Assembly: GCA_964016885.1 (NCBI GenBank)
Contig: OZ024742.1
Coordinates: 47,864,001-47,928,000 of the forward strand
Source: Eledone cirrhosa
Taxonomy: Eukaryota
DNA: 64,000 bases
Direction: 5' to 3'
Part shown: piece after piece, positions 1 to 64,000 of the stretch
Layout of the letters: each line of letters begins with the position of its first letter
Position numbering within the stretch: the first letter of the stretch is position 1
Position numbers and translations under genes: made by a program
Notes under the pieces: generated by a model
Seen by the model: only the letters and a program-made list of their open reading frames with translations
What the model was told of the DNA's origin: nothing
Databases searched by the model: none

Positions 1-15537: not shown

Positions 15538-15626
15538 ATAATTGTTTGCATTTTCTCCGGCATACAGAGTACACTTTCGGATCTGAACATCATATACCTT
15601 CAACAACAGGGAGACGTGCAGACGCC

Positions 15627-15705
<79 letters not shown>

Positions 15706-15952
15706 AAGTGCAGATTAATATTTACGCAAATAATTGCCCCTGTCACCTTTTACGATTTTACGTTCTAAAATTCAGAATATTCCGTAAAGTCTAAAAGCAC
15801 CGATTCTTTGCTTGAACTATAATCTGTACTTATAATAAATAGTTGGTCTAGGGGTTTATATATATATATATATATGTATAATCCTTATCGAACCCTTTTC
15901 GGATTTTATTCTTCACATTTATCATTAATCTCCTTCCCTCTTTCGCTCTCTC

Positions 15953-16028
<76 letters not shown>

Positions 16029-16066
16029 TCTCTCTCTCTCCCTCTCTCTCTCCCTCTCTCTCTCTG

Positions 16067-16146
<80 letters not shown>

Positions 16147-17835
16147 GGTGGGGTCTGTAGTTCTCTGTGAGTGAAGATATATCATGTTCCGGACAACAGA
16201 ATATGTATTGTAAATGCTCGAGGAAATTCAATTTCAATCGAATAAGTGCTTGACATCAGATACGTAAATGTTTCATCTATATGAACATGAATATTATTTC
16301 CATATCAGTTACACATAAAAACAAAATCTCCGTATACGTATCCTTCTAAACTGACCACTAATCTGCTGAGCGTATAGAATGTAATTTTGTTTAAAATACA
16401 TCACCGAAAACAATATATATTGTAATAATATGATCAGATTTAATATCTTGGTGACCGCATTTTATATGTTGGTGTATGTTGAATGTGTTCATAGTGTTTT
16501 ACAGATACTCATTCTTTTTGTTTATTATAGTTGAGACTTTAGATTGTTTTAGTGTCTCTAACTCTCCACGTCAAACATCATCGGTCACTTTTAGGCGAAT
16601 GAAATTCCTGTCGTACATTGTCATTCTTCTTTGATTAATTCTGTTAAAGGGGAACCAAGGATTAATTTTCTATTCAATATTGTGTTGAGCCATTTGAATG
16701 CCATAAGTTAGAATCTGACAGAGGCATGGCCGGTATTTGTAGCAGTTTGAATAAACGCATAAAAGCTCCGTCATTAACTCGTTTCAATAGCAGTAAGTAT
16801 TGAAATAGATGACGTTAGTAGTACTATATATTGTTATTAGTTCATAGTTATAATGATGATAGTAATGCCGTCATTCATGTTATGTATCGTTCAGGGAAAT
16901 ATTTTAGCAGAAATTATAGTGTCAAACAAAATGTTTTTTTTCAGTTCGTTGACAGTGATGTTTGTCAATATTCTATGTAAACATTCCGCTGAGAATTAGT
17001 GACTTTATTGTTTAGCCTTTCAGCTACAATAAAATGTGAACCAACGATATATTTATATTTAATTAAGATAATTACATATAATGATCAAATTCATCATATC
17101 CGCAATGACGGCCATTAATGCAATGTATGTGGTGTAGATGAAGAGTCTGTTTACAAAGGCAAATACATTGCAGTAGTTTTTTTTCTTTTGCTAAAATTAC
17201 ATACAATGTTGGTCGACCGTTAGACCACCGCTGTTCTCGATCACCGTATTCTGTTACCTTCGGGCAAATGTGAGTGAGGGCACCCTGCACGAAGAAGGAG
17301 ACCTTGGGTAGGGAATGACTAATGCATGCGCTTATCGGTAAATGTGTGCCGATGTAAACAATATAGCTGATGATAATGCTAATTTTCTTAGCATTCGATG
17401 CCTAAAATTAGAGAGGTGTTAGTCCTACCACAATTTCAGTTTATTATCTATTGGGGTGAGTCGTTAAATAAAGAAAATATTAGTTACTGGGTCTGATTTC
17501 ATCAAATTAGCTCTCCCTTCAAATTTGCTACACCTATGCCTAACTTAGAAATCCTTATCTTCTAAGCGAGACCGAGACAAACATTGCACCCTCCCGTCCT
17601 AATTGCAAAATCTATAAAGTATGTACCATTACAATAATTGAAAATAACCCATTTAGATATATTCCACTCATTGGCAAACAGTGTCAAGAAAATTGCTGAA
17701 AAAATATTAGAATTTTTTCGGTTAGCTTAGAAGTATAGATGGAGAAAATACAATAATATCGTTCAGGAGGTTTCATAGTTCTGGCATTCTTCTTGCTGTT
17801 GCAGCCTAGATGATAACTTAACAAATACTAAAAAA

Positions 17836-18030
17836 ATAATTGTTTCTACTTTTTGGCACAAGGCCAGCAAATTATCAGTGCATTACTGGTACTTTATTTT
17901 ATCGACCCCGTAAGGATGAAAGGCAAAGTTAACCTCGGCGGAATTTGAACTCAGATCATAAAGGGACGTAACTCTGTGCTTGAAAGCATGGTGACCGACT
18001 CTCTACCGATACTACCAATCCACTGCCCTA
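17836..18030 (-). mobile_element. SINE family 1
   Basis: Near full-length match to 3428-3608. Confidence 0.88.
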
Positions 18031-18294
18031 AAAAATAATGGTTTCTGATTTAGGCTCAATATGATGTGTATATCCGCTTTCATTTCTGACGTGTTTTCTT
18101 CTTTTTAATAACAGTGTCCTGCCTATACTTCCTAGAAGGTTCAGCGAAAACTCATGTTTCCTTCATTATTGTTAGTGTGTAGATGCCACGACTAGTTTGA
18201 ATGTATTAGGGATGTAATGTTAGTTTAGAAACATTAGAAATTGTTATTTGCGTGGGTATACTGAAGGTCTTACAGATAGAACAATTGCTGAACG

Positions 18295-18490
18295 TAATAA
18301 TTGTTTCTACTTTTGGCACAAGGCCAGCAATGATATCAGTACATTACTGGTACTTTATTTCATCGACCCCGTAAGGATGAAAGGCAAAGTTAACCTCGGC
18401 GGGATTTTAACTCAGACCATAAAGGACCGTAACTCTATGCTGCAAAGCATGGTGTCCGACCTTCTACGGATACTGCCAATCCACCGCCCT
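18295..18490 (-). mobile_element. SINE family 1
   Basis: Near full-length match to 3428-3608. Confidence 0.88.
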
Positions 18491-18934
18491 ACTATTGAAC
18501 GTAATAATAATACTGGTGTTAATTATAACTGCTGGTTTATTCAGTTTTACTCTAATGCAGTAAATTCCTATGAACATAGTCGATTGCTATAATTAATAGC
18601 TTATAAAATAGGGTAAATCGAAATATGTACTTCTCAAATTCCGGCTAGGCCCTCTGTACCACTGACCTAAATGAACCCAGACGATATTTACCCTCTAAAG
18701 AGAAGCTAAATATCAGCTTTAAACGTAACGACATATGTACACAAACAATGAGAGAGTCGAGTGAGTTCAAATTCTTAGAAACTGTTGAGAATCTCAAGAC
18801 GGAATTTGAGAGGTACAGAGTTCGATACTCAGTAGCGGCTGCTAACCGCTATTTCCGTCTACAGATGTATTTTCGCCGATTTTAAAAGCTATTGTATAGC
18901 GCAATTGACCTTGGTGATTTCCTACAGTTTCCAA

Positions 18935-18978
<44 letters not shown>

Positions 18979-19118
18979 TAAGGTTTGTTGGTTCACTACT
19001 GCATAGAACTGGTCATTCCGTATGGTCAATCTTGGTGTAATATTGTGAAGAGTACTCAACGCAGTGCAGTTCACCCATCTTCGTTTGTGTAGTTGGTGGT
19101 GCGAATACGGAGTTAATT

Positions 19119-19946
19119 ATAAATGAAATGACAGGAGGCTGGACTGGTGTAAATCCTTGAAAGGTTTATTATACTATGATCATTTCAATGACCGGGTTAC
19201 ATATGAATCCGGTGATATCATCAGGTATTGGAATATAACAAAGGAATATGTAAAAAGCCATGGGTTCGAAAAACCCATGGGTCCGAGAAACCAGAGACTG
19301 AGAAGGCGGCTGACCAACTAGCTCACAGCCAGCCGCCCTCAAAGTGTTGGCAACCGAAAAACTACCAGTGAATATCTGGTAAGCTGGCGCATGCCTATCA
19401 TGTACTACCACCACCCGCCAAAGAAGAAGGGGAAGAAAGAAAGGGAGAAAGAAGTCAGCGTAAGGGTCACACTACATTCATGTTAGAAAATGCCGCGAAG
19501 AGAATGCTACACAAAGAATCTATAGTGGGTGTCTGTATGGTCTAATGTGTGAACCGAAGATTTGAACGTTAAACTTATGTTGCGAGTTATAGGATGAAAT
19601 AAATTAAATTAAAAATATTATATTGCAAAATGGTAAATTGAAAAATAGAGGTGGCGAAATTTATTTATTTAACGAACTTACGGAGTGAGACTTATATGAA
19701 CAATTGTTTTTAACTCGATAAGCTATTAGGATGGGATATAGAGTAAAGATTTCGATTGGGAGTCCCAGTCAGCACACCCACCACCATGAGTCAGCCAGTC
19801 TCGAATGGTATCGTCCAGCGAAAGAAATGGAAATTAATTTTTCCGAGTACTCTAGGAACATAACTAACTTTGGCCCCGGATCGCTAGTATAGTATAGTAT
19901 AATAAACCTTACAAGGATTTACACCAGTCCAGCCTCCTGTCACTTC

Positions 19947-19952
<6 letters not shown>
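19119..19952 (-). mobile_element. Non-coding HHR element bounded by a 59-bp inverted repeat
   Basis: 19119-19177 vs 19894-19952 (2 mismatches); HHR at the inner end of the left arm; (TA)n on the right. Confidence 0.75.
19171..19228 (-). ncRNA. Type I hammerhead ribozyme
   Basis: ATAC-CTGATGA-TATCACCGG(13 nt)CCGGTCATT-GAAA-TGATCA-TA-GTAT; palindromic stem III. Confidence 0.85.
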
Positions 19953-20040
<88 letters not shown>

Positions 20041-20889
20041 TGTGTGTGTGTATGTGTGTGTGTGTGTATGTGTGTGTGTGTGTATATATATGTGTGTGTG
20101 TGTGTGGGTGTGTGTGTAAATGCAAAAAGTAAACGGAAACACCAAAACAAACTACATGGTGCAATAAACAAATATATTACATTGACGCTTGAGCTAGTAG
20201 AACAATTGTTTTTACGTTTTGGAGACTAGCTATTCATCAAAAGGTAACATGTAAAATATAAGATGAAATAGAAAGATAGATAAGTAGAAGAGGAAATAAC
20301 TGAAAACTTATTCTTTTAGAAAAAGCCCGTGTGTATTCAGTCAACCATTTTGGGAATAAATACATTTAACGGAAATAATTGTTTACGCTAATTGAAATCC
20401 TTGTCATTATAATGTTAGGTAATTAACAATTTAATTACACGTGTTTTAACCATATGACACATTATAAATCTAGCTACTGGTAAAACTGATGCTGTATATA
20501 TTAAACGATTCAAAAGTGTGTCAATTACACAAATATACTTGTAAAACATGTACATAAGACGAATTTGATACCGCTGTATGAATAAAAGTGACATTATCGA
20601 GCGGACTCTTTAGTTCATTATATTCTGAATACTTTAACGCCAATGTTTCTTTGGGCTGTTCTATATTTATTTCATATTCCGTATGACACACTTGTATTTT
20701 TATTCCTCCTTTGTTGTTTGCTAATCCTTTGTCACTTGCTCGTAGCTTTTTTCTTTCTGTTTTTGTTTCTCTTATATACTTAATGTCCAGTATCATTTGA
20801 GCTTAGAATATTAGAGAGATGAAAGTGAAGGTGCATGCAATATCGTAAGGTGTCCTATCTGTTTGCATAGTTATTGGTATCTAACGTAA

Positions 20890-21075
20890 AGGTAAGGCAA
20901 CAAATCATTGAGGGAAGAAGCAGTCGATGTTAGTATTCAGTAGTTGACTGGTACTTAATTAAGGACCCGATACTATGAAAAGCAACATAGATTTAGGCGG
21001 GAGTTGAACTCAGAATATACACTGGGATAACCAAAGAGGGGAATGCCTTGCGTGTTTCCCTCGACCGATTCTTCT
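20890..21075 (-). mobile_element. SINE family 1-like, diverged
   Basis: GACTGGTACTT...GGCGGGAGTTGAACTCAGAA...ACCGATTCT. Confidence 0.6.
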
Positions 21076-22079
21076 AATCTATCACCCTTCCAATTTTGGC
21101 ATAATTATTAGAAATCACAAAGGTTGAAAGGTGGATCTGTTGAGGCTTAAGTTCCTGCGAAAGCTGCACCAGCTGCTGTAGTCTTTGATTAGTCGGTGCT
21201 TTATCGCTTGTTCTCTTTGTTAGAGGCAGACCAATTTTCAGCAACCCACCAACGCGCACCCTCCTTGCACACTTCACTGAACCATCAACGGAGAACACTT
21301 TATTTGCATGGAAATGGCGCGTTAGAGTTTTATTGCTTTTCTTTGACTTTCATTTGCTATTCCTCCTTTTCATTTCTTCTACATGGAGTCTGCCTATTGT
21401 TTTACTTTTCTTTAATTTACTAGTCATGTGTTTGTTTATTTTTCATCATTGTTCTCCCTTTTTATTCTTTTACTCGTTCTATTCAATATTCCTGACTCCG
21501 TTATTTTTCGGTCTCTTTCCACGTGTTTTTTTTTTTTTATCTTTCTCATAATATTCTAGCATGACATCTTTTTTTTATATGTAACTTTCTTCATATTATG
21601 CCTATTTTTTTATTCCTTTCTATTCAAAATTCTCGTATTGTACTTCACTCTGCATTTCCATAAGTCTTTGCTTCATCATTTATTGCTTCATTCAGTAGAT
21701 TTCTTAACTTATGCACTTATATTACATTTACAAAACTTTTAGCTCTCTTTATGAATAGATTTATAATTCTTTGATATTTTTCATTATATTATGGTGTTCT
21801 TTTTTATCGCTTTCTTCTTTCCTTTCGCTCTTTCTCAAGTTCTTCATATGTTCTTTTACTTTTTACTATTCATTCTCTACTTGCTTGTTGCTTCTCTCTT
21901 TCTTTCTTGCTTTCTTTCTAATTCATTCTTTTCAGTTATTTTTCGTTCTTTTGACTGATTTTTGTTAGAAGAAAGTGTTTGTTTCAATCAAATTCTCCAG
22001 CTTCAGAGATATTTAAGGTAGCTGGAGCTAACGTTCTACTTTAACATATTGAAATTGACAGCTACAGTAAAAATTATGT

Positions 22080-22200
22080 GGGAAGGCAATTCCCGACGTC
22101 CAACGTTTGTGAGATGATATAATTTGGGAAATTACACAACAAGGGCTTCACGAGAAAGTGTAACAAGTGAGTTCCAAGTGCATTGGAGGGAATAGAATGG
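22080..22200 (+). pseudogene. Possible mariner transposase remnant
   Basis: GFTRKCNK*VPSAL resembles the mariner K..KWVPHEL motif; the match is short. Confidence 0.25.
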
Positions 22201-22464
22201 GACAACATCACTTCGCTCGGGGAACAAGATAACAATGTAGTACAGGTATGGAAATCAGAGAGAAACAAACAGTGTATATGTTCGTCAGTCAGATAATATT
22301 TTGTTACATAAGATTTTCAATATCTCTGTGTGTAGCCGAAACAAACATCCAGATATTGAAGTATTAATTGCATTGTGCATTGGGTTTGACACGCCAAAGT
22401 GAGAGAAAATGAAAATGATATTTTTATAATTTATTTCTCGTGCTTCATCATCTCCTCTCTTTCT

Positions 22465-24010
22465 TAGATATTAGTCATTTCACCCAGATGTCTGTTTTGT
22501 ACACCAGAAGTTGCTTTGGTGATTACGTTTAGGAGATCAGCAAAGTGTTTTCTCCAACTCGAGTGGCTGCACCTCTTTGAGGAGAGAAATCCAGATGCGA
22601 GAAATCCAATAGCAGGTATGGAGGAGGGCTTCTTATTACGAATTCGTAGCATGATCTACGTGAATACTTTATTTGGTGATATGAAGACGGATTCCATCTG
22701 AACGCAAATGTCCTCATATGTCCTATCTTTGGAGGCCTTTCTCCTTCTTGCTACAGCTTTTCACACCTGATTGTACCGCAAGTTCAAGAGAGAGGACTTA
22801 TATCCAAGCCAAGCTTTGTACACTTTCTTCTTGACTCACATAGCATTTTTTACATCTTGATTGAATCAAGGTGTCTTCCTGCAAAGTAGTCCGTCACCAC
22901 CCAAAGGCGCTTCCGTCCTCAGCTTGTAACAGCTTCGGCAGAAACTACCGAGTCTCCACTTTGTTACATTTCCCTCCATTTCTACAGGGAGTTCTCTGAA
23001 TTTGGATGTACAGGTATCCGCAAACCTGCTCCCGACTTCCTTCAACGTTTCTCAGTTTATTCTGAAAGTTGAGATGGATCTGCTACTTTGGGGGATCCAT
23101 TGGGTAGTCTCAAACTGCAGATAACTAGATGGCGACTACTTGACAGTTCACACCTCTTAACACGAACATCCAGCACAGAATTTATGAGATTAGAGGCAAT
23201 AACAAAATCAATTAATAATATCTGTACCTGATTCACTTTATACAATGTGTATTTATGGAGGTCTCTGTGCTGGTAGAATTTGTGCATGATAAAGAGTCCA
23301 TTTCTAGAACACAAGTCTAATGAAACCTCTCCCATGTAGTCTGTGCCAACATGTTTATTGAAGTCCCCACTTTAGAATATATGACTCAACCTTAAGTAAA
23401 TATATTGCTTCAGTGACTTCATAGAGGAAAGATCTGTATTCAGACTCCTTGTATCGTACAGAAACGCACCAAAAACATAAAAAGACCTACCTTTCTGCCT
23501 AAGAATGAATGGGTAAATCCTCACTTCTAGTGAGGCCCAGCCCAAAATACAGTCTGACAGTTGTGGTCTTGTATGTATCCCCATACCCACCTCTGCAGTC
23601 AGTTCTGGCGCCACACCTGAATAGTGGAATTTCCATTCTCCTTCCACATCTACAGAACCAGAGCCACGAACTTTGTTGAGAAAACTACAACTATATCTAG
23701 CCGGTAGCATCTAGCTTTCTCCACTAGTCCCTGCTCGTTACCTGTAAGGGTTGAAATATTCCTGTTTCCAATTGTTTCGGGTTCCGCATTTCTGAAACTT
23801 GCTTGTGTTCTCAGGATACGCAATCTTTGAGCGTCCATCACATGCTCTCCATGACAGGTCGCAGTTCCATCGCCCGTTCTTACAGCATAAAACGGAGACT
23901 GCAATATATTTTTCGAACATTCCCCTCTACCTAATGCCTGAAAGCGTCCCTTGTTAACCCGGGCGATGTAGGATGCGGCATCATTCCTTTTGTTACCTCT
24001 CACCATATTG
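22465..24010 (-). mobile_element. RTE-clade LINE fragment: APE endonuclease and start of RT linker, decayed
   Basis: IGNRNISTLTGNEQGLVEKARCYRLDIV; KVRGSGSVDVEGEWKFHYSGV; VGDFNKHVG; IDFVI; SSRHLV (SDH motif). Confidence 0.88.
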
Positions 24011-25369
24011 CAGTTTTGCAGGACTTATTCGTGTCAGTCACCAATCAAGTACCTTTTTCAGGACGACAAAGACTAGTCTTTTAAAGAGGTGGCCTTTACT
24101 CACCTAGTCATAGGTAGATCATTGGTTTTTTCAGAACTTTCTTGGGAGCTGAATGTGTCAAACCTTGCTCCATCTAATCTAATAGTTTACCGCTGTTTGT
24201 TCCAGGTTGTTTATTCATCCAGCAGTTGCGTGCTTATGTCGCAATTAACCACCACATCTGGTGGCCCTATCACTATACAACACTGCGACACTTTCTCTTT
24301 CAGCACAGCTCGTGCATACATGTTCAGCATGTATTGATCGCTTACATGGTTAAATGTGTGAGTAAATTTGGAGAAATATTTATTTACAGGAACAAAGGTC
24401 ACATTGGAACACAGAACCTCGTGACTGGAATGTGAACCTCTTATAAGAGCGAAATGACTGAAATAACAAATACGTGTTTGGGTGCATACCGTTTCAAGAA
24501 TTACAGACAGAGTTATAAACACTCAAACCTACAAGGATTGCGCTTTTCCTTCCTAGTTTATATTTATATATTTTATTCATCCCACCTCAATAATATCATT
24601 CGAAAACCAGCTCTTATTTCATTCATCCGATTATATCACCTATATCATTATTCAACATTTTTTGCTTCGTTCATTCTTATCTTTCTTTCTTTTAATATTT
24701 CTTACATATCTCTTTATCTCTCTCCCACCTCATTTTCATACATCCTAATTTACAAGTTATCATGTTTTTACATGCTTAAATAAATCATTGTTTTTTGCTG
24801 TTCTACGTATGTATTATTTTCTCTCCAATTGCATTTCACTTGACGATTTGTCGCCATACCATCATTCTTTATTTTCCCTTGTTCTATTCTGAAATCTATC
24901 GCATTGTCTGCTCTCCCTTTTCTTTCTATTTTGATTCGTTTATCTATTTTCGCTCATCTACAGATAACATTCCTTCATATGCTACCTGCTTTAAAATCTT
25001 ATTTTTAATGGGATTTGTCCTTTACTTTTCGCTATATTTATTCCTGCTGTATTTTATTCTTTCTTAAATAATGACTTTCCATTAATGTTAATTTTCCTCT
25101 TACTTATTTTTCTATTTCCTCTGTTCTCTACTATGGTAACAGATTAGTGTGATACATCTACAATATCAGAGCTGCCAAATTTGCTTCTTTACAGCAAAGC
25201 ATTCTTTGTATATTTTAACATAAATGCATTTAAATAAAGGTACAAGTTGGCCCAATCACGTAATTACATACAAAACTGTTTATGCATTTTTGAATATGAC
25301 AACACGTAAGCTATTGATGTATAGGAAAGTGATTAAACGAAACTAGAGAGAGAGAGAGAGAGAGGGAGA

Positions 25370-25415
<46 letters not shown>

Positions 25416-25814
25416 AATATATTTGATTCTTACTTTATTATATTGTTCATTGTTATAAACATAAAAGTTGTGAAAATAAGATTAAATGATATATAAGATA
25501 TTTGTAGTTATATCTACATATTCATGAAGAAGCAAAGGAATTCATGCCAACGTGTGTTAATTCATGTGTCCATACGCACGCGCATGCCCACATCACCACC
25601 CCTCTCTCTCTCTCTCTCTCTCCCACACACACACTATCTCTCACACACACATATATCGTGGCAGAGGGTGTGTGTGCATGTTTGTGTTAATATTTGTCTG
25701 AGCGTTCTATTATTCATCATGTTTCAAGAGAAGAATTTTAACAACATTCGTTATTTTTGTAAATATACGTGTCTGTCTATATTATATAGACTATAAACTC
25801 CCATACACACGTAT

Positions 25815-25886
<72 letters not shown>

Positions 25887-26099
25887 TCTGCGGAGCTGAG
25901 ACAGAGGAGACCACTAATTCTGGGAGTACTCGATGTATGGGGTCATGCCGAGTGTGTTCAGCAAGCAGTTTCCAAAAGGCTTTTTGAACACACAAGCCGA
26001 AACCGCTCAGCACCGCAGTCGGGATTTTACCTCCCTCCCCCTCTCTCTATCTCTTTATCTCTCTACTTATGTATATATATGTGTGTGTATATAAGTCTT

Positions 26100-26149
<50 letters not shown>

Positions 26150-27049
26150 AGGATGTGTGTGTGTGCGTGGGCGTGTGTGCGTGTGTGTGTGCGTGGGGGG
26201 GGGGGTATATACGTGTGCGCATGTGTGTTGAAGTGTACCTGTATAAGTGACGTACAGACAAATTTCAGTGAATACATTTCAGTGAGACTCAGAATATATC
26301 AGAATTAATGTTGTATTTGAGGTTGGAATAACAGCAGTTTGGTTGGCGTGCAAATTAATTGTGTTAGAATCTATGATAACATTAGCCACCCAGTTACTGA
26401 TTTAATTTGTTGTTCTTTTGAGTGTCTCCACTGGAGATCAGCCTCCACCTTGTTATTATATTTTACTTTATATTTTGTATGTTTCAACGTCGAAAAGAGG
26501 AAACATTCGCCGATACATAACACTGTTGAAATCCTGATGTATATATTATCGGTCCATCGTATGAATACCCTAAATTTAGCTTGGTTCGTTTTATATATAA
26601 TTTAAGTAATGTCAGTAGGAGACTATGATTAAGCCATCTCTTTAAAAGGATTCTGCTTTCAACGTTATTCTAAACATAACCATGTTCTAGATTATACAAA
26701 ATAAACAATTAATAACATGGTTTAACACAAAGGCATTCTTTATGTTGTCGAAAGGATGTTTTGTGTGCTTTTATTTATTCTGCTAAAGAAGATAAGTGAA
26801 GCAATTTAAATAAAGAAATGGAACTATAAACGGAATTGGCATATAAAGTTGAAAAGACATTTCATAGATTCCGTGCTCGACTAAACATTAAGGTCATTTT
26901 TCAATCAACTGTCTTCTATAGCAGCAAGGGTTTATTATCTTTTGAAAACTTTCAATAAATAACTTGTCTCTGATTTTAGGCTGACCTTTATATCTATATA
27001 TGTATAAACCCACACGCAGAATAAGACCCACACACGAACAAACACACAC

Positions 27050-27103
<54 letters not shown>

Positions 27104-27364
27104 TTAAGTTAGGTTTTAGCAAAGCTATTCTATTTTCTTTTTATTCCATCGAGTGTTTAGATGTGTGTCTTTGTTCTGAATGATATTAACAATAGATCAA
27201 ACGAATATAATATGAAATGAGACAGCACAAAGATAGAAAAGCAAAACAATGTCTTGAAAACTATGATTTTAGTCGAATGACATCTCACAGTTGTAATGGT
27301 TTGTAAATACCTAATTAGATAAAATGCAATACACGCACGCGGGACAACGGCAAGATATATATAC

Positions 27365-27423
<59 letters not shown>

Positions 27424-27470
27424 GAATATGAAATGAATGTGTTTTTTTAAAAAAGGAATTTATTAGGTAT

Positions 27471-27581
27471 TGACATATGTTTCTGTAACAGACGGAATAC
27501 CTATGTATCGCTGCTTGCGTAATCATATAATGTTAGCAAGTATTCGATAGCAAATGTATAATCAGTTGTCACTTCTTCAGA
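27471..27581 (-). ncRNA. Candidate HHR with long, branched stem II (copies 29024-29134 plus, 60443-60553 minus)
   Basis: CTGAAGA-A-GTGACA(about 75 nt)TGTTAC-A-GAAA-CATATG-TC; stem I poorly paired. Confidence 0.5.
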
Positions 27582-27769
27582 GATTTTGGATAAATTGGAT
27601 AAAATCAGAAAAATTGAAGTATTTATATTAGTAATAGAGGAAGAAGAGAGGGGATAGTATATGACAGATGGTAATTCAATTTACTGTTAAACAAGTATAT
27701 AAAGGGTTTCTAATGAAACAAGTGTATAAAGGGTTTCAATAATAGTCGCACACCAACAAACAGAAGGCG

Positions 27770-28539
27770 ATGTAAAGAGTATATTTGGTACAATCCGGTC
27801 TATAACAACTCTATTAAAACCAATCTACCCTCACAATTATTTCGATTAGTTAAAAAACACTTTCCAACATCACATAAATATAATAAAATCTTAAACCCTA
27901 ACACTATTCGACTTTCATATTCAACCGCCCCTAATATTGAACAACATATAAAAAAGCTTAACGCAAAAGGTTGTATAAACGCCTTCCAACACATAACAAT
28001 ACACGTAAAACATTAGCTATAACATCACAAAACAACAAACAACATCCTGTCCTACCTAAGCAACCTCATCAACCCATCCATGACAATACAACAACGCAAA
28101 ATTATAAATGTAACTGTGTCCAACCAGGATTGTGTCCGTTGAACAATCAGTGTCTTGAACGCAACATCATATACAAATGTACTATCGAATCGGATAGACA
28201 GAAGTGGTACTATGTGGGATCTACAGCTACCTCCTTCAAATGACGCCTTTATAGACATCGTTACTCGATAAAACATGAAAACCAGCGTTATGTAACAACA
28301 CTCGCAGACAAGACTTGGCAGCTGCGTGAAAATAACCAACAATTTCACCAAAAATGGGATATAATAGTGACTGCCCCCCCATAAGCCACGGACAGGAATT
28401 TTGTAAAGTATGTAATATGGAATTATTTTGTATTATGAAATCCCAAAACATTTTATTAAATAACAGAATTGAGCGATCGTTATACTGTAACCATCGTTTA
28501 AAATCTACATTTTCATATTATAAATACTACCAGGATTGA
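27770..28539 (+). pseudogene. PLE2 C-terminus / GIY-YIG endonuclease, disrupted
   Basis: WYNPVYN..IKTNLP...KHFP; CNCVQPGLCPLNNQCLERNIIYKC...YYVGSTATSFK*R; CKVCNME; CNHR. Confidence 0.88.
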
Positions 28540-29476
28540 ACGCCTGTCTCTATCCCCGTTTGATTGTCAAAATAGATATTAACATTCTCTATTAGTCTTA
28601 ATTCTATCAACTTTTCTATTATTTACCATTTAATATAAACTGCTATAGATAAAATGAGATTTCTGATTTCTTAATCCAATTCCCTAATGCATATACCAGC
28701 TGGCTACTAGCATTGATGTTATTCAGTAGCAATCGAAATCTCCCTCTTCCCCAATTGTCACTTTATAATTAATACTACTACACCAAATGACCAGCCCTGT
28801 CCACTGTTCAATTGGTCAAGTATAGATTAAAATTGGCACTCACAAAAATTCTTATTTAGATAAAATAAACCATTTACTCATGGTATTCTCATTAGAAACC
28901 CTTTATATACTTGTTTAGCAGTAAATTGAATTACCATCTGTCATATACTATCCCCTCTCTTCTTCCTCTATTACTAATATAAATACTTCAATTTTTCTGA
29001 TTTTATCCAATTTATCCAAAATCTCTGAAAAAGTGACAACTGATTATACATTTGCTATCGAATACTTGCTAACATTATATGATTACGCAAGCAACGATAC
29101 ATAGGTATTCCGTCTGTTACAGAAACATATGTCAATACCAAATAATTTCCTTTCTAAAAAAAACACTTTCATTTTATATTCATCTTTTCTACATTTTCTC
29201 CGGAATATAATTTATACTCGATGAGCAAACCTACACGTATGCTGTTCATCTCTAACGTAACGATATATTATCACTACATTATTGATAACCTGAAATTATA
29301 TATATATATATATCTTTAATATATCTCATATAAAATAATACACCCAATTATCCACACAATACAGTATAGTTAGCACTCCAAACGTTTAATTGGGAATATA
29401 CTCCGGTATTTCCAAATGTTTTTTGAGTGAGTTGGAAATTGTTCGGAGTATCGCTAATAGCCTTCTCTGTTTATGT

Positions 29477-29551
<75 letters not shown>

Positions 29552-29830
29552 AATGGAATAGAATGAAACGAAATTTCATTTCTCACTCTTAGTACGGCAC
29601 TTACTTAAATGTAAGTATGTATGTATGCGTACATATATATATGTATACAGACGTACAGTAGTATGTATATATATATACATACATGCACAGATATATATAT
29701 GCACGTATCGGTTTACCGAACAGTTATTATAATGCTTGGTTTGTTTGTTTGTAAACAAACAAACAGCCCGGATTACGCAGTACAGTGTTTAGGCAACCAC
29801 GTCACCTTTTTGTTCAACACAGACACAGGA

Positions 29831-29873
29831 ATGATGTACTAGTTTCAAGCTTATTAGCTCTCGTCAGCATCGT
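29831..29873 (-). ncRNA. Type I HHR, family B
   Basis: ACGATG-CTGACGA-GAGCT AATA AGCTT-GAAA-CTAG-TA-CATCAT. Confidence 0.9.
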
Positions 29874-30282
29874 ATATCTTCCTGCCAGATGGTTGAACGT
29901 CTGAAAGTATATACTTTCCTTATGCATATTAACGGCTGAGCAGCCTAATTTGCATATCGAGTGAGTTCAGTCGGCTGGGCGCACCGAAAACGATAAATGG
30001 AATAGAATGAAACTAAATTTCAGTTCTCACTCTTAGTACGGTACTTGCTTAAATGTAATTATGTATTTATGTATACGTACATACATATATGTATACAGAC
30101 GTACAGTAGTATGTAGATATATACATACATACACATATATATATATATATATGCACGTATCGGTTTACCGAACATTTATTATAATGCTCGGTTTGTTTGT
30201 TTATAAACAAACAAACAGCCCGGATTAAGAAGTACAATGTTTAGGCAACCACGTCACTTTTTTGTTCAACACAGACACAGGA

Positions 30283-30325
30283 ACGATGTACTAGTTTCAA
30301 GCTTATTAGCTATCGTCAGCATCGT
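30283..30325 (-). ncRNA. Type I HHR, family B (intact)
   Basis: ACGATG-CTGACGA-TAGCT AATA AGCTT-GAAA-CTAG-TA-CATCGT. Confidence 0.92.
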
Positions 30326-30472
30326 ATACCTTCCTGCCAGATGGTTGAACGTCTGAAAGTATATACTTTCCTTATGCATATTAACGGCTGAGCAGCCTAA
30401 TTTGCATATCGAGTTAATATGCATAAAGAAAGTATATACTTTCAGACGTTAAACCATCTGGCAGGAAGGTAT

Positions 30473-30514
30473 ACGATGCTGACGTTAGCTAATAACTTGA
30501 AACTAGTACATCGT
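30473..30514 (+). ncRNA. Family B HHR, mutated (A9U, 1-nt deletion in stem II)
   Basis: ACGATG-CTGACGT-TAGCTAATAACTT-GAAA-CTAG-TA-CATCGT. Confidence 0.8.
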
Positions 30515-30912
30515 TCCTGTGTCAGTGTTGAAGAAAAAGGTGACGTGGTTGCCTAAATACTGTACGGCGTAATCCGGGCTTTTTGTTTGTTTATAAACAG
30601 ACAAACCGGGCATTATAATAAATGTTCGGTAAACCGATACGTGCATATATATGTGTGCATGTATGTTTATATATATACTAATGTACGTCTGTATACATAT
30701 ATATATGTACGTACACATACATGCATACTTAGATTTAAGTAAGTGCCGTACTAAGAGTGAGAAATGAAATTTCGGTTCATTCTATTCCATTTATCGTTTT
30801 CGGTGCGCCCAGCCGACTGAACTCACTCGATATGCAAATTAGGCTGCTCAGCCGTAATTTGCATAAGGAAAGTATATACTTTCAGACGTTCAACCATCTG
30901 GCAGAAAGGTAT

Positions 30913-30955
30913 ACGATGCTGACGATAGCTAATAAGCTTGAAACTAGTACATCGT
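30913..30955 (+). ncRNA. Type I HHR, family B (intact)
   Basis: Identical to the family consensus. Confidence 0.92.
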
Positions 30956-31635
30956 TCCTGTGTCAGTGTTGAACAAAAAGGTGACGTGGTTGCCTAAACA
31001 CTGTACGGCGTAATCCGGCTTTTGTTTGTTCACAGAGAAACAAACCGTGCCTTATAATAAATTTTCGGTAAACCGATACGTGCATATATATATGTATGCA
31101 TGTATGTATATATATATACATACTACTGTACGTCTGTATACACATATGTATGTACGTATACATACATACATTCTTATATATATATATATATTTATATATA
31201 TAAATATATATGAGAGAGAGAGAGAGAGAGAGGGGGAGATAGAGAGAGAGAGAGAGAGGGAGGGAGATAGAGTGAGCAGATAATCAAGGTGCTTATCCAT
31301 GGAGGTTCTGCCGTAACTCTGCGAGGACCAAGAGGTTTAAGCAATCCAAATGCTATATGCTATTCACGACAGTAGTTTATCCCCAGCTAAATGTTGATGA
31401 TTAGGTGTGACGGAGTTTCCATATATGAAATTTTAAGACAGGGTTACATTTGCATAATAGTTTTATTGCATTATATATATTAAAATGACATAGATATGCA
31501 ATGGTTATATCATTAACTGTTTCTATGTAGCATCATAAGATGCTCATACAATTATGAGTTGTCGAAATGCCGGCGGTAAAATATTACCATCTTGGTGTGA
31601 TGATAGTGAAACAATTGCATAACCATATCATTGAA

Positions 31636-31698
<63 letters not shown>

Positions 31699-31751
31699 TG
31701 AGAGTATGTGTGTGTTTGCATGTGCTGGCAGCGCGCGCGCGGGGTGTGTAT

Positions 31752-31965
31752 GGCGTGTGGTAGAGTTGTTAGAGAATTGGATCTGCAATCATGAGGATGT
31801 GCGTTCGAGTCCCGGACCAGGTGATGCATTATGTCTTTGGGCAAAACACTTTATTTTAGGTTGGTCCTTGTACCTGGAGTTGCGACCGAAAGATAGTATT
31901 AGCAATTGGAAAAACCAACGGAAACATTGTTTCCTCGGTCTGATTTGACGAAACTGGATCGACTG
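31752..31965 (+). mobile_element. tRNA-derived SINE, family 2
   Basis: A-box-like GTGGTAGAGTTG and B-box GTTCGAGTCC; minus-strand copies at 48440-48651 and 59993-60202. Confidence 0.85.
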
Positions 31966-32014
31966 TCGATATATATATAAACATATATATATCGACTGTC
32001 GATATATATATATA

Positions 32015-32093
<79 letters not shown>

Positions 32094-32549
32094 TGGCGTT
32101 GTTTGGCGGGAAGATATGTGTTTTCCTGATAACGCTGACAAATTATATTTCTACTTAGTTTTATTGAATGAACAATTTAATTTGTTGTTTTAAGGGACTT
32201 CAAAATGTGCGGACAGCCATTTTAGATATTTAATTTTTCCAGATATCATTTGATTGCGAATACCTTCTATTCAGTATAGCTTCTACAAGAGAGTAGCATT
32301 TGATAGTCACTGCATTTCACACCAAATCAGACGAAGCGAAATTAGACAAATAACATTTAGAGGGAAACGAATGCAAACGAATCAGATCTATGCCTTTACT
32401 AGCACACTGACAGTGAATTACAAAAAAAAAAAAGAAAAAAGCAACAACAACGACACAAAACAACTGTAACTCACACGGATACAGTACGAACAAAAGTACT
32501 AAGACTAAACTAAATCTTTTCGCAAGCCTTAAAACCATAATGAAATGTA

Positions 32550-33985
32550 TATATTTTGTTTCTGAATTTGTTTAGCAAGATTCTTTATCTGAAAACGTGT
32601 GTTGAAACCGATATAGTTATACTGTGGGAGGGTCATGTTGCCAATAAGAACCACATGCACCAGTTGCTTTCACTTCAATGTATTATACACTTCCGGTTGG
32701 CTGGTCGGCTCCACAACCGGATGGTTGTTCATATATTGTCAAAGTTCTTTCGTCACACATTCTGTGACCTCTAGAGATACTTTTCTTTGTTTTGTGCCTC
32801 TCCTTTGTTCTGTCCTATGCCATCTTGTTTTTGTGTGTGTTGTGTGCTTAGTTTGCGCATATGTTAAATCCGGGTGTCTGTGTGTGTTTTTATTTGTTTA
32901 TTTATTATTTTATTTACATGTTACTAGTTAGTTGTTTGTTCTATGTGTGTGTGTTTTCATGTTGTCCTTAATTGTAGGTTGTGATGTTGCTATTCCATTC
33001 ATGTTTTCTATTTAATTTTGGTTGAAGATCATTTATGTTTATAGCCCCTGTGATTTGTCTAAACATTGCGTCTTTTCTGTGTGTAGATTTTATTTTTATT
33101 TCTATGTTCTCTAATTTGCTTTTTTGTTCTATTTTAGCATGTTGGTGGAGTACCGATGAGTCTTTTATATCTTGGAGATCTCGCCAGTGTTCATTTAATC
33201 TCCTATGCTACGAGCTGTCTCACCTATGTACATTATATTCTTATCTTTACATTGTCCCTCAGTACATCTTATACTATATACTATGTTAACTGTAAAACTA
33301 GAATCATAGTATATAGCATAAGATATACTGAGGGACAACGCAATGATAAGAATATAGTGTACATAGGTGATACAGCTTGTAGAATAGGAGAACGATTAAA
33401 TGAACACTGGCGAGAACTCCAAGATAGAAAAAGACTCATCAGTACTCCACCAATATGTTGAAATAGAACTTAAGGGCAAATTAGAGAACATAGAAATGAA
33501 AATAAAATCTACACACAGAAAAGACGCAATGTTTAGACAAATCACAGAGGCAATACACATAAATGAACTCCAACCGAAATTAAATAGAAAACATGAATGG
33601 AATAGCAACATCACAACTTACAATTAAGGACAAAATGAAAACACACACACATAGAACAAACAACTAACTAGTAATATGTAAATAAACAAATACATAAACA
33701 AATAAATAAACAAATAAAAATACACACAGACACCCGGATGTAACATATACGCAAACTAAGCACACAACACACACAAAAATAATATGGCGTAGGACAGAAC
33801 AAAGGAGAGGCACAAAACAAAAAAAATAATCCCCAGTCACTGCAGAGGTCACAATGTGTGACGAAAGAACTTTGAGAAATATATGTACAACCATCCTGTT
33901 GTGGAACCAACCAACCAACCGGGAATTTATAATAAATTGAAGTTAAAGTAACTGGTGCGTGTGTTTCTTATTGGCAACATGACAC
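32550..33985. mobile_element. Fold-back of the PLE3 (Naiad-like) 3' end: GIY-YIG and pLTR, minus then plus; junction about 33280
   Basis: CKTRIIVYSIRYTE...IVYIGDTACRIGERLNEHW; FRQITEAIHI...LNRKHEW; homologous to 61030-61830; decayed HHR copies at about 32738-32775 and 33836-33876. Confidence 0.9.
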
Positions 33986-36399
33986 TCCGAAAGTATAGAA
34001 ATGTATATATATATATATATATATATATAAAGAGAGAGAGAGAGAGAGAGGGGAAAGGGAGAGATCGATACATATAGTTATATTATATGTGTGTGTTTGC
34101 CATGTGTACATGTGTGTGCATATATGCGTGAGTGTGTATGTATGTATGAGTACACATTTACACGTGTGCATGTGTGTGAAAGAATATAGATAATGGGGTC
34201 GGTAGGGAGGGTTAACTACACGTACATGCTTGCATATATCAATCTGGGTGTCGGATTTTATGGATCAATACACTGGGAGTTATGAATCAATAAAATGTTA
34301 TGTTCATAAGACTAGTTGTATGTATTATTCTATATACAGTCCTGCGGTCATTTCTGTCAGTGGATATTTATGGCTACATAGTTATTTTTTGTGCGTGTGA
34401 GATGTTTTTAAATGAGTGAATTTAGCTTCATGTGCGTATCTGACAGAAATATAATATATGTTATTTTAGTAAAGTAAACTACTTGCTCCAACCATAAGAC
34501 ATCAAAGGTAGTAAATGCCAATTGAAGAAGTTTGCTAAAAGACATCTTAAACTTTTCCAGGAAGACCTCTCCGCTAAACTAATGTATTGTCTATCCAACT
34601 ACATACATATGAAACAAAAGGCAAATAAACCATGTACAAGTGAGCTCAGCTGTAGTTATAAATCTAACAGCTTATTAGGTAGCCATGTATGGATTGCTGG
34701 GCATCTTGGACGATACAATGGATGTTAAGTATGTGTGCTTCGACACTATAGAAGAGCCAGAGATGCATTGCTTACAAAACCAAGCTCAGTGTCTATGGGC
34801 ATAAACATGTTAGATTTTAAAACGCCGTAGCTTCTTCACTTATTCCGAATCATTGTGTTGCTGACAGGGACCTCCATTTTGAGAGCACATTTCTAAGATA
34901 AATGGCTGTTGAAAATCGCAATGCATCTATTTATATTTGTATGATTGGTGCATTTATTTGTATGAATTCCAAATATAATTGGCTTCGATTCAAATATAGA
35001 TTATCCCGACACGGCAATATCTTCAGGTAACACTGAACATACATAACAAGTAACAAATTCCGCAATCAATGTTATCTGTGCAACGTCTATCAACACTATC
35101 TAGTTCATTATGTTAATGTATCTATGCACCGTTACTGCAAACACGATAGGCCTCTTAATATCCAAACACTTCCTACAGCTCAGCTAGTATCAGCACTACC
35201 ACCATCACCCTCAGAACACTAACAACAAGGTCTTTCAAATAATGAGGGACTTTCTACGCAATTCCTCGACATTTTTCCCAAATCGAACTAAACATTCCAC
35301 CCAATATCTTAAAAAAAGTGACCACATTAATTAATGCAGTCCAGGTCACCATTACATTCCGCAAAAAAGGAAATGGCTTGATAGTAAATTTAGAATGCCT
35401 TTCATCTTCGGTTTGTTCAATCAGAACAAATATGTGGTTACATAACATCAAAAGGAGCAATCCTGTTCAGGAACATTATTTCAAAAACCATCAGACGTAG
35501 CAAGCCTCTGTAACAATATCGCTGCAAAAAACAACAAAACCAGTTAACTCACAAATACTATGATATCACAGATAACATCAATTCTAATACCCCCACCATC
35601 ACCATCTCAACAATTTTTACCACGATCATTACCAAATAAACCAACATCCAAAATACCTATGCCGAACATCATTCCAATCAGCGAAATCCGTAATTCCAGC
35701 GAAACAGAAAACTCATACCACCCAAGTAACAATAACACCAACACCAACATACAATCCTCCAAACCACTCCGGCAATATTTATAACGAATGTCCTCCTAAC
35801 ATTCCTGCCTTGAAATAATTATATACCAAATCAGAATGTAATTCATTGATGTATGATGGCATTGTAATATCAATGAATGACCGAGTGTAGCAGAACTGAG
35901 TATTATTTTCATAAACTGTTGACAGATCAGAAAGCAACGATTTAAAGAAAATATATGGAAGCACGTAAGTGAAAATGTATTATTGATTTGCATACAAACT
36001 AGCTCAAAGTTTGAAACTATATTAAGGTTTTTTAATGTATAATTTTACATTTAAAATAACGTTATACGGGAGATATATGTTATTATTTTAAGTATGCGCT
36101 TGTGCATACAAGCACGTGGTATGTAAAAAAATTAATAGTACCACCATGAGAGCATTTAAGTATAACAGGGATGTATATGATAGCATATACTATATGTTTA
36201 TATTCTATAAACATATGGGAGACTCGCTATCAGGTACAAGTAATTTTCTTCGTTACAAAATAATTTTTTTTTCAACATTGAGGATCCTTTATGTTTGTAG
36301 GATATAAACCTATAGTACGTATAATATATGCTTTCACATATATCAATATTAAACTTAAATGGTGTATTACAGATACTGACTATAAATTGTAATCAGCCA

Positions 36400-36752
<353 letters not shown>

Positions 36753-36758
36753 GAGAGA

Positions 36759-37059
36759 GAAAGATTGAAGAATACCATGCTCAGCTGAACAAAAAGGTTT
36801 GAATTCTAGTATTAACACTTGTTTCATTGATCAGGCGAGTCTAAATGCCGCTAATCACTCGAAGTTGATTCTACGTTGTATCTATAAATACCAATGCCAT
36901 TTGTGAAACCTCCAGTATCTCGATGATTTGATCAGATGTAAACACTGTATTTAATGTCGAGTGATTAGCGGCCTTTAGACCCGCCTGATCAATGAAACAA
37001 TTATTAATACTAGAATTACAACCTTTTTGTACAGACGACGATGTTATTTTCAATCTTTC
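36759..37059. repeat. Fold-back inverted repeat, arms about 104 bp, spacer about 94 bp
   Basis: 36759-36862 vs 36957-37059, moderately diverged. Confidence 0.85.
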
Positions 37060-37221
37060 ACTATTATTACTCCAACAATAACCTGCATAGGAATTCTCTC
37101 GAACTCGCTACCATAACGATGGAAACCCCTTGAGTCAAACATCGCGGTACGTTAAAACTATCCACAATACGGAGTTCCCACAACCTCTAACTGGATTACC
37201 TATACGATAACTTGTTATCCC

Positions 37222-37313
<92 letters not shown>

Positions 37314-37461
37314 GCGTGTGTGTGTGTGTGTGCATATATATATATATTAATAAAAGGAATTCCAACTTTGTCTGATTTACTCGTTTTATTTACAATCCTT
37401 TAAAATTATAATGGTATTGGAATGAAATTGTGTGGTAGGATATTAAATCTTAAGTGTTAAT

Positions 37462-37500
37462 TGAACAAGTACTTTCATGCTTTCGCAATCTTCAGGGTCA
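37462..37500 (-). ncRNA. Minimal type I hammerhead ribozyme
   Basis: TGACC-CTGAAGA-TTGC GAAA GCAT-GAAA-GTAC-TT-GTTCA: GNRA-capped stem II, palindromic stem III, one mismatch in stem I. Confidence 0.78.
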
Positions 37501-38039
37501 TATTCTGTGGTGACAGTCAAGTTTGCAATTTTCAACTGTAATGAGATGGGTAAATTTTGAGCCTTATATACAGTTAAAAGTGGCTACAGAATGCTAATTT
37601 TGCAAACTGTATTTCGACCAATCGGTGTGTAGTTTCACTCGATTACTAAAACTGATTGGTTTCGGCGTCACGGTTGGTTGAGCATGTCTAACAACATCTA
37701 TTTGACCCTATCCAAAGCATCAATTGTTTTGCTATTTTTAGAAATGATGAAAGTAGCATTTTCTAGTAATCATCACCATCAACATCACTTTTTTTTATTA
37801 TTATTGTTGTTGTTGTTAGTGGTGGTAGTCGACATGGTCGTAATCATAGTCATAGTAGGAGTAATACCTCATTATTATTGTTCATTTAGCCTGGATTGGA
37901 ATTTATCAATAACATTCTTTTCTTTGATTTTTCTCTTCATTTCACTTGGGCTGTGTTATTTGTAGAATGAAAATATTATAAATATTTTCTGACCACATGT
38001 TGCTAGATGGTTACCCAGGGGTATCTGACGGGCATTTGG

Positions 38040-38400
38040 GTCTCTGATTTGCTGTCAGTGCACACGTGCACGTTCCGATAGTGCATTTCCAGTTTGACCG
38101 ACATATAGTTCTATACAATTCAGGCATTTAATGCAGTAAATTAGATATCTGCTTTTGCAGTTCATATTTGCATTTGGGAATATTTTTCCAGTTTTTGTGT
38201 TCATATATTGACCGGTGTGTATGGATTGACATGTGCCACATCGACTATCATTGCATTTAGATACAGTGAATGATTGATCTTTGTTGTTAAGGTCAAACTT
38301 TGCTTTTGTTAGTAATTGCTTCAAATGTTTAGGCTGTCTTTTACTAAGAGTCAAAGATCGGTGTGTGATTAAGCCTTTTAATTCATTACTTTGAGCAAGA
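38040..38400 (-). pseudogene. PLE4 GIY-YIG endonuclease fragment (Neptune-like Cys linker)
   Basis: KRQPKHLKQLLTKAKF...CNDSRCGTC...MNCKSRYLIYCIKCLNCIELYVGQTGNALSERARVH. Confidence 0.88.
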
Positions 38401-40673
38401 TCGGTAGGTTTGCTTTGGCAGTGTTGAAGATATTCTGGTGACATGGGTTGTGTGTCATTATAATGACACACAACTCATGTCACCAAAATATGTGTTACTT
38501 CCAATGTGTTACTCGTCAGCAAGTATGTTGTAGCTATCTCCTTAATTTGGATTGCTACAGCAGAACATTTAATATGTGATATTATATAACATTCACGTGA
38601 CCATAGTGTCTATACATTCTCTCAATATTTACATAACGATAGTTGTGGTAGATTTAATCATCGCGTGTCTGCTGTATTATATTAGTGAATCAGTTATGGT
38701 GTTTTATCAAACACCGAACATTGAGTTTTTGTTGGAATGTTCAATACATTCTGGTTTGTGGAATGAATCGTTGTAGTTAAATTTGCATTAGTTTAAAATT
38801 TGCTATGTGTGTGATACCTTAAGACATACGGTTTTTGTCCCGACTGGGTTCCCACGCCTTTCTATTTATCACAAGATTCTGTTCTGAGAAGGATTCCTCT
38901 AAATATAAGAGATTTTAAAAGGTATCGTGAGGATAACCTTTAACTAAAAGGCAATTTTCGTCAATATTGTGTATCAGTATTACCACTGCTTACGTTTTAG
39001 GGAATATAGTATTTCGTCTGCCATGAGTTCTAGTACATTTTGCTTACTATACTCTTGTTCGCATCAACATTTTCATGCTTATGTAAGCAATTCTAGAATA
39101 TATTTTACGAAATAGAAAAGATGAGCTGCTATTGTTTTCAAAGACAGTATTCTTGCGGTTATCTATGATGTATGAACATTTTGTTAGGCCAAATACCCAA
39201 GCCATACATCAGCTGAATATCTCCAGCTGTTTTCTAGCGTTATAAACATTTCTAGTGCAAAACTTTCGATTGTCAACAAAGGAATTATAGATTCTATTAG
39301 AATATTGTCAGTCACAGTGTGACTGCTGGAGTGAATATATCGCCAACATAAACAGAAACCCAGACAGTCAGCCTCTTCTGGATATTCTTTCGGAATATAT
39401 TAATAGAACGATCACTGCAGGTATCTGTGATCTGTTCCTGCCACGTGCTTGCAGCTAAATAAAGACATGAATTTATTGTCCAGTAAATATCGTTACATGC
39501 TTTCATATAGTCTACAGAGATAACATAAGTATATTTTATCTTGAAAATGGTTGATAATTTCCCACCCTTGTCAAAAGAGTTACGTTTATCATCTAATGAT
39601 ATCTAGGGAAACTCGGAACCCAATTTTCTGAGATAGTTTCCAAATGTTAGAGTTTGCTATATTTTGGAATCAATTTGGCGTCTCGAGATACGCGAATTTC
39701 ATGCTTCCATCTGAAGGCGACAAGCCCATCGCCAGTTTTTTTCGGGGAGAGATGGAGATTGCAATATAGCTAAGCAAGGCTACAACATGTCTCTTGTTGA
39801 TTCACATTACGTACGATGCGATGTGTTTGGGTTCATTGAATCTGACTATACTGCAGTTTTTGGTGGTCTTACAAGCGCCCGTCACACACTTGCTAATTTG
39901 CTATGATCCTTGACGATATGTGAATTTTAGAGGCGGCCTTAATACGCTTTGTAGTAACTATATAATTAAGTTGTGAACGTTTACTAGAGAGCTATGAATG
40001 TCACGCATTGCTCGATCTTCCCTAGTAGCTGAGCGCTGTTTGGAGTGGAGTCATTTACTCGTCCGCCAGAAGACAACTTATATCGCAAATAACCATCATA
40101 CCTGGTGGCCATATCAGTATTTGCCACCTGCAACACGTTCACTAACGGCGGATTTAGTGGGTCAAGTCAGACATCGAGTCAAAATAATTGAGATGTTTCA
40201 ATATAATTGTATCTCAGCTGAAATAGAAACTGAGTTAATTCACAGAAAGAAATGAGTCGTATGGCAATATCAAACGCCTTTGTCGATGTTTGCAAACACA
40301 CACATAAAGACACACATATATACATATACGCATACACACACTAACATCCTTATTAATAGTCAATTCTACCTTATAGTAGGCCTTATAATGATACTATAAT
40401 ACAGAAAACTGTATTTTCGAATCTCTTTATGAAACGTTCTTAACAATTACGCATACCAATTGTAAACATCTGGGTGTATATCATGGGAAATATAGATTTT
40501 CTGTCAAAATATAATACATTGGGTGTTAATGTAACCAATAAGAACGAATTAATATGTAAAGACTTTAAGTACGGTAGATGAAAATTACATACATTTTCCT
40601 TCGAACTTCTAATACAGCCACATCTGTGAAGATGACTATTTTCATATTTTAATGTTATCCTCAACCCATATAC

Positions 40674-40714
<41 letters not shown>

Positions 40715-40715
40715 T

Positions 40716-40868
<153 letters not shown>

Positions 40869-41319
40869 CATGTATGAATGTGTGTGTGTGTGAAAATATG
40901 TAAGTGTATGTGTCTGTGTGTCTGTGCGTGTATGCGTAATATATATATGAATGTATATATATATATATTTCGATATGAATATCTGTATGTATATATATTT
41001 TATATATATATATATATAAGTATGTATATGTTATATAATATGTATATGTATGAGAGATGTTTGTGTATAATTATGAGAAAAAAAACCTTTACAAACTATA
41101 TTATTCTCTGTAGTTTCGTCTTTTTAATCTCGAAGAAGAGTTAGCCTATAACTGCAAGCTCAGGTGTCTATTTTAGATCTAATATCTAGTAAAGAACTAC
41201 GAAAGAATTCTTATCATAAAGCAATATGGCGTTTTGACAGGTATATATATTCATATATATATATATATGTGCGTGAGTGTGTGACTATATATACATACAC
41301 ACACACACACTCATAAATA

Positions 41320-41356
<37 letters not shown>

Positions 41357-41911
41357 GTGTGGGGAGGGGGGGTATGTATTTGTGCGTGTACATAATTTCA
41401 TATGGTATTCTGTATATGTTTGCTTTGTGTCTGGTGCTAAGATAAATCATATATTTAAAAACTGAAGCAGAATTTTTGCCAATGATATTACATTAATATT
41501 GATGTATATTATATTTTCTGATCCGAGAGAGATACATAAATAAGTAGTATTGTGGGTAGCCAAGTCGTGCCCTCTGGTAATATAAGTACGGACATTGCAG
41601 TATAACACAATCTACGCAGTACCGACCACTGTTATCATTGATATACATATTAAACAACACACTGTTTAACAGACACACACTTACACAAATATATGAACAA
41701 TTTATACTCAATATATATGCCCCTAATTCATATTTACAATTCAAAAAATTATATTGATGTGTCTCCTCGTAAATACCATGTCTACCACCATACTTAATCG
41801 GGTCACTCCTTTAGTCATATTGAAGTAACTTTATAATCTTGGCTTGAATCGCTATATATTTCATGTATGTATGTGTGTATGTATGTATGTATGTATGGTT
41901 GTATGTATGTG

Positions 41912-43070
41912 TGTATCCCAGTACAACCTGTCTCATGGTCGGGTCGTTGGCGACTAAACTGGTAACCCCACCAAGGTCTCTTGGTGAGGAGGGTGACTTT
42001 GGACATCCTGCAGGAGTAAAAACAAAACCTGTCAAAGGGCAAAGGAGCTCTTAAGAGTCAATCGCCATCCAAAATCACCGGGAGAGATGACCCCTTAGCC
42101 TTTGTCAAGGCAGAATTCTAGGAGAAGGAAAACTCTGATATAACACCTGCAACCCTGGTGGTATCCAATGATGTTGACTTGTTCTTCTTTTTGGTAACTA
42201 TCATCTTGGTTAAGAGAGTGGGACTGGCTTTGTGCAGTGCCTTTGCTCACTATAAAAGCTTCATGGCACAGGCATTGCTTTATATCTGGAGATCTCTCTG
42301 CACTTGTCGTCACATGGCCCAGCACTATGTGTCAATAATTGTCACAAGTGTAGTGTTTGTACCAGAGTTTTCAAGTCGCTGCCTGGACTAAAAAGCCACA
42401 CTCATTCAGCTCATCGGTAGGGGTTCTCCTACATGGATATAAAGTAGTGGCCGTACTCGAAAACGAGTTGGCAGCCACCATGTATGTGTGTATGTATGTA
42501 TGTATGTCGTCGACTAAACCGGCAACCCCACCAAGTTTACTTGATGAGGAGGGTGATTTTGGACACCCTGCAGGACAAAAAACAAAACCTGACAAAGGGC
42601 GGAAGCACTAAACACCCATCCAAAAATGTGTAAATATGTGTGTGTATATGGAAGTGTATGTATGTATATATGCGTATGTGTATGTGCATGTATGCATGTG
42701 TATATATATGCGCGGAGGCATATAAATAATCGGGCTGGATACCCGATGGCACGGTTAAACTACTAGGAGTGAAGGGGCCTTAGCTTTTGTCATGGCATTC
42801 TTCTAGAGAATGCAACTAAAAAAACTGGGATAACTCCGACATAAAACCTTCGGCTCGGTAGTTACCGATGATATTGATTTTTTTCTTCTCTTCGGGTTAT
42901 AACTACTGTCGCTCAGAGAGTGAGATTGGCTCAGTCCACAGCCTTTCCTCCCTTTAAAAATATCTTCACGCACAGGCATTGCACGATAACATTAATTGAT
43001 AATTATTTAATAATGTTATATCATGCAATGACCAAACTCGATAATGAGGGGGCAGCCATCATCAACATGT
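41912..43070 (+). mobile_element. Two tandem copies of a structured non-coding repeat (41912-42480; 42507-43070, interrupted), resembling an RTE 5' UTR/SINE
   Basis: CGACTAAAC.GG.AACCCCACCAAG...TGAGGAGGGTGA.TTTGGACA.CCTGCAGGA is shared; (TATG)n flanks. Origin is inferred. Confidence 0.55.
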
Positions 43071-44159
43071 ATGTATATATGTATATATGTATTTATTGAT
43101 GTTTACAATGATTGCGTCTAATTGCTATTCTTACTGGGTACCGGACAATAATAATTTGAAAGTTTACAGTTGAAACCAAATATTTTATTAAAATCTCTCA
43201 CAATCGAAGTTGCCACACGGTGGAACTGATTAAGAAACCACGTAGTTGTGAAGGCAAATTCTTAGCCCCACAGCCATGCATATTTGAAGAAGATTTATTT
43301 CCTTAGATTATAATATTAAATAACTCATTGAGAATTTCAAAGACGCTCGAGTGGCAAAACATTCGATTACAGCTCATCAAGCTCGTATATTGGTCAGTGT
43401 AAAATTGATATAAATTATTAAGCTGTTGTACTATATATTCCCGAGTTAACGTGAATAGAGCAAGCCAGTGATTGAAGAAATTTCAATGCTGACAAACCCA
43501 ACTTCCTCCCGTTTAGTGTGATTTGTGACATATCTGGCTATTGTTTTAAGCAGATTGAGTGACTATTTAGATGCTTATTAGGTGGTGATATCTGATAGAG
43601 CAGGCTTTTCATAAAATGTATGGATAGGAAAATGAAATAAAAATATAGATAATGGAATGAATACAAAAATACGATATATAATATATAATACATACACTAT
43701 ATAAATAATTAACATTATGCTATCTAAAATCCCAGATGTGCCCACAGAATGGGCACATAAATCTGACAGTGTCCAACATCCTTATGCATCAATAGACGGC
43801 TATAGAAAAAAGGAGCAACAATGAAAGTGCTCCATGATGGCATCAGCCCATCCCATGGAACAGGTTAAAGAAAAGAAAAGAGAAAATGTATAAAAACAGG
43901 TGGAGTTTTCTTTGTCATAGCTTTTTGTGTCATGGTAGCATAAGCATTAACATTTAATGAGGAGTCGGGAGATGATAAATCGATATTTTGTGTTTTACTT
44001 AGGAACTCTGTTTGAGTTGGAGGAGGGACTCTGGCTTGGTAAATATGCCTGCTGGGTGAAATGGGTGGTAGGTGTGAATAGATGAATCAGAGAGCGATGA
44101 TAGTTCAAATGATATGAACAATATTACGTGTGGCGAATTAGGTGCGATAGAACATCGAA

Positions 44160-44980
44160 TATTGGTAGGATCTGGAGATCGTCGAACATGCTTTATGGCA
44201 TATAGTTATGGCCCTTTACGTTCTGAGTTCAACTTCCACCGAGGTTAGCTTTGCCTTTCATCCTTACGGATGAAATAAAGTATCGGTAAGGCACTGGAAT
44301 TGATTTAATCGACTTCCCCCTCTCCCTAAATTGCTGGCCTTGTGCCTCTAGAAGAAGTCTTTATTATGATTCCAGACAGTTTTTTGAATTGTTGAAGCAT
44401 TTATGAACATAACACCAAGATTAATCATTTATTGATTGGTTTTCCAATAATTTAAAATTATAATTGTTTCTACATGTGGCACAAGGCCAGCAATTATCTC
44501 AGTGCATTACTGGTGCTTTATTTTATTGACCCCGTAAGGATGAAAGAGAAAAAGTTAACCTCCAAGGTTAACCTTAAAAGGCCGTAACTCTATGCTGCAA
44601 AGCATAGCGTCCGACCCTCTATCGATACTGCCAATCCACCTACCTTAATGTAAAATTATAATTGTTTCTACTTTTGGCACAAGGCCAGCATTTACCAAGT
44701 ACATTACTGGTACTTTATTTTATCGACCCCGTAAGGATGAAAGGCAAAGTTAACCTCGGCGGGAGTTGAACTCAGAATGGCAAGGGCCGTAACTCTATAC
44801 GTCAAAGCATGGCGTCCGACCCTCTACCGATACTGCCAATCCACAGAACGCTTTGTGTTATTAGTTCCAGCTCTACAAGCTCTCGGATTTCAATTCCCTC
44901 CGATGTCAACTTTGCCTTTCTTTCCAATCTATAAAAAAGTACCAGTTAAGTACTGAGTGTCAATTCTTCTTCTCCATCCC
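44160..44980. mobile_element. Cluster of four SINE family 1 copies (44160-44365 plus, 44458-44643 minus, 44657-44845 minus, 44865-44980 plus)
   Basis: Core motif and B-box as for family 1. Confidence 0.85.
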
Positions 44981-45619
44981 TTACTTTGTTCTCTCTTCTT
45001 CTCTGGAAGAAATCAAGTGTGTTCCACATTGGAGATGGGATATGCTCTGTCACAACAACGCCATCAATCTCAACACCACACACACTTCCAACGCCATAAC
45101 TAACACTCCAGTTGAAGTCAATTCCCAAATGGAACAGCTTGCTGTAGCTAATTATATTTTCTATTTAGTTCGTGCTAACCATACCTCCTATATCACCACC
45201 ACCAGCAGCATCAACAATAACACTGACACACCAGCAATATCACTAACCCTATCAACTGGAGCAACACCTGTAAGAGGTCAGTTTAATCGATGATATCAAC
45301 TGCAATTATGATTTCAATTCGGCACATATTTATTAATTTTCAATTCCCCCCCCCCACCCCGAACCGTTATGATATGGGATATAGTATTAACAAATTTCAT
45401 TTTTCTCCAACACATCTCTCTCTCATTCCCTCTCTCTCTCACTTCCTCACTCTCTATCTATCTATTTCTCTCTCTCGTCTATTTACATATATATATATAC
45501 CTCAATTCACACCTACATTTAAACACCCATCAGCACACAGGCGTCCACATCCACACATATATACATATAAATGTATATATATATTAATAAATAAATAAAG
45601 AATATATATATATATATAT

Positions 45620-46391
45620 ATAAATGGAAAAAAAGAAACGAAATTTCATTTCTCACTCTTAGTATGGCTGTTACTTAAATATAAGTATGTATACGTACAT
45701 ACATATATGTATACAGACGTACGGTAATATGTATATATATATACATACATGCACACATATATATATATGTACGTATGGATTTACCGAACATTTATTATAA
45801 TGCTCGGTTTGTTTGTAAACAAACATCCAGTATTAAGCCGTACAGTGTTTAGCCACCATCGTTGCTCGTTTGTTCAACACTGACAAAGGAACGATGTACT
45901 AGTTTCAAGCTTATTAGCTATCGTCAACATCGTATACCGTCCTGCCAGATGATTGAACGTCTGAAAGTATATACTTTCCTTATGCATATTAACGGATGAG
46001 CAGCGTAATTTGCATATAGAGTGAGTTACATAAGTATACATACTTATATTTAAGTAACAGCCGTACTAAGAGTGAGAAATGAAATTTCGTTTCATTTTTT
46101 CCATTTATCGATTCCGGTGCGCCCGGCCGATTAACTCACTCGTTATGCAAATTAGGCTGCTCAGCCGTTCATATGCATAAGGAAAGTATATACTTTCAGA
46201 CGTTCAATTATCTGGCAGGAAGGTATACGATGCTGACGATAGCTAATAAGCTTGAAACTAGTACATCGTTCCTTTGTCAGTGTTGAACAAAAGGGCAACG
46301 ATGGTTGCTATACACTGTACGGCTTAATTCGGGCTGTTTGTTTACAAACAAACCGAGCATTATAATAAATGTTCGGTAAACCCATACGTAC

Positions 46392-46425
<34 letters not shown>

Positions 46426-46462
46426 ATGTATGTATGTGTGCATGAATACATACTACTGTATG
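45620..46462. mobile_element. Retrozyme-like family B, locus 2: about 0.9 unit minus plus about 1 unit plus; junction about 46028
   Basis: HHRs at 45891-45933 (minus, C3U) and 46227-46269 (plus, intact). Confidence 0.9.
46227..46269 (+). ncRNA. Type I HHR, family B (intact)
   Basis: ACGATG-CTGACGA-TAGCTAATAAGCTT-GAAA-CTAG-TA-CATCGT. Confidence 0.92.
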
Positions 46463-46464
46463 TT

Positions 46465-47325
46465 TTCTGAACACAGAGGGATATGTTGCGTTTTGAAGAA
46501 GCCTGCTGAGGAGGACGCAGCACCAGGTTACCGACGAAAGATACGCCGGCAAAGCTAGTGAGATCGGGGAGCGAAGGACAAGGCCGCCATACCTGACAGG
46601 TAAAGTGGCCTGTTGCCACCCCATTTCGTCAATCTTGACGTTGCATATCTCCTTGGCTACTGCTCGGATACAAGCATCGAGGTCAGCGTGGAGAGATGTC
46701 TGGGTGTAGCACGGAGCGCTGCTGAGTGTATAGAGGAGCTTCAGCATGGAGAAACAGTTTCTCAGCAGAAAGAGAGCTGACTGGCCGTCAATTAAGCCCA
46801 ATCGACTCGTGAGAGTCTGGAGCTGTTGAAGCCTGGACCTGATTGTGATGCGGATGGCCGGTGGGTGGATCGGTGACCCGAGGATGAGGACATCCTCTTT
46901 GGGGGTCACCTTAACCTGGCGGAGGATGGACAGCATGTCCAAGAAGGAGGCTGCAAAGCTCGCAGTATCGAAGCTGACATTCACACCTCCGACTTGGCCG
47001 AGTTGACCTGGAGGTCGATTCCCGCCAGTGCAGAAACCACCGATTGAAGGTCCTGGCGGACCGTCCGTACGGGCCCGCCCAATGTAGCATCATCCAGATA
47101 GCAAACGTTGAAAGGGGCCGTGATACTCCAAGAGATGTGGTCAATACCAAGGGCGAACAGGAGATGTCCAAAAAGGTCGCCTTGTTGGACCCCAGTAGCC
47201 GAGGATATGACCGGTAGGCAGCGGGTAGGCTCGGCTGAGGCAGGCCTCAAGCAGATGATCCCTGCGTAAAAAGGTGAAGGCATTCCTCATGTCAAGCTTG
47301 AAAATGGGGTGCCTGGAGTCCCTGG
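46465..47325 (-). pseudogene. CRE-clade-like non-LTR reverse transcriptase fragment
   Basis: KLDMRNAF; SATGVQQGDLFGHLLFAL; YLDDATLGG; VNSAKSE; ILGSPI; ALFLLRNC; QATLPVRYGGL. Confidence 0.85.
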
Positions 47326-48172
47326 ATGCATATACATATGTGTGTGCGTGGGTGTGTGTGTGTCCGTCACCTGTGCCAATCGCTTTGTTATTTATAGTAT
47401 TACAGTTGGTAGTATATGCTAGTGTTAGTAATATCGAAATTCAGTGGTTGACAGTTACAAACAATGATACGAAATGTTAGGGCAGATGAGAAATGGAAAG
47501 ACTGACTTCACTCTTACTATCAATATATCAATATCAATGTAAAGCGCTTTTGTTATCTGCTAGGTGCTGTAACGATTGTTGTTTTGTTTTCAATGTGGTC
47601 GATGCTGCTGTTGCTGGCTGTTATACTTGTTTTCATGTTTGTTGAATCATAGCAGGTTTATTTGTATTTCTCGTCATAAGTATATGATAGGTGATGTCAT
47701 GTTTCCTTTTTTATTGTAGCTGATTCACCTTATTATATTCATAATTGTCATTGTTTAGCATCATGTCAACTATAATCGAGTTGATAATGTTGAATAGATT
47801 TCCAGACGTGCTGAAATATATTTATTATATTTTTACATATTCCTTCATTAACCCAATTTCATATAAAAATATTTTTTTTTATAATGTTGTTCAATTAAAT
47901 GTTAATGGAGATGAGGATTCGGTTGTTAATGCAGCGGTTTAAACGGAGAACAATGTTCAGTTAGAATGATCGTAATATGCAATATGCGCCAAACAAGTTT
48001 TATGTAGTTAGCGTGTATCATACGGTCTCCATTTCAGAATAAAGTTTTGTAGAGGTTAATGATTTTCTAAATAAGTGAGAAAGATATTTGACACCATGAC
48101 AGTAATTCTCTTTCTCTCTCTCCCCTTCTCTATCTGTCTCTCTCGACTCTTTCGTTCTCTCCCTGTATCGCT

Positions 48173-48253
<81 letters not shown>

Positions 48254-48393
48254 TTGTATATATATATGTCCATATATATATACTCTAATCAAAGTTGTTT
48301 TATTACAATACAAAAAAACTAACTCACCTATGCACTTACACAAACACAAACATATATAAATAATCTCTCTCTCTCTCACACACACTCTCCCTT

Positions 48394-48428
<35 letters not shown>

Positions 48429-48439
48429 TTATGACAGTG

Positions 48440-48758
<319 letters not shown>

Positions 48759-49053
48759 ATATATATATATATATGGTGTGTTTGTGTAAGTGTGTGTAAG
48801 TTTGTGTGCGAATGGGTGTGAGTGTGTGAGCGTAGGCGATTTACTTTGTTTTTGTTATAATATAATTAGGTTGATTAGAGTATGTGCTTCGTAATTACTG
48901 AATAGCATTAAACGGATCTTTATCTCGAAGTTGATATTTATTTACGTATTATTTAGTCTAAACTTGTGTGTGTCAAATTGAAAAGCTCGGTTTCTCAGGA
49001 TTGCGACAGCTGAGTAAACGAAATGTAAAACAAATAAACGAGTGTGAGAGCAA

Positions 49054-49130
<77 letters not shown>

Positions 49131-49343
49131 TCTATATATATATACACATACATAAATACATATGCATACACACACACATATATATATATATATGTGTGTG
49201 TATGTATGTGTGTGTGCGTGTGTGTTTGTGTGTAAGAAAAATAATACGTTCAAAATGCACCTAATATGTTATTTGTATATACACAACGAAAATAAAATGT
49301 CATACAAAATAAATTATAAGTTACATATGTCCCCCCACACATG

Positions 49344-49379
<36 letters not shown>

Positions 49380-49419
49380 CATGCACATCCACACACACAC
49401 ACACGCGTGCACCAAACTA

Positions 49420-49612
49420 TGTACGAAGCCGAATTTTCGGCTCTTTCAGCGGTATGAATAGATGGTGTTAGGAACGGCATCCAGCCCTAGACAACCAGGC
49501 GGAACAGTCCAATATGTGTGAGACACGGTCAACAGGCCCATCTTCCCTCTAAATGGGCAAAACCCGTCTAACCCATGATAGCGTGGCATATAGACGCTAA
49601 TCGATGATGATA
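49420..49612 (+). mobile_element. 3' part of a third SINE (RTE-like tail ending in GAT repeats)
   Basis: GGTGTTAGGAACGGCATCCAGCC...CCGTCTAACCCATG...GACGCTAATCGATGATGA. Confidence 0.5.
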
Positions 49613-49631
49613 TATATGTTTAAAGAAAGTG

Positions 49632-49846
49632 CTCAAGCGCAGAAATGCTATAAAGATAGCTTATAAGATAAGGTGAAAAGCCTTAAAGGGCGAAAAGAGA
49701 AGTTGCCAACGCCCGCTATGAGGAATTGAACGCCTTATCTTCCAGATAAAGATATGGGGTTCACCTCTTCATAGCAAGCCTTGGCAACTCCTTTTCCCGT
49801 CTTTTAAGTGTCTTCGCCTTATCATTATTGCATTTCTACGCTTGAG
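49632..49846. repeat. Imperfect palindrome, about 215 bp
   Basis: CTCAAGCGCAGAAATGC...GATAAGGTGAA...AGTTGCCAA...GCTATGAGG pairs with TTCATAGC...TTGGCAACT...TTCGCCTTATC...GCATTTCTACGCTTGAG. Confidence 0.85.
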
Positions 49847-49897
49847 AACGTTGTGTGTGTGTGTGACTATAAGAGCCTGTCTCTATATATGAGTGTA

Positions 49898-49974
<77 letters not shown>

Positions 49975-50148
49975 CAGAGCTGGTCAATAGCAGAACACGC
50001 CTCACTAGTCAATAAACGTAATGTAGACATAACAAATCGCTCTTACTCTCTGCTTCGTTCTACACCTTTATACCTACTTGAAACTACGCATCGAGTCCTC
50101 ACTCTGGTTAACCTACAGTAAATGGACGTTACATTCCCTATCTATCTA

Positions 50149-50227
<79 letters not shown>

Positions 50228-50303
50228 CGAAGGAAATGTAGTAAGGAACCAGGTGGACCATAACGCACCAAAGTACCCAATACTTGAGGTAGTAGAGTGG
50301 GTA

Positions 50304-50410
50304 ATAGGAACCAGTAAGACCCCGACAGCTGAGCTCAAGCCGTTTCGACGGCTGAGTCCAGAATTAGCCGTCGAAACGGCTTGAGCTCAGCTGTCGGGGT
50401 CTTACTGGTT

Positions 50411-50415
<5 letters not shown>
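50304..50415. repeat. Perfect inverted repeat, 50-bp arms, 12-nt loop
   Basis: 50304-50353 is the reverse complement of 50366-50415. Confidence 0.95.
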
Positions 50416-50447
<32 letters not shown>

Positions 50448-50749
50448 GTGTGTGTGTGTGTATGTGTGTGTATCTGTTGTGAGTGTGTGTTGGTGTGTGT
50501 ACTATGTAAAGATATCAAAATATATACACAACGTATGATGACCCTGTTCTCAAAAGAAAAGCTCAATAGACGAGGGCTCAGAACATCAATAATTCACATG
50601 AAAAGATATACAGTATGTATATGTTGAATGAAAAAGCCTTTTACAAAGAAATAGTATTTTGTACATATAAATAAAGCACATAATAATCAGAAAAAATTAC
50701 CTACTTTATGAAGGAAATATTAGGGACATTTTCCTGAATATTATATGAT

Positions 50750-50930
50750 AGGTGGTTTCGTCGTATCGGTAGAGGGTTGGACACCATGCTTTCCAGCATA
50801 GTTACGTCCCTTTACGATCTGAGTTCAAATCCCACTGAGATCTACTTTGCCTTTCATTCTTACGGGGTCGATAAAATACAGTAATGCACTGGGTAATTGC
50901 TGGCCTTGTGCCAAGTGTAGAAGCAATTAT
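50750..50930 (+). mobile_element. SINE family 1
   Basis: CGTATCGGTAGAGGG...GAGTTCAAATCCC...GGGGTCGATAAAAT. Confidence 0.85.
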
Positions 50931-51198
50931 ATGATTTATATATGTGTACAAAATACTATGTTTCTAAAACGATGCATGGTTTTTCTCCATGTTTCTCCGT
51001 CCATACGTTTATATTTTCATTTGATATATATACATATATATTGGAATAAATGCTCTGAAATAGCGATATATATGTGAATATAGACATAGAATATTCGAAA
51101 ATATTCTGTATGTTTATAATAAACATTTTGAAGACCTAATCGCTATAGAATAGAATACGTCACGTATTACAATTAGATTCTCGATAAAAGCAAGGGAA

Positions 51199-51241
51199 GT
51201 AATCTACGCGTTTCATTCTTGTTAGAAATCATCAGGACTAC
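51199..51241 (-). ncRNA. Type I HHR, family A (10 copies at +310n, last at 53989-54031)
   Basis: GTAGTC-CTGATGA-TTTCT AACA AGAAT-GAAA-CGCG-TA-GATTAC. Confidence 0.93.
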
Positions 51242-54200
51242 ATATCCAGTGCTTTTATCGAGAATGACACAGCTAGAGACTTATAGAATACTTAGCTGTG
51301 TACAGGAACTGGTTTGAAAGAGCGGTTGCCGGTCCGGCAGAAATTAGAAATTGGAATAAATGCTCTGAAATAGCGATATATATGTGAATATAGACATAGA
51401 ATATTCGAAAATATTCTGTATGTTTATAATAAACATTTTGAAGACCTAATCGCTATAGAATAGAATACGTCACGTATTACAATTAGATTCTCGATAAAAG
51501 CAAGGGAAGTAATCTACGCGTTTCATTCTTGTTAGAAATCATCAGGACTACATATCCAGTGCTTTTATCGAGAATGACACAGCTAGAGACTTATAGAATA
51601 CTTAGCTGTGTACAGGAACTGGTTTGAAAGAGCGGTTGCCGGTCCGGCAGAAATTAGAAATTGGAATAAATGCTCTGAAATAGCGATATATATGTGAATA
51701 TAGACATAGAATATTCGAAAATATTCTGTATGTTTATAATAAACATTTTGAAGACCTAATCGCTATAGAATAGAATACGTCACGTATTACAATTAGATTC
51801 TCGATAAAAGCAAGGGAAGTAATCTACGCGTTTCATTCTTGTTAGAAATCATCAGGACTACATATCCAGTGCTTTTATCGAGAATGACACAGCTAGAGAC
51901 TTATAGAATACTTAGCTGTGTACAGGAACTGGTTTGAAAGAGCGGTTGCCGGTCCGGCAGAAATTAGAAATTGGAATAAATGCTCTGAAATAGCGATATA
52001 TATGTGAATATAGACATAGAATATTCGAAAATATTCTGTATGTTTATAATAAACATTTTGAAGACCTAATCGCTATAGAATAGAATACGTCACGTATTAC
52101 AATTAGATTCTCGATAAAAGCAAGGGAAGTAATCTACGCGTTTCATTCTTGTTAGAAATCATCAGGACTACATATCCAGTGCTTTTATCGAGAATGACAC
52201 AGCTAGAGACTTATAGAATACTTAGCTGTGTACAGGAACTGGTTTGAAAGAGCGGTTGCCGGTCCGGCAGAAATTAGAAATTGGAATAAATGCTCTGAAA
52301 TAGCGATATATATGTGAATATAGACATAGAATATTCGAAAATATTCTGTATGTTTATAATAAACATTTTGAAGACCTAATCGCTATAGAATAGAATACGT
52401 CACGTATTACAATTAGATTCTCGATAAAAGCAAGGGAAGTAATCTACGCGTTTCATTCTTGTTAGAAATCATCAGGACTACATATCCAGTGCTTTTATCG
52501 AGAATGACACAGCTAGAGACTTATAGAATACTTAGCTGTGTACAGGAACTGGTTTGAAAGAGCGGTTGCCGGTCCGGCAGAAATTAGAAATTGGAATAAA
52601 TGCTCTGAAATAGCGATATATATGTGAATATAGACATAGAATATTCGAAAATATTCTGTATGTTTATAATAAACATTTTGAAGACCTAATCGCTATAGAA
52701 TAGAATACGTCACGTATTACAATTAGATTCTCGATAAAAGCAAGGGAAGTAATCTACGCGTTTCATTCTTGTTAGAAATCATCAGGACTACATATCCAGT
52801 GCTTTTATCGAGAATGACACAGCTAGAGACTTATAGAATACTTAGCTGTGTACAGGAACTGGTTTGAAAGAGCGGTTGCCGGTCCGGCAGAAATTAGAAA
52901 TTGGAATAAATGCTCTGAAATAGCGATATATATGTGAATATAGACATAGAATATTCGAAAATATTCTGTATGTTTATAATAAACATTTTGAAGACCTAAT
53001 CGCTATAGAATAGAATACGTCACGTATTACAATTAGATTCTCGATAAAAGCAAGGGAAGTAATCTACGCGTTTCATTCTTGTTAGAAATCATCAGGACTA
53101 CATATCCAGTGCTTTTATCGAGAATGACACAGCTAGAGACTTATAGAATACTTAGCTGTGTACAGGAACTGGTTTGAAAGAGCGGTTGCCGGTCCGGCAG
53201 AAATTAGAAATTGGAATAAATGCTCTGAAATAGCGATATATATGTGAATATAGACATAGAATATTCGAAAATATTCTGTATGTTTATAATAAACATTTTG
53301 AAGACCTAATCGCTATAGAATAGAATACGTCACGTATTACAATTAGATTCTCGATAAAAGCAAGGGAAGTAATCTACGCGTTTCATTCTTGTTAGAAATC
53401 ATCAGGACTACATATCCAGTGCTTTTATCGAGAATGACACAGCTAGAGACTTATAGAATACTTAGCTGTGTACAGGAGCTGGTTTGAAAGAGCGGTTGCC
53501 GGTCCGGCAGAAATTAGAAATTGGAATAAATGCTCTGAAATAGCGATATATATGTGAATATAGACATAGAATATTCGAAAATATTCTGTATGTTTATAAT
53601 AAACATTTTGAAGACCTAATCGCTATAGAATAGAATACGTCACGTATTACAATTAGATTCTCGATAAAAGCAAGGGAAGTAATCTACGCGTTTCATTCTT
53701 GTTAGAAATCATCAGGACTACATATCCAGTGCTTTTATCGAGAATGACACAGCTAGAGACTTATAGAATACTTAGCTGTGTACAGGAACTGGTTTGAAAG
53801 AGCGGTTGCCGGTCCGGCAGAAATTAGAAATTGGAATAAATGCTCTGAAATAGCGATATATATGTGAATATAGACATAGAATATTCGAAAATATTCTGTA
53901 TGTTTATAATAAACATTTTGAAGACCTAATCGCTATAGAATAGAATACGTCACGTATTACAATTAGATTCTCGATAAAAGCAAGGGAAGTAATCTACGCG
54001 TTTCATTCTTGTTAGAAATCATCAGGACTACATATCCAGTGCTTTTATCGAGAATGACACAGCTAGAGACTTATAGAATACTTAGCTGTGTACAGGAACT
54101 GGTTTGAAAGAGCGGTTGCCGGTCCGGCAGAAATTAGAAATTGGAATAAATGCTCTGAAATAGCGATATATATGTGAATATAGACATAGAATATTCGAAA

Positions 54201-54459
54201 ATATTCTGTATGTTTATAATAAACATTTTGAAGACCTAATCGCTATAGAATAGAATACGTCACGTATTACAATTAGATTCTCGATAATATTTTCGAATAT
54301 TCTATGTCTATATTCACATATATATCGCTATTTCAGAGCATTTATTCCAATTTCTAATTTCTGCCGGACCGGCAACCGCTCTTTCAAACCAGTTCCTGTA
54401 CACAGCTAAGTATTCTATAAGTCTCTAGCTGTGTCATTCTCGATAAAAGCACTGGATAT

Positions 54460-54502
54460 GTAGTCCTGATGATTTCTAACAAGAATGAAACGCGTAGATT
54501 AC
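54460..54502 (+). ncRNA. Type I HHR, family A (also 54770-54812 and 55080-55122); predicted cleavage after 54496
   Basis: Same motif on the plus strand; GUA cleavage triplet. Confidence 0.93.
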
Positions 54503-55342
54503 TTCCCTTGCTTTTATCGAGAATCTAATTGTAATACGTGACGTATTCTATTCTATAGCGATTAGGTCTTCAAAATGTTTATTATAAACATACAGAATAT
54601 TTTCGAATATTCTATGTCTATATTCACATATATATCGCTATTTCAGAGCATTTATTCCAATTTCTAATTTCTGCCGGACCGGCAACCGCTCTTTCAAACC
54701 AGTTCCTGTACACAGCTAAGTATTCTATAAGTCTCTAGCTGTGTCATTCTCGATAAAAGCACTGGATATGTAGTCCTGATGATTTCTAACAAGAATGAAA
54801 CGCGTAGATTACTTCCCTTGCTTTTATCGAGAATCTAATTGTAATACGTGACGTATTCTATTCTATAGCGATTAGGTCTTCAAAATGTTTATTATAAACA
54901 TACAGAATATTTTCGAATATTCTATGTCTATATTCACATATATATCGCTATTTCAGAGCATTTATTCCAATTTCTAATTTCTGCCGGACCGGCAACCGCT
55001 CTTTCAAACCAGTTCCTGTACACAGCTAAGTATTCTATAAGTCTCTAGCTGTGTCATTCTCGATAAAAGCACTGGATATGTAGTCCTGATGATTTCTAAC
55101 AAGAATGAAACGCGTAGATTACTTCCCTTGCTTTTATCGAGAATCTAATTGTAATACGTGACGTATTCTATTCTATAGCGATTAGGTCTTCAAAATGTTT
55201 ATTATAAACATACAGAATATTTTCGAATATTCTATGTCTATATTCACATACATATATATATATATATATATATATGGGGGGGGTGTATAGTTTACAGAAT
55301 AAACGTAATGATAATTTGGCATCTCTACCCTACTTAGTATTG

Positions 55343-55380
<38 letters not shown>

Positions 55381-55499
55381 GAAAGGTATAGAAATTGTTG
55401 TAGCGAGAAGCTAAGAGTATTCATATATATATATATATGATGTCTACCTGTTATTATTCATTCTTCTTTATCTTTATATATATATATATAATATATATG

Positions 55500-55535
<36 letters not shown>

Positions 55536-55782
55536 TGTGTATATATATATATATATATATTTCATTTGATTTATTGATTTATTGATATTTTTTCTGAGTG
55601 TCCCGAATCTTCCAGATCGCAATTTTTCGGTCGTACGGTTGATTATAGACTTGTTCTATGTGTGACGGTATTTTAACGATAGTTATAGCTCTGATTTATC
55701 TGAAATATTGAGCCCTCTGCCGCTCATTTCGAATTTTGTTTATCGTGAACTCGTGCGCCGATTTTTCGATACTCGATTATTC

Positions 55783-55822
<40 letters not shown>

Positions 55823-56590
55823 ATATTACTACACACGTAGGAAGAACAAAAGCTTCCTTCTTCCTCGTTGGTCACATCCTGGTCAACGTAATTTCGTGCA
55901 CTTGGATTACATAATACTGGGAGCATGTTGAGCTAGAGCAATGGTTTGATGTATTCATATTAACAGTTTGGAATAACTCTGCTCTGTCAGATGATTCAAG
56001 ACGAAATCACGCTGCCTGGGATGTATGTGTGGCGGCGACGGAAGCAAACTCAATAAATAATTATCCACTTTGATTGAGAGTTTTGAATATCAGGGAGTGT
56101 TGGTTTTGTAAGTATGCGGCGAGAAATATATGACGGCTACAGGATAATTTCAGTACAGTAAGCGGAGGTAACGAAGTTGAGAAGGTGCACCTTAATAGTA
56201 AATAGCATCGGACTTACTATGGAACATATATATTTGTATATAAGGCTCTATGACACACACACACACCTATATATATATATATATATACATGTGTGTGTGT
56301 GTGTGTGTTTGTATGTTTGTTTGTGTGGGGCTTTATCTTGAATCATGTAAACAAAAGGTGGAGGTTGATACTTAATCAGTTAATTTTTGTATAGTTATGA
56401 CGAATCGATGGAGTGACTAATTTCTAATAGTTATGTAAACGTATATTATTCGTCTCCGTACTCCTGATCGATCAAAACTTCTTCTTCAGGAACAATATAT
56501 ATATTAATTAAACACTGATACATACATACACACAAACACATATATATGTATATATGTGTGTGAATATATATATATATGTATATATATATG

Positions 56591-56730
<140 letters not shown>

Positions 56731-57303
56731 AGCTTGAATCTGACATAAAAAACATATATATGTATAATGTAAGACCAAGTCATAATAGAAAGAAGAGAGA
56801 GAGGGGGGGGGAGAAATGGAGTGCAACAGAATGAAACATGGATTACAGGTTAAAATATAGTCTAGATAGATGAGAACCTAAACAAGGATGTATTTTACAC
56901 AACATCCAAACGATTTAGATGTCGACCTTAAGTAGGAGCAATAACATTACGAAAGGCACGAACGACAGCACATCATTTTGTTTTGAAAATGTTGAATGTA
57001 GGTTTATAAGTATGAATCTTCATATGATTTTCGTAGTTGTCTCTGTGGTATAGCGGTAGAAACAACTGATAAGGTTTACCGGGAACCAGCGTCCAGCCAG
57101 GTTGCCAAGTGTCCCTATGACAAGTGGTTGTACATTCTACTAAATCTAAAGCTTAGTGTATTCATTCATGCATGGAAACATACATATTCAGACACACACA
57201 CATACACAACCATATATTTATATATATATATATATAATATATATATATATATATACTTACACATATACACACATATATATGTATATATGTATATATATAT
57301 ATC

Positions 57304-57353
<50 letters not shown>

Positions 57354-57448
57354 TAGTAATTATAATAAATTTGAAGACTAAAATCCAAAGAAGGCTCGAT
57401 AAGGATAAATATATATCAGATATATAAGAACCGTAGAGCAAATATTTA

Positions 57449-57703
57449 TTAAAATAACAGATTAAAGTTTAAGCAAAGAATCGCTGCTTTCACACTTAAC
57501 GGGATCTTCTGAAGCTAAAAAAGACAATCTGTAAACGCAGAAGTAAATATTTCAAAAAACGTTGCAACCGAAGGAAGACAGTAAGATGCAACGTTTTTTG
57601 AAATATTTACTTCTGCGTTCACATATTGACTTTTTTAGTTTCAGTAGATCCCGTTAAGGGTAAAACAGCGATTCTTTGCTTAAACTTTAATCTGTTATTT
57701 TAA
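57449..57703. repeat. Fold-back inverted repeat, arms about 118 bp
   Basis: 57449-57566 vs 57587-57703; belongs to the 15.4/15.8-kb family. Confidence 0.9.
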
Positions 57704-57713
57704 GAAGTATATA

Positions 57714-57962
57714 TATAAAGAAAAAAAGATGAAATCGAAAATACAACTGGAGTCTTATTTTAAAAAAAATATATATATTTATTTGGTTCCTTTACGGTTT
57801 CGCAGTTCTTCTGCTTTTCAAAGTAGAGTTGAGATGGAGGGTCTGTAGTTTTTCTCACATCACAGAAGAACTGCGAAACCGTAAAGGAAAGAAATAAATA
57901 TATATATTTTTTTAAAAATAAGACTCCAGTTGCATTTTTGATTCCATCTTTTTTTGTTTATA
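57714..57962. repeat. Fold-back inverted repeat, arms about 100 bp
   Basis: 57714-57813 vs 57863-57962. Confidence 0.9.
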
Positions 57963-58031
57963 CTTTCACTCGTGTAGGACACATCGGTTATTTTTCATTT
58001 TGTTAAAAAACCCTCACTTTCTAATAATAAT

Positions 58032-58077
<46 letters not shown>

Positions 58078-58085
<8 letters not shown>

Positions 58086-58635
58086 ATATATATATATATA
58101 TACATACTACTGTACGTATGTATACATATATGTATGTACGTGTACATACTTATATTTAAGTAACAGCCGTACTAAGAGTGGCAAATGAAATTTCGTTTCA
58201 TTTTTTGCGTTTATCGTTTTCGGTGCACCCGGCCGATTAACCCACTCGATATGCAAATTGGGCTACTCAGCCGTTAATATGCATAAGGTAAGTATATACG
58301 TTCAACAATCTGGCAGGAAGGTATACGTTGCTGACGATAGCTAATAAGCTTAAAACTAGTACAGCGTTCCTTTGTCAGTGTTGAACAAACGAGCAACAAG
58401 GGTTGCTAGACACTACGGCTTAATACGGGATGTTTGTTTATAAACACACCGAGCATTATAATAAATGTTCGGTGAATCCATACGTACATATATATATATG
58501 TGTGCATGCATGTATATATATATACATACTACTGTACGTCTGTATACATATATGTATGTACGTGTACATACTTATATTTAAGTAACAGCCGTACTAAGAG
58601 TGGCAAATGAAATTTCGTTTCATTTTTTCCGTTTA
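58078..58635 (+). mobile_element. Retrozyme-like family B, locus 3: about 1.3 units, 422-nt period; HHR at 58325-58367 with G12A
   Basis: ACTTATATTTAAG at 58148 and 58570; ACGTTG-CTGACGA-...-AAAA-CTAG-TA-CAGCGT. Confidence 0.9.
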
Positions 58636-58680
58636 TATATCGATAGATATAGATATATACATACAAATACACAGACACAG

Positions 58681-58743
<63 letters not shown>

Positions 58744-58832
58744 CAGAAGGGATATTCAACGTCTTGGTAAATCAACAAATATAAATGTTCATGACTGATA
58801 CAGAGCACTCGACATATTTTCTGGAGTATAAT

Positions 58833-59175
58833 ATTCAATGATATTAAGTAAATGGAAACTATAGTTATAAAACCGTATTTATTCTATTATATATATCTTA
58901 AGGGTACCAAAACTTTGGTACGCTATCATCAGATAAAATAAGAAATGTGTCTTATAAATGTTGACTTAACCTGGAAAATATACCTTCAAATTTACCTACC
59001 CAAGGAAAACTTGAACCGTTAAGGTATATTTTCCTTGGTTATGTCAACATTCATAAAACACACTTCGTATTTCATCTGATGATTGCGTACAGAACTTTTG
59101 GTACCCTTGAAATATATATAATAGAATAAATATGGTTTTGTAAATATAGTTTCCATTTACTTAATATCATTGAAT
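58833..59175. mobile_element. Fold-back element (arms about 154 bp) with an HHR in each arm
   Basis: 58833-58986 vs 59021-59175. Confidence 0.88.
59068..59128 (+). ncRNA. Type I HHR (decayed mirror copy at about 58880-58940, minus)
   Basis: TATTTCAT-CTGATGA-TTGCGTAC...GTACCCTT-GAAA-TATATA-TA-ATAGAATA. Confidence 0.75.
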
Positions 59176-59229
59176 TTTATATATATATATATTATATATA
59201 GTTATGTAATAAACAACATAAGATAATTA

Positions 59230-59290
59230 TTTCATTGACCAGTCGTTTCTTGAAAGCAAACAAAATTTGCTTTCAGTCATCAGAATGAAA
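59230..59290 (-). ncRNA. Type I hammerhead ribozyme
   Basis: TTTCATT-CTGATGA-C TGAAAGCAAA ttttg TTTGCTTTCA A-GAAA-CGACTGG-TC-AATGAAA: perfect 7-bp stem I, 10-bp stem II, GUC. Confidence 0.88.
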
Positions 59291-59992
59291 AAATCCTGGT
59301 GTATTTACTGACAGTGGATTTTGAAAACAAACATATAATCTATATGAAAATGAGGCTGGAAAAGGAAGAAGGAAAGGAAAAAGAATAAATATAAAAGTAG
59401 ATAAACACACATGCACACACACACGCACACGCACACCCACATATACATACATACATATATACATATATATATATACATATATATGTATATATACATATAT
59501 ATACATTCACACATATATACACATACACACATATATGTATATGTATATATATATATACATACATATATATATATACATATGCATGCATACACATACACAC
59601 AAATATACAAACACACACATATATGTATATATGTATATATATATATATATATACACACACACAATCATACATATATACACACGTACATATACACACATAC
59701 ATACACACATATCATATATATGCACACACATATATAGATATATGTATAAAAAACAATGGACAACCATATAATGCAAAAGGCCGTCACATCAACATAAAAA
59801 TAAAAAAATAAAAAAATATACGACTTAAGAAAATAAAAATGAAAATGATTATAAAGTTGTCAGCGATACAGGAGAGGACACAAATAAATAAACACACGTG
59901 GTAAGCAATACACACATTTACACATACACATACATACATATAAATATATACATAGACACACACACACACACATATACATATATAGAGGAACG

Positions 59993-60200
59993 ATCGACTT
60001 TCGTCAAATCGGACCGAGGGAACAATGTTTCCGTTGGTCTTTCCAATTGCTAATACTATCTATCGGTCTCAACTCCAGGTAGAAGGAGCAACGTGAAATA
60101 AAGTGTCTTGCTCAAGGACATAACGCATCGCCTGGCCAGGAATCGAACTCACAACCTTACGATTGCGAATCCAATTCTCTAACCACTCAGCCACACGCCT

Positions 60201-60202
<2 letters not shown>
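59993..60202 (-). mobile_element. SINE family 2
   Basis: Homologous to 48440-48651. Confidence 0.88.
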
Positions 60203-60263
<61 letters not shown>

Positions 60264-60331
60264 GTATATATATATATATATACATACATATGTATATATA
60301 AACATATATACACATACATATATATATATAT

Positions 60332-60387
<56 letters not shown>

Positions 60388-60389
<2 letters not shown>

Positions 60390-60745
60390 AGGATGAATAT
60401 AAAATGAAAGTGCTTTTTTTAAAAAAGGAATTTATTAGATATTGACATATGTTTCTGTAACAGACTGAATACCTATGTATCGCTGCTTGCGTAATCATAT
60501 AATGTTAGCAAGTATTCGATAGCAAATGTATAATCAGTTGTCACTTCTTCAGAGATTTTGGATAAATTGGATAAAATCAGAAAAATTGAAGTATTTATAT
60601 TAGTAAAAGAGGAAGAAACAGAGGGGATAGTATATGACAGATGGTAAATTAATTTACTGCTAAACAAGTATATAATGGGTTTCTAATGAGAATACCATGA
60701 GTAAATCTAAATAAGAATTTTGGGAGTGCCAATTATATATAAATA
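60388..60745 (-). mobile_element. Solo pLTR fragment of PLE2
   Basis: Near-identical to 27418-27716. Confidence 0.85.
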
Positions 60746-60968
60746 TATAAGAAAATACATAAATATTATATATATATAAATAAAAAGCTGGAAGGGGTAA
60801 ACAAATAGTTGGGAATACGACAAATAATAAATAAATAAATAAATAGATAAAGGTATAAATGTTTATAGCTGATTTAGAGCACTCAACAAGTTTCTGGAGC
60901 AAATAATCATTGAAAATAAACATTAAATCACTCTGTATCTAATTATGCATACATATATATAATTATAT

Positions 60969-61032
<64 letters not shown>

Positions 61033-61241
61033 TTTCTGAATTTGTTTAGCAAGATTCTTTATCTGAAATCGTGTGTTGAAACCGATATTGTTATACTTTG
61101 GGAGGGTCATGTTGCCAATAAGCAACACACGCACCAGATGCTTTCACTTCAATTTATTATAATAAATTTATAATAAATTTATAAATTTATAAATTTCTGG
61201 TTTGTTGGTTGGTTCCACAACCAGATAGTTGTTTATCTATT

Positions 61242-61284
61242 GTCATAGTTCTTTCGTCACACACTCTGTGACCTCTTCAGTGAC
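61242..61284 (-). ncRNA. Minimal type I HHR in the PLE3 pLTR
   Basis: GTCA-CTGAAGA-G-GTCAC agagtgt GTGAC-GAAA-GAAC-TA-TGAC, sense to the ORF. Confidence 0.8.
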
Positions 61285-61485
61285 TGGGGATTACTTTCTT
61301 TGTTTCTGTGCCTCTCCTTTGTTCTGTCTTACGCCATTTTGTATCTGTGTGTGTGTTGTGTGCTCAGTCTACGCATGCGCCACATCCGGGTGTCTGTGTG
61401 TGTTTATGTTCATTTATTTATTTGTTTATTTACATGTTACTGGTTGGTTGTTTGTTCTATGTATGTGTGTGTTTTCATTTTGTCC

Positions 61486-63605
61486 TTAATTGTAAGTTGT
61501 GATGTTGCTGTTCCACTCATATTTTCTATTTAATTTTGGTTGTAATTCTTTTATGTTTATTGCCTCTGTAATTCGTCTAAACATTGCGTCTTTTCTGTGT
61601 GTAGATTCTATTTTTATTTCTATGTTCTCTAATTTACCCTTGTGTTCTATTTTAGCATGTTGGTAGAGTACATATGATTCTTTACTATCCTGAAGGTCTC
61701 GCCAGTGTTCATTTATCCGTTCCCCTACACTACGAGCTGTCTCACCTATGTACACTATATTTTTGTCTCTACATTGTCCTTCAGTACATCTTATGCTATA
61801 CACTACATTTCTAGTTTACAGTTAATATGGGGGCTTATTTTACAGGTTATACATTTCTTATCTATACATGAGGGTCTTTGAAAAGGGTATGTCTTGCTAA
61901 TAAGTGTTTTTACGGAGGTACCTGGTCTTTCTACTATCTTAATATTGAGTTTATGTTTATTTAGAGCCCTTCTAAATTTGTAAGCTAATTCACCTCCAGG
62001 GGTTGTATCGATGAACATTACATCCTGGTATTTATTGCTATCATACCATGAGTTTATTCTATTAGCCTTGTTGCTAGTTCTTTCTATTCTATTCCAAAAG
62101 TTGCTCCTATACAAGGGGCAGGTCCCATTTGTGTCATTATTTACCATTTTTTCCCATTTGGTTCTGGCTCCTCTATACACTCTGATTTTATCTCTCTGAT
62201 TGTAGCCAGAGAACTGCATACGGTGGATGAAGTATTGTATGTGTCTCTCTAGTTCTTCGGGGTTGCACATGCGGGACACGTTTCTCATCACCCGTACCAA
62301 ATCCGCAATCAGTATGTTGATTTTGGTATGGTCCGAAACGGCCGAGTTTCGGTGGATCAGATGTTTGGAAATCATGGGTTTGGCATAATGGGAATGGAGG
62401 ATTTGTTTTTTCGTTATTAATGGTATGTAACCAGAGTTCTGTGTCTAGTACAGGTAATCGATGGTTGGGGTGTTTACTTGGGTAGTCTATAGTAACTCTA
62501 ATGCTCTGGTGAATGGAATTAGCTATTTGCTGGATGCTTTCCATTGTGTTTTTCTCTAGTTCCTGACCGTTCTCTAGTGGGGATGTCTTAACTACGATGT
62601 TTATATCATCAACGTAGCGGGAGTACATTATCAGGGTTAAGGGGTCTTCTAATTGTTCTTTAAGTTTAAGTTTAAGTCTACTGTCCCACCATACCATGAA
62701 TAAGTTAGCTATGTCGCCTGCAATGCTAACACCAATGGCTGCTCCTTCCTCTTGGGCATATGTATTTCCATTAAATTTGAACATATGTTCCTTAAGGGAT
62801 AGTTTTATGCTGGCCCCTACCGCATGTGCAATTATTTTCTTCAGTTCATCCTGGTTTTCGGGTGTCCGTTCCATCTATCTGTGTGGGTTTTCTTGGCCAT
62901 TGAGGTAATGGTAGGTGGTTTGCCTCTTGTTGGTCTTGTAGGGCACAGGTTGCTAAGGTCATATGTGTCTAGGTAATTATTACTATAGGTAAGTTTAAGT
63001 AGAAGTCCCAGCTCACTGGTATCAATCCCACGGAACTCAACATTGCTCTCACTGATCCTTTTCTACGCATTTCTCCACAGCAAAATCCACGTCAATAGAT
63101 GGATACAGGGACACAACATCCATACTACCTATTATGCAGTTTGTTAGGTCCCTAGATCGGTTACTCACGCAGATTCTGCTAAGGAGGTCCTCCGAGCTGT
63201 CATACATCTGGGGACATTTCAATGATGGGGCGTATGATCAGGGAGAGGAAGTAGGACAGTCTGTAGTTACTAGCAATGTTAGCTCCACAGACTGGCCGTG
63301 TTGGTGGTCCCGCGACAGGGTCACTGCCCGTTTTATGGTCTTTTCGAAGCCCATACAACGCCGGCACGTCATTGTTCCAGAAAGTTGTTGGCAATCCTTT
63401 TGTTGGGCTGCATTATATTCGTCCACATCACCATATGGGCATTGAGGGCTTTTTCTCTATCCTCATGCTCCTGTGGTGTTACCTCTCTTGTGTTAGTGAT
63501 GTGGGGTTGCATTGCCTGGATGTAGTTTGGCAGGCTGTCAACCGACATTCTGCCAGACTTGTCTGTTGGAAAGCATGCTATCTCTCCATTACGAGAGCGC
63601 TGCAC
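61486..63605 (-). pseudogene. PLE3 RT and GIY-YIG polyprotein, frameshifted
   Basis: CFPTDKSGR; LYGLRKDHK; RPVCGA; GSMDVVSLYPSID; QEEGAAIG; YSRYVDD; LPVLD; MFIDTTPGGEL; VYIGETARSVGERINEH. Confidence 0.93.
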
Positions 63606-63777
63606 AATTTAGTATATCTAGATCCGAACTTAGAAAGTATTATAGAACAGTATAGCAAGAAGCATAATAGAATGGAGGCCCAGAAACTGGGAGAAAAATC
63701 TGCAAATGGCTTGCGTAAGCTCATGCAGCGCTCGCGTAATGGAGAGATAGTCTTCAAAATTATAATTATTACTATAG

Positions 63778-63853
<76 letters not shown>

Positions 63854-64000
63854 GTATATACACATATGTGTGTGTATATGTGTAAGTTTATATATATACA
63901 TATATAAATATATGCTTGTGTGTGTGGGTGTGTGTGTGTGTCTGTATATGTATGTTTCCATGCATGAATGAATACACTAAGCTTTAGATTTAGTAGAATG

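Follow-up and report, generated by a model that had tools for sequence, protein, structure and literature searches.

Two-armed hammerhead arrays in the genome of Eledone cirrhosa: a young retrozyme probably mobilized by a Penelope-like element

The window, a stretch of 64,000 nucleotides from the genome of Eledone cirrhosa, contains a tandem array that probably represents a young animal non-LTR retrozyme, mobilized by a Penelope-like element (PLE) whose enzyme, primed twice, reverse-transcribed one ligated circle in rolling-circle fashion, as judged from the sequence anatomy of this and related insertions. A wider reading, in which the arrays preserve, genome-wide, the products of the PLE reaction with circular RNA, with the two subunits of a reverse transcriptase (RT) dimer working from different starts, and in which ADAR edits were copied into DNA as well, is tentative and, taken as a whole, somewhat likelier to fail than to hold. 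The family type is already known and its link to PLEs has already been proposed (10.64898/2026.07.22.740005; accessible parts of PMC7229834, PMC7761336 and PMC6765202), and the value of the finding is mechanistic.

Results and discussion

Array structure and hammerhead

Register alignment resolved 13.6 copies of a 310-nt unit (GC 34%) in two inverted arms with one substitution overall, and TRF was concordant (10.5 + 3.1 copies), both in agreement with the original prediction (Table 1). The left arm kept an exact 310-nt register over 51040–54287, with 53478 A>G as its sole substitution, and the right arm (54286–55250) had zero mismatches to the unit. The motif CTGATGA occurred ten times on the minus strand in the left arm and three times on the plus strand in the right one; there was no open reading frame of 100 aa across the array. 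The expected flip of orientation at an AA microhomology was recovered as well, the alignment placing both arms on these shared bases. The direct repeat anticipated at the flanks is present, albeit 12 rather than 11 bp long and with an identical interrupting C in both copies; once this target site duplication (TSD) is set aside, the element proper spans ~51042–55247. Unit positions are numbered from the base following the predicted cut (54497 = position 1). The long hairpin at unit positions 59–145 is a candidate RT-binding element.

Table 1. Coordinates of the features of the array in the window.
Feature	Position	Strand	Remarks
Left TSD copy, 12 bp ATACATATATAT	51030..51041	.	Within TA-rich DNA
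Left arm, 10.5 units	51042..54287	-	Hammerhead sense on -; outer end at unit position 163-165 ('tail' start site B)
Arm junction, head-to-head	54286..54287	.	2-nt AA microhomology; unit positions 18 and 100
Right arm, 3.1 units	54286..55247	+	Hammerhead sense on +; outer end at unit position ~131 ('body' start site A)
Right TSD copy	55248..55259	.	Continues into (TA)n
One type I hammerhead	54454..54506	+	Cleavage predicted after 54496
One monomer, unit positions 1-310	54497..54806	+	Predicted cut to predicted cut; highly self-paired by prediction
Long hairpin, unit 59-145	54555..54641	+	3' strand contains start site A; kept in older sister family; candidate RT-binding element
'Tail', unit ~132-163	54628..54659	+	Interval separating the two fixed ends; each insertion has it at a single end

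In the hammerhead copy of Table 1, stem I pairs 54460–54465 with 54497–54502, the core CUGAUGA occupies 54466–54472, and helix II starts with a U·U pair (54473/54486), continues with 4 bp capped by an AACA loop and is followed by GAAA. Both the continuation of stem I past a UAU bulge and the AACA loop II were found as claimed. The description of the ribozyme as canonical type I stood for every core nucleotide but not for the helices, since a U·U opens helix II and helix III has 2 bp unless dimeric: within a monomer, the palindromic helix III closes 2 bp around a 2-nt loop, and alternatively the ACGCGU palindrome pairs in a dimer (computed −9.5 kcal/mol). All core nucleotides and stems I–II were intact in 13/13 copies, and the fold was more stable than its shuffles (z −4.4 and −5.8; equally stable shuffles 0/100 and 0/200). 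By the consensus, cleavage is predicted after 54496, 54806 and 55116. The ribozyme was found in one polarity only. The Rfam scan gave nothing at gathering level, with HH9 at 19.2 bits (cut-off 52, E 0.079). According to the accessible text of PMC7229834, the axolotl HHR_Amex1 has a weak palindromic helix III, and HHR_Amex2, whose helix II has a U·U at its base, cleaves and does so better as a dimer. In Xenopus, 8/9 predicted retrozyme dimers remained uncleaved in vitro (10.64898/2026.07.22.740005).

Family size, age and sampling

Copies were counted in the 3.0-Gb genome by exact pattern matching. In keeping with a cephalopod host, this genome encodes a molluscan hemocyanin with 4yd9, 6r83 and 1js8, proteins of squid and octopus, as its best single-unit matches. 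This genome-wide search supported the retrozyme reading: a 33-nt core had 4,568 exact copies (reversed control, 0), in arrays dispersed through the genome and mostly shorter than 25 units. Exact unit-to-(TA)n junction patterns numbered 955 and 442 at the two end sites, and the estimate for the family is roughly 1,000 insertions or more and, on the basis of 798 units in 92 sampled insertions, near 10,000 units. Single-unit differences in the 92 insertions amounted to only 0.00044 per base, errors included, so the family is very young; with one substitution in the window array, the very recent insertion that had been proposed is upheld. An older sister retrozyme family is resident in the same genome (5,482 exact 19-mer matches; 220/330 columns identical, 67%), and it has kept the tail motif, with the same spacing of ends in many cases.

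The parsed set comprised the window and 90 loci, all 90 on one contig (C1), with 92 insertions. Ten loci came from the core list, 20 from a position-131 list and 60 from a position-165 list; in 80 of the 90, the choice was made by matching one end exactly, with the other left free. A further 20 held-out loci, likewise on C1, served for replication.

Insertion anatomy

Across the 91 loci including the window, 79 insertions were two-armed, with the order always minus then plus and the sense 3′ ends outward. The inversion described in the window is real, but it is the normal two-armed product rather than an accident of one concatemer. In the parse, a single arm was seen in 12 of the 92 insertions (one of them at an assembly gap, another at the edge of the parsed region), and one complex locus (L091) was left out of the counts. 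One end lay at site A and the other at site B in 76/76 two-arm insertions for which both ends could be seen, the remaining 3 of the 79 reaching the edge of the parsed region. This A/B rule held in 6/6 complete insertions of the held-out loci (82/82 in total) and also in 8 complete insertions of the core list, for which neither end had been selected. Site A lies at ~131 (130–139, blurred by TA) and site B at 163–167, twice at 170–172; outer ends ran into TA in 160/171 cases. The resulting one-sided tail of about 26–35 nt, again blurred by TA microhomology, accompanied the inverted copy in 82/82 complete insertions. TSDs measured 12 bp in the window and 15 bp in L034, most others being unreadable inside (TA)n.

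The 158 inner ends were uniform across the unit (chi-square p 0.24), without a pile-up at the cleavage site (4 within 3 nt vs 3.1 expected). Among the first 30 loci, the hammerhead seemed to contain too few inner ends, an effect that was gone with 90. Arm junctions lacked inserted bases in 57/79 cases, with a mean overlap of 3.07 nt vs 0.76 by chance, and carried 1–272 inserted bases in the other 22. The lengths of the two arms were correlated (rho 0.34, p 0.003).

Candidate partner element

An autonomous PLE outside the window (L181) was reached through a related hammerhead with 25/28 identical core bases and the same U·U. Its intact frame has 758 codons from stop to stop and 713 aa from the first Met (P0001), in which RWK-like and DKT motifs, a CxCx5C linker and, at the C-terminal end, a GIY-YIG with CxxC and CxH could be read by eye. 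The element also has a hammerhead and a (TA)n target and matches the description of the Hydra clade in the accessible part of PMC8557442 (section 11), to which it is here assigned by the motifs read by eye rather than by a tree. P0001 matched 0 Pfam families and had no useful PDB match; part of the members among its look-alikes in the Atlas carry GIY-YIG or RVT_1. After the cut, 13 of 30 copies of this PLE family end at +22/23 and 10 at +91/94, mostly in TA, with 3 running on and 4 ending elsewhere, and each of three close inverted pairs has one end of each kind. The tail is about 68 nt long vs about 33 in the retrozyme, and the likeness of the two start regions, tails included, was not significant (149/1000 shuffles as good). 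The element is a candidate supplier of the retrozyme's RT, in a comparison covering L181 among PLE families; a partner search by tail motif returned retrozyme copies only.

Template and alternative explanations

The simplest template for both arms would be one covalently closed monomer, read round repeatedly from both nicks. Insertion-marking variants occur in every unit of both arms, 31 haplotypes were present among 87 insertions, and the majority haplotype was common to both arms in 70/72 insertions (0.10 by chance), which bears out the original idea of one monomer copied repeatedly. PLE twin priming might instead use uncleaved linear multimers, or linear monomers with template jumps, given that the Anolis PLE used unprocessed RNA in vitro with its hammerhead dispensable (PMC11167929) and that the hammerhead here combines a weak helix III with a U·U pair. 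The same variant order in both arms of two insertions speaks for such templates as well: in L124 each arm changes haplotype once two turns are complete, in L052 the two arms have a variant in common at turn 0, and therefore ordered multimeric templates or joint template switches do occur. However, these two loci hold all 4 same-turn shared variants, compared to 59 single-unit variants left unshared although both arms cover the turn, whereas linear multimers with today's private load would give about 33 shared ones. Moreover, variants fixed across both arms, many of them private to one insertion, require a monomer bottleneck, jumps between monomers would mix the pool of haplotypes, and the inner ends do not accumulate where cleavage is predicted; linear templates are thus unlikely as the general route. 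Occasional multimers, template switches or sequential synthesis seem to be indicated by L124, L052, L104 and L130, and L104 (276A>G throughout one arm and in part of the other) and L130 would be better accounted for by two templates or by sequential synthesis. A pair of RNAs transcribed at one source locus may also have served as templates. Fold-back on the first cDNA is disfavored by the uniform inner-end distance (KS p 0.64), an A arm longer in 34/76 insertions and the order in L124, which is wrong for it.

The alternatives to a PLE-copied circle as such are weaker still. An autonomous viroid-like RNA, passing from RNA to RNA or between species and only occasionally integrating, would agree with the number of haplotypes and with 20 sequencing runs (16 studies, 17 organism labels) in which 0.76–1.00 of the sampled unit words were present, none of these runs being listed as RNA. 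It is nevertheless very unlikely, considering the single ribozyme polarity, the older, 67% identical sister family resident in the genome, and the 4 examined of these 20 runs or sister runs: the raw Hi-C data of organism J (1,938 million letters) had no read on the unit and none on the host SINE, X1 and X10 showed low-depth coverage of the unit together with a few contigs of the host SINE, and X4 contained host-like DNA (8,384 records). Judged by these four, the matches under the 17 labels look like carry-over or close kin, and horizontal transfer is unsupported; the label 'viroid-like replicon' was dropped, the ribozyme having one polarity and no sign of RNA-to-RNA replication being seen. Local expansion of a solo PLE-like terminal repeat to a minisatellite via unequal crossing-over might explain patchy shared variants in a few arrays (L054, L037, L036), where some DNA exchange or assembly noise took place, but both inverted arms are multi-unit and share private haplotypes, their inner ends are fractional and random, their lengths are correlated and the short arrays are dispersed, which makes it extremely improbable. 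Hardly credible, finally, is an assembly or chimera artefact: homogeneity was judged from the assembly rather than raw reads, and consensus polishing can smooth tandem units, yet chimeras would not yield haplotypes differing by locus, fixed and unequal outer ends, constant polarity and TSDs.

Proposed mechanism and comparison with known systems

In the preferred scheme, the array would be transcribed, the hammerheads, probably as dimers, would cut the transcript into monomers, and a host ligase would circularize the 310-nt monomer. A dimer of the PLE RT-endonuclease would bind one circle and nick both strands of a (TA)n target, and cDNA would be primed at each nick, one from unit position ~131 and the other from ~163–165. 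The number of turns that each RT makes in rolling round the circle would be random, and the two cDNA ends would be joined via microhomology or short fill. Since the two subunits of one dimer would occupy different start sites, the one-sided tail and the inverted copy of PLEs would follow. The Penelope-like RT of the original prediction is supported by the 82/82 A/B ends, the two-arm polarity and the TA targeting, and the A/B rule appears to be the PLE tail signature on a retrozyme, adding the use of one site each per insertion. In L1 twin priming, two cDNAs are made from two target strands with 3′ ends outward and a microhomology join; such events are in the minority, the template is a linear RNA and the second site of priming is random. 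In comparison, the two-armed product is the majority outcome for the retrozyme, and both sites are fixed.

The assignment to animal non-LTR retrozymes was confirmed by the tandem non-coding unit with a hammerhead in each, the dispersal and a TSD of >4 bp. In the accessible part of PMC7229834, such retrozymes likewise have a tandem 150–450-bp non-coding unit, a type I hammerhead each, low GC, a self-paired monomer and a TSD >4 bp; it reports demonstrated cleavage and circles (Acropora, Mytilus, axolotl Rtz331/Rtz353, newt satellite 2), which for the Eledone family are predictions, and it mentions neither fixed ends nor inversions with two arms nor a targeting of (TA)n as seen here. According to the accessible part of PMC7761336, animal repeats lack any motif that would point to their partner. 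PLE insertions have a head-to-head inverted 5′-truncated copy and a 30–40-bp tail at one end only (accessible parts of PMC8557442 and PMC3846280). The purified Anolis PLE (Poseidon), a predicted dimer, nicks and extends both strands, and its RT has two neighboring internal start sites, with the genomic tail as the interval between them (PMC11167929). The retrozyme resembles endonuclease-bearing PLEs (Poseidon, Hydra clade, Adineta Penelope, as far as the accessible descriptions go) in the inverted truncated copy, the one-sided tail, the two internal RT starts downstream of the hammerhead and the AT-rich/(TA)n targets, but has no ORF, and each arm consists of many turns of one 310-nt unit. The Xenopus retrozymes, seen as PLE derivatives, likewise co-occur with PLEs and have a similar hammerhead; that study relied on co-occurrence and phylogeny and discussed local unequal crossover, whereas here insertion anatomy leads to rolling-circle twin-primed integration (10.64898/2026.07.22.740005).

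In the literature searched, with subscription journals and repeat libraries largely beyond reach, there was no cephalopod retrozyme; within the same limits on subscription journals, neither a two-armed fixed-end retrozyme anatomy nor an ADAR imprint on retrozymes was found. A 12-mer was absent from one supplementary table of PMC8557442, in which Octopus Naiad elements are listed. Two questions, the integration route of retrozymes and the inverted copy with one-sided tail of PLEs, meet here in one system, which offers some 1,000 reaction products with hardly any mutations, a substrate of 310 nt on which two start sites are mapped, and a natural, intact candidate enzyme of 713 aa.

A>G variants

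Variants fixed throughout an insertion were enriched in sense-strand A>G (10/29 vs 11/112 single-unit variants; Fisher p 0.002), an excess noticed after the fact; the T>C control was even (4 fixed vs 19 single-unit, p 0.79). When 37 haplotypes were placed on parsimony trees, 8–10 of the 11–12 extra steps fell on the 10 A>G sites and 1–3 on the other 21 sites. In the linear fold, 9/10 fixed A>G sites lay within predicted A-U pairs. The recurrent sites 20, 259 and 276 all have a 5′ U, found at 22/56 paired A and the preferred neighbor of ADAR; cephalopods are known for heavy RNA editing. Because these three sites never appear among single-unit variants, A>G arises on the template rather than while copying. 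There is about an even chance, as judged from these variants, that the pattern consists of ADAR edits written into DNA; if so, edits of RNA would have a way into the DNA of the germ line, and RNA editing would drive heritable change of the retrozyme. Selection for pairing or template switching could contribute. Fixed variants kept 11 base pairs and broke 7, compared to 14 and 49 for private ones (p 0.003). The structure-only control, A-U to G·U at 9/56 sites vs G-C to G·U at 1/32, was not significant (p 0.086), and avoidance of the 12 core positions (0/29 fixed vs 4/112 private) involved too few variants for significance. On the 20 held-out loci, where the A>G excess had been set beforehand as the test, 0/2 new fixed variants were A>G, too few to judge by and no confirmation of the excess, and 20G recurred on a new background.

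Sequence changes within and between insertions

The unit of the young 310-nt family carries a common inherited variant at position 287 (counted from the base after the predicted cut), which was present in 15 insertions of the main sample and in 4 from the held-out loci, and with which the base of helix II regains its Watson-Crick pair. This variant was the sole form present in the contig from run X10, a run under another organism label that we read as carry-over. Single insertions also changed haplotype along their length. L124 lies on C1 near 136.72 Mb; in each of its arms 284A/294T marked the two outermost turns and 287A every inner turn, which can be read either as a joint template switch or as an ordered multimer. 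At L104 (C1 near 61.29 Mb), 276A>G occurred at all turns of the A arm (outer end at unit position ~131), and in the B arm (outer end at ~163-165) it appeared after four turns, as if an edit or switch had taken place during synthesis and the arms had been produced one after the other.

Features of the window and of other loci in the same genome (G000)
Feature	Location	Remarks
Older sister retrozyme family	L042:7330-7710; L061-L090	period ~313-322
Second, older hammerhead tandem family	window 29549-31182, 45557-46451, 58060-58756	- then + arms
Unit position 287	window 54473, 51228	site of a common inherited variant
G+C-rich insert of unrelated sequence, captured at arm junction	L037:2899-3170	272 nt
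Penelope-like element (PLE) fragments	window 10149-12936, 13594-14334, 38055-38474, 61486-62874	RT + GIY-YIG pieces
Diverged copy of very abundant host SINE-like repeat	window 50742-50944
Several multi-unit hemocyanin genes	C1:173.7-173.9 Mb; C26:21.9-22.0 Mb; C27

Related hammerhead families and Penelope-like elements

The older sister family differs from the young one in helix II and has a full helix III. Since the hammerhead core of the young family is nearer to that of the Hydra PLE, its candidate RT partner, than to that of the sister family, the young family may be a chimera. The second tandem family, with a unit of ~450-500 nt, was also found at L094, L053 and L110 and shares the two-armed layout of the young family.

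The PLE fragments of the window represent at least three families, all interrupted by stops or frameshifts. Genome-wide, a Hydra-PLE 23-mer was strand-skewed (3,830 forward vs 1,637 reverse), which suggests one or more large tandem blocks. At L185 (C1:83.68 Mb), at least ten terminal pieces of the Hydra PLE lie in tandem with a spacing of ~1,070 nt, each closed by TA; this is a local array with PLE end plus flank as the repeat.

Other repeats and genes

Run X4, read as host-like DNA under another organism label, gave 8,384 matching records, nearly all at the SINE-like repeat. The hemocyanin genes accounted for 39 domain matches.
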